The position numbers and the translations under genes are program-made. Positions 1 through 64,000 of a stretch of 64,000 bases of DNA are shown piece after piece. Numbering within the stretch: the first letter of the stretch is position 1; each line of letters opens with the position of its first letter. The notes under the pieces were generated by a model. That model was not told where the DNA came from. It did no database searches and saw only the letters and a list, made by a program, of their open reading frames with translations. Location of the stretch: positions 3,424,001 to 3,488,000 of the forward strand of contig OZ242318.1 of the NCBI GenBank assembly GCA_965208105.1, given 5' to 3'. The DNA comes from Candidatus Latescibacterota bacterium (GTDB lineage: Bacteria > Latescibacterota > UBA2968 > UBA8231).

Positions 1-1
1 C

Positions 2-991
2 CGGATCAACCGGCAGGTCCCGCGGCTGGTGGACGTCCTGCCCAATGGGCCCCTGTTTCACCCGACTGTCCGGGTCTTTCTTGCCGGCGGGGTCCCCGAG
101 GTCATGCTCCACCTGCGGCGCATGGGTCTTCTGCAAGAGGACGTGCTTACGGCGAGCGGCCGGACTCTGGGCGCGAACCTCGATTGGTGGGAGCAGTCCG
201 AGCGGCGGCGGAAGTTCCAGCAAAGGTTGGAGGAACTGGACGGGGTGCCCTGCGAAGAGGTGATCATGGGGCTGGAGCGGGCCCGGCGCAGGGGATTGAC
301 CAGCACCGTCTGCTTCCCCAGGGGCAACTTGGCTCCCGAGGGTTCGGTAATCAAGAGTACGGCCATCGATCCGACCGTGGTGGATGAGGACGGGATCTAT
401 CGGCACAGGGGCCCGGCCAGGGTCTTCGCCACCGAACGGGAAGCCATGGCGGCGCTCAAGTCCCGCCAGATCAAAGCCGGAGACGTGATGGTGCTGCTCA
501 GTTGCGGTCCCCTCGGCACTGGAATGGAGGAAATCGCACAGATCACCATTGCGCTCAAGTACGTGGACTATGGCAAACACGTTGCGGTGCTCACCGACGC
601 GCGGTTCTCAGGGATTTCCACCGGCGCCTGCATCGGCCACATTGGACCTGAAGCACTGGCCGGAGGTCCCATAGGCAAGGTCGTCGACGGAGACCTCATC
701 GAGATCGAAATCGACCGCGGCCGCTTGCGGGGCCGCATTGACCTTGTCGGGCATGGGGACGAAGTCTTCGGCCCGGCCAAAGGGGAACGCCTGCTCGCCC
801 GGCGTCACCCGCGTTCCGACCTGGCGCCCGAAGAGCTGCTTCCGGACGACACCCGGCTCTGGGCGGCCCTGCAGAATGTCGGCGGCGGAACCTGGGGCGG
901 GTGCGTTTATGATGTGGATGCGATCATCGAAACCCTGGAGGCCGGGCGCAAAGCCCTCGCCCCGCCGCAGGTCGACGGAGAGGCTTCATGA
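2..991 (+). CDS. YjhG/YagF-family D-xylonate dehydratase (IlvD/Edd family), 5'-truncated by window edge
   Basis: Frame is open from base 2 ([17 protein letters not shown]). IlvD/Edd motifs [34 protein letters not shown]; YjhG-type tail [20 protein letters not shown]. Confidence 0.85.
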
Positions 992-1602
992 GTGGCAGAC
1001 AGGTAATCGTCGGCGTGACCGGGGCGAGCGGCGCGCTCTACGCCGGCCGCCTTTTGCGAGCCCTTCTGGTTCTGGGACACACCGTCCACCTGGTGCTTTC
1101 CAGGTACGGGCGGTTTCTGCTGCACGAGGAACTGGAGTTCCGCCCCGACCAGGAGTCGGTACTGCAGTTTCTGGTGCGCCTCTACGGCCGGGAAGTTCAG
1201 CAGGGGGAGTTGCGGGAGTACGGCTTCAACGATCTCGCCTGTACTCTTGCCAGCGGCTCCGTTCCCGTCGACGGCATGGCGGTTGTCCCCTGTTCGGCCA
1301 AGACCCTGTCGGGAATTGCCCGCGGCGCCGCAGGCAACCTGATCGAGCGGGCAGCGGACGTCACCCTGAAGGAGCGCCGTCCCCTCGTTCTCGTTCCCCG
1401 AGAGACACCGCTCAACCTGATCCAGCTGCGCAATCTCGCAACGGTGGCAGAGGCCGGTGGAATCATTGTGCCCGCCATGCCGGCATTCTATCAGAAGCCT
1501 CGAACCTTCGATGATTTGGGAGATTTCATCGCCGGCCGCGTGTGCAACCTTCTAGGGATCGAGCATGACCTCTTCCCGAGTTGGCCAGGATCGAAGGGGT
1601 AG
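988..1602 (+). CDS. ubiX: UbiX flavin prenyltransferase
   Basis: [44 protein letters not shown] motifs; ATGA overlap with the upstream gene. Confidence 0.93.
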
Positions 1603-1719
1603 GCGGGAGGGTTTTCGGATTCCGATGGTCCGGGCGGACTCTTCCGAAACGCGCTTTCAGGGTGCCGTCGATTTTTGCTTTCGGTAGATGCCGGGAACGG
1701 GCGGGCAGCCCAGGTATGG

Positions 1720-1800
1720 AAGGGGGATCCGGGGGCTCCATCTGCGTGAGGAGTGGCAGACGGTTAAGGAGGGAGACCTTGCCCCCGGATCCCTTGCTCC
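1720..1800 (-). ncRNA. Putative sigma54-dependent small RNA (three-way junction, two CU-rich loops); 3' end uncertain
   Basis: 13-bp closing stem (1724-1736 with 1781-1793) encloses two hairpins with loops UCUCCCU and CACUCCUCAC. It starts about 7 nt after the predicted sigma54 +1 (about 1800). Confidence 0.55.
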
Positions 1801-1810
1801 CCGTTCCGGA

Positions 1811-1826
1811 TGCAAAGAGGGTGCCA
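1811..1826 (-). promoter_or_regulatory. sigma54 -24/-12 promoter
   Basis: Minus strand reads TGGCAC-CCTCT-TTGCA, matching TGGCAC-N5-TTGCW exactly. Confidence 0.7.
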
Positions 1827-1854
1827 GAGTTGATCCCCGTTTCTGTCAAATTCC

Positions 1855-1883
1855 TTTAACTTCTTGTTTTTCAATCACCTAAA
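1855..1883. promoter_or_regulatory. AT-rich IHF-like binding site
   Basis: TAACTTCTTGTTTTTCAATCACCTA has WATCAA-N4-TTR-like matches on both strands, at about -55 to -83 from the sigma54 start. Confidence 0.4.
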
Positions 1884-1902
1884 AAAATGAAACTCTTTGC
1901 AG

Positions 1903-1924
1903 AACCATGTGATACTACATGGTT
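1903..1924. promoter_or_regulatory. Palindromic upstream activator site (candidate enhancer-binding-protein site)
   Basis: Perfect inverted repeat AACCATGT-N6-ACATGGTT at about -103 to -124. Confidence 0.45.
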
Positions 1925-2193
1925 TTTCGTGATAATGAAGGCATTATGTTGTGCAGGCGATGATCGGTCGCACAAAATGTGGACGTGGAGGCGAGGACCG
2001 GGAGGGAGAGCGCGGGGAAAGAGGAAAATCTGCACTTCAGAGCTGAAAATATTTCCCACCCCGGTTGGATTCAGGGCGAGTAAGGTGCCTGGGATCGAGG
2101 GCAGGGACAGGGGTGCCGGGGAATGGAATCCGATCTCACCTGCGTGCAGGGAAAAAATTTCTCATGCCAGGATGAGGACAGGTTTGCAGGGGT

Positions 2194-3654
2194 TCACATT
2201 TGCAGTTTGGCCAGCTGCGGGCGGAGTAGTTGGCGCGGCAGCATGGCCTTGAGGAGGGTAGGCCCTCCCAATTGCACCAGGCCGCGGCACAGGGTCCAGC
2301 AGCCGTGGCGGCAGAGGACCTCCCCTTTGAAAGGTGATCCCTGTTTCAGTTCCAGCGATTCACCCCGGAAGAGAGTTTGCACCTGCGGCCAGGTCAACTC
2401 CAAAGACGGCCCCTGCATTTCTCCTCCCCACATGGTGACGGCTTGTTGGCTCAGGTAGTAGTGGTCCTTGTGGCTGCGGGCGATCCGCATTCCGCCCCTG
2501 ACGTAGAATGGAAATTGGCGCTTGAAGGCAGCTGTTTCGCGGGGCTGAAGGCAAAGGTGGCGGCCGTCCATCGCGAGGAGTTGACCCGGCGGGCAGGGCG
2601 GCTCGAAATTCCAGTGAGCTCGCAAATGACGCCTGGCCCGATCCGCTTCGGGGTCGGACTCCGCGGCGGGAATCCACGAACCGTTGTCGGCGTCGCACCT
2701 GGTCCAGGCGGTCTCTCCCAGTTTTCGGATGCGGGCGACGAAGGCCCCCTCGGTGTCGTGCAGGTGAGGCCAGACCCGGGCGCAGCCGGCCAGGGTTGTC
2801 GGGTAGCGCATTGCAAATTCGGAGGGCAGCGGAACCAGGTCGATGCCCTCGACCTTCAGGACTTCGGTTATGTCCGGATTTTTTTTAATCAGCCCCAGAA
2901 GCACGTCCTCGTTTTCCTCCAGGGAAAGGGAGCAGGTTGAGTAAACCATCGTACCGCCTGGGCGCAGCATGTGGAAGGCCGCCCTCAGCAGCCCGGTTTG
3001 CTGCTGGGCCTGGCGCCGGGAGTCCGCAACCGACCAGTAGCGCAACATGCCGAGGTCCTTGCGCACGATGCCGTCGCCGCTGCAGGGAGCGTCGAGGAGG
3101 ATGCGATCGAAGAAATTGTGGAAATAGCGTGCCAACAGGGTGCCCGGGGCCTTGGTCACGATGGCGTTGGCCACCCCGCATCGCTCGAGATTTCCCACCA
3201 GCCCCGGGATGCGTTTGCCCTGGGGTTCGTTGGCAACCAGCAGTCCGCTGTTTTCCATGCCGGCGGCGATCTGGGTGGCCTTGCCTCCGGGTGAAGCGGC
3301 GAGGTCGAGAATGCGTTCGCCCGGACGGGGATCCAGGGCCGTTACCGCCAGGGTAGCGGCCTTGGCCTGGATGTAGAATCCCCCCAGGGCGTACTCGAGT
3401 GTGTGCCCGGGGGAGACGAGGGAGCCGGGCAGATCAAAGGCGTGCTCGCACCAGGGCGCCTGCCCGCCGTCCTCCAACAACCCAGGCAGCAGATTCGCGG
3501 CCGGGGGCATCAGTGGGTTGAGACGCAGGCTGGAAGGAGGTGGGGTCAGCGAGCAGCGGCGGAAGGCCTGGCGCTGAGCGCTGTCCGGAAGCAGTTGCTC
3601 GAGGTGGTGAAGGAGGTCCTGCAGCCGGGTCTGCTCCCCGTCCTCTTTGCGCAT
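2194..3654 (-). CDS. RsmB/NOP2 family RNA m5C methyltransferase (RsmF-like)
   Basis: DLAASPGGK, ILLDAPCSGDG, VYSTCS, EENE motifs. Start placed at ATG 3654. Confidence 0.88.
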   Translation of the reverse strand: MRKEDGEQTRLQDLLHHLEQLLPDSAQRQAFRRCSLTPPPSSLRLNPLMPPAANLLPGLLEDGGQAPWCEHAFDLPGSLVSPGHTLEYALGGFYIQAKAATLAVTALDPRPGERILDLAASPGGKATQIAAGMENSGLLVANEPQGKRIPGLVGNLERCGVANAIVTKAPGTLLARYFHNFFDRILLDAPCSGDGIVRKDLGMLRYWSVADSRRQAQQQTGLLRAAFHMLRPGGTMVYSTCSLSLEENEDVLLGLIKKNPDITEVLKVEGIDLVPLPSEFAMRYPTTLAGCARVWPHLHDTEGAFVARIRKLGETAWTRCDADNGSWIPAAESDPEADRARRHLRAHWNFEPPCPPGQLLAMDGRHLCLQPRETAAFKRQFPFYVRGGMRIARSHKDHYYLSQQAVTMWGGEMQGPSLELTWPQVQTLFRGESLELKQGSPFKGEVLCRHGCWTLCRGLVQLGGPTLLKAMLPRQLLRPQLAKLQM

Positions 3655-3725
3655 CTCTCGGCGCGGTTCTTTATTCTCCACAATGATTTTTATCTTAGGC
3701 ACGCCCCTCGAGCAGGGCAAGAAGA

Positions 3726-4400
3726 ATGGGTTCCCAACATTCATTCATAATCAGTGATCTGCACCTCGGCTCGGAATTTTTCTGCAGGGAGAAGTTCCTG
3801 TCCTGGCTCGACGGTTTGGAGCCCGAGGCTCAGTTGATCCTCAACGGCGACATCATCGAGGATTCCGCCGCGGCTCTCTGTGCCGGGCATCGGGCCGTTC
3901 TCGAACGCCTGGTCCAGGAGTCACACCGCCGGCCTCTCGTGTGGATCTACGGCAACCACGACGCCGACGTGGTCCTGGAGGACTCAGGCCGGATCAAGTT
4001 CGCCCACCAGTGGGCGATCGGGCAACGGTTGCTGGTCATGCACGGAAATTCTCTGGACAAGATCATGCCCAGGCACAGGGTCTTTAAGAAGCTCTTCAGT
4101 TTCTTTCACCACGTGCTCATGTCCCTGGGATTTCAGAGAATGCACGTTGCCCAGTACGCCAAGAAGTGGGCTTTCCTCTACCAGTTTCTGAACAGGCACG
4201 TGGCGGAGGAGGCCCTCCGCGTAGCGCGGGAGAAGGGATTCGAGGCCGTGACCTGCGGGCACACCCATGCGGCCATGGAAATCAGGCAGGATGGACGCCG
4301 CTACCTCAACACGGGTGCCTGGACCGAGGAGCCTCTGCATTACGTCGCGGTCAATGCGCGGGAGATCGGATTGCACATCTATGACGGCAGGCTGGCGTGA
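3726..4400 (+). CDS. Calcineurin-like metallophosphoesterase (LpxH-like)
   Basis: SDLHLG, NGDI, GNHD, HG and CGHTH motifs. Confidence 0.85.
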   Translation: MGSQHSFIISDLHLGSEFFCREKFLSWLDGLEPEAQLILNGDIIEDSAAALCAGHRAVLERLVQESHRRPLVWIYGNHDADVVLEDSGRIKFAHQWAIGQRLLVMHGNSLDKIMPRHRVFKKLFSFFHHVLMSLGFQRMHVAQYAKKWAFLYQFLNRHVAEEALRVAREKGFEAVTCGHTHAAMEIRQDGRRYLNTGAWTEEPLHYVAVNAREIGLHIYDGRLA

Positions 4401-6748
4401 ATTCGGTTGAAAGGCAGGACAGGCAGAGTTCACCCCTCCTTCCTCTTCGGTTCATTGAGCCCATTTTGAGCGCGGTCAAATTGATTCAGTCCGGTCCGCG
4501 GACGTGGATGCTCCTGGCCTGCCTGGCGCCGCCGGCGGAGGCGGTGGGCGAGAAATTGAGTTGGCCTCTTGGCATGGGAAGGGCACTGTCCTCTACCTTC
4601 GGCGAGTCGCGCTCCACCGCTTTTCATGCCGGCATCGACCTCAAAACCTGGGGCAAGACCGGGTACGAGGTGCGGGCCGTGGGCAGCGGCTACGTCTGGA
4701 GGCTGCGCACCTCGCCCTGGGGATACGGCCGGGCAGTGTATCAAAAATTGGGAGACGGCCGCATAGTGGTTTACGCCCACCTGGATGGTTTCGCACCCAG
4801 GCTCGACGGGCGCGTAAAGCGGGCACAGCGGGCCAGCGGGCGCTACAGCGTGGACCTCCGGCTCGGGGAAGGAGAAATCCCCATCCGCCGGGGCGAACTC
4901 ATCGCCTGGAGCGGAGCGAGCGGCGCCGGCCCACCGCATCTGCACCTGGAACTCCGCGATCCGAACAATGTCCCCTTCAATCCGCTTTTAGACGAATTCG
5001 AGGTGAAGGACACCATCGCGCCGACCATTCAGCGCCTCGGCCTGGTGCCGGTTGGAATGGAAAGCAAGGTGAACGGCGGCCATGAGCCCGTTTCCACCGC
5101 TGTGCGCTGGAACCCTTCCAGGGGGGACTATGAAGGCGCTGAAATCCTTGCGGCCAATGGACGGATTGGGGTGAACGTGCTGGTTTACGACCGCGCCGAT
5201 GCCGCTCCCAACAAGCTGGCCCCCTACCGTCAATCATTGAAGGTGGACGGCCGCCCCGTATTCACCGCGGCCTATGATCGGGTATCCTACAGTGAAACCC
5301 ACCAGATTTTTCTCGATCGCCTGCTCCTGGAGCTGCCGGGGGGGGAAGGACGATTTTTCAATCTGTTCCGGTTTCCCGGCAACCGCCTGAACTTCTACAG
5401 CCATGCTCCCGGAGAGGATGGGCTGCTGGGTTGTGGCATGGGCTCGGGAAGCGGATTTCTGCCAAAGGGGACTCACGAGCTGGTGATTGAATCGGAAGAT
5501 GCAGCAGGGAACAGGAGCCGGGCACGATTGAAGCTGCGGGTGAATGCGCCTCCCGCGGTTGTCAGCGCTCGATTGTTTGAATCTGCCGCGGGTCAATCCT
5601 TGCAGGCGGTGGTGGACGACGCGGACGACCTTCGACTTGAAGCGGATCTGTCCTGCTCCGAAGACGGCGAACGGTGGTCTGCAGTGGAGCGCCGGCGGCT
5701 GGCCCTCGGCAAAAGCGAATGGCTGCTGCCGTGCCAGGCGGGACTCTGGCGCCTGAGGGTGCGGGACGGTTCAGGTGCGGAGAGCATTGGAATCGGGGCT
5801 CTGCCACAAGCCGATGCCGGACCCCCACCCGCGATCGACCATTCCAGCCGGGCCTATCCGGATTTCGTCGAATTGAACATCGGCACTGACCAGGTCCTGG
5901 CCCGGGCTCCCCTCATAGAGGTGCGAGATGGCGGCCGGTCCTACCAATTGGTCCCGCGCCAGGTGGCCCCTCGCCGGTTCAGCGCCGAGGTGCCCCTGCA
6001 GCTTGGAGGTGCAGAGCTGATCACCCTCGCAGTGGCCGCCCGCGGCCGCAATGGCGACCTGGTCGGGGAAGAGCTGGTGCTGAATCAGCGCTACGTCCTG
6101 CCCGAAGGCAGGGGGAGGCTGGATTTCGACGGCGGCCGGGCAGTCCTCGTCTTTCCGGAGAACAGTGTCTACGAGCCGCTCTGCCCCCAGGCTTCCTACT
6201 TCCAGCCGCTGGACACGGGTCACCTGAAGAGCGCGGGAGTCGGCTACGAATTCGGGCCCCGCAGGACGGCTTTCAATCGCAGGATACTGGTCCAACTGCG
6301 CATCCCCGAGGGGATGCGGAATCCCCGGAAGCTGGGTATCTACCGCGACGGAGGCGGCGGGAGGTGGAGCTTCGTGGGCAACGAGATAGACCTGCAAAAG
6401 GGGGTAGTAGGGGCTTGGACCCGGAACCTGTCGCGCTACGCTCTGCTGGCGGATGAGGAACCGCCGGTGATAAAGCGCCTGGAACCGGCTTCGGGCTCGA
6501 CCATCGAGGCAGGAAAGCCCTTGTTGCGCGCCTGGATCGAGGACCGGGGCTCGGGAATCCGGCGAGAGGAGGACATCTCCATGGAGCTGGATGGCCGCCG
6601 GCTGATCAGCGAATACGATCCGGACGCTCGAACCGTGAAATACCAGGTCGAAGAGATCCTGGGGCCGGGGCCGCGCCGGCTGGTGGTGAAGGTGCGGGAC
6701 GCGAGCGGCAACCAGGCCTCGGCCCACGCGGAGTTTACGGTGAAATAG
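4397..6748 (+). CDS. M23 family metallopeptidase with long C-terminal beta-rich domains
   Basis: FGESR..FHAGID (HxxxD), GYG, YAHL, GPPHLHLE. True start may lie further downstream. Confidence 0.85.
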   Translation: MNSVERQDRQSSPLLPLRFIEPILSAVKLIQSGPRTWMLLACLAPPAEAVGEKLSWPLGMGRALSSTFGESRSTAFHAGIDLKTWGKTGYEVRAVGSGYVWRLRTSPWGYGRAVYQKLGDGRIVVYAHLDGFAPRLDGRVKRAQRASGRYSVDLRLGEGEIPIRRGELIAWSGASGAGPPHLHLELRDPNNVPFNPLLDEFEVKDTIAPTIQRLGLVPVGMESKVNGGHEPVSTAVRWNPSRGDYEGAEILAANGRIGVNVLVYDRADAAPNKLAPYRQSLKVDGRPVFTAAYDRVSYSETHQIFLDRLLLELPGGEGRFFNLFRFPGNRLNFYSHAPGEDGLLGCGMGSGSGFLPKGTHELVIESEDAAGNRSRARLKLRVNAPPAVVSARLFESAAGQSLQAVVDDADDLRLEADLSCSEDGERWSAVERRRLALGKSEWLLPCQAGLWRLRVRDGSGAESIGIGALPQADAGPPPAIDHSSRAYPDFVELNIGTDQVLARAPLIEVRDGGRSYQLVPRQVAPRRFSAEVPLQLGGAELITLAVAARGRNGDLVGEELVLNQRYVLPEGRGRLDFDGGRAVLVFPENSVYEPLCPQASYFQPLDTGHLKSAGVGYEFGPRRTAFNRRILVQLRIPEGMRNPRKLGIYRDGGGGRWSFVGNEIDLQKGVVGAWTRNLSRYALLADEEPPVIKRLEPASGSTIEAGKPLLRAWIEDRGSGIRREEDISMELDGRRLISEYDPDARTVKYQVEEILGPGPRRLVVKVRDASGNQASAHAEFTVK

Positions 6749-6839
6749 GGCCAGGCAGGGCAGCCGGCGTTCCGGCGCCCGCCCTGGGACGGCGAAGCTC
6801 CCGGTTGCCGGCCTTCGGCCCCGGCGCTGCGCGCCGATC

Positions 6840-7637
6840 TCATTTCTGCGCCAGAGAGTGCGCCAACTCCGAGGCAATGCGGAACAGAGTCTTGCTGGTG
6901 GGACAATCCGGGGAGAGATCGACGAGTGGGGTTCCGGCATCGGCACAGCTGCGCATTTGATTGTCCAGCGGCACCTTGCCGAGGAATGGCAGGTCGAATT
7001 GCCGCGCTACCTGCTCGCCGCCTCCGGAACCGAAGATGGGGGTGGGATGATCGCAGGAGGTGCACCTGAAATAGCTCATGTTCTCGATGAGGCCGAGTAC
7101 GGAGATCTCGCTTTGCCGGAACATCTCGACACCCCGCCGAACGTCCGCAAGGGCGATTTTCGAAGGGGTGGTGACGATGACGGCGCCATCGAGCGGAGCT
7201 GACTGGGTCAGGGTGATCTGCACGTCGCCCGTGCCGGGAGGCAGGTCGAGCACCAGCAGATCGATGTTGCCCCACTCCACGTTGAAAAGGAATTGATTCA
7301 TCATCTTGGTCAGCATGGGACCGCGCCAGATCACCGGCATGCCCGGGTCGATGAGCAGGCCCATGGAGATAACCTTCAGGCCATAAGCGGCCACCGGCAG
7401 GATGCGCCCTGATTCTCGATCGGCCGCGGGCTTGTCCGTCACTCCCAGCATTCCCGGAATATTCGGGCCGTATACGTCGGCGTCCACCAGTCCGATTCGG
7501 AGGCCCCTGCGGGCAAGGGCAACGGCCAGATTTGCACTTATGGTGGACTTGCCGACGCCGCCCTTGCCGCTGGAGATGGCCAGCATGCGCTCTACGCCCG
7601 GAAGGGACTGCCGATCGTGGGTCGGGGGGCTGCTCAC
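6840..7637 (-). CDS. mrp: Mrp/NBP35 (ApbC) Fe-S carrier ATPase
   Basis: SGKGGVGKST, DADVYGP, WRGPM, DLPPGTGD, ENMSYF.CxxC motifs. Confidence 0.92.
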   Translation of the reverse strand: MSSPPTHDRQSLPGVERMLAISSGKGGVGKSTISANLAVALARRGLRIGLVDADVYGPNIPGMLGVTDKPAADRESGRILPVAAYGLKVISMGLLIDPGMPVIWRGPMLTKMMNQFLFNVEWGNIDLLVLDLPPGTGDVQITLTQSAPLDGAVIVTTPSKIALADVRRGVEMFRQSEISVLGLIENMSYFRCTSCDHPTPIFGSGGGEQVARQFDLPFLGKVPLDNQMRSCADAGTPLVDLSPDCPTSKTLFRIASELAHSLAQK

Positions 7638-7719
7638 GATTTACTTTCGGAAGGAGGAGATGTGAAAAGAAAGCAAGAATATCCGCGTTCCGGGCAACTC
7701 CGGCAAGGTCGATGAGCGG

Positions 7720-7748
7720 TTGACAAATTTTCGGGGAACTTCTATACT
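7720..7748 (+). promoter_or_regulatory. sigma70-type promoter
   Basis: TTGACA-17 nt-TATACT. Confidence 0.7.
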
Positions 7749-8192
7749 AAGGCGATCCGCCGCTAGTCAATCAGCTCTAAGCATCGACATTTTCAAGATG
7801 TTAAGCAATATGCGGACCGGGATTTCGAGGGGGAATTTCCTCCCGGGGACCAGTTCGCGCCAGGGATTGTGGGGATTGACCAGGGATCTGTGATTCAAAC
7901 TCACTGCGGGCTCCACCGCCATTTCTCGAGACATGCCCGCCTCTGATGTCCAGCTACGTTTGAGAAGTCTTCTTCCCAAGGCTTTCGCTGCACAATGCCC
8001 GGATGCCGTCGAGACGCACCGTCGTTGCCGTCGGTTGCGGGAATCCGGCGGTTGCACCGGCATTGGAACCCCTGCCCATGTCGATTATCATCGCGCCCCG
8101 TGCATCCCCGGTGTCCTCGACAGGCTTCACGGACCTCGGTCAGCGGCAGCGCCAGGAGAGGTCTTGCAAGCTAGAATAGGCGGCCGAGCAGG

Positions 8193-9941
8193 ATGAAGAA
8201 TCCTTCCCGGGTCCTATGGCCGACTGCGTCATGGGCTCTGGTAGCAGCGGCGATGGGTTGCGGACCGGCGCAACTGCCGCAGCAGGTGGAATTCGGCGTG
8301 GAAGTGGTCCACAAGAAGGCGCCGGTAGTGGGCCAGAATCAGTTGTCTTTGCGCCTGTCCATCCCGGCCGGTCGTCCCCAGTCCCTGGTCGCCTCTCTGG
8401 AATTGGTCTCTCCCGAAGGAGAGCGCCTGGATTTCGAACGTGCAATCCATGCGAGGTCCAAAGATGAGGATCTGTTCGACCTTCCCTATGTAGTGCACAA
8501 GGAGGGGCTGTATCACGCTGTCCTCGAGATCCATGAACAGCAGGGCGGGGAGCTGGTCCACGCCAGGGAGGACCTGCACCTGAACGTGCGGCCCCGCTGG
8601 GAGTTCAGCAACGACCGGTCCTACTATACCAGCGAGGAGGTCATTCGCTTCAAGGCTAGGCTGAACCGGTCCGAAGAAACCCGCCTGGTCGTGGCGGTAG
8701 AGCTGCGGCAGGGAACAATTACCTGGGACAGAAGGGAACTGATTTTCCGCGGCCGCGAGGTCGAAGGTGAGATGGCCGCGACTTCGCTGGCACCGGGGGC
8801 CTACACCCTGTCGGCCCAACTCCAGGGCGAGAAGGGACTCGAAGATTCGATTCAGTGCGAATTCCACAAGCACCCCCCGGGCGAGCGCGAGGTAAAGATC
8901 GACCTGTTCAGTCAGATGCTTCTGGTCGACGGCAAGCCCTTCTTTCCCATCGGGCTTTACTGGCTGCGCACAGAAGTCTTGAACGAGGTGAGGCGCCTGA
9001 ACTTCAATTCCGGAGATTATTTCTACATGCTCGATGCCGGGGAAATCGCCGAGTTGATGGATGCAGCGGCCGCGGAGGATATGGGGATCCTGCTGGAGTT
9101 GACCAACTTCGTCGGACGGAAGCCTGAGCCCGACTACGGTGGTATCGAAGCGACGATCAAGCGGTATCGCCGGCATCCGGCCCTGCTGGCCTGGTATATC
9201 GTCGACGAGCCGCTGGAGAAGCGAGTCAAGCCGGGACCAGCCAATGTGGTTTACGAGCGAATCCGGGAACTGGATCCCTATCACCCGGTCTATCTGGTCA
9301 ACAACCGTCCCCATGCTTACGAGGACTTCATTGGTGCCAGCGACATTCTGGGGATTGACGTCTATCCCATCCCGAAATATCCGATCGCACGCGTGCGAAA
9401 CTTTATGGATAAGGCGCGTTGGGCATCGCGGGGAAGCAAGCCGGTGTGGCTGGTTGCCCAGGCATTCGGCGGAGTCGAGCACTGGCCGCGCGCTCCCTCG
9501 GCGGTCGAGTTGCGCAACATGGTCTACCAGGGTCTGGTGCAGGGAGCGCGCGGGCTGCTGTTTTACCGCTACTGCAGAGAGAATGAACGCCACATTCAGC
9601 CCCTGTCCCTGTGGGCCGAGGTGCGCACCCTGGCAACGGAGTTATCCGAGTTGTCACCCGTGCTGGTCGAACCCGACTGCAACGATTGTGTGCGCAGCCT
9701 CGAAAGGGACGAGGGTGTGGACATTATGCTGAAGAATCACCGGGGCGAATACTACTTGTTTGCGGTGAACTCCTCCCAGGCGTGGAAGCAGGTGCGCTGC
9801 CGTTTCTCCGGTCTGCGCTCCTTCAGCCAGGTGGAGGCGATGCATCACAGCCCTTCCAGCCGATGGCGGGGTGATGTCCTCGAGATTCAGCTGGCCCCTC
9901 TTGGCGTGGGCGTTTACAGGCTGGCGCCGGTCGGAGTCTAG
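8193..9941 (+). CDS. Putative lipoprotein with glycoside-hydrolase-like TIM barrel
   Basis: Lipobox-like AMGC. LVDGKPFFPIGLY, HPALLAWYIVDEP, GIDVYP and GARGLLFY resemble clan GH-A hypothetical proteins. Confidence 0.65.
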   Translation: MKNPSRVLWPTASWALVAAAMGCGPAQLPQQVEFGVEVVHKKAPVVGQNQLSLRLSIPAGRPQSLVASLELVSPEGERLDFERAIHARSKDEDLFDLPYVVHKEGLYHAVLEIHEQQGGELVHAREDLHLNVRPRWEFSNDRSYYTSEEVIRFKARLNRSEETRLVVAVELRQGTITWDRRELIFRGREVEGEMAATSLAPGAYTLSAQLQGEKGLEDSIQCEFHKHPPGEREVKIDLFSQMLLVDGKPFFPIGLYWLRTEVLNEVRRLNFNSGDYFYMLDAGEIAELMDAAAAEDMGILLELTNFVGRKPEPDYGGIEATIKRYRRHPALLAWYIVDEPLEKRVKPGPANVVYERIRELDPYHPVYLVNNRPHAYEDFIGASDILGIDVYPIPKYPIARVRNFMDKARWASRGSKPVWLVAQAFGGVEHWPRAPSAVELRNMVYQGLVQGARGLLFYRYCRENERHIQPLSLWAEVRTLATELSELSPVLVEPDCNDCVRSLERDEGVDIMLKNHRGEYYLFAVNSSQAWKQVRCRFSGLRSFSQVEAMHHSPSSRWRGDVLEIQLAPLGVGVYRLAPVGV

Positions 9942-10058
9942 TGGTCCGCCGCAGAAATATGTCGCCATTTTCCGCCGATCCATCCCGGCTCACGGCGTTG
10001 CCTTCACTCGCCGTACACCACTGCTACGACTCGCCCGGGCGCCTTGTGAGCCGGGCGC
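9938..10058 (+). mobile_element. MITE copy A (right end missing)
   Basis: Near-identical to the first ~120 bp of copy B. Begins with CTAG, whose TAG is the stop of 8193..9941. Confidence 0.75.
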
Positions 10059-10155
10059 AGCCTCCGGGCTCCGGACGGGCATTCGGCAAGGTCATCCATT
10101 TTGCTCCGCAATTGACACAGCCTGGGAAGAACCGTTGAAAAGAAGGGGGTAATCC

Positions 10156-10647
10156 ATGGCCAAAAAAGTTGCGCTGAATAAACGGGAACGGGAGAAGGTC
10201 AAGAAGGGTCTGCTGCAACGCCATTCCAAACTTCTCAACGATCTGCGCGGCACCGAGCACGAGATCGACGAACTGCAGGAACCCAAGACCGACGTCCTGG
10301 ATCGGGCGGTGGAGGCCGGCGCAATGGAGTTGCTGGTCACCCTGGGCGATACCGAACGGCGCGAGCTGGAGGAGATTACGCTTGCACTGGAAAAACTCGA
10401 GACCGGAAGCTATGGCAAGTGCGAGGCCTGCCTGGAAACACCCCTTCACCTGTGCGCGTCCTGCCCCTTCATCGCCAAGCCTCGTCTCGAAGCTCTGCCC
10501 ACGGCGAGGCTGTGCGTGGCCTGCCAGGAGGCTGAGGAGAAGAATCAGATCCCCTCGTACACCCGCCTGCGGCCACGGCGCCCGATTTTTGGCGAGGAAA
10601 TGGATGAGTTCCGTCATCCGCTGATGGAATCGAGCGATGACAACTGA
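10156..10647 (+). CDS. TraR/DksA C4 zinc-finger protein
   Basis: Coiled coil with DVLDRA (DxxDxA), GSYGKCEAC, RLEALPTARLCVAC; an extra CASC. Confidence 0.88.
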   Translation: MAKKVALNKREREKVKKGLLQRHSKLLNDLRGTEHEIDELQEPKTDVLDRAVEAGAMELLVTLGDTERRELEEITLALEKLETGSYGKCEACLETPLHLCASCPFIAKPRLEALPTARLCVACQEAEEKNQIPSYTRLRPRRPIFGEEMDEFRHPLMESSDDN

Positions 10648-10753
10648 GACCGCCTGGGGTCGATCAGGGCGGTTCTCCGCTGCCGGTCCTTTGGTTTCTC
10701 ATCACTTCAGGGAAGGGATCAGGGTGCCGGAACTTGAGCCCATGGGCATGGAT

Positions 10754-10921
10754 CTAGTTTCCCGTCGCAGAAATATGTCGCCATTTTTCCGCCGATCCAT
10801 CCCGGCTCACGGCGTTGCCTTCACTCGCCGTACACCACTGGTACGACTCGCTCAGGCGCCTTGTGAGCCGGGCGCCTCGGCGGCCCGATTGCGTCAACCT
10901 ATTTCTGCGACGGGAAACTAG
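10754..10921 (+). mobile_element. MITE copy B, complete, 168 bp
   Basis: Perfect 22-bp terminal inverted repeats CTAGTTTCCCGTCGCAGAAATA / TATTTCTGCGACGGGAAACTAG; nested internal hairpin; no transposase. Confidence 0.85.
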
Positions 10922-12438
10922 CGCAGATTCGATCTGCCGGGATTGCCCGTTTCTTCCATCCCCAACATCTGAGACAAATCAGCCATGGTCACCAGGCGCA
11001 ACTTCTGAAGGTGGAGCTGGTAGCTGACGAGGGCGTCCAGGGTACTCACCCGGGAACCGGTCAGGTTGGCCTGGGCGGTGAGCAGGTCCTGGCTTTGGAT
11101 CAGCCCTAGCTCGAACCGGCTCTGTTCCACCTGATAGGCGCGTTCCGCCACCGTGAGGGCAGCCTGCGTGAGGTCGATCTGGCGCTCGGCTTCCTTCAGG
11201 TTGAGCACGGCTTCTCTTATCTCCCGGATGACATTCTGGCGCACCTGGTCGCGCGCGAGCTGGCTTTGCCGGACTGCGACCCTGGCCTGGTGCAGCTTTC
11301 CCCGGAGCAGGCCGTTGTCGATCAGGGGCAGGTTCACCTCGATGCCCACGCTCCACAGATTGCGCTCGAGATCGGTGCTGATGGCCCCGATCTCCGGTCC
11401 GCGGCCGCTCATGCTCAGGTTGCCGACGAGCCTCGCCGTGGCACCGTTGAGCCGCTCGGCGCCGTGCAGGCCGAGTTTGCTGATTTCCGCCATGATCGCG
11501 GCCTGCTTCAGGTCGGTGCGCTGTTTGAGTCCGATCTCGAGGGCCCTTGCCTGGCTGATGGGGTATTTGCGGGAATCGACCTCGGTGACGACCTCCAACG
11601 GCTGGTGAAATTCCATCCCCAGGATTTGGCGCAGAACGTCGCGGCTGAGCTCTATCGCGGTCTGAGCCTGGGCAAGGCTCGCTTCGGCCTGGAGAGCGGC
11701 TACCTCCAGGCGAAGGGGCTGGACCTCGGCGACCAGGCCGATCTCGAATTTGCGGCGGGCAAGTTCCAGGGATGAGCGCGATTGATTGAGCTGCAGTTCC
11801 TCGATCTCGAGTTTTCGAATATTGCGGACCAGGTCATAGTAGGCCGCGGCGACCTGGTGTTCGAGAAGCATCTCGAGGCCCGCGAAATCGATCTCGGCCT
11901 GGTCGAGGTCGAGTCTTGCCCGCTCCAGGGCGATTTCTTCCTGGGGCCGAGTGAAGATCTCATGGATGAATCCGAAGTTCGCGGCGCCGAAGTACTCCAG
12001 AAAATCGGTGCGTACATTGGAGCTGAAGTCCTGGCGGAAGGCGCTGGAAGTGAAGGTGAGAAGTCCTATATGGGGCACGCGTTGAGAAACCCTGAGGTTG
12101 CCGGCGTAGGTGAAGTTGGTGGTTTCCTCCCTGAAACGGGTAAGCAGGGCAACACTTTCCTGGGTGTCGCGGGACTCGTTGAAGCTGGGCAGGCGGAAAT
12201 CGGCATCGGCCCGGATTTCAAAGGGAGCGAGGGCTTGCTGCAAGCGGGCCTGGGCGTCCCTCAGCTTCAGATGCGAATGGAGGTGCTGCAGGTTGTGCCT
12301 GAGGGCGAGATCGATGCACTCCTCCAGGGAGAGTGGCTCCTGGGCCGGGGAGGCAGGCACGCCGCACAGCAACAGCGACAGGCAGATGGCCCGGATGTTC
12401 AATCTCTTCGCACGCGCAACAAGCCGTATCTCGGCCAT
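10918..12438 (-). CDS. TolC family outer membrane efflux protein
   Basis: Signal peptide, LSLEECIDLALRHN, two helical repeats (AYYDLV...RKFEIG; RFELG...DLL.AQ). Confidence 0.85.
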   Translation of the reverse strand: MAEIRLVARAKRLNIRAICLSLLLCGVPASPAQEPLSLEECIDLALRHNLQHLHSHLKLRDAQARLQQALAPFEIRADADFRLPSFNESRDTQESVALLTRFREETTNFTYAGNLRVSQRVPHIGLLTFTSSAFRQDFSSNVRTDFLEYFGAANFGFIHEIFTRPQEEIALERARLDLDQAEIDFAGLEMLLEHQVAAAYYDLVRNIRKLEIEELQLNQSRSSLELARRKFEIGLVAEVQPLRLEVAALQAEASLAQAQTAIELSRDVLRQILGMEFHQPLEVVTEVDSRKYPISQARALEIGLKQRTDLKQAAIMAEISKLGLHGAERLNGATARLVGNLSMSGRGPEIGAISTDLERNLWSVGIEVNLPLIDNGLLRGKLHQARVAVRQSQLARDQVRQNVIREIREAVLNLKEAERQIDLTQAALTVAERAYQVEQSRFELGLIQSQDLLTAQANLTGSRVSTLDALVSYQLHLQKLRLVTMADLSQMLGMEETGNPGRSNLR

Positions 12439-12595
12439 GGGTTGAAGTCCCGCGGGTTGAAATCGCGAATTTTACTTATTCTTGATCAGAATCTGATTTT
12501 AAGCGAGGAGGTGAACAATATCAAGTCGCGGCAACGGGAACGGGAAGCAGGGGCCCAAAGGGATGGCAGGCACATTATCACAGCGGAGCGATCCA

Positions 12596-13903
12596 ATGCA
12601 CGGTAGTCTTATCGAAAAAATCGAAGCGCGGGACGCCCAGGTGGCCATCATCGGGCTGGGGTACGTAGGCCTTCCGCTCGCCATCGAATTTGCGGGCTCA
12701 GGCCTGAAGACGGTGGGCATCGACGTGGATGGAGAAAGAGTAAACCAGGTGAATGGCGGCCGTTCCTACGTGATGGATGTGGGGGATGACGAACTGGGGC
12801 AGGTAGTGGACAGCGGGCACCTCAGGGCGACCACGGACTACAGTGCCCTGCAGACCGCGGACTGTGTCTGCATCTGCGTTCCCACTCCCCTGGGCAAGAC
12901 CAGGAACCCGGATATCTCCTGTATTGTCGCGGCCTGCGACGAGATCGTGCGCTACTTTCATCCGGGGATGCTCGTGGTCCTGGAGAGTACCACCTACCCG
13001 GGCACTACCGAAGAGCTGATCCTGCCGCGCCTGCACGCCAGGGACGGCAGGGTCGGAGAGGATTTTTTCGTTGCGTTTTCCGCTGAGCGCGTGGACCCCG
13101 GCAACAGGAGGTGGAAGACCCGGAACACTCCCAAGGTGGTGGGCGGCATGACTGCGCGCTGTGCGCAGGTTGCCGTGGCTCTTTACGGAAATGCCGTGGA
13201 TACCCTGGTGCCGGTATCGTCGCCCTCGGCAGCGGAGATGGTGAAGCTCCTGGAGAACACCTTCCGCGCGGTGAATATCGGCCTGATCAACGAAATCGCC
13301 CTGATCTGCGACCGCCTTCACCTGAACGTCTGGGAGATCATCGAGGCGGCGGCGACCAAGCCCTTCGGGTTCATGAAATTCATCCCCGGACCCGGTCTGG
13401 GGGGGCACTGCATTCCAATTGACCCTCTCTATCTTTCCTGGAAGATGCGCGGGATGGACTACGAGGCCCGTTTCATCGACCTGGCTGACAAGGTCAACTC
13501 CGAGATGCCCCACCACGTGGTCCACAAGGTCATGGATGCGCTCAACGAAGAGAGCAAGGCGGTCAGGGGCGTCAGGATTCTCATATTGGGAGTGGCGTAC
13601 AAGGCCAATATCGACGACGTGAGGGAGAGTCCGGCGATCCACATAATCGAATTGTTGCGCCAGAAGGGTGCGGATGTAGTTTATAACGATCCGCACGTTT
13701 CCACTTTGCACCTGGAATCGGGGGAGGCAATGAGTTCGGTGGAGTTGTGCGAGCAGGGATTGGCCCAGGCCGATTGCGTGGTCCTGGTGACCGATCACGC
13801 CGAATACGATGGATCCTGGATCGTGCGGAACGCCCGTCTGGTGGTTGACACCCGCAACGCCTTGGCCGGGCACACGGGGAGGGCCAGGGTGGTGGGCATC
13901 TAG
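12596..13903 (+). CDS. UDP-N-acetylhexosamine 6-dehydrogenase (WbpA/WecC-like)
   Basis: IGLGYVGLPLA, CVPTP, LESTTYPGTT, KLLENTFR.VN, GGHCIPIDP, D.RESP. Confidence 0.92.
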   Translation: MHGSLIEKIEARDAQVAIIGLGYVGLPLAIEFAGSGLKTVGIDVDGERVNQVNGGRSYVMDVGDDELGQVVDSGHLRATTDYSALQTADCVCICVPTPLGKTRNPDISCIVAACDEIVRYFHPGMLVVLESTTYPGTTEELILPRLHARDGRVGEDFFVAFSAERVDPGNRRWKTRNTPKVVGGMTARCAQVAVALYGNAVDTLVPVSSPSAAEMVKLLENTFRAVNIGLINEIALICDRLHLNVWEIIEAAATKPFGFMKFIPGPGLGGHCIPIDPLYLSWKMRGMDYEARFIDLADKVNSEMPHHVVHKVMDALNEESKAVRGVRILILGVAYKANIDDVRESPAIHIIELLRQKGADVVYNDPHVSTLHLESGEAMSSVELCEQGLAQADCVVLVTDHAEYDGSWIVRNARLVVDTRNALAGHTGRARVVGI

Positions 13904-14067
13904 TATTGCGTCCGAGAAATATGCCGCCATTTTTCCGCCGATCCATCCCGGCTCAGGGCGTTGCCTTCACTCGCCGTACACCACTGGTACGACTCGCTCA
14001 GGCGCCTTGCGAGCCTGGCGCCCCGGCGGCCCAATTGCGTCAACCTGTCTCTGCGACGGGACACTGG
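13900..14067 (+). mobile_element. MITE copy C, 168 bp with degenerate TIRs
   Basis: Colinear with copy B over 168 bp. Left CTAG contains the stop of the dehydrogenase gene. Confidence 0.8.
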
Positions 14068-14176
14068 GGCATCCTGGAGCCGATCAAGGTAGCCTTGCGT
14101 TCGAGGGTATCTGCCGGGCGGCCCCTTGCCGGCAGTCCCCTGAAAAAAAGGCCGAATGGAAGAACGTAGGAGCGCG

Positions 14177-15193
14177 GTGAATTCGGATCCGCTCACCATA
14201 GCCTGTGTTGGCGCCGGTTACTGGGGGAAGAACCTGGTCCGCGTCTTCAACGACCTGCCCCGGGTGCATCTGAAAATGGTCTGCGACCTGGACGAGGAAG
14301 CGCTCAACGCCGTCCGCAGGCAGTACCGCAGCGTGGAGGTCGCCTCGGACTACGGACGGGCGCTGCGCGACGAAGAAGTGGAGGCCATAGTGCTGGCAGT
14401 ACCGGCCGCCGGCCACTTCCAGGCCGGCAAGGATGCCCTCGAGGCCGGCAAGCACCTCTACGTGGAAAAACCCCTCGCATTGAGGGCGGCGGAGGCGGCG
14501 GAACTTGTGGAGCTGGCATCGAGGCGAGACCGGGTGCTGATGGTGGGGCATCTGCTGGTGTACCATCCGGCCGTGGAGATGCTGAAAGGGATGATAGATC
14601 ACGGGAAGTTGGGGGATATCTACTATTTGTACTCTCAACGGGTGAACCTGGGGATAGTGCGCAAGGACGAGAATGCTCTCTGGAGTCTTGCGCCGCACGA
14701 CGTCGCGGTGATGCTCCACTTGCTGGAACAGGAGCCGGATTCGGTGAGTGCGCGGGGAGAATGCTATCTGCAGCAGGGCATCGAGGACGTGGTCTTCGTC
14801 AATCTGCACTTCGGGAACGGGAAGATGGCGCAGATGCAACTGTCCTGGCTGGACCCCCACAAGATTCGCAAGCTGACCATCGTGGGCAGCAGGAAGATGG
14901 CCGTGTTCGACGACATGGAGAGCGCCGAGAAGGTGCGGATCTACGACAAGGCGGCCGAGCAGGGCAGCTACGAGACCTACGGCGAATCGATCACCCTTCG
15001 GTTTGGAGACGTGGTGATACCACACGTGAACATGGCGGAACCGTTGAAGCTCGAGTGCCGGCATTTCGTGGAGTGTGTCCGCGAGGGAAGGAGGCCGCGC
15101 AGCGACGGGCGGGACGGATTGCGGGTGGTGCGGGTCCTGGAGGCGGCGCAGCGCTCATTGCGGCAGAATGGGGCGCCGGTCGGCGTGGAGTAA
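14177..15193 (+). CDS. Gfo/Idh/MocA oxidoreductase (WbpB-like)
   Basis: GAGYWG, YVEKP, WSLAPHD. GTG start after AGGAG. Confidence 0.88.
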   Translation: MNSDPLTIACVGAGYWGKNLVRVFNDLPRVHLKMVCDLDEEALNAVRRQYRSVEVASDYGRALRDEEVEAIVLAVPAAGHFQAGKDALEAGKHLYVEKPLALRAAEAAELVELASRRDRVLMVGHLLVYHPAVEMLKGMIDHGKLGDIYYLYSQRVNLGIVRKDENALWSLAPHDVAVMLHLLEQEPDSVSARGECYLQQGIEDVVFVNLHFGNGKMAQMQLSWLDPHKIRKLTIVGSRKMAVFDDMESAEKVRIYDKAAEQGSYETYGESITLRFGDVVIPHVNMAEPLKLECRHFVECVREGRRPRSDGRDGLRVVRVLEAAQRSLRQNGAPVGVE

Positions 15194-15251
15194 AATGAAA
15201 CCTTAATGCCGCGGTAGGCCAAACCGCGGGCGAAAGGATAGTGCAGCGTCG

Positions 15252-16232
15252 ATGGCAACATATCTGGTCACGGGTTGCGCGGGATTCATCGGCTTCCGGG
15301 TCACCGAACTCTTGTTGCAGGAGGGCCACCAGGTGGTGGGTGTGGACAACCTCAATCACTCCTACGATTGCCGCCTGAAGCAATGGCGCCGCAGTCAGAT
15401 CGATGGACGCGACGGATTTTCCTTCCACCAGCTCGATATCACCGACCGCGGCAGCCTTTCCCGCATGTGGGAAGAAAAGGGCTCCCGCCCCTTCGACGCG
15501 GTGATCAACCTCGCCGGCCGCGCGGGTGTCCGGGACAGCGTGGAGAATCCCTGGGAATACCTCGAGACCAACGCCACCGGAGCCTTGAACCTGTTGGATT
15601 TGTGCCGCCGCCACGGGGTGGGAAAGTTCGTCCAGGCCTCTTCCTCCAATGTCTACGGGCAGGGTTCCCTGCCCTCCAGGGAGGATGCGGTCACGGACGG
15701 CTGCATCTCGCCTTACGCGGTTTCCAAGAAAGCCGCCGAGCTGCTGTGCCGCAGCTACCACAGCCTCTACGGCATCGACGTGACCGCATTGCGGTTTTTC
15801 ACCGTGTACGGCCCGGCCGGCCGGCCCGACATGATGCTGTTCCGTTGCGTGCAGAGGATCAGCGAGGACCGCCCGGTCCTGGTTTACGGCGACGGCAGCC
15901 AGTCCCGCGATTTCACCTACGTGGACGATGTTGCCCGCGGAGTGATTGGGGCGCTGAAGCCGCTGGGCTGCCAGATCGTGAATCTGGGTTCGGACAAGCC
16001 GGTGGTGCTGAACGAGGCCATCCGCATGATCGAGGAGCTGGTGGGGAAGAAGGCGCGGCGCGAGTCACGTCCCCCCCACCCGGCCGACGTCGAGGACTCC
16101 TGGGCGGATATCGGCAAGGCCAGGATGCTGCTGGGCTGGGAGCCCGGGTTGAGTCTTCACCAGGGCCTTGCCCGCATGGTGGAGTGGTACCGGCAGAACC
16201 GCTCCTGGGCCCGGGAAGTTATCACGGCCTAA
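15252..16232 (+). CDS. NAD-dependent nucleotide-sugar epimerase (UDP-glucuronate 4-epimerase-like)
   Basis: TGCAGFIG, YAVSK, LRFFTVYGPAGRPDM, RDFTYVDD. Confidence 0.9.
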   Translation: MATYLVTGCAGFIGFRVTELLLQEGHQVVGVDNLNHSYDCRLKQWRRSQIDGRDGFSFHQLDITDRGSLSRMWEEKGSRPFDAVINLAGRAGVRDSVENPWEYLETNATGALNLLDLCRRHGVGKFVQASSSNVYGQGSLPSREDAVTDGCISPYAVSKKAAELLCRSYHSLYGIDVTALRFFTVYGPAGRPDMMLFRCVQRISEDRPVLVYGDGSQSRDFTYVDDVARGVIGALKPLGCQIVNLGSDKPVVLNEAIRMIEELVGKKARRESRPPHPADVEDSWADIGKARMLLGWEPGLSLHQGLARMVEWYRQNRSWAREVITA

Positions 16233-17235
16233 CCGTCGGACCTGCCGGGTCCGGCGTTCCTCTCCCCTCCACCGTCCGGTTTTCCACCTTTGGATAGAGA
16301 ATCGAGTAGTCCAGTCCCGGGTGACGTTCGCCGTAGCGCGACGGGATGTCCTGGGTCCAGTCGCTGGGTATGACGGGGCACAGGAAGAGGATGAGGAGAA
16401 GCAGGGCGCGCCGGGGCCGGAGCCTCGGGGCCGGGCTGCCGGGCGAGGCGCCGCAGGTGGCCACCCGGGCGCTGGGTTCGGCTCCCCGGCGGTAAAACCA
16501 GAACAGCATCCCCAGACCGGCCGCGGCCATGGCCAGGTTGATGATCTGGCCTACCCCCAGGCCCCAGGACTCCACCCGGTATTCCCTGAACACATCGACG
16601 ATCAGTCTCAGGAACGCGTACCAGAAGAGGAAGTGGGCGAAGACCACTCCCCGGGGCGGTTTTCGGCTGCGAATGAGTAGCAGGAAGGGGATGAGAAGCA
16701 GGTTCTTCAGGCCGTCGTAGAGGACGACGGGATGGCGGAATCCTTCGAGGTCGGGAAACTGCACCGCCCACCAGGCATCGGTCGGGCTGCCGGCAATCTG
16801 GCCGTCGATGAAGTTTCCGATGCGGCCGGTGGCCATCACCCACGCCCCCGGAATCACCAGCTCGTCGACGATGGAGAGAAACCCCTTCTGCCGTCGCCAG
16901 CAGAAGAACAGGGTGCCGAGTGTGCCTCCCAAAAGGAGGCCGTGGGTCGACATGCCGCCCAGCCAGACCGCGGGTATGTGGACGAGGTGCGCTCCGTAGT
17001 ATTCCCATTCGTAGAAGAACACCTCAACCAGCCTGCCCCCCAGCAGCACGCCCACCGAAAGGGCAAGGCTGACGTCGTAGACCTCCACCAGTGACAGGCC
17101 GAGCCGGTCGCGCATGCGGCGAAACCAGAAATGGATGCCGGATAATCCCAGGGTAAAGCTCAACCCGTACCACCAGAGGTAGACCCCCCCGATATCGCAG
17201 ATGACGGGATCGATGCGGTGAATGAATGGTCCCAA
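16222..17235 (-). CDS. lgt: Prolipoprotein diacylglyceryl transferase (Lgt), divergent
   Basis: WYG, GGRL, GGMSTHG, GRIGNFI.G, RHPVVLYDG, RLIVD.FR; multiple transmembrane segments. Confidence 0.8.
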   Translation of the reverse strand: MGPFIHRIDPVICDIGGVYLWWYGLSFTLGLSGIHFWFRRMRDRLGLSLVEVYDVSLALSVGVLLGGRLVEVFFYEWEYYGAHLVHIPAVWLGGMSTHGLLLGGTLGTLFFCWRRQKGFLSIVDELVIPGAWVMATGRIGNFIDGQIAGSPTDAWWAVQFPDLEGFRHPVVLYDGLKNLLLIPFLLLIRSRKPPRGVVFAHFLFWYAFLRLIVDVFREYRVESWGLGVGQIINLAMAAAGLGMLFWFYRRGAEPSARVATCGASPGSPAPRLRPRRALLLLILFLCPVIPSDWTQDIPSRYGERHPGLDYSILYPKVENRTVEGRGTPDPAGPTVRP

Positions 17236-17254
17236 GTTGCTGCTCGTCCAGTTA

Positions 17255-17353
17255 GTTGGCCTGACCGCCCGGGCCGTACACGGCGGAAACCCTCAACCCG
17301 GTCACGCCGATTCCGTAGAGGTTGTGGCAGCTGCGGCACAGCAGATCGGCTGC
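17255..17353 (-). pseudogene. Inverted 99-bp relic of the epimerase gene
   Basis: Translates AADLLCRSCHNLYGIGVTGLRVSAVYGPGGQAN, against AAELLCRSYHSLYGIDVTALRFFTVYGPAGRPD at 15732-15830. Confidence 0.75.
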
Positions 17354-17585
17354 CCGCGGGGATCTTCCGTTCCGACCTGTTGCGATTCACAGTCTATGGA
17401 CCCGGAACCGTCCTGGCAACGAACATCGGGGGACCCGCGCTTGCAGACCTTGGCGGCCATTCCCGGGGCTTGTTCCGGCTTGCGGGGGCAGATTGCAAAG
17501 CGTTATAATCTAATTCTCTGCCATCTCAAGCTGAATTGGGCAGGGGCAAATCTTCATCGACCGAAGCCGGGGGAAGGATCATCGA

Positions 17586-18641
17586 ATGATAAGCGCAGGC
17601 ATCTACGGCGCTTCAGGATACATGGGCGGGGAGGCTCTGCGAATCCTGTCCGAGCATCCGGAGGTCGAGGTGGTCTGGGCGACGAGCAGGAGCGGAAAAG
17701 AGGCGGAGTACTTCCACCGCAACCTGTACCGGTCCGGAATCAACCTGATCAAGCCTGAGCATGCCACCCCTTGCGATGCGGTATTCGTCGCTCTGCCCAC
17801 TGGAAACGCCATGAGCCTGGCTCAGGAAGTCCTGGATGGCGGTGGCAAACTGATAGACCTAGGATCGGACTTCCGCCTGAGAGACCGGGAAGCATGGGAG
17901 AGAGTCTACGGCAAGCCTCACCTGAATTGGGACCTGGCCGAGGAAGCGGTGTACGGAATTCCCGAGCTCCACAGGGAGGAAATCAGGTCGGCCAGAATCG
18001 TGGCGAATCCCGGCTGTTTCTCCTCGGCCGTGATCCTGGGCCTGGCACCACTTCTCGAGGCCGGGTGGATAGAGCCGGACTGCATAGCGGTGGACGGATT
18101 GTCGGGGACGGCCGGGGCGGGCGCCGAGCTGGATATCTCCATGCACCATCCCGAGATCGGCAACAACCTCGTGCCCTACAACGTGGTCGACCATCGCCAC
18201 ACCTACGAGATGGAACAGGAGCTGGGGCTCCTGTCGAGCGCCCGGGTGAGGATTCACTTCACTCCCATCTACGCGCCCATCACCAGGGGAATTCTGGCCA
18301 TCTGCCACTGCTTTCCGACGCGGGAGGCCGGGCGCCCGGAATTGCTGGAACTCTTTTCGGCGTTCTACGCGGATCAGCCATTCATCCAGGTCTTCGACAT
18401 GCCCGCGGATACTGATGCGGCCTGGCAGTTCCGTCCGTACCCCTGGGTCTCGTCCGTATCCGGGTCGAACTACTGTCAAATCGGGTTCGATGTGGACCGC
18501 CAGCGCAACCGCATCGTCCTTTTCAGCGTCCTCGACAGCGTCGGAAAGGGCGGTGCCCATGCCGGAGTCCAGAATCTGAACCTCATGTTCGGTCTCGATG
18601 AACGCCTCGGTCTGGAAAGGCGAGGCATGCACCCATACTGA
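17586..18641 (+). CDS. argC: N-acetyl-gamma-glutamyl-phosphate reductase
   Basis: GASGY.G, DLGSDFRL, VYGIPE, ANPGC, SG.AGAG, HRH..E, D..GKGGA. Confidence 0.9.
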   Translation: MISAGIYGASGYMGGEALRILSEHPEVEVVWATSRSGKEAEYFHRNLYRSGINLIKPEHATPCDAVFVALPTGNAMSLAQEVLDGGGKLIDLGSDFRLRDREAWERVYGKPHLNWDLAEEAVYGIPELHREEIRSARIVANPGCFSSAVILGLAPLLEAGWIEPDCIAVDGLSGTAGAGAELDISMHHPEIGNNLVPYNVVDHRHTYEMEQELGLLSSARVRIHFTPIYAPITRGILAICHCFPTREAGRPELLELFSAFYADQPFIQVFDMPADTDAAWQFRPYPWVSSVSGSNYCQIGFDVDRQRNRIVLFSVLDSVGKGGAHAGVQNLNLMFGLDERLGLERRGMHPY

Positions 18642-18724
18642 TTCGAAGGTCTGATCAGGGCCCCCTGGGCCGCGAAAATTCACGAGGGTGACAGGCCCAG
18701 GCCAATTCACAGCGCACGCGGAGC

Positions 18725-19600
18725 ATGACCAGCTTTCAGTACAAAAGGAGTATGAGGATCGCCACCGTCCTCTTCTTCATTTTCATGCCGGATCAGCGGG
18801 CATACGCAGAGGAGAGCCGCCGGGGCTACAACGTGGTGGACCGGCCCAGGCTGCTTCAGGCGATGCGGCGGTGCAGCGGCTATGACGTTACCGCGACCAC
18901 CAATGGGGCGCGGCTCCAGGTGGATGTGTTGCTCCACCTCGTGCGCCAGGAGATGGAGCGCGATCCACACCGACTCCCGCTGTTCATCGACCACGGGGAA
19001 TGGTTCCGGTCGTTTCTGGAGGTGACGGGGCTGACGGAGGAGACAGCGCCATTGTACGCCCTGGTGACCTACCGCTACGGGCAGAATCTGGAAGTGGACT
19101 ACCGGATGGAACAGGTCGTCAGGGAGGTGGTTAAAGGTCCGCAGCCGCAACTGGCGATGAATCTGAGGCTCAGTTGGGAGGACCGGCCGGGAGGACCTGA
19201 CCGGTATTCCTACCTGGATACGCTCTCGTCGCCGCATTTCAGGGTAACCCACAAGCGGGTGGTTACCTACCGCCTTCTGGATTTTGGCGATTGGGCCCTG
19301 TGGGACGAGATCGAAGGGGTTTCCGGGCGTCCGGAGTCGGGGGTCCTGGCCCTCCTGTTCCTGGTCATAGGCGAGAGCCGCATTACCCATTCTCGAATGG
19401 CGATTGCCGCTGACGGTTTTCAGGTGTGGAGGACGAAGGCCAAGAAGGCCTTCATGGAGGTGACGACCACGGTGTCCGTGCATCCGGACGGGAAGATGGT
19501 CAAGGACGTTCCGGACGGCCGGCCGGATCTTCTGGAGCTGGAGAAGATGCTCAAGCAGCCTCTGGAGGTCGACTACGTGGAGCTGCCCGAAACCAGGTGA
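18725..19600 (+). CDS. Hypothetical protein, probably exported
   Basis: 291-aa ORF with normal codon bias and a hydrophobic N-terminus; no family recognised. Confidence 0.7.
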   Translation: MTSFQYKRSMRIATVLFFIFMPDQRAYAEESRRGYNVVDRPRLLQAMRRCSGYDVTATTNGARLQVDVLLHLVRQEMERDPHRLPLFIDHGEWFRSFLEVTGLTEETAPLYALVTYRYGQNLEVDYRMEQVVREVVKGPQPQLAMNLRLSWEDRPGGPDRYSYLDTLSSPHFRVTHKRVVTYRLLDFGDWALWDEIEGVSGRPESGVLALLFLVIGESRITHSRMAIAADGFQVWRTKAKKAFMEVTTTVSVHPDGKMVKDVPDGRPDLLELEKMLKQPLEVDYVELPETR

Positions 19601-19677
19601 AAGGGCGGTGACCAAATTCAAACAACCATGGTAATTTCACAGGTCCGCTGCTTTCCTGCCGTCCGGATCGGGCAGTA

Positions 19678-20391
19678 GTGAAGCTGCTGCGGAAATGCGG
19701 CGCCGAGTTCATCGGCGCATTCGCCATTGTCTTCGCCGGCTGCGGCGCCGTCGCCATCGACCAGATCTCCGGGGGAACGGTAGGGCATGTGGGCGTGGCC
19801 TCCTCGTTCGGCCTGGTCATCATGGTGATGATCTACGCCACCGGCCACATCTCGGGGGCGCATTTCAACCCGGCGGTAACCATTGCCTTCGCGGTGACGC
19901 GCCATTTCCCGCGGCGCGAGATCGCACCCTATATCCTGGCCCAGTGTGCCGGGGCGGTGACCGCCAGCTTCGTGCACGTGGCCAGTCTGTCGTCCGTACT
20001 GGCGTCTGAACGGCCGGGACAGGTATTGAACCTCGGGGTCACCCAGCCGGCAGACGGCCTGTTCGCCACCGCCCTGGTGTGGGAGTTCATGCTGACCTTC
20101 CTTCTGATGCTGGTGATTACGAGCATGGCCACCGACTTCCGCGCCGTGGGGCCGGCGGCCGGCCTGGCCATCGGCGGCACCGTGGGGCTGGAGGCCATGT
20201 TCGCCGGGCCGTTGTGCGGCGCTTCCATGAATCCTGCCCGCAGTCTGGGGCCGGCCCTCGCCGCCGGCGAATGGACGTCCTTCGGTGCCTACGTCCTCGG
20301 CCCGGTGCTGGGAGCGATTGCCGGCGCCCTGTTCTACGAGTTCATCCGCAGCCAGGAGCCCACAGGCCGGGAAGTGAAGAGCTGCTGCTGA
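19678..20391 (+). CDS. MIP family aquaporin (NIP-like) with C-terminal Cys-Cys
   Basis: AEFIG, GHISGAHFNPAVT, GASMNPARS; ends EVKSCC. Confidence 0.92.
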   Translation: MKLLRKCGAEFIGAFAIVFAGCGAVAIDQISGGTVGHVGVASSFGLVIMVMIYATGHISGAHFNPAVTIAFAVTRHFPRREIAPYILAQCAGAVTASFVHVASLSSVLASERPGQVLNLGVTQPADGLFATALVWEFMLTFLLMLVITSMATDFRAVGPAAGLAIGGTVGLEAMFAGPLCGASMNPARSLGPALAAGEWTSFGAYVLGPVLGAIAGALFYEFIRSQEPTGREVKSCC

Positions 20392-20485
20392 GGTTTGCGG
20401 GTGCCGCGGGGTTTCTCCGGCGGCAACCCGGCCTCGGGTCCCACTGGCGGCTATCGGCAAATCACCGAAAATCCACAGCATGCCA

Positions 20486-20517
20486 CCGGCCCCCGCGGGA
20501 AGGTCCGCGGGGGCCGG
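20486..20517. terminator. GC hairpin between the convergent aquaporin and tRNA genes
   Basis: CCGGCCCCCGCGG / CCGCGGGGGCCGG 13-bp stem; no clear U tract. Confidence 0.5.
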
Positions 20518-20556
20518 AGTCTAGCGGCTAACCACCTCGGCAGGCGGCTGCTGTGT

Positions 20557-20634
20557 TGGTGGGCGATGCCGGGCTCGAACCAGCGACCCCCTGCTTGTAA
20601 GGCAGGTGCTCTGACCAGACTGAGCTAATCGCCC
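20557..20634 (-). tRNA. tRNA-Val(TAC)
   Basis: GGGCGATTAGCTCAG...CCTGC-CTTACAA-GCAGG...GGTTCGAGCCC...ATCGCCCACCA with encoded CCA; upstream TTGATA-17-TAATTT. Confidence 0.96.
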
Positions 20635-20860
20635 AAAGAGGACTACTTCATTATTCGCACCCCGGCGAATCCGGCGCTGTGAAATTAGCCAGTAATCCGC
20701 CGATTATCAAGCCAGGTTGGGGCCATGGTTCTCTCCTGCGAGATCCACCTGAGGCGCGGGCAGCGCAGCGTTTTTTCTTCCTTCGGGCTTTTCGACGGCT
20801 CCGGCCGGCCGCGACACCTGAACCGAGAGTGTCACGGGGAGATAAAAACTTTTTGCCGCC

Positions 20861-21844
20861 TCAGCCCGAGACGGTCCTGATCAGGGCCTGCAGGTAGCCC
20901 ACGCTGTAGCAGTGGCTGTGGGGTCCCTCGCCGACGCCGCCGTCGCCCTCGAGTATGGGGCCGTGGGCAGGGAGCATGTAGCCCTTGAAATCGAGTTCCT
21001 TGAGGATGCGCATGACCTCGAGGAAGTCGCACTGGCCGTCTTCGAAGAAGCACTCGGTGAATCTTTCGGGCGTGCCGCGGACGGCCTGGAAGTGGATGTA
21101 GCATATCCGCCCGCGCTCGCCGAAATAGCGCAGGCCCTTTTCGAGTACTCCCGGCCCCATCAGGGCCCAGTTTCCCAGGCAGAATGTCAGCCCCCAGTTG
21201 GGACTGTCGGCGATCTCCATCGCCCGCCTGAAGGACTCGAAGCTCCGGAAGAGGCGGGGGATCCCCCCGAAGTGCGGTATGGGCGGGTCGTCCGGATGCA
21301 GGGAAAGGGTCACCCCGGCCTCCTCCGCCACCGGAATTATCGCCTTGATGAAGTACTCGTAGTTGCGCCACATTTCCTCTTCGCTGTACTCGCGGTCGCG
21401 AAATAAGGAGGCGTCGCGCACCAGGTCGAGATCGAAGGAGCGCACCAGGGCGCCCCCCCGGGTCCGCGTGGTGAGGGAGGTGCTGAAGACGGGGTTGGAG
21501 CCTGCGGCCTTCGGGGCAACCATCCAGTGATACCCGAAGTAGGGAATTCCGGCGCGGCCCAGATTGCGGATGGATGCGGCGATGGCGTCGATCTGCTGGT
21601 CGCGCCCGGGCAGGCCCAGGATGATGGGATCGTAGAAGCGCGTCCGGAAGCCGAGGTTCTCGGCCGCTACGAATTCGAGTCCGGCGTCCTCGCAGCGGCT
21701 GCGCAGGGCGACCAGATCGAGCAGGTTTATCGCCGATTCCCCCTCGCCGGGAGCGAGGGACCAGTATACCACCCCGGTTGCGCCGAGTTGCCTGACCAGT
21801 CTGAAGTGCTCCCGCTCCCTTACGTTCCAAAGGGCGATTCGCAT
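20861..21844 (-). CDS. uxuA: Mannonate dehydratase (UxuA family)
   Basis: IILGLPGRD, IRNLGRAGI, IPVAEEAGV.LSLHPDDPP, LTFC.G, FTECF. Confidence 0.85.
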   Translation of the reverse strand: MRIALWNVREREHFRLVRQLGATGVVYWSLAPGEGESAINLLDLVALRSRCEDAGLEFVAAENLGFRTRFYDPIILGLPGRDQQIDAIAASIRNLGRAGIPYFGYHWMVAPKAAGSNPVFSTSLTTRTRGGALVRSFDLDLVRDASLFRDREYSEEEMWRNYEYFIKAIIPVAEEAGVTLSLHPDDPPIPHFGGIPRLFRSFESFRRAMEIADSPNWGLTFCLGNWALMGPGVLEKGLRYFGERGRICYIHFQAVRGTPERFTECFFEDGQCDFLEVMRILKELDFKGYMLPAHGPILEGDGGVGEGPHSHCYSVGYLQALIRTVSG

Positions 21845-21876
21845 GAATGGGATTTCCTGAGGTTGAAACGGGTGCT

Positions 21877-22809
21877 TCAGCTCCGCACCCGGTCGATATG
21901 GGCCCGTACTCCCTCTTCCATCGAACGCAGGTCGAGGTTAAGCTCGTCGCGAATCCTGCTGTCGTCCATCCGGTATATGAAGGGCGACCGGGGCCGGTCC
22001 GCGCTGAAGGAAATGCGGGCATCGGGAACGATGCGTGACACGATTGCGGCCAGTTCGGAGGCCTGCACCGTGTGTCCGCCAGCGTTGTAGATGCGGTGAG
22101 CAAGGCTCGCCTTGGTGCAGAGGCGATAGATCTGCTCGGCCAGGTCTTCGACGTAGATGTAGCAATTGAAATCTTCCTCGGGAAAGGGCAAGGTCACGGG
22201 TTGCCCCCGGGCAGGCGAGGAAGCGAAATCGCTCGCCCAGACCGTAGTCCCGCGCTTGCGCCCGTGCCCGTAGACGATCGGAGCCCGGTGGGAGATGAAT
22301 ACCGTGCCGTGGCGCGCCTCGTATTTTGCGGCGAGGTGTTCGTTCAGGAGCTTGGTCAGGGAGTAGTTGAGCACGTGGTCCCGAGGCGGGCAGAAATCCT
22401 CCTCGGCCAGGGGACGGTCGCCGTAGTAGTCCTGGGTTTTTCCATATACCGACTCGGAACTTTGAAACAGGACGCGCTCGACCCCGATGGCGCCGGCCTG
22501 GGAGAAGACATGGGCGGTTCCCAGCCCGTTCACCCGCATGGCCTTCACGGGGTCCTCTTCCGCCTCGGCGCCCATGACGTAGGCAAGGTGTACGACCCGG
22601 TCGATGGGGGAATGGTCATGGAACAGGGATGCGACCTGCTCCTCGTCGCTCACGTCGCAGCGCGCCACGGTGACCTCGGGCGGGAAATTTGCGACGACCT
22701 CCTCGTCCGGTTCGAGATCGGCGCAGAGTACGCTCTGGCCGTGCTCCAGAAGGTTGCGAACGACGTACGAGCCGATGAAGCCGGTTCCACCGGTAATCAG
22801 GAAGTTCAC
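21877..22809 (-). CDS. Extended SDR / NAD-dependent epimerase-dehydratase
   Basis: ITGGTGFIG, HLA, SSESVYG, YSLTK. GTG start at 22809. Confidence 0.85.
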   Translation of the reverse strand: MNFLITGGTGFIGSYVVRNLLEHGQSVLCADLEPDEEVVANFPPEVTVARCDVSDEEQVASLFHDHSPIDRVVHLAYVMGAEAEEDPVKAMRVNGLGTAHVFSQAGAIGVERVLFQSSESVYGKTQDYYGDRPLAEEDFCPPRDHVLNYSLTKLLNEHLAAKYEARHGTVFISHRAPIVYGHGRKRGTTVWASDFASSPARGQPVTLPFPEEDFNCYIYVEDLAEQIYRLCTKASLAHRIYNAGGHTVQASELAAIVSRIVPDARISFSADRPRSPFIYRMDDSRIRDELNLDLRSMEEGVRAHIDRVRS

Positions 22810-22967
22810 TGAAGACCTGTCTTTTTTTGGTTGCGGCGAGAAGGCACCGCCGGGAGGATGGAAAAATTCAATAAACCGATGCTCAGACAGCAAGTCAAGG
22901 GGCCATGACCGCTGCGAAAGAGATATTGGACCCGTTCCGTGAAGGGTCGGGAATGGGCTTCGGCAGT

Positions 22968-23002
22968 AAAAAAACCGGGCGCACCCGCAGGCGCGCCCGG
23001 TT
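22968..23002 (-). terminator. Rho-independent terminator
   Basis: Minus strand CCGGGCGCGCC-TGCG-GGTGCGCCCGG followed by T7; the G-U pair works only on the minus strand. Confidence 0.8.
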
Positions 23003-23070
23003 AGCAATCAGGACGGCGGCCCGTAAAGGCCGGACGTCCCACCCCAGGTGGCGATCACCTGGATGTTGCT

Positions 23071-23109
23071 TCAGGTGATCCACCTCCCTGTGGTTGATTG
23101 ACTACTCAA
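23071..23109 (-). CDS. Candidate 12-aa micropeptide MSSQSTTGRWIT
   Basis: TTG start 7 nt after AGGAGG; TGA stop lies inside a hairpin. Confidence 0.35.
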   Translation of the reverse strand: MSSQSTTGRWIT

Positions 23110-23225
23110 TGGACCACCTCCTTTCTGTTGGGCAGGGGACGCGTGTTCAATCCGCTGCGCGTTGCGGTTGATTTACCTGCGGCCGTGGCCGCAGGGCGGT
23201 ACCATGTACCCGAAAATTTTAATGG

Positions 23226-23255
23226 AATATAGGTATTTCCCGGACCGGAATGCAA
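23226..23255 (-). promoter_or_regulatory. sigma70-type promoter of the small transcript
   Basis: TTGCAT-18 nt-TATATT on the minus strand. Confidence 0.5.
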
Positions 23256-23417
23256 TGGGTTTTTCATCTCCGGCCGCGAGAACTTCCTGTCGAATTTGAT
23301 CTCGAGGAGATTGACCCGAAATCGAGGCAGTGCAAACTTGATGGGTCCGGTCCCGGGATTTACCTTCACACCGATTCTGTTGCGGGAATCGTCACCAGGC
23401 ACTGAAAGGACCAGATC

Positions 23418-24779
23418 ATGTCCACTCCGGAGCGTCTTCTGGACGACGCGGGCATGCGCGACTTCATCGTCAAGGGCTATCACAGCTTCAAGCTCGACCT
23501 TCCCCCCGATTACCATGCATTCATCCACCGCCGCACGGAGGAGGTGTTCGCCGCGCAGGGGAATCCGGGAAACAACCTTCTTCCCCTGATCCCGGAACTC
23601 CAGCAGGTCCTCGATCATCCCCGGGTGCACGGAACCCTGGCCAGCATTCTGGGCCCGGAATACTCTACCCACCCGCACCGTCACTGCCATCTGAATTCTC
23701 CCGGAAGCGAGGGCCAGGTCCTCCACAAGGATGCCCGCTCCACCTGCCATCACCGCACCCGCGACGCCATGGTGATGTACTATCCCCAGGACGTCACCGC
23801 GGATATGGGGCCTACCAGCATCGTTTCGGAGAGCCAGTACCATCAGACCAGCCTCGATGGTCCGCTGGGACCCGAACGGCCCATGTGCGGAGAGGCCGGC
23901 ACGGTGACCATCCTCCACTATGATCTCTGGCACCGGGCCATGCCCAACCACAGCTCGAAGAAGCGGTTCATGATGAAATTCCTCTTCACCCGTCTCGAGG
24001 AGCCGAGTGCCCCGAGTTGGGACTCGGCAGCGGCAGAATGGCCCACCGGGGAAGATGGGCGCCAGGCCATGTGGGAGAGTATGTGGCGTTGGTACAGGGG
24101 AGGGCGGGACTGCCGCCCAATGGAGGCCGTGCCGCAGGAGGACATGCCGGTTCAGATGGGGTTGCTCCGGGACGAATCCGAAGCGGTGCGGCTGCAGGCC
24201 GCCTATGCCCTGGGCACCCTGGGCACTCCTGCAGTGCCGGGTTTGATCGCAGCCTTGCGGGCCGAGTCCGCAGAGCTGCGCCTGAGCGCCAGTCACGCCC
24301 TGTGTGCCATGGGGGAACCCGCGGTGGCTGACCTCATGGAAGCCTCGTCGGATTCCAGGGAAGAGGTCCGGGTGCAGGCGATCGACACCCTGGGCAACAT
24401 GGGCAGGACGGCGCGGGAAAGCGTCCATGTCCTTGCCCGGGCGTTGAACGATCCCTCGGTGGAGGTGCGCCGCCGGGCAGCCGGCGCCCTGGGAACGATG
24501 AACGGAGCGGCTGCTGCTGCGGTGTTGCCGGCGTTGATCGGCGCTCTGGCAGACGAGGACAGCGGGGTGCGCGGCAGCACTTCCCTGACCCTGGCGCGCA
24601 TGGGGCCGGCGGCGGGAGATGCACTCCCCGCGCTGAAAGCTGCGCTGAACGACCAGGATTGGTACGTGCGCGGCAATGCGGCCGAGACCCTGGCGCGCCT
24701 GGGAACGGCCGAAGCGCGCGAGGTTCTCCTCAAGTTCCTGCGCACCTCCAGGTGGTGCCCCCTGGACGCCCGAGGCTGA
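23418..24779 (+). CDS. PhyH-family 2OG-Fe(II) dioxygenase fused to HEAT repeats
   Basis: LHKD and LWHR iron ligands, GPT...SQ; C-terminal repeats VR..AA.ALG..G...AVP.L..AL.D. Confidence 0.85.
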   Translation: MSTPERLLDDAGMRDFIVKGYHSFKLDLPPDYHAFIHRRTEEVFAAQGNPGNNLLPLIPELQQVLDHPRVHGTLASILGPEYSTHPHRHCHLNSPGSEGQVLHKDARSTCHHRTRDAMVMYYPQDVTADMGPTSIVSESQYHQTSLDGPLGPERPMCGEAGTVTILHYDLWHRAMPNHSSKKRFMMKFLFTRLEEPSAPSWDSAAAEWPTGEDGRQAMWESMWRWYRGGRDCRPMEAVPQEDMPVQMGLLRDESEAVRLQAAYALGTLGTPAVPGLIAALRAESAELRLSASHALCAMGEPAVADLMEASSDSREEVRVQAIDTLGNMGRTARESVHVLARALNDPSVEVRRRAAGALGTMNGAAAAAVLPALIGALADEDSGVRGSTSLTLARMGPAAGDALPALKAALNDQDWYVRGNAAETLARLGTAEAREVLLKFLRTSRWCPLDARG

Positions 24780-24902
24780 TCCGGATTACCCCGGGTTTTC
24801 GTCCCGCTGCCTCATGGTTCGCCGGTCGGCCTGTGGTTATATTATCCGATTCGCCGCTTCATCCACAGTATGTCTCCCCTGCCTTGAAAGATTCCCTCAT
24901 CC

Positions 24903-26116
24903 ATGCCGAACAATGAAAACCTTCTGCTCGTCGGTGGAGGCATCGTAGGCCTGGCGACCGCCTACAAGATGCTCCTGGCATACCCCGGTGTCGGGGTCTG
25001 TGTCCTGGAAAAGGAAGAGGGGGTGGGAATGCACCAGAGCAGCCACAACAGCGGGGTCCTTCACGCCGGGCTCTACTACAAACCCGGCTCCCTCAAGGCG
25101 CACCTGGCTGTGGCGGGCATAAAGGAAATGGTGCGGTTCTGCGCCCGGTTCGACATCGACCACGAAGTCTGCGGAAAACTCGTGGTCGCCACCAGTGGGC
25201 AGGAGAAAGGGCGCCTGGGGGAATTGCTCGAAAGGGGACGCCGGAACGGCCTGAAGGGCCTGCGGCTGCTGGGGCGCTCCGAGATGCTGGAGATCGAACC
25301 CCACGTCGGCGGCCTCGCCGCCTTGCATGTCCCCGAAGAGGGAATCGTAGATTATCCGGCCGTCTGCAAAACCCTGGCGGCACAGATCGAAAAGCTCGGA
25401 GGGCGCATAGTAACAGGGGCTCGCGTCATCGGGCTCCACGGAGAAGACTCCGAATGGACCGCCGCTACCACGGCCGGCGACTTCAGAGGCGGCTACCTCG
25501 TGAACTGCGCCGGCCTGTATTCGGACCGGGTCAGCCAGCTGGCGGGAGAGCGTCGCGATGTCCGCATTGTTCCCTTCCGTGGGGAATACTTCGAACTCAA
25601 GGCCGAGCGCCGGTATCTGGTGAAGAACCTGATCTATCCGGTGAACGACCCCAAGTATCCATTTCTGGGGGTGCACTGCACCCGTTTGATTCAGGGCGGC
25701 ATCGAAGTGGGTCCCAACGCGGTCCTTGCGTTTGCGCGGGAGGGATATTCGAAGGTGGACGTGAACGTCGCCGAACTGCTCGATGCTCTCACCTTTTCCG
25801 GATTCTGGAAGTTCATCCTCGCCCATCCAGGGATGTGTGCACGCGAGCTGGGCCTTTCCCTCAGCAAGAAGCGATTTTGCCGGGCGCTGCGGAAACTCGT
25901 TCCCGAACTTCAGCCTGAAGATCTCGAAGCGGGTCACTCCGGCGTTCGCGCCCAGGCCATGTCACCTGCCGGCCAGCTTCTGCAGGACTTCTCCATATGC
26001 GAGCGCTCCCGCGCCCTGCATCTGTTGAACGCCCCTTCCCCGCGGCCACGGCCGCCCTGGCCATCGGTCAGGAGGTGGCGGCGAGGGCGGGACGGCTCTT
26101 TCAGCTGAGGTCGTGA
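24903..26116 (+). CDS. lhgO: L-2-hydroxyglutarate oxidase (apparent 1-nt deletion near 3' end)
   Basis: VGGGIVG, HQSSHNSGVLHAGLYYKPGSLKA, PFRGEY, PFLGVH, GVRAQA, NAPSP. The conserved AATAALAIG continues in another frame to TGA 26114-26116. Confidence 0.88.
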
Positions 26117-27024
26117 TTGGAAGCTGCCCCGGGGTCGAGCAGATGGCGCAGTGCAGGCTCGAGATGGGCATGGCGGAATTCGAAGCCTGCATCGAGCAGG
26201 CGCGACGGCTGCACCCGCGCGCTGGCCAGCGCCACGGAGGCCATCTCGCCCAGAGCCAGACGGACCACCGCCCCGGGCAGCGGCAGCACGGTCGGGCGTC
26301 CCAGCACCCTTCCCAGGGTCCGGGTGAATTCCGCATTGGTCACGGGATGGGGCGACACCAGGTTGACCGCTCCCTCCAGGCTCCGGGCGACCAGGGCGTG
26401 GAGCAGGGCCCGAACCGCATCATCCAGGGCAATCCAGCTGATGAACTGCCTTCCGCTTCCGAGCCTGCCGCCAAGGCCCAACTTGAACGGCAGCAGCATC
26501 TTGGCAAGCGGACCCCCCTCCGGACCGAGGACCATGCCCGTGCGCACCTGCACCACGCGAATTCCCTTCTCCGCCGCCGCCCGCGAAGCTTCTTCCCACT
26601 GTCGGCAGAGCTGCGCCAAAAACCCAGTGCCAGGTTCGCTCGTCTCCCGCAGGACTTCGTCGCCGCGGTCCCCGTAGTATCCTATCGCAGAGGCGCAGAC
26701 CAGCACCCGGGGTGGATGGGACAGCCGTCCAAGGGCCGAACAGAGAACCTCGGTTCCCTTTACCCGGCTGTCCCGGATGCGTTCCTTCTGCCTGGCGGTC
26801 CAGCGGCGGGCGACCAGATTCTCCCCCGCAAGATGCACCACGGCATCGAGGTCCCCCAAACCGGATGGATCGATCTTCCCACCCTGGGGGTTCCAGCGGA
26901 CCTCTGCGGTACCCGGACGCGGTTCGGAGCGCACCAGGCGGACGATGTCATGTCCCTGGCTGCCGAGCAGCCTGACCAGGGCCGAGCCGATAAACCCTCG
27001 AGACCCAGTAACGAGAACCTTCAT
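26101..27024 (-). CDS. TIGR01777 (YfcH-like) NAD-dependent epimerase family protein
   Basis: VTGSRGFIG, HLAGE, ASAIGYYG, GGRLGSGRQFISWI. Confidence 0.9.
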   Translation of the reverse strand: MKVLVTGSRGFIGSALVRLLGSQGHDIVRLVRSEPRPGTAEVRWNPQGGKIDPSGLGDLDAVVHLAGENLVARRWTARQKERIRDSRVKGTEVLCSALGRLSHPPRVLVCASAIGYYGDRGDEVLRETSEPGTGFLAQLCRQWEEASRAAAEKGIRVVQVRTGMVLGPEGGPLAKMLLPFKLGLGGRLGSGRQFISWIALDDAVRALLHALVARSLEGAVNLVSPHPVTNAEFTRTLGRVLGRPTVLPLPGAVVRLALGEMASVALASARVQPSRLLDAGFEFRHAHLEPALRHLLDPGAASNHDLS

Positions 27025-27203
27025 TGATCCGGAATGGGCTGTGAGCCGGAGATGCGGTTGTCTGCCCCTGGCCGGCATGGGCGGGCAACCGTGAGGGAGC
27101 ACAATAGACTAACCGCCCCTGCCGGCCAGGTCAAAACGACCTGTAGTCTGCGCCGTTGGATCAGGCGGAAATGCGATCCCTCCAGCTTTCCCCGGCGGGC
27201 GGC

Positions 27204-27251
27204 AACAAAATATTGCGGCGCACCCCTGAAGATGCGCCGCAATATTTTGTT
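27204..27251 (-). terminator. 19-bp hairpin terminator downstream of the cold-shock gene
   Basis: AACAAAATATTGCGGCGCA / TGCGCCGCAATATTTTGTT perfect inverted repeat. Confidence 0.75.
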
Positions 27252-27269
27252 CGGTCTCTGTGGCCTGAG

Positions 27270-27482
27270 TCAGCTCAGGGGAACCACGTCTTGAGCCTGA
27301 GGACCTTTTTCTCCTTGCACCACCTCGAATTCCACCTGCTGTCCCTCTTCCAGCGTTCGAAACCCCTCGGCGCGAATGGAACTGTAGTGAACGAAGACAT
27401 CGTCCGCACCTTCGCGCGCGATAAAGCCGAATCCCTTGGCATTGTCGAACCACTTGACCGTGCCGCTTTCGCGCTCTGCCAT
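27270..27482 (-). CDS. Cold-shock protein (CspA family)
   Basis: GTVKWFD..KGFGFI, DVFVHYS, GPQA; SD GGAGGTG; AT-rich promoter at about 27670-27705. Confidence 0.96.
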
Positions 27483-27795
27483 ATGCGAATCACCTCCTTC
27501 TAACTTGGATTAAGTTGGTACAGAGCGTTCCAGACCGGCCTCAGGTAGAACGACTACTTGAATCAGAACAGAACGACTGCCAACAAAACGAAACGTGTCC
27601 GGGCGGTGGCGAGAGCCCCCAGCGCTGGTTGTCCTGCACCGCCAATCGTTAATTTATACCAGAAACGTAAGATATATGTAATGATAAAAAAGCCAAAAGT
27701 CAAAGTTCTCTTGCATGGTCTCGGGCTTTTGCTTAGTGCTATTAGGACTGTCTTGCTGAAATAACTGAACTAACGTGCAGTAGAAAGGAAGAACA

Positions 27796-28557
27796 ATGGA
27801 CTGGAAAGAGGAGGCCGGGAGGCTCAAGCGGGAATTCGACCGCGATGGCTACGTCGTATTGCGCGGGTTTTTCAGCCCCGAAGAGGTAAGGGAAGCCAAC
27901 CACGAGGTTGAACGCTATATCGCCGAGGTTCTCCCCGGACAGCCGCAGGAGGCAGCATTTTACGAGGTAAAGAACGACCCCAGTACTATTATGCGGCTGC
28001 AGGGCATGGACGAGCACGCGGAATATTTCAGGAAGCTCAACTACGGCGAACGCTTCGTCGGGCTGGCCGAACTGCTGCTGGACGACGAAGTGGTGGTCAA
28101 GACGGTGCAGTGGTTTACCAAGCCTGCCCGGGTCGGCAAGGAAACTCCGCCGCACCAGGACGGGTTCTACTTCAAGCTGGAACCCAGCGAGGCCCTGACC
28201 CTGTGGCTGGCACTGGACGTCGTCAACGAGGAGAACGGCTGCGTGCGCTTTGTGCGCGGTTCCCACCGGCGCGGCATGCGGCCGCACCAGCTCTCCAATG
28301 TGCTGGGTTTTTCTCAGGGAATCGTGGACTACGGGGACGCCGACAACGCCGCCGAAGTGGCCATTCATGCAGACCCGGGAGATTTGAGCGTGCATCACTG
28401 CATGACCATCCACCGGGCCGATGCCAATCCCAGCGAGCGTCCGCGCCGCGCCCTCGGCTTCGTCTACTATGCCAAAAGGGCCGCCTCGGATCCCGAGCGC
28501 CGCGAAGCTTACCAGAAGGCCATTATGGAAAAGTGGTCCAATGAGGGAAAGATCTGA
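27796..28557 (+). CDS. PhyH-family dioxygenase
   Basis: F.RDGY, TPPHQD, WLALD...ENGC..FV.GSH, TIHRA..N.S..PRR. Confidence 0.9.
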   Translation: MDWKEEAGRLKREFDRDGYVVLRGFFSPEEVREANHEVERYIAEVLPGQPQEAAFYEVKNDPSTIMRLQGMDEHAEYFRKLNYGERFVGLAELLLDDEVVVKTVQWFTKPARVGKETPPHQDGFYFKLEPSEALTLWLALDVVNEENGCVRFVRGSHRRGMRPHQLSNVLGFSQGIVDYGDADNAAEVAIHADPGDLSVHHCMTIHRADANPSERPRRALGFVYYAKRAASDPERREAYQKAIMEKWSNEGKI

Positions 28558-28566
28558 GCCTGGACC

Positions 28567-29421
28567 TCACTCCGAGGCGCGGGGCAGCCCCAGCTCGGTC
28601 AAAAACGCCGCCACTCCCTCGCTGTATAGTTTCTCCGAGGTCTCAAACCCGATGGCGTGGTCGCCGCTGATCTCGAGGAATTCCTTGGGCTCGGCTGCAG
28701 CTTCGTAGAGCCTCCTGCCGTGTTCGAAGGAGATCAGCCTGTCCCCCCGGCTGTGCACCACCAGCAATGGACAGGATTTTCGAGAAACATACTCGAGGGT
28801 GTCGTAGTCATAGCGGGCAAGCAGCCGGATCGGGAACAGGGGGTAGAGTTCCTGGCCAAGTTCCGGAATGGAGGTGAAGGTTGCCTCCAGCAGGAGGCCG
28901 GCGGGTTGCCGCCGCGAGGCGAGCCAGGCCGCCATGGGACCCCCGAGCGAGCGCCCGCAGACGACGATCCGGCTGGCATCCAGCCCGCGCTCCCGCACCA
29001 GGTAGTTCCATGCCGCCTCCGTATCCAGGTAGGTCCCCCGCTCCCCGGGCGTCCCTCCGCTCATTCCGTAGCCGCGGTAGTCGAAGACCAGCACGTTGAG
29101 TCCGAGGTCGTTGAATACCTCCACGGGAGGAAGGTAGTAGGAAATGTTCCCTCCCTTGCCGTGGCAGAACAGAACCGTCCACTCCGCCTGCCCGGAGGGC
29201 ACCCACCACCCGGACAGTCTCGTCCCGTCCGCGCTTGCAAAGGAAACCTCCTCGAATTGAAGCCCCGAGGACGCCGGGGTGGCGATGATTTCCCGCCGGG
29301 GCGCGTAGATCAGATGGGATTGAAAGATATAGAGCAGGCCTCCCAGGACGACGTAACCGACCACGGCGATCACCGCGACCATCGCCACCGTGCGGCCGAT
29401 GTCAAAGCCAAAAGGACTCAT
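28567..29421 (-). CDS. Membrane-anchored alpha/beta hydrolase
   Basis: FDYRGYG, GRSLGG, HS..D..I, GDH catalytic triad. Confidence 0.9.
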   Translation of the reverse strand: MSPFGFDIGRTVAMVAVIAVVGYVVLGGLLYIFQSHLIYAPRREIIATPASSGLQFEEVSFASADGTRLSGWWVPSGQAEWTVLFCHGKGGNISYYLPPVEVFNDLGLNVLVFDYRGYGMSGGTPGERGTYLDTEAAWNYLVRERGLDASRIVVCGRSLGGPMAAWLASRRQPAGLLLEATFTSIPELGQELYPLFPIRLLARYDYDTLEYVSRKSCPLLVVHSRGDRLISFEHGRRLYEAAAEPKEFLEISGDHAIGFETSEKLYSEGVAAFLTELGLPRASE

Positions 29422-29449
29422 ACCGGTCCCTCCATTCGTGGTTAGCCCA

Positions 29450-30157
29450 TTATTTCGAAATGACTCCGCGCGCCGAGAGAAACTGTTTCTCCAGGAACTC
29501 CGCCCCCCGGACGGTGTTTTTGTACCAATGAAGGCGCAGATCCAGCTTTTCTTCTTCCGTCAGCCTCCATGCCGCCCCTGACCTGCGGACCTTGCGCACG
29601 AGCTCTCGAAGCACGAGTGCAGCGCTCACCGAAACATTGAAGCTCTCCGTGAACCCGTACATGGGAATCGTCGCGGTCTCGTCAGCTTCTTCCAGTATGC
29701 TCCGGGTCAGGCCCGATTCCTCCGCGCCGAAAACCAGGGCGGTCCTGCATTCCACCTCCAGGTCCTCCAGGCTGCCGGCCGCCCCGTGCGGGGTTGTGGC
29801 AACCAGGCGATACCCGCGCGCCCGCAGCGCAGACATGCATGCCCGCGCGTTGTCCGCCCCGGGATCGCCGTAGCGCGTCAGCGTCAGCCACCTGGAAGCG
29901 CCCACGTCCACATCGGGATTGATCCTGCCGGTGTTTCCGCTCTCGATGATGTGGGCATCCTGGACCCCGAAGCACTCGCATGAGCGCAGTACCGCGCTGG
30001 TATTGTGGGGCTGGTAGACCTCCTCCAGGACCACGGTCAGATGGCGGGTCCTGTTCTGCAGAACCCGCTCTATCCGTTTCCTTCTCCTTGCCGTGACGAA
30101 AGCGGAGAAATATTCGGCCAACTCTATTTTCAGCGCCTGGTCCACCTCTTCATCCAT
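29450..30157 (-). CDS. trmH: TrmH/SpoU family tRNA 2'-O-methyltransferase
   Basis: PHN.SAVLRSC..FG, FGAE..G, IPMYGFTESFNVSVS. Confidence 0.85.
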   Translation of the reverse strand: MDEEVDQALKIELAEYFSAFVTARRRKRIERVLQNRTRHLTVVLEEVYQPHNTSAVLRSCECFGVQDAHIIESGNTGRINPDVDVGASRWLTLTRYGDPGADNARACMSALRARGYRLVATTPHGAAGSLEDLEVECRTALVFGAEESGLTRSILEEADETATIPMYGFTESFNVSVSAALVLRELVRKVRRSGAAWRLTEEEKLDLRLHWYKNTVRGAEFLEKQFLSARGVISK

Positions 30158-30309
30158 ATTTATTACAGCAATCTGTCACCAGCAGCGGTAGGGCACCGTC
30201 CGGTTTCTCGAAGGGGTCTCCACTGCCCGGGACTGGCGGTCCGGGCGGTTCCGGGAGCATCGCCCCCTGAAACCATGCCGCGTCACGAGGTGGGACCTCT
30301 TTCCGGCAG

Positions 30310-31881
30310 TCAGCCCGCATGGCTTGTTTCCAGGGCCCGGTAGCGGGGAATCAACCTGGCGTAGACCGAAGAGGCTGCAGGATCCGGCTCGATCGTCGAG
30401 CCGCTGACGGGCTCGGTGAAAGGAGCTGTGGCCTCCTTCCAGTCCCCGCCCGGTCCTTCCGGATTCGGGTGGCTGCAGGAAGCGCGCAGAGCCGCGCCCA
30501 GGGCCGCCGAGTTGGTGGTCACGAAGCGGTGCACCGGACAGTTGTGCACGTTGGCGAAGACCTGGAGTATTTCGGGGTTGGCCGAGGCTCCGCCGGTTAC
30601 GTAGAGCGACTTGATCTCGATCCCCATCCACCTGGAATGTATCTGCGAGGACATGGCCTGGGCCTCGATGACCGCGCGCACGTTTGCCCCGGCGTCGCTG
30701 GCGTTCAGATTTTTGCGGACGACTCCGGGCAGGGGGACCTTGGGCGCGATCTCGGGAGCGAAATACGGCAGCATGAGCGCCCCTCCATTTCCGGGCGGGG
30801 TGGATCGCAGAGCCTGGCCGAAACCTTCCCAATCGAGGCCGTATTCCCGGCGCACGGCATCGCGCGCAAGGCTGCCGTTGAGAAAGCAGAGGAGGCCCAT
30901 GTAGTTGGTTCCGTCGGGAGACGCGAATACCGCTCCCTCTCCGTCGTCCGATGTGCGCGGTGCGTCCATGCAGGCAAAGAGGGTATCGGATGTCCCCAGG
31001 CTCAGGGCGACCCGGCCGGGTTCGACCAGGCCCATTCCGATCAGGCTGCAGGGGTTGTCCCCGGAGAACGGCAGGATCATGCACCCCGGGTCGAAGCCGT
31101 AGCGCTCGACGAAATAGGGGCTGAGGCGGCCGAGAACCCGGGTAGAGGGCACGATGGGCAACAGCTTGCGGTCCAGGTCGGGGGCAGTGGCGGCTAAAGC
31201 TTCCCGGCTCCACTTCCGGGTGCGGATATCCATCAGGTTCGTGCCGCTCCCGTCGCCGGGGTCCACCCCCACCAGGCGCCCGGCCAGAAGGCTGGCCATG
31301 TAGGAGCTCACCAGGCAGATGCAGGCGGTGTCTGCGTAGGCTTCCGGGTCGGTCTGGAAGAACTTGCGGATCTGGGGACCGCTGAAGCGCTCGAAGGCAG
31401 CGTTGCCGCTCAACTCGAGCAGGGCCCTGCCGCCTCCCAGGTTCGCCTCGATCTCCCGGCACTGGGGCGCGGTCGAAGTGTCCATCCAGACCGGCGCGGT
31501 CGGCCGCGAGAATATGCGCTCGACCTGGACCGCGAGGGGCAGGCTGGGGTCCAGGCCGGCCAATGCCCCGGCAGCCCCATGGTTGAGGTAGACGGTTCCG
31601 TGCTGCTGGCCGCTGCCCGCAATGGCCTCTATGGAGCCAAGGTCGCAGCCTCTATCGCCGAGGAGCTGGAAGAGCAGGTCCAGGGCCTCCGCCCACATCA
31701 GAGGGGAGCTGTGCACCACTCCCTCGCCCAGGTCCAGGATGCCGTTCTCGATGCCGTAGGAATCCTTGAAATGGGAGTCGAAATTGATCGATTCCTCGGC
31801 GCTGATCTCCTCCCTTCCGGCGTCGATGACGATCGCCGTCATGGATTGGGTGCTGGCGTCGATACCCAGGTACTTGCCCAT
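30310..31881 (-). CDS. Xylulokinase, eukaryote-type FGGY kinase (XYLB/Xks1-like)
   Basis: GIDASTQS, GSGQQHG.VY, ERFSGPQIRK, LVSS..ASL, DGSG.NL.DI, GDNP, SLGTSDT, CF.NGSLAR, TGGAS.N. Confidence 0.8.
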   Translation of the reverse strand: MGKYLGIDASTQSMTAIVIDAGREEISAEESINFDSHFKDSYGIENGILDLGEGVVHSSPLMWAEALDLLFQLLGDRGCDLGSIEAIAGSGQQHGTVYLNHGAAGALAGLDPSLPLAVQVERIFSRPTAPVWMDTSTAPQCREIEANLGGGRALLELSGNAAFERFSGPQIRKFFQTDPEAYADTACICLVSSYMASLLAGRLVGVDPGDGSGTNLMDIRTRKWSREALAATAPDLDRKLLPIVPSTRVLGRLSPYFVERYGFDPGCMILPFSGDNPCSLIGMGLVEPGRVALSLGTSDTLFACMDAPRTSDDGEGAVFASPDGTNYMGLLCFLNGSLARDAVRREYGLDWEGFGQALRSTPPGNGGALMLPYFAPEIAPKVPLPGVVRKNLNASDAGANVRAVIEAQAMSSQIHSRWMGIEIKSLYVTGGASANPEILQVFANVHNCPVHRFVTTNSAALGAALRASCSHPNPEGPGGDWKEATAPFTEPVSGSTIEPDPAASSVYARLIPRYRALETSHAG

Positions 31882-32151
31882 GGGATGTCTCTTCTTTAGG
31901 TTGTGAAATATCAGCGCGAAAGAATGCAGGGGATAACTAAAAGAAACGGCAATCTGCGTGCAAAACCAGGCGGCCGTTTCGGGGACGGGTCCAGGGTGGA
32001 GGGCGGTGCACGGGGGTGCGGGGAGGCGCCGCCGGGGGAGCGCCCGGCCACGGTTCGAGGGCTTGCAGGGCGCGGGTGAGGAATTGCGAGAGGTGGCCGA
32101 TGGCCGCCGCTGGGGAAAGAGGCTGGGAAAGATATATGAAAGGACGGGGTT

Positions 32152-33441
32152 GTGCCGGGTCTAAAGGAAGTCGATCCTGAAATTGTGCAAATCATTGCTG
32201 CTGAGAATCGTCGGCAGCACAACAAAATCCGCCTGATTCCCTCCGAAAACTACGTCAGCCAGGCCGTGCTGGAAGCCACTGGCTCCATCCTGACCAACAA
32301 GTACTCCGAGGGGTATGCCGGCAGACGCTATTACGAGGGGCAGCAGCAGATCGACCGCCTGGAGGAGCTGTGTGCAGCCAGGGCGCGGGAGCTGTTCGGC
32401 GCCGAACACGTCAACGTGCAGCCCTACTCGGGCTCGCCCGCCAACCAGGCTGTGTATGTGGCCCTTGCCCGTCCCGGCGATACGGTGATGGGACTTGACC
32501 TTGCCCACGGCGGCCACCTGACCCATGGTGCCGGAGTAAGCGTTTCGGGCATGCACTACAAGGCCGTTCAATACGGAGTCAGAAAAGGGACGGGCGAGTT
32601 GGACTATGACCAGGTGGAGGTCCTGGCCAGGGAGCACGAGCCCAAGGTGATATTCTGCGGCGGGACAGCCTATCCACGCATAATCGACTTCGAGCGGTTT
32701 GCCGAAATCGGCCGGAAAGTCGGCTCCGTGGTGGTGGCGGATATTGCCCACATCGCGGGGCTGGTGGCCGCTGGGGTCCATCCCAGTCCCTTTCCCCATG
32801 TAGACATAGTCACGACCACCACGCACAAGACCCTCAGGGGACCTCGCGGCGGCATGATCATGTGCAAGAAGAAGTACGCCGGGGTCCTGGACAAGGCCCT
32901 GTTCCCAGGCCTTCAGGGGGGGCCGCACAATCACACCACCGCCGCCATCGCCGTTGCTCTCAAGGAGGCTGCCACCGAAGGGTTCAGGACCTATGCCGCC
33001 GGGATTGTCGCCAACGCCAGGACTCTGGCCGAGGCCCTCAAGAGCCATGGCTTCGATCTGAGCTCGGGCGGCACCGACAACCACCTGATCCTCATCGACA
33101 TGGCCTCCAGGAAGCTCACCGGAAAGCAGATGGCCAAGACCCTGGATGCGGCCGGGATCGTGTGCAACTTCAACCGGATCCCCTTCGATCCCCGCCCCGC
33201 TCTCAATCCAAGCGGAATTCGCCTTGGCACTCCGGCGGTAACCAGCCGCGGCTTCGGAGAGAAGGAAATGGTGAAGCTGGCGGATTGGATGGATCGGATC
33301 GCCGCGGTGCGGGCGGACGAAGGCCTGGAACTGGAGGATAGAAGGATGGTTTACAGAGAGGTTGCCGCTGAAGTAAAAGCTCTCTGCGACCGCTTCCCCG
33401 CACCCGGCTTGCTCTACGGGGACGCCGGCAATCCTTCCTGA
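32152..33441 (+). CDS. glyA: Serine hydroxymethyltransferase
   Basis: LIPSEN, NKYSEGY, GGHLTHG, TTTTHKTLRGPRGG, GGTDNH, SGIRLGT. Confidence 0.97.
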   Translation: MPGLKEVDPEIVQIIAAENRRQHNKIRLIPSENYVSQAVLEATGSILTNKYSEGYAGRRYYEGQQQIDRLEELCAARARELFGAEHVNVQPYSGSPANQAVYVALARPGDTVMGLDLAHGGHLTHGAGVSVSGMHYKAVQYGVRKGTGELDYDQVEVLAREHEPKVIFCGGTAYPRIIDFERFAEIGRKVGSVVVADIAHIAGLVAAGVHPSPFPHVDIVTTTTHKTLRGPRGGMIMCKKKYAGVLDKALFPGLQGGPHNHTTAAIAVALKEAATEGFRTYAAGIVANARTLAEALKSHGFDLSSGGTDNHLILIDMASRKLTGKQMAKTLDAAGIVCNFNRIPFDPRPALNPSGIRLGTPAVTSRGFGEKEMVKLADWMDRIAAVRADEGLELEDRRMVYREVAAEVKALCDRFPAPGLLYGDAGNPS

Positions 33442-33576
33442 ACAGGATTCCCCTTCCATCAGCCGCCTGGGGGAGGCGGATCTTCGAGAGGATGTCGCGC
33501 TCCGGTCCTCGGAGGAGCCCTGATTTCGGCCGACTCCTGCCTGGAGTCGACCTCAGGCGCGGATCCTCCGGGTTTC

Positions 33577-33672
33577 CTAACCGCCGAATATGGTCATCCC
33601 GAACTGCAGGAACAACCAGGTAAGTGCGACGAGGATCAGGAAGGGAGCAAAATTACTTCCGCTGGTTTTCAT
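33577..33672 (-). CDS. 31-aa single-transmembrane small protein (not in ORF track)
   Basis: MKTSGSNFAPFLILVALTWLFLQFGMTIFGG; SD GGGAGG 5 nt before ATG; AT-rich promoter region at about 33712-33750. Confidence 0.6.
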   Translation of the reverse strand: MKTSGSNFAPFLILVALTWLFLQFGMTIFGG

Positions 33673-33981
33673 GATAGCCTCCCGGCTCCCGGGGAGTAGG
33701 GGACTATGCTCCCTATTTAATAAATAGTGACAAATATCGCAAGCAACTTACACTGGGAGTTCATGCTCCGGACCGATTCATCAGGTTGAGGGCAGGTGCC
33801 TGCGGGCGAAATCCAGGGTGCGAAGGATGGCGCCTGAGCCCCCGGCTCGCAACGGCGCCTGAGCGCGTCGCGCCGGGGTGTGCGGGAAGCGGGGACGACG
33901 CCCCGAGCCGGGATGCCGCGGCGGGGCCGTATTTACGCGGAATCGAGCAGGCAGGCATAGTTTCAGAGCGACGGCAGAGCC

Positions 33982-34869
33982 ATGGGTGACCAGAGAACAG
34001 CCAGCCTCTACGGAATTGCCGCCGTCTTGCTGTGGTCCACCGTGGCATCGGCTTTCAAGCTCTCGCTGCGCTACCTGGATTGCCTTCAGCTTCTCCTCTT
34101 CGCCAACATTGCCTCCATCCTCGTCCTGGGCGCGGTATTGGTCCTCCAGGGTAAATCCGGACTTGTCCTTTCCTTTACCCCAAGGCAGTACCTGCGGTCG
34201 CTGGGTTTGGGGTTTCTGAACCCCTTCCTCTACTACCTCGTGCTGTTCAAGGCCTACGATCTGCTGCCGGCGCAGGAAGCCCAGGCGCTCAACTACACCT
34301 GGGCCCTGACCCTGGCGTTCCTGTCCATTCCCCTCCTGGGGCAGAGGATAGGACTGCGCGATCTGGTTGCGGGCCTTGTGTGCTATTCGGGGGTGCTTGT
34401 GATCTCCACCCGGGGCGACGTCCTCGGCTTGCAGTTCTCCAACCCCGCGGGTGTTTCCCTCGCCCTGGGAAGCACCATCCTATGGGCCCTCTACTGGATC
34501 TACAATACCAGGGACGAGCGCGACCCGGCAGCCGGACTGTTTCTCAATTTTGCATTTGGTCTGCCGTTCGTTCTGGTCGCTTTCCTGATTTTCTCGGATT
34601 TTCCCGAACTCGATCCCCCAGGCCTGCTGGGAGCTGCCTATGTAGGTGTTTTCGAGATGGGAATCACATTCGTGCTCTGGCTGGCCGCGCTGAAACGATC
34701 CGAGAACACCTCCAGGGTCGCCAATTTGATTTTCGTCTCCCCCTTCCTCTCCCTTATCTTCATCCACTTTCTCGTCGGCGAGGAAATCCTCGGTTCCACC
34801 TTCGCTGGACTGGTGCTGATCGTCGCAGGTCTCTTCATCCAGCGCATGAAAACGGTGAAAACGGAATGA
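33982..34869 (+). CDS. DMT/EamA family transporter
   Basis: About 10 transmembrane segments in two EamA repeats. Confidence 0.9.
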   Translation: MGDQRTASLYGIAAVLLWSTVASAFKLSLRYLDCLQLLLFANIASILVLGAVLVLQGKSGLVLSFTPRQYLRSLGLGFLNPFLYYLVLFKAYDLLPAQEAQALNYTWALTLAFLSIPLLGQRIGLRDLVAGLVCYSGVLVISTRGDVLGLQFSNPAGVSLALGSTILWALYWIYNTRDERDPAAGLFLNFAFGLPFVLVAFLIFSDFPELDPPGLLGAAYVGVFEMGITFVLWLAALKRSENTSRVANLIFVSPFLSLIFIHFLVGEEILGSTFAGLVLIVAGLFIQRMKTVKTE

Positions 34870-35108
34870 AGGGGCCCCTCCACCTTGCGGATCAGGTCTG
34901 GTTCAATAGCATTTGCGCTTGCTATCCCGACTGAGGTTCCTGCATATTAGAACCAGTCAGGCAGCTCCCGCTCAGCTCCGGTGACCATTGACCGCCGCCT
35001 GCCCCTTCCGTCCCCGGACCGCAAGGCGATTCGGGAAGCGGCGCGCCCCTGGAATGGTCCCTTCTCCTCCGCATCCGAATATTTTCGCTTTCCGCTACTT
35101 CTCTGCGC

Positions 35109-35621
35109 ATGAAGCTCGCCTTCCTATCTCTCCTTTTCTCCGCACTCCTGTGGGCATGCGGCTCGATTGCCCCGGCGCCGCGCTACACCCACTCCGACGG
35201 CCCCGGCAGAGTGATGAGCGAGCTTCAGAAACGCCGCCGCGCCGGCAAGGGACGGCTTCTGCGCGTGGTGGACTCCTACCTTGGCGTACCCTACAAATGG
35301 GGCGGCACCACGCGGAAGGGCATGGATTGCTCTGCCATGACCCGCGCGGTCTACCGTGAAACCTATGGACTGGAGTTGCCCCGGACTTCCAGGCAGATGT
35401 ACCGGTTGGGGAGGAGCATCCGCAAATCCGATCTCAAGCCCGGGGACCTGGTTTTCTTCACCGATACCTACTCGGGGGTCGGAGTTTCCCACGTGGGAAT
35501 CTATATCGGCAAGGGCCGGTTTGCCCACGCCAGCGTCAGCGAGGGGGGCACGATAACCTCCCTGGCCCATCCCTATTTCGATATCCGCTATGCCGGCGCG
35601 CGCAGGATAACGAGGCGCTGA
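35109..35621 (+). CDS. NlpC/P60 (C40) lipoprotein peptidase
   Basis: Lipobox LWAC; YLGVPYKWGG, DCS, PGDLVFF, HVGIY, HAS. Confidence 0.93.
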   Translation: MKLAFLSLLFSALLWACGSIAPAPRYTHSDGPGRVMSELQKRRRAGKGRLLRVVDSYLGVPYKWGGTTRKGMDCSAMTRAVYRETYGLELPRTSRQMYRLGRSIRKSDLKPGDLVFFTDTYSGVGVSHVGIYIGKGRFAHASVSEGGTITSLAHPYFDIRYAGARRITRR

Positions 35622-35626
35622 CAGGT

Positions 35627-36949
35627 ATGCGTATCTTTTCGAGGGAGAAGGCAGTATTCCTCTTTGGGGCCGTCGGGGTCGAGGCCGGTCTGCTCTTCAT
35701 CGTCTTCCTCGGAGACCTGCGCCCTCAGATTACCCTGTTCTGGTGCGGCCTCCTGGTGGCATTTCTAAGCTACCTCCTCTGTGCATTTCGGGTTTGCAGG
35801 AAGCCCGGCTGCTCGCTTGTGGGCGTGCTCGTTGCTGCCATCGTATTTCGCCTGACCCTGCTGGGGAGCCAGCCTTCCCTGTCGGACGACGTCTACCGCT
35901 ATGTGTGGGACGGAAGGGTGCAGTTGAGCGGAATCAACCCCTATCTCCACCCGCCCTCCGCACCGGAGTTGGAACACCTGCGCGACGAATTCTATCCAGG
36001 CATCAACCACAAGGACGTTCCGACTGTATACCCGCCTGTAACCCAGTTCTATTTTCGCCTGGTCTGTTCACTTGCGCCTGCCCCGACGGCGATGAAGTGC
36101 GGGTTGGCCCTCTTCGAGTTCGGGATAGTGCTCCTGCTCGTCGGAATCCTTCGTCAGCGCCGGCAGGACGGGCGCAGGGTGCTGATCTACGCGTGGAATC
36201 CGCTCCCCGTAATCGAGGTCGCCGGCAGCGGCCACAGCGATGCCCTCGGGGTTTTTTTCCTGATGCTCTCCCTCTACGCCCTGAACGGCGGACGCCGAAG
36301 CGCTGCGGTGTGGGCCCTCGCCGCGGCTTCTCTCGTCAAATTCGTCCCCGTCCTGGCGCTCGCGGCCTTCTGGCGCCGAATGGGGTCGTCCTGGTTCGAG
36401 CTGAGACGTCGCTGGTGCCTGCTGTGGTTTCCCGCCCTGGTCGCTGCCGCGTATCTGCCCTTTGTCGGTGCGGGGGAGCAGCTGATCGCGGGGCTGAAGG
36501 CCTATGCCTACAAGTGGCGCTTCAACGATGCCCTTTTCTCAATTGCGCTCGGTGTCTCGGAATTTTTCAACCCGGGCCCGGACGGCGGTTCCTTGATGCT
36601 GGCGAAGTGGATCTGTGCCGGAGTCCTTCTTCTCGTGGTGCTTTGGACGGCCCTGCGCTGCTCCGACGTTTACCGCACTCTCTTCGTGGTTATGGGCGCA
36701 TGGCTCTTGCTCATGCCTGTCCTGCATCCCTGGTACCTGATGTGGATCCTGCCCTTTCTGCCCCTTTTTCCGCGTCCTTCCTGGATACTCTTCAGCGGCC
36801 TCGCCTTTCTTGCCTATGAAGTTCTGATTGGCTATAGTAGGGATGGAACATGGCAGGAACAGACCTGGGTGAAATGGGCCCAGTACTGTCCGTTCTACTT
36901 TCTCCTTGTGTTCTATCCCGCCTACCGACGGTGGCGGGCTGATCGTTGA
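35627..36949 (+). CDS. GT-C (GT87-like) membrane glycosyltransferase
   Basis: LSDDVYRYVWDG, INPY, YPP, YAWNPL..E..G.GH.D, HPWY. Confidence 0.85.
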   Translation: MRIFSREKAVFLFGAVGVEAGLLFIVFLGDLRPQITLFWCGLLVAFLSYLLCAFRVCRKPGCSLVGVLVAAIVFRLTLLGSQPSLSDDVYRYVWDGRVQLSGINPYLHPPSAPELEHLRDEFYPGINHKDVPTVYPPVTQFYFRLVCSLAPAPTAMKCGLALFEFGIVLLLVGILRQRRQDGRRVLIYAWNPLPVIEVAGSGHSDALGVFFLMLSLYALNGGRRSAAVWALAAASLVKFVPVLALAAFWRRMGSSWFELRRRWCLLWFPALVAAAYLPFVGAGEQLIAGLKAYAYKWRFNDALFSIALGVSEFFNPGPDGGSLMLAKWICAGVLLLVVLWTALRCSDVYRTLFVVMGAWLLLMPVLHPWYLMWILPFLPLFPRPSWILFSGLAFLAYEVLIGYSRDGTWQEQTWVKWAQYCPFYFLLVFYPAYRRWRADR

Positions 36950-37172
36950 AATCGGGGAACTTCGGGTTGCCTTGAAACGTGTACCTGTTGCAAATCCAGG
37001 CGCTTTCACGGAGTAATCCTGCGCAAGCGGCCTCGAATGCCCGGGGCGGCCCCGGGGTGCGCGCGAGCCGTGGACCTGGAATCTCGCCATGGGTGTCCGG
37101 TCATTCAGGAAATTCTATCGATGCCATGGAACGAGGAACGCCAGCCCTTTTCCCCTCCGAGGTTGAAGGAAA

Positions 37173-38081
37173 ATGTCGGGAAGCCGGCCTGCCTTGAAAT
37201 ACATACTCACCTGGGGCGCCTTGTCAGTATGCTGCCTGTATCTGGTGGGATGCCTGGAGCTGATTCGCCGCAGCCCGGCAAAGGGGGTGGAGCAGGGAAG
37301 TGCATTCACCTCCGTCCAGACGCGGGAGGACGGGACGACCGCCGCGGATGCCGGGGGCGAGGAGGATGGTGATGCGGCTGCCGAGCCGGACTCCTCGGGG
37401 TCCGAGGTTGTCGAGGGACCCGGGGCAGCAGAGGATTCACCGAAGATCACTGTGCATGATAAGGAGGAGGGACCGGCCGGGGGAGACCATCCGTCCTCAG
37501 CTCCTGGAGGAAAGGCAGGGGAGCCAGCCGCTTCCGGGGGACAGGGTGTTCAAGCCGCGGCCGGAGGAGCTCCAATGGACCCGGAAAAGGCCGGGGAGCT
37601 CGGTGATTCCCCGAATGCATCAGGGTCCGAACCGGTGATTGAAGGGCCTGCGCCTGTGGCTCCCAGGGCCGAAAAAGTAAGGCACACCAGGCGCAGCCGC
37701 AGTCGCGGTCAGGAGATCAGGCAGGTCAATGAATACGCGTTCTGGTGTCTTGAGAAGGGCCTGTGGAACGAAGCCAGGCTGCATCTGGAACAGGCGGTGG
37801 AACGGGACAGCCTGGCCGCCAGCCTGCACAACAACCTGGGAATCATCTACGAGCGCATGGGCCACGAGGAGAAGGCCCTGGCCGCCTACGGCAAAGCCTG
37901 GGACCTGAGTCCCAGGAAGAAGGCCTACAGGGACAACCTGGAGAAACTAAAGAGGCGGCAGCGGGCGATTCCCGACAGCGCCGTGCGAATAGACATCATC
38001 GACCTGGAAGACCAGGCCGAGCAGGGTCCGGCATCCGGCAGCCCCGCGGAAGCCCGGCAGTCAATCCTGGCGGGAGGGTAG
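37173..38081 (+). CDS. TPR-containing lipoprotein with disordered linker
   Basis: Lipobox LVGC; acidic/Pro/Gly linker; GLWNEA...HNNLGIIYE..G..EKAL.AY.KA. Confidence 0.75.
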   Translation: MSGSRPALKYILTWGALSVCCLYLVGCLELIRRSPAKGVEQGSAFTSVQTREDGTTAADAGGEEDGDAAAEPDSSGSEVVEGPGAAEDSPKITVHDKEEGPAGGDHPSSAPGGKAGEPAASGGQGVQAAAGGAPMDPEKAGELGDSPNASGSEPVIEGPAPVAPRAEKVRHTRRSRSRGQEIRQVNEYAFWCLEKGLWNEARLHLEQAVERDSLAASLHNNLGIIYERMGHEEKALAAYGKAWDLSPRKKAYRDNLEKLKRRQRAIPDSAVRIDIIDLEDQAEQGPASGSPAEARQSILAGG

Positions 38082-41000
38082 TGGTGTTGCGCAGAACAGC
38101 AAGGAGAATGCCCAAATGGAGTGGCGCCGGTTTCTTCGGCATCGCTCTGTCCGCGGCGGTTCTGTTCTGGTCTCTGCCCGCATCCGGCCAGGATATTCTC
38201 ACCTCGCAGCTGGTGCAGGGATTCGGCAAGAACAAGGTGCGCTACAAGAACTTCGACTGGTGGATTCTCGAAAGCGAGCACCTCGACCTGTATTACGAGC
38301 CCGAATTCCACGAACTTGCCGCAACGGCGGTTGAGTACCTGGAGGAGGCCTATGTCCACATCAGCGCGGTCCTGCACCACGAGCTGTCCCACCGGCCTCC
38401 CATCGTAATTTTCAAGTCGCACTACGAGTTCCAGCAAACCAACATCATCCACGAGTTCCTTCCCCCGGGAGTGGCCGGCTTTGCCGAGCCTCTGCGCTAC
38501 CGCATAGTCATTCCATTCAACGGCGACCTGGACGAGTTCCGCAACGTCCTGGTCCACGAACTCTGCCACATCTTTCAGTACGACATCCTCTACAAGGGGC
38601 CGATAAAGCGCCTGTCCAACCCCCTCAGTTCCCCGCCGACCTGGATCATGGAAGGCATGGCCGAGTACGTGACCCCCGGGCGCAACACGGTCGACGAGAT
38701 GGTGCTGCGCGACGCGGTCCTCACCGACCAGCTGATCCCCCTGGAGGCAATGAACTCGTCCTGGGGCTCCGGAAACGTCTTTCTCGCCTACAAGCAGAGC
38801 CACAGCATCATCGAGTACATCGCGGCCAACTACGGCCCCGAAAAGATCAGCCGCATCCTGCGCCTGTGGGACAGCCAGAACGACACCGACAAACTGCTGC
38901 AGCGCCTCATGGGCAAGGACATGGACATGGAGACGTTGCACGAGCGCTGGTCGGCACACATGCGCAAACAGTACTGGCCCCTTCTCCAGACCCGGGACTA
39001 CCTCGCCGAACTGGGCAGCAAGGTCGGCAGCGAAGATAACCCGTATCAAGGCTACGCCAGCGCCAAGTGGTCGCTGAGCGGCGATATGCTCGCGGTGCTG
39101 TCCTCGGACGCGGTGGAGCAGCACATCGACATCATCCGGGTTCACGACGGCTCGCTGGTCGAGCGCGTGACCAGGGGAATGTTCGCCACCCGCTACGACC
39201 ATTTGACCTTCGGCGAGGGCACCGTGGCATGGGCTCCCGACGGGCACAGCATTGCCTTTGTGGCCAAGAAGGGCCCGAAGGACATGATCCTCCTCTGGGA
39301 CCTCTACGACAAGCGGCTGGTGCAGAGCATGAGTTTTGACGGTCTGGAGGTGATCGAAGCCCTTTCCTTTTCGCCCGACAGCCGCCGCCTTGCCTTTGTG
39401 GGCAGCGGCTACGGTCAAAGCGACATCTACATGGTCGAGGTCGAAAGCGGGGACCTCACCCAGATTACCGGCACTCCCCAGCGCGACGACTATCCGGCAT
39501 TTTCCCCCGACGGGGAAAGACTCGCATTCAGCAGCAAGTACGGCACTCAATTCGACATCAAACTCTACGACTTCTCCACCGGCAAGAGCCAGGTGGTGGT
39601 GCAGAGTCCCACCGACGACCTGTGGCCCAAATGGTTCCCGGACGGAGACAAGCTGCTCTTCGTCTCGACCCGGGAAAAGATCAACGACCTCTTTGTCTAC
39701 GACCTCGAAGAGGGCCGCGAGTACCGCATCACCCGGACCTTGAGCGGGGTCATGAGCCCGGATTTGTCCGCGGACGGCAAGCAACTCATTATGAGCACCT
39801 ACTACCAGGGCCGCAGCCGTCTCTATCGGATGAAGATACCCCCGTGGCCCGAGATCGTGCGCACCAGCGCTGACCTGTACGCCCGGGCGGAAGGCGGATC
39901 TGCCCCCGGGTCGTCTCCTCCGGATCCGGCGCGGTCCGCCCGGGACAGCGAAGCGCCTCCACCGATCCCGGCTGACGAACAGTCACCGGGAGATGAAATA
40001 CATGCCGAGTTGAAGGAGGAAATTTCTCTCGTTGAGCAGGGCACCGGTCAGGGGGGTGCTGTGCTCCTGGCCGACATTTCCGGAGGTTTGACCGGGCTCG
40101 AGGCGGAGGAGAAGGCCGAACCCAAGGCCCGGGCGCCGGCCGGACCTGCGGATTCCCTGGAAACGGCGGGGATCGGAGCGCCGGAGCTGAAACGGCGCCG
40201 CTACGTTCCCAAGCTGGAGTTCGACGGCATCAGCCTGCAGATGGGCTACAATACGGGTGGTTTCCTGTCTTCGGTGGCGCAGTTGAGCATGAGCGACCTC
40301 CTTGGCAATCACTCGCTGGCCCTGGCCACCGACTACGTGGCTTCCCAGGACATCAGCAACGATTTCAACTTTGCCGGGACCTACCAGTACTACGGACAGC
40401 GTCCCACCTACAACGCAGCCGTTTTCAACTGGAACCAGTTCTACAGCGACCGCAATTTCTTCAACCAGCCGACCTTTCGCCGCACCCCCTTCACCTCGGG
40501 CATCGTGCGCATTCAACAGCGGGGGGCGCTGTTGTCGGCCTCCTATCCGCGCGACCTATACCGCCGCCTGGACCTGAACTACACCTATGTGAGCGAAGTG
40601 GAGGAACGGGTCTATCCCCAGCAGGAGCTGGTGGATTCCAGCAGCACTCACCTGCTCAGGGCCGCTTACGTGCACGATTCGATCACCTACGGGTTGCTGG
40701 GGCCCACCGCCGGCCGGAGCTACTTTCTCTCCATCGGCCGCACGCTCAGACTATCCGGCGGCGACCGTTCCTTCGCCCACATCGAGGTGGACTACCGCCA
40801 TTACCTGCGCCTGGGCCGCTGGTCGGTGCTTGGCCTGCGCGGCAGCAGCATCTCATCCATAGGGCCGGACGCACTCAGCTACAACCTGGGCGGCCCCGCC
40901 TGGTGGCAGCCGTTCTACGCCGGGTTCAACCTCAACGCCGGCCCCTTGCGAGGCTACAAATGGTCTGAGCTTCAGGGCAGCCGGGTGGTGCTGGCGAACG

Positions 41001-41326
41001 CCGAGTTGCGCGTGCCGTTTATTCGGGGCATCCTTTTCGGCTGGCCCGGAAATTTCGTCATTCCCGCGGTGGACGGCAGCGCATTTCTTGACCTGGGGAC
41101 GGCGTGGGACGAGACGGACAAGCTTGAACTCTGGCCGCTTTACAATCCCGAATCCCCGGATACCGCCCTCGAGCCAGGGGCCGTGAAGTCCCTGCGTGCA
41201 AGTGTGGGCTTCGGACTGGTGCTCTACTTCATCCTGCCGATGAATTTCGAGTGGGCATGGCAGACCGACCTGCAAGGCCACTATTCGGACCGCCGCTTTC
41301 ACTTCAGCTTTGGACAAAGTTTTTGA
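38081..41326 (+). CDS. Omp85/BamA-superfamily protein: zincin peptidase + TolB-like propeller + barrel
   Basis: QGFGKNKVRY, HELCH and W.MEG.AEY, several PD40 repeats (WAPDG, FSPDG), GPLRGY lid loop, C-terminal FHFSFGQSF. Start lies between 38081 and 38108. Confidence 0.85.
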   Translation: MVLRRTARRMPKWSGAGFFGIALSAAVLFWSLPASGQDILTSQLVQGFGKNKVRYKNFDWWILESEHLDLYYEPEFHELAATAVEYLEEAYVHISAVLHHELSHRPPIVIFKSHYEFQQTNIIHEFLPPGVAGFAEPLRYRIVIPFNGDLDEFRNVLVHELCHIFQYDILYKGPIKRLSNPLSSPPTWIMEGMAEYVTPGRNTVDEMVLRDAVLTDQLIPLEAMNSSWGSGNVFLAYKQSHSIIEYIAANYGPEKISRILRLWDSQNDTDKLLQRLMGKDMDMETLHERWSAHMRKQYWPLLQTRDYLAELGSKVGSEDNPYQGYASAKWSLSGDMLAVLSSDAVEQHIDIIRVHDGSLVERVTRGMFATRYDHLTFGEGTVAWAPDGHSIAFVAKKGPKDMILLWDLYDKRLVQSMSFDGLEVIEALSFSPDSRRLAFVGSGYGQSDIYMVEVESGDLTQITGTPQRDDYPAFSPDGERLAFSSKYGTQFDIKLYDFSTGKSQVVVQSPTDDLWPKWFPDGDKLLFVSTREKINDLFVYDLEEGREYRITRTLSGVMSPDLSADGKQLIMSTYYQGRSRLYRMKIPPWPEIVRTSADLYARAEGGSAPGSSPPDPARSARDSEAPPPIPADEQSPGDEIHAELKEEISLVEQGTGQGGAVLLADISGGLTGLEAEEKAEPKARAPAGPADSLETAGIGAPELKRRRYVPKLEFDGISLQMGYNTGGFLSSVAQLSMSDLLGNHSLALATDYVASQDISNDFNFAGTYQYYGQRPTYNAAVFNWNQFYSDRNFFNQPTFRRTPFTSGIVRIQQRGALLSASYPRDLYRRLDLNYTYVSEVEERVYPQQELVDSSSTHLLRAAYVHDSITYGLLGPTAGRSYFLSIGRTLRLSGGDRSFAHIEVDYRHYLRLGRWSVLGLRGSSISSIGPDALSYNLGGPAWWQPFYAGFNLNAGPLRGYKWSELQGSRVVLANAELRVPFIRGILFGWPGNFVIPAVDGSAFLDLGTAWDETDKLELWPLYNPESPDTALEPGAVKSLRASVGFGLVLYFILPMNFEWAWQTDLQGHYSDRRFHFSFGQSF

Positions 41327-42036
41327 GAAGGCATTTCCCCTTCATCGGCTGCCTGGCCATTGCCGCGGGATTCCTTGGCTGTGCGAGCCAGGGCACCTTC
41401 AAGACGGTCGAGTTCCAGGCGCCGTCCCTGCCCGATCCGGCCCTGCGTCCTCTGCTCGAGGACGTCAAGCGCATCGGCGTGCTCTCCATTACCAATATCG
41501 ACCCTTTCAGGGAGTTGGACATCGAGAAGGTCATGGCCCGGATGGGCGACGCCATCGCACGGGGATTGAGCAACAGGCCCCGGACCACGGTGGTATCCCA
41601 GGACGAGATCACCTGGCACTTCAAGGATATGGCCTTCGATTCGACCAATGTCTTCACCAGGAAGACGAGAACCGCCCTGCGCGAGGAGATGAAGCTCGAT
41701 GCTCTGGTTTTTGTCGAGCTCAACGGTGTGCAGGCGCGCATGGCCCCCGTGTCTCCCTCGCCCTATGCCTATGGGGGACTCACTCCCAATCCGAGCATGA
41801 CCATGTCGGTGGATCTGCAGGTGAGCCTGATCAACCTGCACAGCGGCAAGGCCTGGCAGCGCCAGGGGCGGCAGCGCAACTGGCAGCCGATCCAGATTTC
41901 GCAGCTCATGGGTGCCGGCAACCAGACCGAGCGTCAGTTGATGATGGCCATGGCGGGGACCCTGCGGCAGTTCTTCCTGATGGTGGCCCCGCCTCCGCGC
42001 CTGCAGGCGCGCCGTTTCGAGATCAGCGGCAATTGA
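41323..42036 (+). CDS. Hypothetical lipoprotein
   Basis: TTG start overlaps the Omp85 stop; lipobox FLGC. Confidence 0.7.
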   Translation: MRRHFPFIGCLAIAAGFLGCASQGTFKTVEFQAPSLPDPALRPLLEDVKRIGVLSITNIDPFRELDIEKVMARMGDAIARGLSNRPRTTVVSQDEITWHFKDMAFDSTNVFTRKTRTALREEMKLDALVFVELNGVQARMAPVSPSPYAYGGLTPNPSMTMSVDLQVSLINLHSGKAWQRQGRQRNWQPIQISQLMGAGNQTERQLMMAMAGTLRQFFLMVAPPPRLQARRFEISGN

Positions 42037-42053
42037 ATTGAGTGAGACCTGCA

Positions 42054-42100
42054 GAACGAAAAGAGGCGGATGGTGAATATCCATCCGCCTCTTTTCGTTC
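42054..42100. terminator. Bidirectional terminator
   Basis: Perfect 20-bp stem with A/T tracts, between convergent genes. Confidence 0.85.
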
Positions 42101-42116
42101 CGGTCGGGAGGTCGTA

Positions 42117-42872
42117 CTATCGGCCGCCCCGGCGCTTGGGCTTGGTGCTGCCCTTCTCCTCCGAAGTGGAGGCGGGCTTGGAGCTCTTGGGTTTCGCGCT
42201 GCCGCTCGATGAAGGTGCCGGTCGCGACGTGGCGGCGGGGCGGGTTCGCCGCGGTTGCTCGCGCTGGTCCCACAGGCGTTCGGCCCTGCGGCGCTCCTCG
42301 CGGCGCAGGGCTCCGGTGTCTACCGCCGGTTGGGTCGACAGGGCCTGCTCGGCCGCGCGCAGTTGATTGAGGGTGGCGATGCTCACCAGCTCGTATCCCG
42401 GGGGGACGTAGTAGCCGCTGCCGTCGCGGTAGTAGGGATCGGCGCCGTAGCCATAGGGATCGGCACCGTAGCCGTAATAGGAAGAGGGGCCATAGCCGTA
42501 GCCGTAGGGATAGTACCCTTGGCCATAGCCGTAAGGATAATACCCCTGACCATAGCCGTAAGGAGAGCCCAGCGCGGCACCGTAGAGACCGTACCTGGAG
42601 TCGAAGCCGAAGAGGGGATAGCCGCCATAGCCCTCAAATCCATAGGTCCCGGCAGGTGCATTCGGATAGTAGAAATCGTTCCAGGGGTCCGGCCGCTCCT
42701 GGAAACGGCCAAGAGTGGGTGCCTCTTCCCATTTTTCCTGTCCCTGGGACAACTCCTGTGCCCTCCGCAGGTCGGCGGCTGTTTTGGGTCCCTGAAGCAC
42801 AGTATAACAACCACTCAGAAGGAAACAGGCCAGACCGAGCGCTGTGGTCGGGAACAAAATTTTCGCCTTCAT
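42117..42872 (-). CDS. Tyr/Gly-rich low-complexity lipoprotein
   Basis: Lipobox LSGC; YGYGQGYYP and YGYGADP repeats; basic tail. Confidence 0.75.
   Translation of the reverse strand: MKAKILFPTTALGLACFLLSGCYTVLQGPKTAADLRRAQELSQGQEKWEEAPTLGRFQERPDPWNDFYYPNAPAGTYGFEGYGGYPLFGFDSRYGLYGAALGSPYGYGQGYYPYGYGQGYYPYGYGYGPSSYYGYGADPYGYGADPYYRDGSGYYVPPGYELVSIATLNQLRAAEQALSTQPAVDTGALRREERRRAERLWDQREQPRRTRPAATSRPAPSSSGSAKPKSSKPASTSEEKGSTKPKRRGGR
42430..42565 (-). repeat. Coding tandem repeats (27-nt and 21-nt units)
   Basis: Two YGYGQGYYP units and two YGYGADP units. Confidence 0.7.
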
Positions 42873-43109
42873 GACAACCTGCTTTCTGCCCGGGTGGGCG
42901 TTCTTCCCAAATGTAGAACCTTGCATGGAGGATGCGGGTTCCTGGCCAGATTCAAAGTGGACCTGGCTGCAGGTTAAGATAATAAAAAAATGTCCGCAGT
43001 CAAACCCTTCTGGTGCCCGGACCGCAGTTGCCGATCGCCGTCCTGGTTGAGATATAAGACGTAATAAATAAAGGAAGTTAATTTATAATCCAGGATTCCG
43101 CGGCAGCGG

Positions 43110-44456
43110 TTAAAAGCGATAGCTCGCGCTGGCGAAGATGCGGCTGAGGACGGTTTCTTCCGCAAGATCGCCTTCAACCACTTCGAAATCACCGCGGGTC
43201 CAGGCCGCGTCCACCTGCATGACCTCGTCGAAAAGCATGCCCGCTCCCAGGGTGAAATACCGGCGGTCGCGCACGATGGAGATGAGGGGATTAGTAGCAG
43301 GATTGGGGCTGAGGTCCGGATCCCGCGGTCCGACAAAGGGCCAGGGGTCGCTGTAATAGCCGGCCCGGAGGTCCAGGGTGATGACGGGGACCTGCCATTC
43401 GATGCCCAGGTGATAGCGAACCACGTCTTCGTACTGCTCCTCGAAGGCGGCATTGGCGCGCACTCCGTACTCGTCCTCGCCCTTGTACTCGCTCTGGGAC
43501 CACCCTGCCACGTGGGCGCTGCCGGCCAGCCAAAGGCCCTTGACGGGCTGGCAGGAGAGGCCGGCGCCGAACTGCAGCGGCAGGGAGAGTTTGTAGGAGC
43601 CGCTATCGACTATGTTGCGGGTGGTCTCGGGCTCGCGGCCGTCGTCGTACTCGATGGAGTTGTAGCCGAATCCGCCGTCCTCGTCGTCCATTGCATAGGA
43701 GAATTCGTAGTCGATCTTGTAGGTGGGTCCGGTGGATATGGTGGCGCCGAAGCGCACCCTCGGATCCTCCCGGGGGGTGCGCACCATGGCGCCCAGGGTG
43801 GCGCCGAAGGCCGTGTTGTAGTCGTCATTGAATTCATCCCTTGCACTCCAGCGGCTCTCGATGAAATGGTCTTCGCTGTCGATCCAGTTGAAGTCGCGGA
43901 TGTTTTCGTCTTCCCCTGACAGGAAATTCAGGGTCATACCCAGGGCAATCGAGGGGGAGATGTCGATGGCCCCCGCGAGCGACACCATGGTCAGGTCGCC
44001 CTCGTGGCTGAAGGTATCGTCTATCTTCAGGCTGTCGACCTCGCTGAATCCCCGGATGCGGACGATCGAATCGAAGTCCTTGACCTGGTTGAAGCCGGCG
44101 CCGAAGACCAGGCTGCCCCTGTAGACGGGGTAGGGATAGACCAGGCCGAGAGAGCCGATGCGGGTGTTGCTCAGCCCGCTGGACGTGGGCGTTCCTGAAG
44201 CCTTCCGGGCATTGTTGTCGTAGGTGTTGTGGATGACCGCAACGTAGCCCTGGCGCTGGCGCATCTGCGCCAGCCCGGCCGGGTTCCAGAACACCGCGGT
44301 GAAATCGTCCGCCACCCCCACGTAGGCGCCGCCCATGCTCATGGCGCGAACGCCGAGTCCGGCGAAATTGCTGATGGCGCGCTCCTGGGCCGCCAAGGTG
44401 CCGGCGCAGCAAACGCTGAATACCAGGGCGGACAAGGTGCAGCTGATTCTCGGCAT
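43110..44456 (-). CDS. FadL/PorV-like outer membrane beta-barrel
   Basis: GVRAMSMGGAYVGVADD..A..WNPAGL N-terminal motif; terminal YRF. Confidence 0.85.
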   Translation of the reverse strand: MPRISCTLSALVFSVCCAGTLAAQERAISNFAGLGVRAMSMGGAYVGVADDFTAVFWNPAGLAQMRQRQGYVAVIHNTYDNNARKASGTPTSSGLSNTRIGSLGLVYPYPVYRGSLVFGAGFNQVKDFDSIVRIRGFSEVDSLKIDDTFSHEGDLTMVSLAGAIDISPSIALGMTLNFLSGEDENIRDFNWIDSEDHFIESRWSARDEFNDDYNTAFGATLGAMVRTPREDPRVRFGATISTGPTYKIDYEFSYAMDDEDGGFGYNSIEYDDGREPETTRNIVDSGSYKLSLPLQFGAGLSCQPVKGLWLAGSAHVAGWSQSEYKGEDEYGVRANAAFEEQYEDVVRYHLGIEWQVPVITLDLRAGYYSDPWPFVGPRDPDLSPNPATNPLISIVRDRRYFTLGAGMLFDEVMQVDAAWTRGDFEVVEGDLAEETVLSRIFASASYRF

Positions 44457-45244
44457 CAGAACTCCTCCGCGTAGAGAACGGTCAGCTCGCGGCTCATGTT
44501 GGACAATTTCGCCTTGCCCTCGCCGGCGTTTCCCAGCATGTCCTTGAGGTAGAATCCCAGGGTGAGCTGCGGCCCGACGGACCAGCGCCCCCCGGCGTTG
44601 AGGTATCCCCTGCCAGAGCCCAGCGCCTCCTGGGCGTTGTCGTTGAATCCCGGATCGTATTCGGCTACCAGGGCCAGTTGGCCGCCGATGCCCTTATCGA
44701 TGCCCAGCCACCCTGAAAGGTCGTCGTCGTCGCGGTTTTCGCGGCTGAGATTGAACCCTCCGTGGATCCCGAACTGCCCCAGGGGAGATATGTAGTTCTT
44801 GCTCAGAACCACGAGGAACCCCTTGGACTTGATCTGGTAGCGGTCGTTTTCGTGGGTGCCGTATCCCTGTGTCTCGTAGCCCAGGACCAGGGCCGGCCAG
44901 GTGGTGTTTTCTTCGATCAGGCGGAATTTCACCGCCGCCTCCACCCGGGGGTACCAATCGATGTCCTGGTCTCCGATGATCTGCTCGCCGCCAAAGGAGA
45001 TCCCGACGGTGAGACGTGAAAGGACGCCTGCGTGCAGCTGGGTGGAGACGCCGCCGTTGGGAAAGAAGCGCAGGTCGATGCCGAAGCGTCCTTTGTCTGC
45101 GAGTCCCGCCGTGGGGCTGTCGATGAGGCGGGCTTGTTCGGACAGGGGCTCGGCTTCTGCGCGGATGAAGGAGAGAGAGGCAAACCCGGGGGCAAGCAGG
45201 AGCAGGAGGTGAAGCGGGCGAAGCGGTAGTCTGGTTGTATGCAC
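44456..45244 (-). CDS. YjbH-like outer membrane beta-barrel protein
   Basis: LIDSPTAG after the signal peptide; amphipathic strands; terminal F. Start uncertain. Confidence 0.65.
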   Translation of the reverse strand: MHTTRLPLRPLHLLLLLAPGFASLSFIRAEAEPLSEQARLIDSPTAGLADKGRFGIDLRFFPNGGVSTQLHAGVLSRLTVGISFGGEQIIGDQDIDWYPRVEAAVKFRLIEENTTWPALVLGYETQGYGTHENDRYQIKSKGFLVVLSKNYISPLGQFGIHGGFNLSRENRDDDDLSGWLGIDKGIGGQLALVAEYDPGFNDNAQEALGSGRGYLNAGGRWSVGPQLTLGFYLKDMLGNAGEGKAKLSNMSRELTVLYAEEF

Positions 45245-45360
45245 CTGATTTGCCTTCCGCGAGCATCCGGGCTGGGCGGCCATGCCCGGCGATCTCCTGT
45301 GAACCTCCCTCCGGTCCCTGGTCTCCGGAGGTCTCTCATGCCGTCCGTCAGCAATCCCTC

Positions 45361-45810
45361 TCAGGGGACTCGCAAGCTCGAGATGATGCGGCGCTCTGTA
45401 TCGGAAATGTACTCCAGGGATATGTCCCTGCGCCCGGAGGGGAGAAGGTCCCCTGCGCGCTCGGACCACTCGACCAGGCAGATGCCGGGTCCGTAAAAAT
45501 ACTCCTCAGCGCCCAGGTCTTCAAGTTCGGACTGGGTGTTGAGGCGGTAGAGGTCGAAATGATAGACGGGGATGGGGTGGGTATTCAGGCTGCCGCGGTA
45601 TTCGTTAATCAGGATGAAGGTGGGGCTGTTGACATGGCCCGATACCCCCAGCCCCTGGCAGATGCCCTGTATCATGCAGGTCTTCCCGCTGCCCAGATCT
45701 CCCCTGAAGGCGACGAGATCGCCGGGGACGAGGGTCCTGGCGAGAAGTATCCCCCGGTCGCGGGTCTCCTCGGGGGAACGGCTGATGATCGTTTCTTCTT
45801 CCAGGGGCAT
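45361..45810 (-). CDS. tsaE: tRNA t6A ATPase TsaE
   Basis: GDLGSGKT, SPTF.LINEY, HFDLYRL, VEW. Confidence 0.93.
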   Translation of the reverse strand: MPLEEETIISRSPEETRDRGILLARTLVPGDLVAFRGDLGSGKTCMIQGICQGLGVSGHVNSPTFILINEYRGSLNTHPIPVYHFDLYRLNTQSELEDLGAEEYFYGPGICLVEWSERAGDLLPSGRRDISLEYISDTERRIISSLRVP

Positions 45811-45815
45811 GCCGA

Positions 45816-47396
45816 TTACTTCGGCTCCATTATGGCCACGGGCAGGACCATCTCTTCGAGCGAGATGCCGCCGTGTTGGAAACTGTCTTTGTACTGGCGC
45901 TGGTACTCGTTGAAATTGGTAGGATATACGAAGTAGAAGTCTTCCTTGGCAATGAGGAAGTTTGCTCCCAGGCCGGCCTGGGGCAGGCCGTATGCGGGCG
46001 GATCGTCGATGTACAGCACCTCCTTCGATTCGCAGCGCAGGTTCCTGCCGTACTTGTAGCGCAGGCTTGTGGAAGTCTCGCGGTCTCCGTGGACGACCAT
46101 GGCGCGGGATCCGCGCACCGCGCCGTGGTCGGTGGTCAGCACGACCACCGCTTCCATGCGGGCGATTTGCTGGAGGCTCGCAAAGAGGGAGGAGTGGACG
46201 AACCAGGACTGCACCAGGGAGCGGAAGGCGTTCTCGTTGGGGGCGATCTCCTTCAGGAGCTGCGAACGCGAGCGGCCGTGGACCAGCATGTCGAGAAAGT
46301 TGTAGACGACGCAAACCAGTGGGACCTTGTTGAGGGAGGGTACCCTGCGGGTGAAGCTATGGCCTTCAGCCGCATCCAGGACCTTGGTGTAGTGCGAGCC
46401 GGACGGCAGCCGGAGACCCATTTCGGCGAGCTGGTCGTCGATGAAGAAGTGTTCGTGCCGGTTGAGGCTGTTCTCGTTGTCCTGGGCCGACGGCCACTTG
46501 TCAGGGTATTTTTCGGCGATTTCGCTGGGGAAGAGACCGCTGAAGATGGCATTGCGCGAGTAGGGTGTGGCGGTGGGCAGGATGGAGAAGTGGTATGAGC
46601 GCCTGATGTTGAAGAACTCGGCAAGCAATGGCTCCATGATCATCCAGTGGTCCAGCCGCAGGCAATCCACCACGATGAAAAAGACCTGGCGGCCCCGTTC
46701 CAGAGGGGGGTGGACGAATTCGGCGACGATATCCACCGAGAGGGGCGGTGAATTGTCCTGGCTGTGCAGCCAGGTGGAGTAGTTGCGCTCGACGAAGTGG
46801 CTGAACTCGCGGTTGCATTCCCCCCGCTGGCCCTCCACCATCTGGAGGAGGCTTCTGTCCCTCAGCTGGCCGACCTCGATATCCCACTCGCACAGCAGCC
46901 GGTAGACCTCGATCCAGGAGTCCCAGGCAAGGTCCCCGGAGAGCCGGGAGCGAATCTGGCTGGACCTTGATGAGTAGGCCTGGCCGGCCTGTCTCTGGCG
47001 GATTTTGCTCACGTCGAGAATCTTCTTGCAGGCCATGAAAATCTGGCTGGGGTTCACCGGCTTGGTCAGGTAGTCGTCGATGCGCCGGCCGATGGCCTCG
47101 TTCATCAGGTGCTCTTCTTCGCTCTTGGTGATCATTATGACCGGGACGTTGGGATCGAGCTCCTTGACCTGCTCCAGGGTGGAAAGGCCGTCGAGGCCCG
47201 GCATCATCTCGTCCAGGAGGACGATGTCGAAGTGAGTCTGCCGCATCAAGGCAACCGCATCCTCGCCGTTGCTCACCGGGGTTACCTCGTATCCCCTGCT
47301 GCCGAGGAAGAGGTGGTGCGAGCGCAGCAGGTCGATCTCGTCGTCGGCCCACAGAATCCTTCTTTTCGGAGTTTCCATTTGCGGTCTTTCCATCAA
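45816..47396 (-). CDS. PorX-like response regulator (REC + PglZ/alkaline-phosphatase domain)
   Basis: ILWADDEIDLL, LLDEMMPG, ITKSEEE, KPVNPSQI; VDCLRLD, LPTATPYSRNAIF, DMLVH, TTDHG, FQHGGISLEEM. Confidence 0.9.
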   Translation of the reverse strand: MMERPQMETPKRRILWADDEIDLLRSHHLFLGSRGYEVTPVSNGEDAVALMRQTHFDIVLLDEMMPGLDGLSTLEQVKELDPNVPVIMITKSEEEHLMNEAIGRRIDDYLTKPVNPSQIFMACKKILDVSKIRQRQAGQAYSSRSSQIRSRLSGDLAWDSWIEVYRLLCEWDIEVGQLRDRSLLQMVEGQRGECNREFSHFVERNYSTWLHSQDNSPPLSVDIVAEFVHPPLERGRQVFFIVVDCLRLDHWMIMEPLLAEFFNIRRSYHFSILPTATPYSRNAIFSGLFPSEIAEKYPDKWPSAQDNENSLNRHEHFFIDDQLAEMGLRLPSGSHYTKVLDAAEGHSFTRRVPSLNKVPLVCVVYNFLDMLVHGRSRSQLLKEIAPNENAFRSLVQSWFVHSSLFASLQQIARMEAVVVLTTDHGAVRGSRAMVVHGDRETSTSLRYKYGRNLRCESKEVLYIDDPPAYGLPQAGLGANFLIAKEDFYFVYPTNFNEYQRQYKDSFQHGGISLEEMVLPVAIMEPK

Positions 47397-49168
47397 TTGA
47401 TCGGCAGGGTCATCGCGATGGTAGTGCCCTCGCCGGGAACGCTGCGGATGACGCTGATCCTTCCCTTGTGATACTCTTCCACGATGCGCTTGACGAAAGC
47501 CAGGCCCAGGCCCCAGCCGCGCTTCTTGGTGCTGAACCCGGGGTCGAATACGCGTTTGACGTGCTCGGGCTCAATGCCGCGTCCATTGTCGGCGAAGCGG
47601 ATCTCCACCGCCTCTCCGTCTGCCGTCAGGTCCAGATCGATCTCGATGGCTCCCGGCCTCGGGCCGAAGGCATCTATGGAATTCTTGAACAGGTTTTCGA
47701 ATGCCCAGCCCATGAGCTCGGCGTTGAGCGGAATCCCGGGTATCGGCCGGTTGCATTCCACCCTGATGTCGTGACGTCCGAATTGCGGACCGCGGCCCTG
47801 GAAGTAGGCTACGGTCTCGGCGAGGACGGTATGCAGGTCGCCGGTCTTGAGCTCGGGTACCGATCCCACCTGGCCGAAGCGGGAGGCGATCTGGTTGAGC
47901 CGCCGCATGTCCTTGCCCATCTCGTCCGCCATGTGGTCGATCTGGGCAAGGCTCTTCTTCAGGTCTTTCTCTCCGGACGCTGAAATTTCATGCGCCACCA
48001 GTTCGAGCCATCCCGACAGGGAGGACAGAGGTGTGCCCAGCTGGTGCGCCGTTTCCTTTGCCATGCCCACCCAGATCGAACGCTGCTCGCTGCGCTTTAT
48101 GTTGCGAAAGCCGATGTAGCCGACCACCAGAAAGAGTGTGAGAACGCCCATCTGAATGAAGGGCGCCAGAGAAACCCGGCTGATCAGGTCCGAGTCGCCA
48201 TAGTAGATGTAGCTGCGGGTGGCTGAGGGGACTTTGAAGGCCAGGGGGTGGAGCTGGCGACCCGGCTGGTAGAGGTCGGCGGCGACGATCTCCCGGGCGG
48301 CCGCGGTCGCGTCGCCTGGAGGAGGCCACCGGCTTCCGCTCCATGCCACAATTTCGCCGGTGGTGTCGGTGATGACGGCGCCCCCGCCGATTCGGTGCAG
48401 GTAGTTGGGCAGATCGGTCTGGACCGAAAAGGCGAGGGGGTGGAGCTGGCGATCGGGCTGGTAGAGGTCGGCGGCGACGACCTGTCGGGCGGCTGCGGTG
48501 GTGTCGCCTGGAGGAGGCCACTGGCTTCCGCTCCATGCCACGATTTCGCCGGCGGTGTCGGTGATGACGACGCCCCCGCCGATCTGGTGCAGGTATGCGA
48601 AGGACTTGGCCGAGAACTGCAGTGGAATGGGCGCGTTCCTGGCACCCATGCTCTCCAGGTGCACCCGCAGGCTCTGCATGGCCGCGGCCGAGGTGTCCCC
48701 GGGGTCGGGCAGCCCCTCGCCCTTCCACTGGGAGATTTCCCCCCGGTGGTCGGTGAAGATCATGGGGAAATCGGCCCTGGGATTGCGGATGACTTTCTGA
48801 AAGATGAATTCAATCTGTTCGGGGGTCGCCCAGGGCGAAGCGGCAAAGGCGTGGAGGTCCGCGTAAAGTTTTGCCCGCCCTCTCTCCTGCTCCCTGAAAT
48901 CCCTGATGATGGAATCGTTGTAGAAGAAGAACCCCAGGATGGCGAGGATGCTGCCTGCGAACAGGTAGGCATGGAAGGTGGGAGAGGGGCCCAGCGAGGA
49001 GACCGCCTCGAGAATCCACCGCTGCCACCGCGGCGGCCGGGACCTGCGGCGCGCGGACTGCTGCAAGGTGGACGGTGGTGCCTCGGCCGCGATTTCTTCC
49101 ACCGGTATCTGTTGCTGCCGTCGCCGGCGGCGCTTGGAGGCTGCCGGTGCGGGCCTGCGTTCGTTCAT
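47393..49168 (-). CDS. Membrane sensor histidine kinase with repeated periplasmic module
   Basis: Two transmembrane segments, WVGMAKETAHQLGTP H-box, ENLFKNSIDA, DNGRG, GFSTKKRGWGLGL. Confidence 0.92.
   Translation of the reverse strand: MNERRPAPAASKRRRRRQQQIPVEEIAAEAPPSTLQQSARRRSRPPRWQRWILEAVSSLGPSPTFHAYLFAGSILAILGFFFYNDSIIRDFREQERGRAKLYADLHAFAASPWATPEQIEFIFQKVIRNPRADFPMIFTDHRGEISQWKGEGLPDPGDTSAAAMQSLRVHLESMGARNAPIPLQFSAKSFAYLHQIGGGVVITDTAGEIVAWSGSQWPPPGDTTAAARQVVAADLYQPDRQLHPLAFSVQTDLPNYLHRIGGGAVITDTTGEIVAWSGSRWPPPGDATAAAREIVAADLYQPGRQLHPLAFKVPSATRSYIYYGDSDLISRVSLAPFIQMGVLTLFLVVGYIGFRNIKRSEQRSIWVGMAKETAHQLGTPLSSLSGWLELVAHEISASGEKDLKKSLAQIDHMADEMGKDMRRLNQIASRFGQVGSVPELKTGDLHTVLAETVAYFQGRGPQFGRHDIRVECNRPIPGIPLNAELMGWAFENLFKNSIDAFGPRPGAIEIDLDLTADGEAVEIRFADNGRGIEPEHVKRVFDPGFSTKKRGWGLGLAFVKRIVEEYHKGRISVIRSVPGEGTTIAMTLPIN
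48235..48600 (-). repeat. 192-bp (64-aa) tandem duplication inside the kinase sensor domain
   Basis: GAGCTGGCGA at 48251 and 48443; near-identical peptides YLH.IGGG.VITDT.GEIVAWSGS.WPPPGD.TAAAR..VAADLYQP.RQLHPLAF. Confidence 0.9.
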
Positions 49169-49409
49169 GGCTCAACCGGGATAAAGGGGGGCCGGGCTGG
49201 AAAGCGGCGGATTCGCTCCGCAATTTGCGCTGAATGTTTTGCTGGTCTCACCTGATTGCCGGACGTGAATTCATCCTCTGCGCCATGAAGCGGGAAACAA
49301 CATGCGCGGCGGCGCCTTTAAGTTTAAGTTAACACCAGGGTCTACATTCCGCTAAATATAACTCGATCTCACCCCATTGAGTTCCTTCGCTTCGCATGGA
49401 AAGCATGAG

Positions 49410-50345
49410 GTGCTGCCGAAAACTGACAGGATTCGATTCCTCGCCTGCCTGATGGCCCTTGGCCTCCCGGGGCCGGGGTCTGCCGCCGAAGGCCAACGGC
49501 AAGAGGAAGGGGTCAACCTGAAGCGCCTGGCGGTTGCCGGAGGGGGCGCCGCCACCTTGCGCTACCTGGGCTTCAGGTACATGGACCGCGCATGGTACCA
49601 GGGCGAGAGGACCGACCGCGTGCGCTGGATCAACGACTGGAGCGGTGAAACCTACCTGAATATGGACAAGGGCGGGCACTTCGTGGGGGGATTGGTCATG
49701 GCTCAGACCTTCGCCGAGGCCTATGCCTGGTGCGGGTTGGGAGAACGGTCGGCCGCCCTTCTGGGCACCCTCAGCGGCTGGGCCGCCCTTCTCGAGATCG
49801 AGATGCGCGACGCCCGCTTCGACCAGTGGGGATTCAGCATTCCGGACTTTCTCGCCAACAGTGCCGGCGCCGGCGTGCCTCTGGTCCACAGCTTCTTTCC
49901 GGTGACCCGGAATCTCCGTTTCAAGTTCAGCTACTACCCTTCGGCACTCTATCTCGACCGCGATGACCGCCGCGCCGGCGGCCGGCCCCACATCGACAAC
50001 CTGATCGATGACTACGAGGGCATGACCTTCTGGACGACGCTGTCGCTGGACCAGGTATTGAGGGGCAGGGCGAGGGCCATTTGGCCCGACTTTCTGGGCA
50101 TTGGCCTGGGATACGGGGTGTCAGGCCTGCACGGCAGCAACGTCAAGAGCAAAGGCCCGAACAAATACTATGGAGACCTTCCCGCCGCACGTCCTGAAAT
50201 CATCCTGGCGCTGGACTACGACCTCCGCTTTCTTCCAGGAAGGGGAAGGATGTGGAACCATCTCAAGACCCAGCTGAACTGGATCCACTTCCCGGCTCCG
50301 GCCTTGCGCATCTACCCCAAGTGGCGCATATACCTGTTGTATTGA
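49410..50345 (+). CDS. DUF2279/YfiM-like exported protein
   Basis: MDKGGH, IE.RD...WGFS..DF.AN..G, DDYEG.TFW. Confidence 0.75.
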   Translation: MLPKTDRIRFLACLMALGLPGPGSAAEGQRQEEGVNLKRLAVAGGGAATLRYLGFRYMDRAWYQGERTDRVRWINDWSGETYLNMDKGGHFVGGLVMAQTFAEAYAWCGLGERSAALLGTLSGWAALLEIEMRDARFDQWGFSIPDFLANSAGAGVPLVHSFFPVTRNLRFKFSYYPSALYLDRDDRRAGGRPHIDNLIDDYEGMTFWTTLSLDQVLRGRARAIWPDFLGIGLGYGVSGLHGSNVKSKGPNKYYGDLPAARPEIILALDYDLRFLPGRGRMWNHLKTQLNWIHFPAPALRIYPKWRIYLLY

Positions 50346-50479
50346 GAGTTTCTGAATTTGTTTCGAGGCCGGCCGGCGATGAATGATTGGCCGCTGCTCG
50401 AAAGAAATGAACCCGGTTGCAGAGAATCTGACGCAGCGGATGGAGAGGAAGGATTTCGGGATATGGGGAAGGAGGAGCC

Positions 50480-50941
50480 CTATCTTTCCGCAGCCTGTGA
50501 GTCCCCGTCGGCGGATCCGAGAGCAGCTCCGGACTGGGACTTCGCCACGGAAGGGGAGATGGAGAGAGGCTGGCTCTCTTCTTCGCCGGCTTCCATGGAA
50601 CAATTCCCGTGGAATACCGCGCCCTCGGAGATCGAAAGGGATGAAGAGAAGATATCGCCGATGAATCGGGCCTGGCTGTCAAGGTGAACCTTCTCGGCGC
50701 GCAGGGTGCCGTGAACGACTCCGTTGACGTAGATTTCCTTGCCGCCGATTTTGGCGTGAACCTCGCCGGTCTGGCTGATGGTCAGCGCGCCGGAACAATT
50801 GAGCTCGCCTTTGAAAACGCCGTCGATGCGGACGCTGTTCTCCACCTCCACCCTGCCCTCGAAACTTGTGCCGCGCCCGATGATTGTATTCAAGGCCTGG
50901 CTGCCGCCGCCCGCGAGGCCATTCTCTTTTTTCTTCAGCAT
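50480..50941 (-). CDS. Bactofilin (polymer-forming cytoskeletal protein)
   Basis: NTIIG.GT.F.G, RIDG...G, I..GA.F.GNC.M. Confidence 0.9.
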   Translation of the reverse strand: MLKKKENGLAGGGSQALNTIIGRGTSFEGRVEVENSVRIDGVFKGELNCSGALTISQTGEVHAKIGGKEIYVNGVVHGTLRAEKVHLDSQARFIGDIFSSSLSISEGAVFHGNCSMEAGEEESQPLSISPSVAKSQSGAALGSADGDSQAAER

Positions 50942-51037
50942 GAAAACTCTCCTCGGCATCTTCAATCTCCTACCGACGCGATTCAGCTTCGAGCCGTCAA
51001 TATAATGTTTCCTGGACCGGGATGCAATTCAGGAGGG

Positions 51038-51360
51038 TCAGGCCTTCTTCTTTTTCTTTTTCTTCCCTGTGCCGCTGCTCAGCGCCTTTTGCATCTCGCC
51101 TTGCTCTTGCAGGCTCTCGGCGACCACCATGACCGCGGCACTGGTCACTTCCTCGGCCGTACTGGCTTCGATGACCGGAGTGTCGGGGGCCTGTGCCGCG
51201 TAGGATGAATCGTGTATGGAGGGCATCAAGTCAGGCGCCAGCATCAGGCGCATGATCTGGCGGATATCGTCGGTAGCGACCACTCTCGGGATGTCGAGAA
51301 CGCTGGCCAGGTTGATTGCCAGAGAGGTTTTGCCAACCCCGCTGGCGCCGCCGAATGATT
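51038..51360 (-). pseudogene. 2-phosphoglycerate kinase-like remnant
   Basis: GGASGVGKT..A..LA..L.I..V..TD.IRQ.MR...P.IH.SSY.A is fused directly to a C-terminal-like segment; no credible start. Confidence 0.6.
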
Positions 51361-51380
51361 GGAAGGAGCGACAAAATAGA

Positions 51381-51409
51381 TTGACAATTTTCACTCTTGC
51401 AGCTAACTT
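51381..51409 (+). promoter_or_regulatory. sigma70-type promoter for transaldolase
   Basis: TTGACA-17 nt-TAACTT. Confidence 0.5.
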
Positions 51410-51564
51410 GGAAGATCACTGTTCGAGACGGTGTGGGGGGCTATGGATCGAATCGCCGTAGCCCTGTTTTTCATTGCTCGGGGCCGGCGAAGCCGCGATG
51501 GTCGAATGGAGCCGGTTCTGAGCTTTGCCTTTTTGGGCTCTTTCCCACAAAGGAGTTTGACTCG

Positions 51565-52707
51565 ATGTCCAATCCCCTCGTAGAACTGCAGCGGTGCGGT
51601 CAGAGCGTCTGGTTCGACACTATCAGCCGCCGCCTAATCACCTCCGGCGGATTGCAGCGGCTGATCGAAGAGGACGGCCTGCGCGGCATGACCTCCAATC
51701 CGGCGATATTCGAGAAAGCCATTTCCGGCAGCTCCGACTATGCCGGAGCGCTGCGGGCCCATTCCGCGGCCGGCCGCAGCGCCCAGGAGATCTATGAAGC
51801 CATCGCCATAGAGGACATTCAGTGGGCCGCGGATTTGTTGTGGCCGGTGTACCGGGAAACCGCCGGCCGCGACGGGTTCATCTCGTTGGAGGTCTCGCCC
51901 CATCTGGCCGGGGATACGGAGGGGACCATCGCGGAGGCGCTGCGCCTGGCGGCCGCCGTGGGCCGCCGAAACCTGATGATCAAGGTGCCGGGGACCGAGG
52001 CCGGAATTCCCGCCGTCGAGCATCTCATCGGCGAGGGCCTCAACATCAACATCACTCTTCTCTTCGCCCGGGAAAACTACCTCCAGGTGGCCGAGGCCTA
52101 CCTGAACGGCTTGGAGAAGCTCGCAGCCAAGGGGGGCCGGGTCTCCGATGCGGCCAGCGTGGCCAGTTTTTTCGTCAGCCGCATAGATACCATGGTCGAC
52201 GAGTTGATCGATTCCCGCCTGCGGGAGACGGAGAAGGCCAGTGAACGCCTTGCCCTCGAGGCACTGAGGGGCCGGGTGGCGGTGTCCAATGCCAAGTTGA
52301 CCTACGCCAGCTACAAGGAAATCTGCGCCGGCGAGAGGTGGCAGCGGCTGGCGCAGCAAGGCGCGCGGACCCAGCGTCTGCTATGGGCGAGCACCAGCGT
52401 CAAAAATCCGAGCTACAGGGACGTACTCTACGTCGAGGAGCTGATCGGGGCCGACACGGTGAACACCATGCCGGAGGTTACCCTCGATGCCTTTCGCGAC
52501 CACGGCGAGGTGCGGCCCACCCTCGAAGAAGACCTGGATAATGCCCGCGACGCAATGGCGGGGCTGGAGGAATTGGGCATTTCCATGCGCCAGGTTACCG
52601 ATCAGCTGCAGGTGGACGCGGTGGATCTCTTCGTCAAACCTTTCGACCAGCTTCTGGGGGCGATCGAAGCGCAGTGCGAAGCTACGCCCAGGCGCGCGTA
52701 TGCCTGA
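51565..52707 (+). CDS. tal: Transaldolase (large actinobacterial/cyanobacterial type)
   Basis: GQSVW.D, TSNPAIF, SLEVSP, MIKVP, NITLLF, SFFVSRID, LWASTS.K, NTMP; SD AAGGAG. Confidence 0.93.
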   Translation: MSNPLVELQRCGQSVWFDTISRRLITSGGLQRLIEEDGLRGMTSNPAIFEKAISGSSDYAGALRAHSAAGRSAQEIYEAIAIEDIQWAADLLWPVYRETAGRDGFISLEVSPHLAGDTEGTIAEALRLAAAVGRRNLMIKVPGTEAGIPAVEHLIGEGLNINITLLFARENYLQVAEAYLNGLEKLAAKGGRVSDAASVASFFVSRIDTMVDELIDSRLRETEKASERLALEALRGRVAVSNAKLTYASYKEICAGERWQRLAQQGARTQRLLWASTSVKNPSYRDVLYVEELIGADTVNTMPEVTLDAFRDHGEVRPTLEEDLDNARDAMAGLEELGISMRQVTDQLQVDAVDLFVKPFDQLLGAIEAQCEATPRRAYA

Positions 52708-52868
52708 GGAGAGTTGCGTCCGGAACGGAGAAGCGGGCGGGCAAACGATGGAGACCTCCATGCCGCTGATGGAAGCGGCGGCTGCGGATCCCTGCCGGCG
52801 GCGCCTGCCTCGGAGAACCGCAGATGCCGGTGCCATCTGCGCTCGCCGCGGGGGGAAGGGAGACTAGG

Positions 52869-53426
52869 ATGCCCGATCCTTCCGAGCGCGCCGCCAGGAT
52901 AAAATTGCTGCTGATGGACGTGGACGGAGTGTGGACCGACGGCAAGCTGTTCTACGTTCCCGGCGCCGACGGCGGTATGGTGGAGTCCAAGGCCTTTGAC
53001 ACCCAGGACGGCATGAGCCTGCGCTGGGCCCACGCCGCCGGCCTCGAAACCGGGTTGATCAGCGGCCGCGCCTCGCCCGGGGTGACCCACCGGGCGGAGA
53101 TGCTGGGGGTGACCTACATCTACCAGGAGCATCTCGAGAAGATTCCGCCCTACGAGGAGATCTGCGCCAGGGCCGGCGTCGCCGACGAGGAGGTGGCCTA
53201 CATGGGCGACGACCTCCCCGACATGCCGCTGTTGCGCCGGGTGGGACTGGCGGTGGCGGTGGCCAATGCACGGCCGGAGGTCAGGGCCCGGGTTCACTAC
53301 AGGACCTCCGCTCCGGGGGGCGGCGGCGCCATTCGCGAGGTGGTCGAGCTGATCATGAGAGCACAGGGGACCTGGCCGCAGGTCCTGGAGAAGTACGGGA
53401 TCGGCGCAACGGCTGTTGAGGGGTGA
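52869..53426 (+). CDS. kdsC: KdsC / HAD phosphatase (KDO-8-phosphate phosphatase)
   Basis: MDVDGVWTDG, K.FDTQDG, ISGR, MGDDLPD, GG.GAIRE. Confidence 0.88.
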   Translation: MPDPSERAARIKLLLMDVDGVWTDGKLFYVPGADGGMVESKAFDTQDGMSLRWAHAAGLETGLISGRASPGVTHRAEMLGVTYIYQEHLEKIPPYEEICARAGVADEEVAYMGDDLPDMPLLRRVGLAVAVANARPEVRARVHYRTSAPGGGGAIREVVELIMRAQGTWPQVLEKYGIGATAVEG

Positions 53427-53965
53427 TGATGAATCTGGTGAAGACCACCCTGGGGGCGGGTTGTTTCTGGTGCGTCGAGGCTGTTTTCCAATCCCTGAAA
53501 GGGGTATGCCGCGCCGAGTCCGGTTATGCCGGCGGCAAGGTCCACCGCCCTTCCTACCAGCAGGTCTGCAGCGGGACCACCGGCCACGCCGAAGTGGTCC
53601 AGGTCACCTTCGACCCGGGCGTCATTCCATTCTCCGAACTGCTCCAGGTATTCTGGCGTACCCACGATCCCACCACCCTGAACCGCCAGGGCGCCGACGT
53701 CGGCAGCCAGTACCGCTCCGCCATCTTCCACCACGGCGACGAGCAGAAGGTCACCGCCGAGAAGTCACGGGAGGAAACGGACGCTTCCGGGCTCTGGCCC
53801 GATCCCATAGTCACCGAAATCACCCCCTTCACCAACTTCTACGCAGCGGAGGAGTACCACCAGAAGTTCTATCTGCTCAATCCCGACCAGCCTTATTGCC
53901 GCGTGGTCATCGATCCCAAGATGCGCAAATTCAAGGAGCAATTCCGGTCCATTCTCGACCCTTGA
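53426..53965 (+). CDS. msrA: Peptide methionine sulfoxide reductase A
   Basis: GCFWC, SGY.GG, TGHAE, HDPT..NRQG.D.G.QYRS, AEEYHQ. Confidence 0.96.
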   Translation: MMNLVKTTLGAGCFWCVEAVFQSLKGVCRAESGYAGGKVHRPSYQQVCSGTTGHAEVVQVTFDPGVIPFSELLQVFWRTHDPTTLNRQGADVGSQYRSAIFHHGDEQKVTAEKSREETDASGLWPDPIVTEITPFTNFYAAEEYHQKFYLLNPDQPYCRVVIDPKMRKFKEQFRSILDP

Positions 53966-54021
53966 GGGCGGAGGCCCGATCGCCGCGGCGAGGGCGCACG
54001 GCTCCGTGAAAAGAAGGTAGT

Positions 54022-54825
54022 ATGAGCACACCGTCCGATGCAGACATCAGGGAGCGCTATGGCCGCCAGGGATATTTCATCTTCCAGCGGCCCGTTCTCG
54101 ATCCCGGCCTGACGCGCCGCGCCAGCATGGGCATGGATATGATCAGGCGGGGAGAATACGACCTGGACGACCTGGAGCCGAGAAAGTCGGTGTGGAATCC
54201 GGGAGACGACCCCAACGTTCTCTGCAAGATCGAGCAGCCGCAATTCATCAACCGGGCGATCCGCGAGGTGGCGGCTTCGCCGGTCATCGGCAGGCTGGCG
54301 GCGGCGGCAACGGGTGCGAAAATGATTCAGACCTGGTGGATCCAGCTGTTGTACAAGCCACCGACCCCAGGCGACGAAACCTCGCCCACCCGGGTGGGCT
54401 GGCACCAGGACTGGAACTACTGGAGACCGGCGTGGGAGGAAGGCAGTGAGTTGTTGACCGCCTGGGTCGCGTTGAGCGATGTGGGCAAGGACTCGGGGCC
54501 CATGAAGTTCGTCAGCGGCAGTCACCGCTGGGGCTACGTGGAAGGCAGCGATTTTTTCAGCCAGGGAGGGACCCGCCAAAATATCCAGGTTCCCCCGGGA
54601 GAGCATTGGAAGGAAGCCGACGCCCTGATGGAAGCCGGGGGCTTCAGTCTGCACGACCGCCTGGTCCTTCACGGCAGCGACCGCAACCGGGAGGATGGGC
54701 CGCGGCGCAGCCTGGCGATCCACCTGCGCACGGAGAACAGCCAACCGGCGGGCGGCAAGCGCGAGGGTCTCACGACCTACCTCGACAATCCCAGCGTAAG
54801 CCCGGTGATATTCGGGGGGAATTGA
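54022..54825 (+). CDS. PhyH-family dioxygenase
   Basis: GWHQD, TAWVAL.D, GPMKFV.GSH, LHGS..N...PRR. Confidence 0.88.
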   Translation: MSTPSDADIRERYGRQGYFIFQRPVLDPGLTRRASMGMDMIRRGEYDLDDLEPRKSVWNPGDDPNVLCKIEQPQFINRAIREVAASPVIGRLAAAATGAKMIQTWWIQLLYKPPTPGDETSPTRVGWHQDWNYWRPAWEEGSELLTAWVALSDVGKDSGPMKFVSGSHRWGYVEGSDFFSQGGTRQNIQVPPGEHWKEADALMEAGGFSLHDRLVLHGSDRNREDGPRRSLAIHLRTENSQPAGGKREGLTTYLDNPSVSPVIFGGN

Positions 54826-54833
54826 GTGATCCC

Positions 54834-55610
54834 ATGATCCTGCGACAACGCGGCGGCGCGGCCCAAGCCGGAGGCTCTTGCCGGACCGGGGAGCGCGTGG
54901 TCGACCTGGATCCGCAGAAAACCGCGGTGATCATCTGCGACATGTGGAACGAGCACTGGTGCGTGGGAGCGACCAGGCGGGTGGCGGAGATGGCCCCGAG
55001 AATGAACGCGGTGGTGAAGGAGCTGCGCGGAAAAGGCGCGCTGATCATTCACGCCCCCAGCGGCACCATGAACCACTACGCCGGCACTCCGCAGCGCAAG
55101 CTGGCCCTGGAGGCGGAACCGACAGAGACTCCGGTGCCATTGAGGGAGTCGTGCCCCCTCGACGAGAGCCGCGAGGGAGCGCTCCCCGTGGACGACTCGG
55201 ACGGAGGCTGCGACTGCAGCGTCACCTGCTCCCAGAGCAAGCCCTGGTCCAGGCAGATCGACGCCATCGAGATCGAGGCCGGGGATGCCGTCGCCTACGG
55301 CCTGGAGGCCCTCTACCTGATGCAGCGCCGCGGCCGCGGCAACGCCATCATCATGGGGGTGGCCGCGAACATGTGCGTCCTGGGGAGGCCCTTCGGAATC
55401 CGCCAGCTGGTCTACCAGGGGAAGAACACACTGCTGGTGCGGGACATGACCGAGGTCATGTACAACTCGCGCATGGAACCCCGGGTAAACCATTTCCGCG
55501 GCCTCGACCTGGTGATCGAGCACATCGAGAGGTTCTGGTGCCCGACCATCACCAGCGATCAGATAATCGGCGGCGAGCCTTTTCGCTTCAGGGAGGACGA
55601 GGGCGACTGA
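54834..55610 (+). CDS. Isochorismatase-family cysteine hydrolase
   Basis: KTAVIICDMW, IIHAPS, GVAANMCV. Confidence 0.8.
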   Translation: MILRQRGGAAQAGGSCRTGERVVDLDPQKTAVIICDMWNEHWCVGATRRVAEMAPRMNAVVKELRGKGALIIHAPSGTMNHYAGTPQRKLALEAEPTETPVPLRESCPLDESREGALPVDDSDGGCDCSVTCSQSKPWSRQIDAIEIEAGDAVAYGLEALYLMQRRGRGNAIIMGVAANMCVLGRPFGIRQLVYQGKNTLLVRDMTEVMYNSRMEPRVNHFRGLDLVIEHIERFWCPTITSDQIIGGEPFRFREDEGD

Positions 55611-55635
55611 GCTCTCGCTTCCCGGAGGAACAAGC

Positions 55636-56646
55636 ATGTCCCACTACGTCTATGTCGCCAGCTCCGAGGACGACAGAATCGCGGTCTTCACCATGGACCC
55701 GGAAACGGGCCGGCTGGACCTGCGCGAGGAGGTGGAACTCGGCGGCGGTCCGGCGCCCCTGGCCACCGACCCCGGGCGCAGGCATCTCTATGCAGGGCGA
55801 CGCTCCTCGTTCCAGGTGTCGAGCTTCAGCATGGACCAGGACACGGGGCGGCTGACCCACGTGGGCGCCGTCTCCCTGCCGTCGGATCCCTGCTTCATCG
55901 CAACCGACCGCAGGGGCCGCTTCCTGCTTTCCTCCTACTACAATGCCGGAGTGGCGGCGGTGCATCCCATCGGCCCCGACGGGGCGGTGGCAGCGGCCCC
56001 CGTCGAGTGGATATCCACCGCCCCCAAGGCCCATTCCATCCAGACGGACCGGTCCAACAGGTACGCCTTCGTTCCTCACGTCGGAGAGGCCAACGCCATC
56101 TTCCAGTTCGCCTTCGACGAAGACACGGGGGCCCTCGAACCCACCGCCGCCCCCAGGACCATCGCGGGCGAAGGCCAGGGTCCGCGCCATTTCTGTTTTC
56201 ATCCCCACCGGGACATCGTCTATTTCTCCAACGAGCAGGGCTGCAGCGTGACCGCCTATCAGCTGGACCCGGAGTCCGGCTCCCTCGCCGCCTTCCAGAC
56301 CGTCTCCACCTTGCCGCCGGACTTCCGCGGATCCAACTCCTGCTCTCAGATCCAGATCGATCCATCCGGCAGTTTCCTCTTCGCCCCCAACCGCGGCCAC
56401 GACAGCATCGCCTGTTTCGCCGTGGACGCCGGGGGCGGCCTGACCGCGGCAGGGCGGCAACCCGTCCAGGGAACGCCGAGGGCATTCAGCCTCGATCCCG
56501 GGGGGAACTTCCTCTTCGCCGCCGGCCTCGGCGCCGACAAGCTGTCCTCCTTCCGCGTCGACGGCGGCACCGGCGCACTGGAGCCGCTGCAGGTCCTGGA
56601 GGTCGGCAGAGGGCCCATGTGGGTGCTCGCCGCCAGGTTGGGGTGA
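55636..56646 (+). CDS. Pgl/YbhE-family lactonase (7-bladed propeller)
   Basis: AHSI, GPRH..FHP, NRGHDSIA, PR.F..DP.G. Confidence 0.9.
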   Translation: MSHYVYVASSEDDRIAVFTMDPETGRLDLREEVELGGGPAPLATDPGRRHLYAGRRSSFQVSSFSMDQDTGRLTHVGAVSLPSDPCFIATDRRGRFLLSSYYNAGVAAVHPIGPDGAVAAAPVEWISTAPKAHSIQTDRSNRYAFVPHVGEANAIFQFAFDEDTGALEPTAAPRTIAGEGQGPRHFCFHPHRDIVYFSNEQGCSVTAYQLDPESGSLAAFQTVSTLPPDFRGSNSCSQIQIDPSGSFLFAPNRGHDSIACFAVDAGGGLTAAGRQPVQGTPRAFSLDPGGNFLFAAGLGADKLSSFRVDGGTGALEPLQVLEVGRGPMWVLAARLG

Positions 56647-56659
56647 AGCGGGAGAGAGC

Positions 56660-57532
56660 ATGATCAAGCTCGGTTGCAACGCCATGCAGAAGGTCAAGGG
56701 CAGCCCATCCGAGTCGGTGGACGTGGAGGTCCTGATCGACCTGATCCACGAGCTGAAGCTGGACATCGTCGACTTCCAGCTCGACCGCGGGTTTCGCTCC
56801 AGGGACCCCGATTATCTCCGCGGCATCAAGCTCAGGTGCCACAGGTATGGTTTGCCCATCGGCTTCATCGGCGCCGGATCAGGCTTCGTGGGACATTGCC
56901 TCGGTTCCGGAGGGGAGGTGCTGGGCGCCCCGCTGCCCCCGCGCGAATTGCGGCGGAGGATAGCCCAGGTCCAGGAGGCGGTGGAGGTCGCCGCGTTCAT
57001 GGGCGCGCCTCTGGTACGCCTTTTCGGGGGCGGGATACCGGCGCGCAGCGAAAACCGGCAGGCCCTGTGGTCCGGCGTCATAGCCAGTTTCCAGGAGGTC
57101 TGCGACTACGCCGCCGAGCGCGGCATTCTCATCGGGCTGCACAACCACGCACCGGCGGTGCCTCCCACCGGGGGCGACATCCTGGGAATTCTGCGCGAGG
57201 TCGACCGCAGCAATTTCACCTTCATCCTGGACACCGGTCAGTGGTGGGGGTCGCCCGGGTCCTCAGGGCTCGACCCGGAGGTGGACTTTTACCAGTTCAT
57301 GGAGCAGACCGCCGCCCATGCCACCTACGTGCGGGCAAAGATCTACAAAATCGACAGCGGCAGGGAAGAGTGGCTCGACTACCGGCGCATCATGGCCATT
57401 CTCAAGGCGGCGGACTTCAACGGCAACATGTCCATCGTCTTCGAAGACCGGGGCAACAGCTGCGGCTACTCCCGGTCCATCGCCCTGGGCGCCGCCCATC
57501 TTCGCGCTGTGCTCGCCGAGTTTTCCATGTAG
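56660..57532 (+). CDS. Xylose-isomerase-like TIM-barrel sugar isomerase/epimerase
   Basis: GAPLVRLFGG, GLHNH, LDTG, F.G.MSI. Some usual metal ligands are substituted. Confidence 0.75.
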   Translation: MIKLGCNAMQKVKGSPSESVDVEVLIDLIHELKLDIVDFQLDRGFRSRDPDYLRGIKLRCHRYGLPIGFIGAGSGFVGHCLGSGGEVLGAPLPPRELRRRIAQVQEAVEVAAFMGAPLVRLFGGGIPARSENRQALWSGVIASFQEVCDYAAERGILIGLHNHAPAVPPTGGDILGILREVDRSNFTFILDTGQWWGSPGSSGLDPEVDFYQFMEQTAAHATYVRAKIYKIDSGREEWLDYRRIMAILKAADFNGNMSIVFEDRGNSCGYSRSIALGAAHLRAVLAEFSM

Positions 57533-57591
57533 ATTTGCAGCATGCACCGGCCAATCATTTTCACCTTCAACCGCGAGGGGAGACAGGCATC

Positions 57592-58674
57592 ATGAGCGCA
57601 GCGGAGGGCAACGAAATCCCGGTCTACATCGGCACCTATACGAGAGGCGACAGTGTGGGGATATACGTCTACAAGCTGGACCTGTCCAGCGGCCGCCTGG
57701 AATATTCCAGCGAGACCGCCGGCGTCGACAACCCCTCCTTCCTTGCCCTCGATCCGGCACGGCGCCGTCTCTATGCGGTCAACGAGGAGGCGCCCGACGG
57801 CAGGGTGAGCGCCTTCGCCATCGACCCCGACAGCGGCGCCCTGAACTATCTCAACCAGCAGCCCACGAGGGGAGGCCTTCCCTGTTATCTGGTCGTCGAC
57901 CGCAGCGGCAGATTCGTCCTCCTGTCCAACTACGGCAGCGGCAGCGTGGCCGTCTTCGCCATCGAGGAGGACGGCAGCCTGGGAGCGATGACCGACCTGG
58001 TGCCGCACCAGGGTTCCAGCGTCGACGAGGAGCGCCAGCAAGGACCCCACGCCCACTGCATCGTCCTCGATGCGGCCGGCCGCCGCGCCTTTTCGGCCGA
58101 CCTGGGAGCCGACGAGGTAAAGATCTACGACTTCGACGCCGCCGAGGGGAAACTGCTGCCGGGGGATCCCCCCGCGGTCAAGGCCGAGCCCGGGGTGGGG
58201 CCGCGCCACTTCACCTTTCACCCCGGCGGCAGGTACGCCTATCTCATCAACGAGCTGGGCTCGACCATGAGCGCCTTCACCTACGACGGGGAGAGGGGCG
58301 CGCTGCAGCAGATTCAGACCCTGTCCACCCTGCCTGCGGGATTCACCGCCTACAATCACTGCGCGGACCTGCACGTGGAGCCGTCCGGGAAATTCCTCTA
58401 CGGCTCCAACCGCGGCCACGACAGCCTCGCCATCTACGGCATCGACGAGTCCAGCGGCCGCCTCACCTTTCTCGGCAACGAGTCGACCCGGGGCGGGGGA
58501 CCGCGCAACTTCGCCATCGACCCGAGCGGGACCTACCTGCTGGCCGCCAACCACGACTCCGACAACGTGGTGACCTTTCGCATCGACCGGGACAGCGGCA
58601 TGCTGAAGGAGACCGGGCACGTCGCCCATGTTCCCTCGCCCGTCTGCCTGAAGATGGAATACACCACCTTCTGA
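57592..58674 (+). CDS. Pgl/YbhE-family lactonase (second copy)
   Basis: YIGTYT, NPSFL, RQQGPHAH, DLGAD, GPRH, NRGHDS. ATG start at 57592. Confidence 0.92.
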   Translation: MSAAEGNEIPVYIGTYTRGDSVGIYVYKLDLSSGRLEYSSETAGVDNPSFLALDPARRRLYAVNEEAPDGRVSAFAIDPDSGALNYLNQQPTRGGLPCYLVVDRSGRFVLLSNYGSGSVAVFAIEEDGSLGAMTDLVPHQGSSVDEERQQGPHAHCIVLDAAGRRAFSADLGADEVKIYDFDAAEGKLLPGDPPAVKAEPGVGPRHFTFHPGGRYAYLINELGSTMSAFTYDGERGALQQIQTLSTLPAGFTAYNHCADLHVEPSGKFLYGSNRGHDSLAIYGIDESSGRLTFLGNESTRGGGPRNFAIDPSGTYLLAANHDSDNVVTFRIDRDSGMLKETGHVAHVPSPVCLKMEYTTF

Positions 58675-58684
58675 GGAGGGCCCC

Positions 58685-59374
58685 ATGAAGGTGGAATCGG
58701 CCTGCGCCAGGATCGAAGAGCGGGGCTACTGCGTTTTGGAGGACCTTCTCGACCCGCGGGAGGCGGCGCGCCTGGACGCCCGCGCCCGCCGGCTGATGCA
58801 GCGGGAAAAGGGCTACGTGAACCTGGAAGGCGCCCTCAATCCCATGCCCGAGCTGGCTCCCCTGTGCGTCCATCCCGTGGTGATGGAGATCGCCGGGCAT
58901 TTTCTCGGCGCCCCCTTCTACCTGGCCAACAACGTCTGCATGAAGTGGTGCCAGCCGGGGGCGGCGGCCGGGCATCTGCACTCGGACTGGCCCCTTCTCG
59001 ACGTGCCCCGGCCTTATCCTCCCTGGCCCATGTTGCTGCAGACCATGTGGATGCTCACCGATTTCACCGCTGAAAACGGCGCCACCCTCGTCGTCCCGGG
59101 CAGCCACCTGGAAGGCAGACCGCCGGCTTCCGGCGGGGCGGCCGGGGAGGTCGCCGTCACTGGCCGGCGGGGATCGCTGCTCGTCTGGCACGGTACCCTG
59201 TGGCACCGGGCGGCGGCCAACACTACCACGGGCCAGCATCGCATGGGCGCCAACGCCGGCTACATTCCCAGGTTCATCCACCGCCCCCGGGAGGAGTGGC
59301 CGCTGCTGCGCCCCGGCCTCTACGAGAGCTTTCCCGCGAGCCTGCGCCAGCTCCTGGAGCGCTCGGTGGAGTGA
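58685..59374 (+). CDS. PhyH-family dioxygenase
   Basis: LHSD, WMLTDFT.ENGAT..VPGSH, LWHRA..N.T...R. Confidence 0.88.
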   Translation: MKVESACARIEERGYCVLEDLLDPREAARLDARARRLMQREKGYVNLEGALNPMPELAPLCVHPVVMEIAGHFLGAPFYLANNVCMKWCQPGAAAGHLHSDWPLLDVPRPYPPWPMLLQTMWMLTDFTAENGATLVVPGSHLEGRPPASGGAAGEVAVTGRRGSLLVWHGTLWHRAAANTTTGQHRMGANAGYIPRFIHRPREEWPLLRPGLYESFPASLRQLLERSVE

Positions 59375-59482
59375 GGAAGAGAGATTGCCCCCCGCCGGAG
59401 TGCCCTGGGGTCCGGCGGTGAAGTTGACCGGGTCACCTGAAAATTCTTTTATTCCTGCCTCACCCCCAGGCGAGGAGAGGTT

Positions 59483-60832
59483 ATGGAATCGACTCAGCTT
59501 CGCGTCACCCCTGGAGAGCGCCAGCTCTTCCTCGACGATTTCGGCGTCAAGACCTGTGCCGGCCTCACCCGGACCATGCACCCTCCGGAGAAGAAAGGCG
59601 CCGTGGTGCGGTCGGACTGGACCGGGGGAGAGGAGGCCGCCCTGCAGACCCGCAGCGCCCCCCAGTGGGACCCCGGGGAGGGCGTTTACAAACTCTGGAG
59701 CGGCGGCGGACTCCGCGAGAGCCCCGACGGGCTGCATTGGACCCTGGTGGAGGAACAAACTCCTCCCGGCGAGGTGGTCTACGACGACGGCGACCCCGAC
59801 CCGCAGCGCCGCTTCAAGGCATTCTTCCCGGGAATCCGCAGGGCTTCTCCCGACGGCATCCACTGGACCGAGGTGCCGGGCAACCCGGTCGAGAGCTCGG
59901 ACGAGCACAATTTCTCCTTCGACCGCCGCGACCGCCTCTTCATCGCCACGGTGAAGCAGGGAGGTCCCTTCGGCCGGGCGGTGTACCTTTCGACCAGCGC
60001 CGACTTCGAGACCTGGACCGAGCCCGAGTTCATCTTCAGCGCCGACGAGGAGGACCAGGAGCTGGGCCGCCAGAACATCGAGGCGGTCCTGGCGGATCCC
60101 TCCCTGCAGCAACCGAAGTTCGTCGATCCCGAGGTCTTCAACGTCGATGTCTACAACATGGGGGCCTACCGCTACGAGAGTGTGTACATCGGCCACCCGG
60201 CCATGTACCACGCCACCGGCCCGGTCCCCAACTACCCCAACACCGACGGCTTTCACCTGGTGCAGCTCGTCTGCAGCCGCGACCTGAAGACCTGGCAGCG
60301 GCTGGGGGGGCGCAAGCCCTTCATCGGGCTTTCTCCACTGGGAACGGGAGCCTACGACCGGCAGCAGATCATCGGCCCCTCCGACGCGGTGGTGCGCGGC
60401 GACGAGCTGTGGTTCTACTACACCGGCCTCAAGTACCGCGCCACCTATGAGTGGATCGGGGAATATCCGGGAGGCGAAATGCGGCAGCTACCCGGCTACG
60501 AACCCGACAGGGGAGCCATCTGCCTTGCGGTGCTGCGGCGGGACGGCTTCGTCTCCCTCGACGCCGGGGACGAAACCGGTACGGTGGAGACCAGGGAGTT
60601 CCTCCTTCCCTCGGGCGAACTCCACGTCAACGCCGACGCCCACGGTGGCGAGCTCGCCGTCGAGATGCTGGCGAGGGACGGCGCGGTCCTTGCCGCGTCC
60701 CGGACCCTGGGTGAAGACGCCGCGGCCGCCCGCGTCGAGTGGACCGGCGGGAACGGCGCCGCCGCGGGATCCGAGGTGAGCCTGCGCTTCTGCCTGCGCA
60801 ACACAGAGCTCTACTCCTACTGGTTCGAGTGA
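59483..60832 (+). CDS. GH32/GH43-like five-bladed propeller hypothetical protein
   Basis: RQLFLDD, SPDG.HW repeats, SRD...W.R, ELWFYY.G, LRRDGFVS, C-terminal LYSYW. Confidence 0.7.
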   Translation: MESTQLRVTPGERQLFLDDFGVKTCAGLTRTMHPPEKKGAVVRSDWTGGEEAALQTRSAPQWDPGEGVYKLWSGGGLRESPDGLHWTLVEEQTPPGEVVYDDGDPDPQRRFKAFFPGIRRASPDGIHWTEVPGNPVESSDEHNFSFDRRDRLFIATVKQGGPFGRAVYLSTSADFETWTEPEFIFSADEEDQELGRQNIEAVLADPSLQQPKFVDPEVFNVDVYNMGAYRYESVYIGHPAMYHATGPVPNYPNTDGFHLVQLVCSRDLKTWQRLGGRKPFIGLSPLGTGAYDRQQIIGPSDAVVRGDELWFYYTGLKYRATYEWIGEYPGGEMRQLPGYEPDRGAICLAVLRRDGFVSLDAGDETGTVETREFLLPSGELHVNADAHGGELAVEMLARDGAVLAASRTLGEDAAAARVEWTGGNGAAAGSEVSLRFCLRNTELYSYWFE

Positions 60833-60920
60833 AGGAGAGAAAGCTCCGCGAGAAGTAAGCCAACCCCAACCGCGCCGGGGGACCGGGTCCCCTGGCCTGC
60901 ATTCCGGAGAGCGAAACACC

Positions 60921-62399
60921 ATGATGATGAAGCTCCTGTTCTTCGACTACCGCGACTACGAAAGCATCGAGGGCCTGGTACGCCGCCTCGAGCCTCCCCG
61001 CAGGCACCCGGGGAATCCGATCCTCGAATCGGACCAGGAGGTGGAGGGAGATCACATGTCGCTCTACGGGTCGGTGGTGCGCCGCCCCGAGGACGGGCTC
61101 TGGCAGATGTGGTACACCTCGAGGAACCAGCGGCTCGGAGGAATAATCCTGGCCTACGCCACCAGCGAGGACGGCGTTCACTGGACCAGGCCCGATCTCG
61201 ACGTGGTGGAGTATGAGGGCCGCAGGACCAACATCGTCGCCGTCGACCAGCCGCTCGGCGCCACCGTAATGCTCGACGAGCGCGAGGGCAGGTCGGGCTG
61301 GCGCTACAAGATGCTGGCCGGCGCTCCTCCCTCCGGCAACATCTCAGCTTTCCGCAGTGCGGACGGCATCCACTGGTCCGCCGCTGCGGAGAACCCGGTG
61401 ATAGCCACCAACCCCGACTGCCCCATGGCGCTGCACCGCGCCGCCGACGGGCGCTACGTGGTCTACACCCGTCCCGAAGGCGGCGACCGCCGGGTGGCGA
61501 GGGCGGAGTCGTGGGATTTCATCCACTGGTCCGAGACCAGGCTGGTGCTGGAGCCGGGACCCCAGGACCCGACCCAGGTCCAGTTCTACGGCATGGGCTC
61601 CACCACCTACGGCGGCTACGACCTGGGCACTCTCTGGGCCTACCGCACCCCGGTCGAGGACCTGGGTTACTACAAGACCCAGGGCGGGCGCCAGGAACCC
61701 GAGCTGACCTACTGCCGCAACGGCTCCTCGTGGGGCTGGCCGCTGCTCTCCGGAGCGGGGGGCTACGCCTGGCATCGCATGTCCCCCGGGAATCCCCTCC
61801 TCTCCTGCGGCTCCGGGGACTCGTGGGAGCAGGGCAGCATTCAGACGGCAAGCTCCCTGGTTTTCCTCGACGACGAGATCAGGCTCTACTACGCCGGCAG
61901 CAGGACCGTCCACGGTGAGCGCGAATGGGACGGACCGGAACCCCGCTGCGGCATCGGCTTCGCGTCTTTCGGCCCCGACCGCTTCGTCTCCCTCGACGCC
62001 GGGGAGGACGAGGGAAGGATCCTCACCCGGCCGCTGCGCAGCGATAGTCCCAACTTCTACGTGAACGCGGAGGTGGAGGAAGACGGCTGCGTGCAGGTCG
62101 AGATCGCCGATATCGACGCAAAACCCGTCAGAGGCTTCGAGCTGGACAAATGCGTTCCCATCGCGGGCGACTCGGTGCGCCACCGGGTGAAGTGGCGGGG
62201 GAATCCCGACGCGGGGCCGCTGGCGGGACCGTGGATCCGGCTGCGGGTGAAGGCCCGCCGCGCCAGGGTCTACGCCCTGTTCTGCTGCACCGAGGGAGAG
62301 GTGGGGGAGTACTGGAACTTCCGCATCCCCCACACCCGGGGCTCCCTGTGGGAGAAGCTGGCGGACTTCGAGGCGGCCGGGAAGAGAAGCTCCGGATGA
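60921..62399 (+). CDS. GH32/GH43-like five-bladed propeller hypothetical protein (paralog)
   Basis: HPGNPI, YGSV, YATSEDG.HW.RP, SADGIHW, LYYAG, DRFVS. Confidence 0.7.
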   Translation: MMMKLLFFDYRDYESIEGLVRRLEPPRRHPGNPILESDQEVEGDHMSLYGSVVRRPEDGLWQMWYTSRNQRLGGIILAYATSEDGVHWTRPDLDVVEYEGRRTNIVAVDQPLGATVMLDEREGRSGWRYKMLAGAPPSGNISAFRSADGIHWSAAAENPVIATNPDCPMALHRAADGRYVVYTRPEGGDRRVARAESWDFIHWSETRLVLEPGPQDPTQVQFYGMGSTTYGGYDLGTLWAYRTPVEDLGYYKTQGGRQEPELTYCRNGSSWGWPLLSGAGGYAWHRMSPGNPLLSCGSGDSWEQGSIQTASSLVFLDDEIRLYYAGSRTVHGEREWDGPEPRCGIGFASFGPDRFVSLDAGEDEGRILTRPLRSDSPNFYVNAEVEEDGCVQVEIADIDAKPVRGFELDKCVPIAGDSVRHRVKWRGNPDAGPLAGPWIRLRVKARRARVYALFCCTEGEVGEYWNFRIPHTRGSLWEKLADFEAAGKRSSG

Positions 62400-62488
62400 T
62401 TTTTGGGGCCGATCCGAAGACCGATCCACCGCGCCGGCGGGCCCGTCAGCGGCGCTGACCCGGCCCGGCCCGCAGCCAGGGCATCGAC

Positions 62489-63388
62489 ATGAGTGAAGGA
62501 TACTGGGGCATCGACCTGGGAGGCACCAAGATCGAGGGTGTCGTTCTCACTTCCGCCCGGGAGCCCACCTCCCTGTGCCGCCTGCGCATAGAGACCCAGA
62601 GCGCCCGCGGCTACGGGCACATCGTCGCCCGCATCGCCCACCTGGTCGAGCGCATGAGAGCGGAGACCGGCTCCAGCCCGAGGCGCATCGGCATCGGCAC
62701 CCCGGGGGTCCTGGACCCCCGCAGCCAGGCTCTCAAGAACAGCAACACCACCTGCCTCATCGGCCGGCCCCTGCAGCGCGACCTGGAGCGGGAACTCGGC
62801 GCGGAGATCGTCATGGCCAACGACGCCAACTGCTTCGCCCTGGCCGAAGCCCGCCTGGGTGCCGGGCGCGGGGCGCAGACGGTCTTCGGGGTCATTGCGG
62901 GCACCGGAGTGGGAGGCGGCATAGTGATGGGGGGCGAGGTGCTCTACGGCTGCCAGGGAATAGCCGGGGAATGGGGCCACAACATTCTGGACCCGGACGG
63001 CCCCCGGTGCTACTGCGGCCGCCGCGGCTGCGTGGAGACCATTCTCTCGGGGCCGGCCCTGGAGGGCCACTACACTTCCCTGGGGGGGCGCAGGCTGCCC
63101 CTGCCCGAGATCGTGGAGCGCGGCACCGGAGGCGGGGACCCTCATGCCGAGGCCACCATGGAACGCCTGGTCCTCTATTTCGGCCGCGCCCTGGCCTACG
63201 TGATCAACATTCTCGATCCCCACCTCATCGTCCTCGGCGGGGGGGTAAGCAATATCGACCTGCTATACACCCGAGGAGTCCGGGAGGTCGGGCGCAACGT
63301 CTTCAACAACCGGCTGGAGACGCGGATAGTGAGGCACGCGCTGGGAGACAGCGCCGGGGTTTTCGGAGCGGCCATGCTGGTGGCCTGA
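62489..63388 (+). CDS. ROK family sugar kinase (Mak/fructokinase-like)
   Basis: GIDLGGTKIE, NDANCFALAE, GTGVGGG, GEWGH, CYCGRRGCVE. Confidence 0.92.
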   Translation: MSEGYWGIDLGGTKIEGVVLTSAREPTSLCRLRIETQSARGYGHIVARIAHLVERMRAETGSSPRRIGIGTPGVLDPRSQALKNSNTTCLIGRPLQRDLERELGAEIVMANDANCFALAEARLGAGRGAQTVFGVIAGTGVGGGIVMGGEVLYGCQGIAGEWGHNILDPDGPRCYCGRRGCVETILSGPALEGHYTSLGGRRLPLPEIVERGTGGGDPHAEATMERLVLYFGRALAYVINILDPHLIVLGGGVSNIDLLYTRGVREVGRNVFNNRLETRIVRHALGDSAGVFGAAMLVA

Positions 63389-63483
63389 ACCCCGGTGCCC
63401 GGGCGGATTGGCCCATCGCCGCCCGGGGTGGAGGAGGGAAAGCGGATTGTCCGCAGGCCGTCGCCGCCAACAGCCACTGTGAG

Positions 63484-64000
63484 ATGAAAAAGATGAAGAA
63501 CTCAGATCAACCGCTCCAGCATCTGAAGACAGACGGCTGGTGCGTGCTGGAAGGCGTCGTTCCCGAGGCGGAGGTGGAATCCGTCCGCCGCAGCGTCGAG
63601 GACACCGTTGCGGCCCGGCGCGACCCCGGGGCGTCCGCCGCCAGCAGAGGCATCGGGCACCTTCCCGGCATCGTCTCCCACGACCAGTCCTTCGCTCCTT
63701 ACCTGGCGGACCACCGGGTCATGCACCTGGTAGGCACCCTTCTGGGCGAGTACCCGCGCATTTCCTTCACCACCGGCACCATCAACTACCCGGGCAACGA
63801 GCGCGGCGACTGGCACGCGGACTGGCCCTTCAACCAGAGGAACGCCGGCCACATACCCGCCCCTTATCACGACGCGGTCATGCACCTGACCAGCCTGTGG
63901 ATGCTGTCGCCCTTCACCCCCGAGAACGGCGGCACCCTGGTGGTGCCGGGAAGCCACCGCAGCCCCAACAATCCCACCGGGGACAACGGGGTGAATCCCA
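63484..64000 (+). CDS. PhyH-family dioxygenase, 3'-truncated by window edge (not in ORF track)
   Basis: Reads MKKMKNSDQPLQHLKTDGWCVLEGV...WHADWPF...LWMLSPFTPENGGTLVVPGSH. Confidence 0.85.
   Translation, partial: MKKMKNSDQPLQHLKTDGWCVLEGVVPEAEVESVRRSVEDTVAARRDPGASAASRGIGHLPGIVSHDQSFAPYLADHRVMHLVGTLLGEYPRISFTTGTINYPGNERGDWHADWPFNQRNAGHIPAPYHDAVMHLTSLWMLSPFTPENGGTLVVPGSHRSPNNPTGDNGVNP

Follow-up and report, generated by a model that had tools for sequence, protein, structure and literature searches.

Organization of the locus

Within the window, that is, the whole stretch of 64,000 nucleotides that was analysed, a ubiX-type flavoprotein gene and an RsmB/F-type rRNA methyltransferase gene converge on a gap of 591 bp, in which a small RNA gene with its own promoter region is predicted on the minus strand. 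The gap had been given as 590 bp between convergent ubiX and rsmF-like genes in an earlier note made from the sequence alone, and Pfam agreed on both genes. The coordinates of the features are collected in Table 1.

Table 1. Features of the ubiX-rsmF interval and of its flanking genes (positions in the window)
Feature	Position	Strand	Basis or remark
ubiX-type flavoprotein gene	988..1602	+	Pfam PF02441; converges on the RNA gene; neighbour kept in relatives
Possible 3' extension of the transcript	1621..1723	-	One RNA-library contig
Y-shaped RNA core: P1 (1793-1781 with 1736-1724), P2 (1780-1766), P3 (1763-1738)	1724..1793	-	Fold; covariance model R1
P3 loop CACUCCUCAC	1746..1755	-	Family motif CUCCUC, nearly invariant; alignments
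P2 loop UCUCCCU	1770..1776	-	Family motif CUCCCC; alignment rows
Predicted sigma-54 promoter TGGCAC-N5-TTGCA (TGGCACcctctTTGCA)	1811..1826	-	Perfect match; recurs in relatives
AT-rich spacer, activator site to promoter	1827..1902	-	G+C 0.31; median over loci 0.26
Predicted upstream activator site, palindrome AACCATGT-N6-ACATGGTT	1903..1924	-	Homologous sites in relatives
Conserved upstream block B, ACATnTTGTG ... about 20 nt ... CAACAT	1942..1982	-	32-locus alignment
Conserved block A, terminator-like hairpin and T-runs 3' of the RsmB/F gene	2016..2080	-	Alignment of loci
RsmB/F-type rRNA methyltransferase gene	2194..3744	-	Pfam PF01189; same strand as the RNA, upstream; neighbour kept in relatives

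Among the ORFs submitted to Pfam from 33 loci, a Flavoprotein ORF was found on the 3' side of the RNA in 18 loci (19 when that of the source genome is counted), nearly always convergent on the RNA. Of the 33 loci scanned, 17 have an RsmB/F-type and 7 a GH113-type ORF upstream of the RNA. The rsmF and ubiX genes have terminator-like hairpins of their own at 2080-2055 and 1651-1665, respectively. Block B was considered as an RNA hairpin and as a sigma-70 promoter, and both were rejected: no consistent fold was obtained, and the spacing and the -10 region were unfitting by eye.

Secondary structure, covariation and strand of the RNA

The outer stem P1 comprises 13 bp and closes a three-way junction with the hairpins P2 (AAGG-UCUCCCU-CCUU) and P3 (CCGUCUGC-CACUCCUCAC-GCAGAUGG, with one G-U pair). 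A 13-bp stem enclosing two hairpins had been described in the earlier note, and every one of its motifs was located on the minus strand. The 88-nt RNA folds at -51.0 kcal/mol with z = -5.5, and none of 200 shuffles was as good; for the plus-strand fold, z = -3.0.

Covariation was estimated for P1 and P3 on 32 sequences, 30 of them distinct. On the promoter strand 98.1% of the cells pair (90.3% on the opposite strand), and 15 of the 21 pairs change on both sides. None of 500 shuffles matched any of the five measures used, and slid controls paired in 37-51% of the cells. The stems therefore covary across the relatives, as the note had proposed to check, while the loops hardly vary. A total of 52 G-U cells stood against 3 A-C cells; since G-U pairs fit the promoter strand and appear as A-C mismatches on the other, the RNA strand is taken to be minus, and the argument first drawn from a G-U pair in the source sequence holds across the family.

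The number of C/U-rich loops per locus, counted in minimum-free-energy folds (n = 32), was two in 16 loci, three in 7, four in 3, one in 5 and none in 1. A hairpin with a C-rich loop was predicted at the P2 position in 28 of 32 loci (our count from the folds). The RNAs of relatives carry one to six such loops, with up to three further C/U-loop hairpins downstream in genus g15. A structured, non-coding minus-strand RNA with conserved C/U-rich loops is thus strongly supported by the comparison of homologous loci.

Predicted promoter, activator site and spacer

The -24/-12 match at 1826-1811 was found as the note had described it, and a transcript start near 1800 is predicted from the usual spacing to the -12 element. 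In the genome of 4.85 Mb, 11 perfect copies of the promoter word were counted and about 4 are expected from the base composition, so that a single match is not decisive. However, TGGCAC-N5-TTGC was present on the RNA strand at each of the 33 loci that were read, intact in 27 of them and with a single mismatch in the other 6, at a distance of 33-55 nt or 110-152 nt from the element, and this recurrence at every homologous locus is, unlike the single match, decisive for the predicted promoter.

The palindrome at 1924-1903, also present as claimed, begins 96 nt ahead of the -24 TGG in the source genome. Recognisable homologous sites were found in at least 26 of the 33 loci and are quantised at 86, 96-98 or 105-106 nt upstream, the distance classes differing by about one helical turn. 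No recognisable enhancer site was found in the three loci of genus g16 and in locus L038, although the promoter is kept there. With an enhancer matrix built from 22 sites, that of the source genome among them, the source palindrome scored 29.4 bits and was the only high-scoring site genome-wide; the next best site of the genome reached 21.6 bits and had no sigma-54 promoter.

The AT-rich character that had been seen between palindrome and promoter was borne out by a G+C content of 31% in the 68 nt ahead of the -24 box, compared with 61.6% for the genome. Over the loci, the median G+C content of the spacer was 0.26, against 0.53 further upstream, with values below 0.40 in 27 of 32 loci. The spacer is presumably bent or bound by IHF/HU. 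These recurrences strongly support the reading of the region as a predicted sigma-54 promoter preceded by an activator site, with AT-rich DNA in between.

Distribution and conservation

Covariance model R1 detected one copy of the RNA in each of 38 genomes, out of 76 from a single Latescibacterota family; they represent 16 of 18 genera. By BLAST, the hairpin was found in 10 of 24 further members of the family and in none of 16 further genomes of the class, and outside the family only two weak R1 matches (E ~1e-3) were obtained in an 87-genome sample of the phylum. The R1-negative genomes are not all true absences: at the corresponding place G018 has a divergent RNA with C-rich loops and a putative sigma-54 promoter, a contig end cuts the locus of G002, and G009, G021 and G060 gave no ubiX match at all. 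Near-identical relatives occur in sequencing runs labelled sponge and marine metagenome.

Between the source genome and G001, which belongs to another species of the same genus, the element is 94% identical and the flanks are 58-65% identical, which points to selection on the RNA. A short-word BLAST search of 1600-2200 against the whole genome returned the region itself only, and a dispersed genomic repeat, against which the note had warned, was rejected.

Regulatory machinery and candidate activator

One rpoN gene (PF04552), 12 enhancer-binding proteins (strong PF00158 matches with HTH_8 domains) and two HU/IHF-family genes are encoded in the genome, so genes of the kinds that the note had listed are present. 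Hfq and CsrA were not found in the source genome. The words GGAG and AGGA peak 9-12 nt ahead of start codons, which indicates that Shine-Dalgarno sites are in use.

An NtrC-type response regulator of 473 aa (about 1345868-1347289), paired with a cytoplasmic PAS histidine kinase, is the most likely candidate for the activator of the RNA, as judged from its co-occurrence with the RNA in related genomes, where two independent losses are well checked and a third is possible. Its ortholog (E <1e-170) was present in 38 of 38 RNA-bearing genomes and absent from 28 of the 38 genomes with no R1 match. In two of these 28, rsmF and ubiX are only about 18 nt apart, and the RNA gene is therefore cleanly missing; another activator-less genome holds a promoterless remnant of the RNA only. 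Among the 12 regulators, the candidate alone was present in G064, which carries the RNA, yet absent from G063, which does not, the other 11 having been contrasted in these two genomes only.

The candidate scored below every NCBIfam equivalog cut-off, the best being AtoC with 515 vs 714 bits. Assignment to the PEP-CTERM-box (PrsK/PrsR) regulon was rejected, as the regulator reached 399.5 against a cut-off of 502.6 for TIGR02915 and the kinase 97.7 against 300 bits for TIGR02916. Two enhancer-binding proteins encoded 8-16 kb from the RNA, a receiver-domain regulator (3416792) and a GAF-domain regulator (3411277), were also considered. The orthologs of both hold their position in G001, G008, G014, G016 and G042, and only that of the receiver-domain regulator was seen in the stretch of G043 that was covered. 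Neither is favoured as the activator, because orthologs occur in RNA-less genomes and each has an obvious local target.

Small ORF in relatives and the 3' end

The claim that no credible protein gene follows the RNA stood for the source genome but not for its relatives. In the source window no ORF of at least 30 aa follows the element, and the best match to the small ORF in a six-frame profile search of the source genome had E = 0.81. In 13 of 32 related loci, which belong to 7 genera, the element is followed at 18-84 nt, on its own strand, by a conserved ORF 33-74 aa long; with a basic N-terminus and one hydrophobic helix this ORF would encode a small membrane protein, and it matched no Pfam family beyond noise at E up to 1. 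No such ORF was found in the 420 nt after the element in G001, and it is missing in genera g12, g16 and g8, where the RNA is kept.

No U-run terminator was found after P1 in the source copy, the longest U-run in the next 14 nt being 2. In 13 of 32 loci, at least 4 consecutive U occur within the 14 nt that follow P1; when the 30 nt after P1 were read by eye, a U-run was seen in about a dozen loci, of which L013 and L006 also have the small ORF. In the five g15 loci that were folded downstream, the element has no U-run, and the ORF and three further hairpins precede the terminator.

One contig from an RNA library, 159 nt long and with a depth of 2.4, covers 1621-1778 and extends about 100 nt past the outer stem. 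Since contigs show neither strand nor ends, it is a weak hint of a 3' extension of the transcript, and it could in principle be DNA carry-over. RNA-library run X23 gave no cover over 1468-1603 or 1808-2400, an absence that carries no weight. The stretch 1621-1723 is not conserved between the source genome and G001.

Proposed function and alternatives

It is considered moderately probable that the locus encodes an enhancer-controlled, Hfq-independent sigma-54 sRNA whose loops pair with G-rich ribosome-binding sites. The small non-coding RNA would be made by sigma-54 RNA polymerase from a start near 1800, and its activation would require an enhancer-binding protein on the palindrome 96 nt upstream, looping across the AT-rich spacer. 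The 473-aa NtrC-type regulator, driven by the PAS kinase, would switch the RNA on, and because this candidate activator is encoded with that kinase, the RNA would report whatever the kinase senses. The Y-shaped RNA would present its two loops as mimics of the anti-Shine-Dalgarno sequence of 16S rRNA, and the loops would pair, with no need for Hfq, with the ribosome-binding sites of a number of mRNAs, whose translation would be reduced. Against this reading stands that the loop motifs are complementary to the Shine-Dalgarno sequence in its generic form, which does not account for target specificity.

Several known sigma-54 sRNAs titrate proteins, and titrating RNAs include CsrB/RsmZ with CsrA, CrcZ with Hfq/Crc and GlmY with RapZ. 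That the C/U-rich loops sequester a pyrimidine-loop-binding protein here, with no mRNA pairing, seems unlikely. The recurrence of one short motif in hairpin loops on variable stems would fit such a role, as would the varying number of loops among relatives, including the extra hairpins of g15, and since the genome has neither Hfq nor CsrA, another global RNA-binding protein may fill the role. However, no candidate protein was found, and pairing is the simpler reading because the motif complements the Shine-Dalgarno sequence used by this genome; the alpha-r14 sRNAs, which have the same design, are reported to act through pairing (PMC10746234). A wider version, improbable to a similar degree, is a CsrB-like hub of a new post-transcriptional system in bacteria with neither Hfq nor CsrA, in which a two-component system acts through sigma-54 on an RNA with two to six identical pyrimidine-rich loops that titrate a loop-binding global regulator, the RNA being in many relatives a dual-function one that also encodes the small membrane protein.

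Less likely still is a role of the element as leader or leaky attenuator in a sigma-54-dependent mRNA for the small membrane protein, whose ORF would be controlled in cis by the anti-Shine-Dalgarno loops, with the source copy as a remnant after loss of the ORF. The conserved ORF close behind the element and the g15 terminators beyond it speak for a leader, and in the 13 ORF-bearing loci the element could serve mainly as one. Yet promoter, enhancer and RNA are kept in the source genome with neither an adjacent ORF nor a homologue, the 94% identical RNA of G001 and those of g12, g16 and g8 are likewise found with no ORF, and a U-run follows P1 in about a dozen loci, two of the ORF-bearing ones among them. 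That the strong G+C-rich hairpin between the converging genes is a two-way terminator, with a sigma-54 match by chance, is very improbable in view of the promoter in 33 of 33 loci, the phased enhancer, the conserved loops on covarying stems, the G-U pairs favouring one strand, the terminator-like hairpins that rsmF and ubiX possess themselves and the loss of the regulator along with deletion of the element.

As an enhancer-controlled sRNA, the locus would represent a complete and testable chain, found family-wide, that leads from a PAS kinase through an NtrC-type activator, a single enhancer site and a sigma-54 promoter to one RNA. The covariance-model seed of more than 30 sequences is now usable for annotation.

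Comparison with known RNAs

To our knowledge, Latescibacterota (WS3) has no cultured member, and no papers on sigma-54 regulation or small RNAs of the phylum were found in full-text searches. A search of Rfam over 1400-2400 at E up to 10 gave only chance matches of the microRNA type, so the note's view that no family could be assigned is upheld. The Qrr, GlmY/GlmZ, CrcZ and NrsZ models were not among these matches, nor did they appear when 10 homologous loci were searched at E up to 1. The alpha-r14 model (RF02344) gave no match in the window at E up to 10 and reached 25.7 and 30.6 bits in relatives, against a gathering threshold of 58.8. The RNA is a new family of a known sort, in an uncultured bacterial phylum. 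A CsrB/RsmZ-type sponge of CsrA, with GGA loops on the plus strand, was rejected, as the strand test favours minus and CsrA was not found.

The C-rich-loop sRNAs of Firmicutes (RsaE/RoxS, RNAIII) pair through their loops with G-rich ribosome-binding sites with no Hfq; their sequences are unrelated to that of the Latescibacterota RNA, which has no Rfam match, and they have a sigma-A-type promoter and belong to another phylum. Qrr, GlmY/GlmZ, CrcZ and NrsZ work with Hfq, RapZ or Crc, whereas the source genome has no Hfq, no match in sequence or structure was found at E up to 10, and neither the enhancer site nor the regulator is an ortholog of theirs. The likeness lies in the control region: a -24/-12 promoter, upstream activator sites and DNA bending drive the sRNA gene, as is predicted here, and the candidate regulator likewise seems to be dedicated to one or few RNA promoters. 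Qrr1-5 (LuxO), GlmY/GlmZ (GlrR and IHF), CrcZ (CbrB) and NrsZ (NtrC) are reported as sRNAs that depend on sigma-54 and an enhancer (PMC3045617, PMC4253122, PMC8871633).

The closest design is that of alpha-r14 (NfeR1/SmrC14; RF02344) and the related cuckoo/CcsR RNAs of Alphaproteobacteria. The Latescibacterota RNA differs from alpha-r14 in its motif (CUCCUC/CUCCCC and not CCUCCUCCC), in its three-way junction core and in its phylum, and in place of three hairpins each with an unpaired CCUCCUCCC, two loops, UCUCCCU and CACUCCUCAC, are present. NfeR1 is not known to need Hfq. The NfeR1 promoter is reported to lack a sigma-54 signature, unlike the one predicted here, and NfeR1 to silence mRNAs at their ribosome-binding sites, including that of a two-component system (PMC10746234). 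The alpha-r14 sRNAs are described as having identical, ultraconserved anti-Shine-Dalgarno motifs in loops on differing stems of several hairpins (PMC10746234), and the Latescibacterota RNA resembles them in this respect. Identical anti-Shine-Dalgarno loops on variable stems would be a design that arose anew beyond Proteobacteria and Firmicutes, here with neither Hfq nor CsrA in the genome.

The RNA gene and its conservation

The locus is very probably a real sigma-54-driven RNA gene. The promoter, the palindrome (enhancer site), the 13-bp stem and the two hairpins were all found on the minus strand where the earlier note had placed them, and the gap between the convergent ubiX-type and RsmB/F-type genes, put there at 590 bp, was measured as 591 bp. 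The 88-nt RNA was folded at -51.0 kcal/mol (z = -5.5), with z = -3.0 for the opposite strand. The region was without a second copy in the 4.85-Mb single-contig source genome (G000), and it is thus not the dispersed repeat whose possibility had been raised. The perfect promoter word occurred 11 times genome-wide versus about 4 times expected by arithmetic from base composition; a lone match is little proof, and conservation of the match is proof.

Features of the RNA locus in the window and in relatives (L, loci of relatives)
Feature	Position	Strand	Remarks
Sigma-54 promoter TGGCACcctctTTGCA	1826-1811	minus	sequence reading
Palindrome AACCATGT-N6-ACATGGTT	1924-1903	minus	sequence reading
Outer stem P1, 13 bp	1793-1781 with 1736-1724	minus	RNA from about 1800
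Two hairpins inside P1, AAGG-UCUCCCU-CCUU and CCGUCUGC-CACUCCUCAC-GCAGAUGG		minus	
ubiX-type flavoprotein gene	988-1602	plus	3' flank of RNA gene
RsmB/F-type methyltransferase gene (rsmF)	2194-3744	minus	5' flank of RNA gene
Block B	1942-1982	minus	ACATCTTGTGG, about 20 nt, then CAACAT-like; alignment of 32 loci
Second block	2016-2060	minus	GGAAnnTTTTTC, about 15 nt, TTTTTCCC; contains rsmF terminator
Small ORF	L033 1303-1476; L013 1594-1800; L006 1617-1832	minus; plus; plus	10 more loci
g15 tandem hairpins	L033 about 1160-1300	minus	likewise L035, L036, L037, L011
Divergent family member	L145 8462-8630	minus	genome G018
Decayed RNA-locus remnant	L170 2100-2270	minus	genome G010; block B and P3-like piece, without promoter, enhancer or outer stem

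By BLAST with 1600-2200, the hairpin turned up in 10 of the 24 further family genomes and in none of 16 genomes from other families of the class. R1, a covariance model of the RNA built on 10 sequences, matched exactly one copy in each of 38 of the 76 family genomes (16 of 18 genera), by which the homologues sought in related MAGs were obtained. On a phylum-wide sample, 35 of 63 family genomes were matched, with only two weak matches (E about 1e-3) among 87 genomes outside the family. The closest relatives of ubiX among named records were MAGs labelled Candidatus Latescibacterota. When the ORFs of 33 loci were submitted to Pfam, the upstream ORF was RsmB/F in 17 and GH113 in 7, and a Flavoprotein ORF lay 3' of the RNA in 18 (19 with G000's own ubiX), nearly all converging on the RNA. 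The element was 94% identical within the genus versus 58-65% for the flanks. Contigs about 98% identical to 1400-2400 were present in two runs, X5 and X6, labelled as sponge and marine metagenomes, respectively; the X5 contig showed 17 letter differences and one 1-nt gap over 1001 bases, and the X6 contig 16 letter differences and the same gap over 837 bases. Promoter, enhancer site and RNA core were free of these differences, except for 1832 (immediately upstream of the -24 box) and, in X6 only, 1902 (adjacent to the enhancer site).

The formal pair counts cover P1 and P3 (the second inner hairpin) in 32 matches, 30 of them distinct. On the promoter strand 98.1% of cells paired, in an alignment that was fitted to R1 and is somewhat favourable, and 15 of the 21 pairs showed two-sided changes. 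None of 500 shuffles attained the observed value on any measure, and only 37-51% of cells paired in slid controls. G-U cells outnumbered A-C cells by 52 to 3, so that pairing on the other strand was 90.3%; the assignment of the minus strand from a G-U pair and an A-C mismatch was thereby borne out. At the position of P2, the first hairpin, a C-rich loop was counted by us in 28 of 32 minimum-free-energy folds. The loop words CUCCUC (P3) and CUCCCC (P2) were nearly invariant, and the stems varied.

Promoter, enhancer site and upstream blocks

Of the 38 positive genomes, the 33 with the strongest matches were read for the promoter. TGGCAC-N5-TTGC was present on the RNA strand in all 33 loci (27 perfect, six with one mismatch); like the loops, the promoter is conserved in relatives. 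The distance from promoter to element was 33-55 nt in a short form or 110-152 nt in a long form with extra 5' hairpins. The upstream activator site claimed by the earlier note found its counterpart in a AAAAACACGTGGTATCACATAGTTTTT-like site in at least 26 of the 33 loci, with three more doubtful and none seen in L038 or in the three g16 loci; its distance to the -24 box was only 86, 96-98 or 105-106 nt, in steps of about one helical turn. The 68 nt between site and promoter had a median G+C of 0.26 versus 0.53 farther upstream, and 27 of 32 loci had a spacer below 0.40, in keeping with the AT-rich composition of the putative IHF-like site. A weight matrix was made from 22 enhancer sites, G000's own included, and in the genome only the RNA locus scored high (29.4 bits), the next site (21.6 bits) being without a promoter; with a single high-scoring site, the activator appears from the sequence to be dedicated to the RNA promoter. 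Farther upstream, two more blocks were conserved across most of 32 loci, and block B may be a second regulator site.

Candidate activator

The machinery to be expected was present in the genome: one rpoN, two HU/IHF-family genes and 12 strong enhancer-binding proteins with Fis-type HTH domains. All 12 regulators were contrasted between G063 (complete, without the RNA) and G064 (with the RNA), and only the regulator at 1345868 was found in G064 and not in G063. A family-wide profile was made for this regulator; every one of the 38 genomes with the RNA carried its ortholog (E below 1e-170), and 28 of the 38 genomes without an R1 match lacked it. The remaining 10 can be accounted for. Seven are from genus g18, and in G018, the one opened, the rsmF-ubiX gap holds a sigma-54 promoter and a divergent RNA overlooked by R1, with three G+C-rich hairpins and C-rich loops (z = -5.7) and a CCACATGATG-type half-site directly upstream of the -24 box, not about 90 nt off. 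In G002 a contig end interrupts the locus, and in G009 and G060 no ubiX match at all was obtained. Among genomes without the regulator, the rsmF and ubiX ends lie about 18 nt apart in G061 and G063, and all that G010 retains is a remnant of block B and P3 with no promoter. Two well-checked independent co-losses of RNA and regulator were counted, related genomes being non-independent samples; G021, in which the locus was not found, may be a third. On these genomic comparisons, the 1345868 regulator is probably the activator of the RNA promoter. It has 473 aa from a start at MAKKHILVVDDD, which is overlapped by a PAS-HisKA-HATPase kinase gene; both proteins fell below every NCBIfam equivalog cut-off, and AtoC/AtoS-like models scored best. 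A 734-aa ORF (G000:C1 1345868-1348072; L169 7868-10563) was rejected as an over-call, an artefact of high G+C, its open frame overlapping the distinct gene of a 417-aa PAS histidine kinase, which is read in a different frame.

Two enhancer-binding proteins are encoded 8-16 kb from the RNA. Five relatives with complete or near-complete genomes have orthologs of both in the corresponding place, and a sixth has an ortholog of one there. The two are not favoured as the activator: genomes lacking the RNA also carry orthologs of both, and in G000 each is encoded next to a likely target of its own (for one, a sigma-54 promoter that precedes an RpoS/RpoD-like sigma gene; for the other, an ammonium transporter gene). 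About 7.4 kb ahead of the window, at G000:C1 3416602 on the minus strand (L129 5574-8651), a perfect sigma-54 promoter comes after the gene of a receiver-domain enhancer-binding protein, and the next same-strand gene encodes an RpoS/RpoD-like sigma factor of 290 aa; the arrangement is reminiscent of the Borrelia Rrp2-RpoN-RpoS cascade (PMC11109971). At G000:C1 3409700-3412824 (L129 201-3325), a GAF-domain NifA-like enhancer-binding protein (516.6 bits, just short of the TIGR01817 cut-off of 528.85) adjoins the ammonium transporter gene.

Proposed mechanism and alternatives

In the proposed chain, the kinase would activate the NtrC-type regulator, which would bind the palindrome and open the sigma-54 promoter over bent AT-rich DNA; through its two exposed anti-SD-like loops, the RNA would base-pair with G-rich ribosome-binding sites and so reduce translation independently of Hfq. 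We lean towards this chain as a whole. Upstream of the first start codons of long ORFs, Shine-Dalgarno words were most frequent at a distance of 9-12 nt, with about four times the background, so that potential partners of the C/U-rich loops abound. Pairing, as opposed to titration of a protein, is rated at even or a little better, and titration of a protein by the RNA is by itself unlikely. Hfq and CsrA were not found in the genome.

Still less likely is a leader of a small-protein mRNA, now orphaned. Of 32 loci, 13 have a conserved 33-74-aa ORF that starts 18-84 nt past the element, with a basic N-terminus, one hydrophobic helix and no Pfam family found; the claim that no credible protein gene follows therefore fails for these relatives and holds for G000. 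The ORF is absent from the G000 locus, without a homologue elsewhere in G000 (best E = 0.81), and from the 420 nt after the element in G001, the other species of the genus. G000 has nevertheless kept RNA, promoter and enhancer, which argues for the RNA's own function.

Most relatives carried an additional hairpin on the 5' side, its loop C/U-rich, and one or two extra hairpins lay downstream in some loci of genus g13. In the five loci of genus g15 that were folded downstream, three more hairpins of the form GGCCGGCCUCCCnCUCCCCGGGUAGGUCGGCC were found in tandem downstream of the small ORF, with C/U-rich loops and ending in a U-run, the terminator being 230-340 nt downstream; one gave a sub-threshold Rfam ar14 match (30.6 bits). 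That the element is a mere terminator is highly improbable. A U-run of at least 4 occurred within 14 nt after P1 in 13 of 32 loci (longest-run count), and none in those 14 nt of the window copy. One 159-nt metatranscriptome contig lay on 1621-1778 with 8 differences, and weakly suggests that the RNA extends about 100 nt beyond the element; from such contigs neither the strand nor the ends of a transcript can be read, and this one might also stem from carried-over DNA.

Comparison with known systems

No matching family was found in Rfam, in agreement with the earlier note, which could assign none. By full-text search, no literature joining Latescibacter* with sigma-54 was found, and for sRNA only one match, unrelated by its title and the start of its abstract. 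In design, alpha-r14/NfeR1 is nearest, in which hairpins bear one identical anti-SD motif on stems that vary, seeds are redundant and mRNAs are silenced at their ribosome-binding sites (PMC10746234); the present RNA differs from alpha-r14 in motif, fold and promoter type, with Rfam scores in relatives of 25.7 and 30.6 bits against a threshold of 58.8. In control, Qrr, GlmY/GlmZ, CrcZ and NrsZ are nearest. With the design and control of known sRNAs and no Rfam match, the RNA is therefore filed as a new family of a familiar kind.

Follow-up and report, generated by a model that had tools for sequence, protein, structure and literature searches.

A strongly conserved small RNA element with a giant Shine-Dalgarno sequence: a probable new family and variant of the rre kind outside Alphaproteobacteria

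To our knowledge, the rre-type mini-mRNAs are among the few cellular RNAs known to pair with the whole tail of 16S rRNA. One of these, rreB of Bradyrhizobium, is a 165-nt mRNA with a 17-nt Shine-Dalgarno (SD) sequence, a GTG start and a 14-codon open reading frame (ORF), which is found in the ribosome pellet and co-sediments with the 30S subunit, a binding for which the SD must have its 5′ extension (Hahn et al., RNA Biol 2017, PMC5711450). According to the same paper, rreB is weakly translated, replacement of its start codon stabilises the RNA from 10 to 37 min, and 20-fold overproduction leaves growth unaffected; analogues with 16-17 nt of complementarity are reported there only from four alphaproteobacterial orders, and the function is called elusive (PMC5711450). 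A literature search found no follow-up to the 2017 paper. Two other small RNAs, each the subject of an Rfam family, are relevant here. The Caulobacter sRNA CC2171 was confirmed by Northern analysis in Methylorubrum and has no known function (bioRxiv 10.1101/2022.01.24.477521). For the actinobacterial Ms_IGR-5, expression was seen in Streptomyces (PMC8079986, PMC8780764), and ribosome footprints on this RNA were recorded in M. abscessus and M. smegmatis (PMC4974804).

The element described here lies on the minus strand (23255-22968) of a 64,000-nt stretch of contig OZ242318.1 from a Candidatus Latescibacterota bacterium (hereafter the window, in which position 1 is the first nucleotide). It is real and strongly conserved, and probably represents a new family and a variant of the unexplained rre kind, outside Alphaproteobacteria. 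We consider it, with a probability of roughly 0.7, to be a stand-alone small mRNA of this kind, in which the functional unit is the RNA together with its translation and not the peptide. All features listed in a preliminary description of the locus (promoter hexamers, SD1, ORF, second SD, hairpins and terminator) were located on the minus strand by reading the sequence. The -35-like hexamer TTGCAT (23250-23255) is separated by an 18-nt spacer from the -10-like hexamer TATATT (23226-23231), and both motifs recur in homologues. A structured, GC-rich 5′ leader follows (23127-23219), its start near 23219 being deduced from the position of the -10-like hexamer. SD1, AGAAAGGAGGTGGTCC (23111-23126), is complementary over 16 nt, one of them in a G-U pair, to the free 3′ tail of 16S rRNA, and precedes the mini-ORF MSSQSTTGRWIT, which consists of 12 codons and a stop (23071-23109; TTG at 23109-23107, TGA at 23073-23071). 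Within the frame of the mini-ORF lie the second motif, GGGAGGTGGATC (23088-23077), and the internal GGAGG denoted SD2 (23083-23087), 9 nt 5′ of the stop codon. The intrinsic terminator (22968-23002) comprises a 13-bp stem (23002-22973) and a run of seven T residues that ends at 22968.

The single 16S rRNA gene of this genome ends in GGATCACCTCCTTTCT, and the 16-nt pairing with one G-U, as claimed in the preliminary description, matches the genome's own 16S end; the duplex reaches 17 nt if A23110 is counted. In a scan of GGAGG sites across the 4.85-Mb genome, pairing runs of 16 nt occur twice, in SD1 and in the antisense of the rRNA gene, and runs of 15 nt occur at five sites, one of them before a cold-shock-type gene. 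The predicted energy of the duplex with the 16S tail is -27.8 kcal/mol for SD1, compared to -8.7 kcal/mol for GGAGG alone and -17.6 kcal/mol for the SD2 region. The idea that the SD-like run arose by chance, or that the element derives from an rRNA operon, in which case the flanks should align with helix 45 of 16S rRNA or with the ITS, has nothing in its favour beyond the motif itself. The complementarity stops at the border of the free tail, the flanks are unrelated to 16S rRNA, and the element is conserved, with covariation, in 57 of the 63 genomes of the family, which renders this origin extremely improbable.

Two other sites of the genome, both outside the window, came to light in connection with long complementarity to the 16S tail. 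The SD of the cold-shock-type protein gene, at G000:C1 4462095 (+), is a 15-nt run that pairs with the tail, indicating that this organism employs long SDs for genuine genes, which are presumably highly expressed. At G000:C1 ~3902189-3902330 (+), AGAAAGGAGGTGGTGC, with a 14-nt run pairing with the tail, is followed by the 15-codon ORF MGRNRAVSDSIASVM and a terminator-like hairpin, an arrangement that resembles a second small mRNA.

Of 41 related genomes searched with BLASTN, 21 contain the element, including 18 of 24 from the same family. The 5′ leader is conserved within the genus only: the match in G001 covers query positions 21-293, and the matches outside the genus begin at the SD, about query position 132. 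A covariance model (R1) built from an alignment of 19 copies (A1), in which AAGGAGGTGGT of SD1 is invariant, matched 78 of the 151 genomes of the phylum sample. These include 57 of the 63 genomes of the window's own family, f1 (62-156 bits), and members of the sister families f3 (2/2), f4 (14/19), f2 (3/30) and f8 (1/5); in nine further families of the sample, R1 found no match among 31 genomes. The forms in the sister families are diverged. Most genomes carry one strong copy, and some have a weaker second copy. In addition, a pattern scan of named genomes yielded 77 loci, of which 54 are strong R1 matches, all from metagenome-assembled genomes (MAGs), titled Latescibacterota or Latescibacteria in 38 cases, Gemmatimonad- in 12, 'uncultured bacterium' in three and Handelsmanbacteria in one. 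Another 10 belong to Tsukamurella species (R1 scores of 28-43 bits), and the remaining 13 lack an R1 match and seem to be chance occurrences or other things.

Some of the more distant loci show peculiarities of their own. Two of the 13 loci without an R1 match, L092 and L142, come from MAGs titled Vallitaleaceae (Firmicutes lineage) and have a similar layout: after GAAAGGAGGTGGTGCCA comes an ORF of 15 codons that opens with GTG and has GGAGG 10 nt ahead of its TAA, and the bases immediately preceding this stop, CCTTTCAT, are complementary to ATGAAAGG at the SD; an R1 search of the Vallitaleaceae genome gave no match. At L062-L065 and L058-L061, which comprise second copies and members of family f4, palindromes such as CTGATCGATCAG or CTGTTGA..TCAACAG are found upstream, and a hairpin lies between them and the SD; the palindromes may be operator or promoter elements. 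The frame in family f4 ends in a tandem TGATAA, and copies with TGA changed to CGA end at the next codon, TAA.

The mini-ORF was analyzed in an alignment of 59 copies (A3), and the counts given here refer to the 57 distinct ones. In all 57, an ORF of 9-13 codons begins 5-10 nt past GGAGGT, with TTG as the start codon in 47 and ATG or GTG in five each, and ends in TGA (51), TAA (4) or TAG (2). When frames are counted from the conserved stop, a suitable start followed by an open frame is present in frame 0 in 57 of 57 copies, in frame +1 in five and in frame +2 in none. The internal GGAGG lies 9 nt from the stop in 53 copies and 10 nt in four (9-11 nt in the diverged families), and the combinations of start-to-GGAGG and GGAGG-to-stop distances fall into six classes (13, 16, 19, 22 and 25 with 9, and 21 with 10), all of which are in frame. 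The double-SD layout is conserved as well, with the ORF and an internal GGAGG near the stop kept in each of the 57 distinct homologues. The diverged relatives in f3, f4, f2, f8 and Tsukamurella and the second copies in f1, which were read by eye and not counted, follow the same plan: a strong SD, 8-15 codons, GGAGG or GGGGG approximately 9-11 nt before the stop and then a terminator, with a hairpin that bears the stop at or beside its loop and pairs this GGAGG in its lower stem.

Whereas the RNA motifs, the frame and the position of the stop are kept, the peptide sequence varies widely, the lineages having such unlike peptides as MSSQSTTGRWIT, MESTGRSIT, MSSCIPAGGATT, MKETTTWRATA, MIATTRRWVV and MVNFRTEEVAAA. 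The conserved entity is the RNA layout, that is, the giant SD, the weak start, the GGAGG-stop spacing and the stop on a hairpin, and not the peptide. The preliminary description had considered a micropeptide mRNA, and a micro-ORF preserved in 57 of 57 copies fits this idea, as does the weakly translated rreB, the only characterised analogue. In its full form, the 12-residue peptide would be the effector, and the giant SD would merely tune its synthesis; the frame, start and stop kept in all 57 copies agree with such a gene, as do the MSS...T(G/A)GR(L/W)IT flavour that persists within the family and the conservation of the RreB and RreR peptides in their respective clades (PMC5711450). However, the peptide-as-effector part is weakened by the strong differences between lineages, with lengths from 9 to 13 residues, by the replacement of GR with GG where GGAGG is shifted by one base in the frame and the RNA motif itself is unchanged, and by the exact coincidence of the conserved C-terminal codons with the bases of the covarying hairpin. 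A micropeptide gene is accordingly an unlikely explanation. Two other coding possibilities were rejected. No start codon for a second ORF served by SD2 is available at a usable distance in the window, a TTG-led frame of five codons being present in one group only, and a 62-aa ORF (22895-23083) crosses the terminator and regions that are absent or contain indels in the homologues.

The predicted fold of 266 nt has an energy of -127.2 kcal/mol, compared to -98.1 +/- 5.4 kcal/mol for shuffled sequences (z = -5.4). The arms of the first hairpin are GATCACCTG/CAGGTGATC, and the main hairpin pairs the second half of the ORF (SD2 and GGATCACCTG) with CAGGTGATC..CCACCTGG. Its 5′ arm (S2; SD2 and GGATCACCT), delineated by folds and covariation, occupies 23072-23093, its 3′ arm (S3), delineated by covariation, occupies 23040-23061, and the stop codon is located at the top of this covarying structure. 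In the main hairpin, 96.4% of the alignment cells are paired and 3 of the 13 pairs are changed on both sides; none of 500 shuffles reaches these values, and slid helices are 34-47% paired. The alignment used in this test was fitted to the model, and RNAalifold predicts the same helix independently. Compensatory changes are also seen in 10 of the 12 pairs of the terminator. The second hairpin, P3 (GGACG..GGCC/GGCC..CGTCC; 23011-23039), is present in the minimum free energy (MFE) folds and is missing from four A1 homologues (G009, G020, G006 and G022), and so is optional.

The GGATCACCT segment of the S2 arm repeats the 9 nt with which the 16S tail begins, and the same bases are able to pair with SD1. 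The last 8-10 nt of the ORF can pair with SD1 (AGGUGGUC..) over at least 7 bp in all 57 copies, and this SD1-to-ORF-end helix is the MFE structure of the 5′ part in most of them. The closed form, in which SD1 is paired, is predicted to lie on average 7.0 kcal/mol above the MFE (range 0-13.8; 3.3 in the window). In this helix, 89.9% of the cells pair, yet 240 of 500 shuffles do as well; since SD1 never varies, the helix displays no covariation beyond the shuffles, so that compatibility and energy are what the two-state model draws on. In folds of the conserved core, the 5′ extension of SD1 is unpaired with a mean probability of 0.58, compared to 0.40 for the GGAGG of SD1 and 0.37 for the internal GGAGG; SD1 is partly open in the predicted folds, and the 5′ extension is its most open part. 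The base of SD1 that forms the G-U pair with 16S rRNA shows a peculiar pattern, being G in every one of the 57 distinct members of the family and in 19 of the 21 Ms_IGR-5 loci, and the A that would yield a perfect 16S duplex never occurs in the family. In the cis helix, this invariant G is opposite U in 44 copies and opposite C in 13, and an A would mismatch in the latter because the cis partner is C; the ability of G to pair also with C in the cis helix is the only rationale found for its invariance.

The same segments allow for a dual-function sRNA, in which the anti-SD-like stretches CACCU and CCACCUGG would act in trans on the SDs of other mRNAs, being masked by the hairpin and exposed upon translation of the mini-ORF. 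The presence of two highly conserved anti-SD-like segments (CCACCTGG), the element's own terminator and its stand-alone context are compatible with such a role, but the segments are located within stems and not in loops, and the evidence fits purely intramolecular pairing equally well, which makes action in trans quite unlikely. A decoy role towards CsrA-like proteins or anti-SD sRNAs, also raised in the preliminary description, receives no hint from the present observations.

Several lines of evidence bear on the preferred reading of the element as an independent small mRNA. A scan with a consensus promoter found no site at the element, which is explained by the agreement of TTGCAT with TTGACA at only three of six positions. 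The case for a putative promoter of its own comes from the recurrence of TTGCNN-18-TATATT, 79-102 nt 5′ of SD1, in 8 of the 21 homologues with readable upstream DNA, and these eight represent five clearly different sequence groups. Two metatranscriptome studies (sponge and marine; four runs in total) contain contigs 92-214 nt long that fall on 22995-23192; the longer ones mismatch the window at 3/159, 4/171, 6/152 and 15/184 positions (92-98% identity), and in two further contigs the flanks resemble another homologue. These contigs attest to presence in RNA libraries, in which DNA carry-over is possible, and are silent on ends, strand and level. In runs X1, X2 and X4, contigs were lacking over the flanks of the element, to which no weight is given here. 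Together with the covarying terminator, the recurring promoter motif and variable neighbours, the contigs on the element are compatible with an independent transcript with ends that are deduced from the motifs. Thus, of the discrete transcript of about 255 nt put forward in the preliminary description, the presence in RNA libraries is substantiated, and the length is inferred.

In the window, the upstream neighbour of the element is a divergent gene for a PhyH/HEAT-repeat protein, and downstream an NAD-epimerase gene starts about 155 nt past the terminator on the same strand, followed by uxuA. This arrangement would suit a cis-acting leader or attenuator of the epimerase-uxuA genes, and an attenuator role was raised as possible in the preliminary description, but the suggestion does not survive comparison with other genomes. 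In other groups, the downstream genes belong to unrelated families, e.g., ADH_zinc_N, DAP epimerase and GH95, and at the loci L006, L007/L008, L014/L015, L017/L018, L020 and L021 the next gene is convergent, the convergent neighbours encoding a sigma-54 response regulator, a BFN nuclease-domain protein, a URO-D-like protein, an Na+/H+ antiporter and Reg_prop/Y_Y_Y proteins. Furthermore, the terminator is a separate hairpin, and no alternative pairing that overlaps it was seen in the folds; neither a fixed downstream operon nor a competing antiterminator is found. Given its own terminator, the varying flanks and the often convergent downstream gene, the element is a stand-alone gene and not the leader of a fixed operon, and a role in attenuation of the epimerase-uxuA genes is very improbable. 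At 2.3 kb downstream, past uxuA, lies a tRNA gene (window 20560-20634 on the minus strand; Rfam, 69 bits). In Bradyrhizobium, rreB also adjoins a tRNA gene (PMC5711450); this common proximity is probably a coincidence.

The closest characterised relatives of the element in kind are rreB and rreR, and the closest in layout is Ms_IGR-5. Like the rre RNAs, the element combines at least 16 nt of complementarity to 16S rRNA, including the SD, with an adjoining, very short, clade-conserved ORF. Each of rreB, rreR and the window element is a small mRNA that stands alone between its own promoter and terminator (predicted in the present case), has 16-17 nt complementary to the whole free 16S tail, shows a predicted fold in which the SD is paired in its 3′ part and remains free at its 5′ bases, and resides in a genomic context that is not conserved between clades. 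The conserved core of the element and its homologues is 135-178 nt long compared to 165 nt for rreB, and the tiny ORF has 9-13 codons compared to 14-18 in rreB and rreR. The start is TTG, one base after the edge of the complement, which contains one G-U pair, whereas in rreB the last base of the complement is the G of the GTG start. The relatives of the window element are MAGs titled Latescibacterota or Gemmatimonadota, in contrast to the alphaproteobacterial rreB and rreR. The text consulted on rreB makes no mention of a counterpart of the inferred leader of approximately 90 nt, of a GGAGG 9-10 nt from the stop, or of a stop atop a covarying hairpin. In addition, 30S binding was measured for rreB and is predicted for the window element, which is likened to rreB by layout and not by sequence alignment.

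As for Rfam, a search that the preliminary description had recommended reported only the tRNA gene in the window at gathering thresholds, whereas a cut-off of E <= 10 added a weak match to CC2171 and noise; the element itself reached no family threshold in this window search. The best match is to RF01867 (CC2171), with 37.4 bits (E 3e-6) against a gathering score of 75, and the alignment is confident in the first ~27 nt (CAAC.A..GAAAGGAGGUG.UCCA.UG) and in the terminator. The middle of the element aligns poorly, and the Rfam consensus shows no internal GGAGG. By inference, CC2171 is probably a Caulobacterales member of the rre kind. The model of Ms_IGR-5 (RF02471; gathering score 45 bits) gave no match on the window at E <= 10. 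A Tsukamurella form scores 42.7 bits with this model, against the cut-off of 45, and 28-43 bits with R1, and Ms_IGR-5 is above the cut-off in 50 of the 61 genomes that were sampled from Tsukamurella's order (49 of 60 without the unpublished genome G162).

The layout of Ms_IGR-5 was counted in the 21 of 24 loci that were parsed by script, three being unparsed. These loci have an extended SD, GGAGGTG(G/A)TCC, a 12-codon ORF in 21 of 21 and TTG as the start in 18 of 21; an internal GAGGTGG is found 11 nt 5′ of the stop, compared to the GGAGG at 9 nt in the window element, and the stop is mostly TAG, as opposed to the TGA of the window element and its homologues. An equivalent of the SD1-to-ORF-end helix, in which the 3′ part of the SD pairs with the end of the ORF, is drawn in the Rfam consensus of Ms_IGR-5. 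R1 recognizes canonical Ms_IGR-5 loci in the SD region only (9-18 bits), and therefore a shared design is claimed here and not common descent.

If the element is, as we propose, a small mRNA of the rre kind that functions through the RNA and its translation, its operation could be envisaged as follows. Transcription would start at its own promoter and end at its own terminator, and the 16-nt SD1 would pair with the entire single-stranded 16S tail, gripping the 30S subunit much tighter than an ordinary mRNA. Capture of 30S subunits by the RNA, as suggested in the preliminary description, fits the evidence and the rreB analogue; the full tail duplex through which it would occur is a prediction, and the capture itself is proposed by analogy with rreB. 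Initiation at the weak TTG one base past SD1 would be inefficient. A ribosome that translates the 12-codon frame would cross the second GGAGG and then enter and open the hairpin with the stop codon at its top. With the stop in the A site, the internal GGAGG would be positioned 6-7 nt upstream of the P-site codon, and 6-7 nt is the usual distance between an SD and a start codon. The terminating ribosome could therefore re-pair its anti-SD, moving from SD1 to SD2. The last 8-10 nt of the ORF, which copy the start of the 16S tail, could have two alternative partners, the 3′ hairpin arm, which leaves SD1 free, or SD1 itself, which gives the closed form. A passing ribosome should therefore switch the RNA between a form that accepts 30S subunits and a closed form, and after termination the freed ORF end would either close SD1 or re-form the hairpin. 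Ribosome passage probably also sets the lifetime of the RNA, such that translation would gate both its state and its decay.

In leader-peptide switches, such as trpL-type attenuators and ermC-type leaders, the occupancy of a short ORF by the ribosome picks one of alternative RNA pairings. The window element differs from these in having neither a controlled downstream gene nor evident regulatory codons, and its alternative pairings engage its own SD. The gain for the cell could consist in sensing free ribosomes, in parking 30S subunits or in exposing anti-SD-like segments. Simple ribosome titration is not favoured, given that 20-fold overproduction of rreB left the growth of Bradyrhizobium unchanged (PMC5711450).

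A broader and more tentative proposition, which we regard as possible although improbable, is that the window RNA, Ms_IGR-5 and the alphaproteobacterial rre RNAs constitute a single class across phyla, made up of RNA switches that are gated by translation and serve to sense free 30S subunits or to park them. In such a class, each RNA would hold in cis one copy of a part of the 16S tail and one of its own SD, so that the ribosome, the SD and two decoys compete. A single pass of a ribosome over about 12 codons, at the end of which its anti-SD is re-paired with the internal GGAGG while the stop is read, would convert the RNA from one state, open or closed, to the other, and this change would set the lifetime of the RNA or return the 30S subunit to the start.

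With the element described here, the rre design becomes a near-universal single-copy gene of an uncultured family whose genomes are titled Latescibacterota or Gemmatimonadota. The 12-codon ORF, the TTG start and the internal SD are common to the window element and the actinobacterial Ms_IGR-5. What appeared to be a curiosity of one bacterial class is thus turned into a widespread design with testable rules, and Ms_IGR-5 would provide cultivable models, mycobacteria and Streptomyces, in which the role of such RNAs at the ribosome may be addressed.
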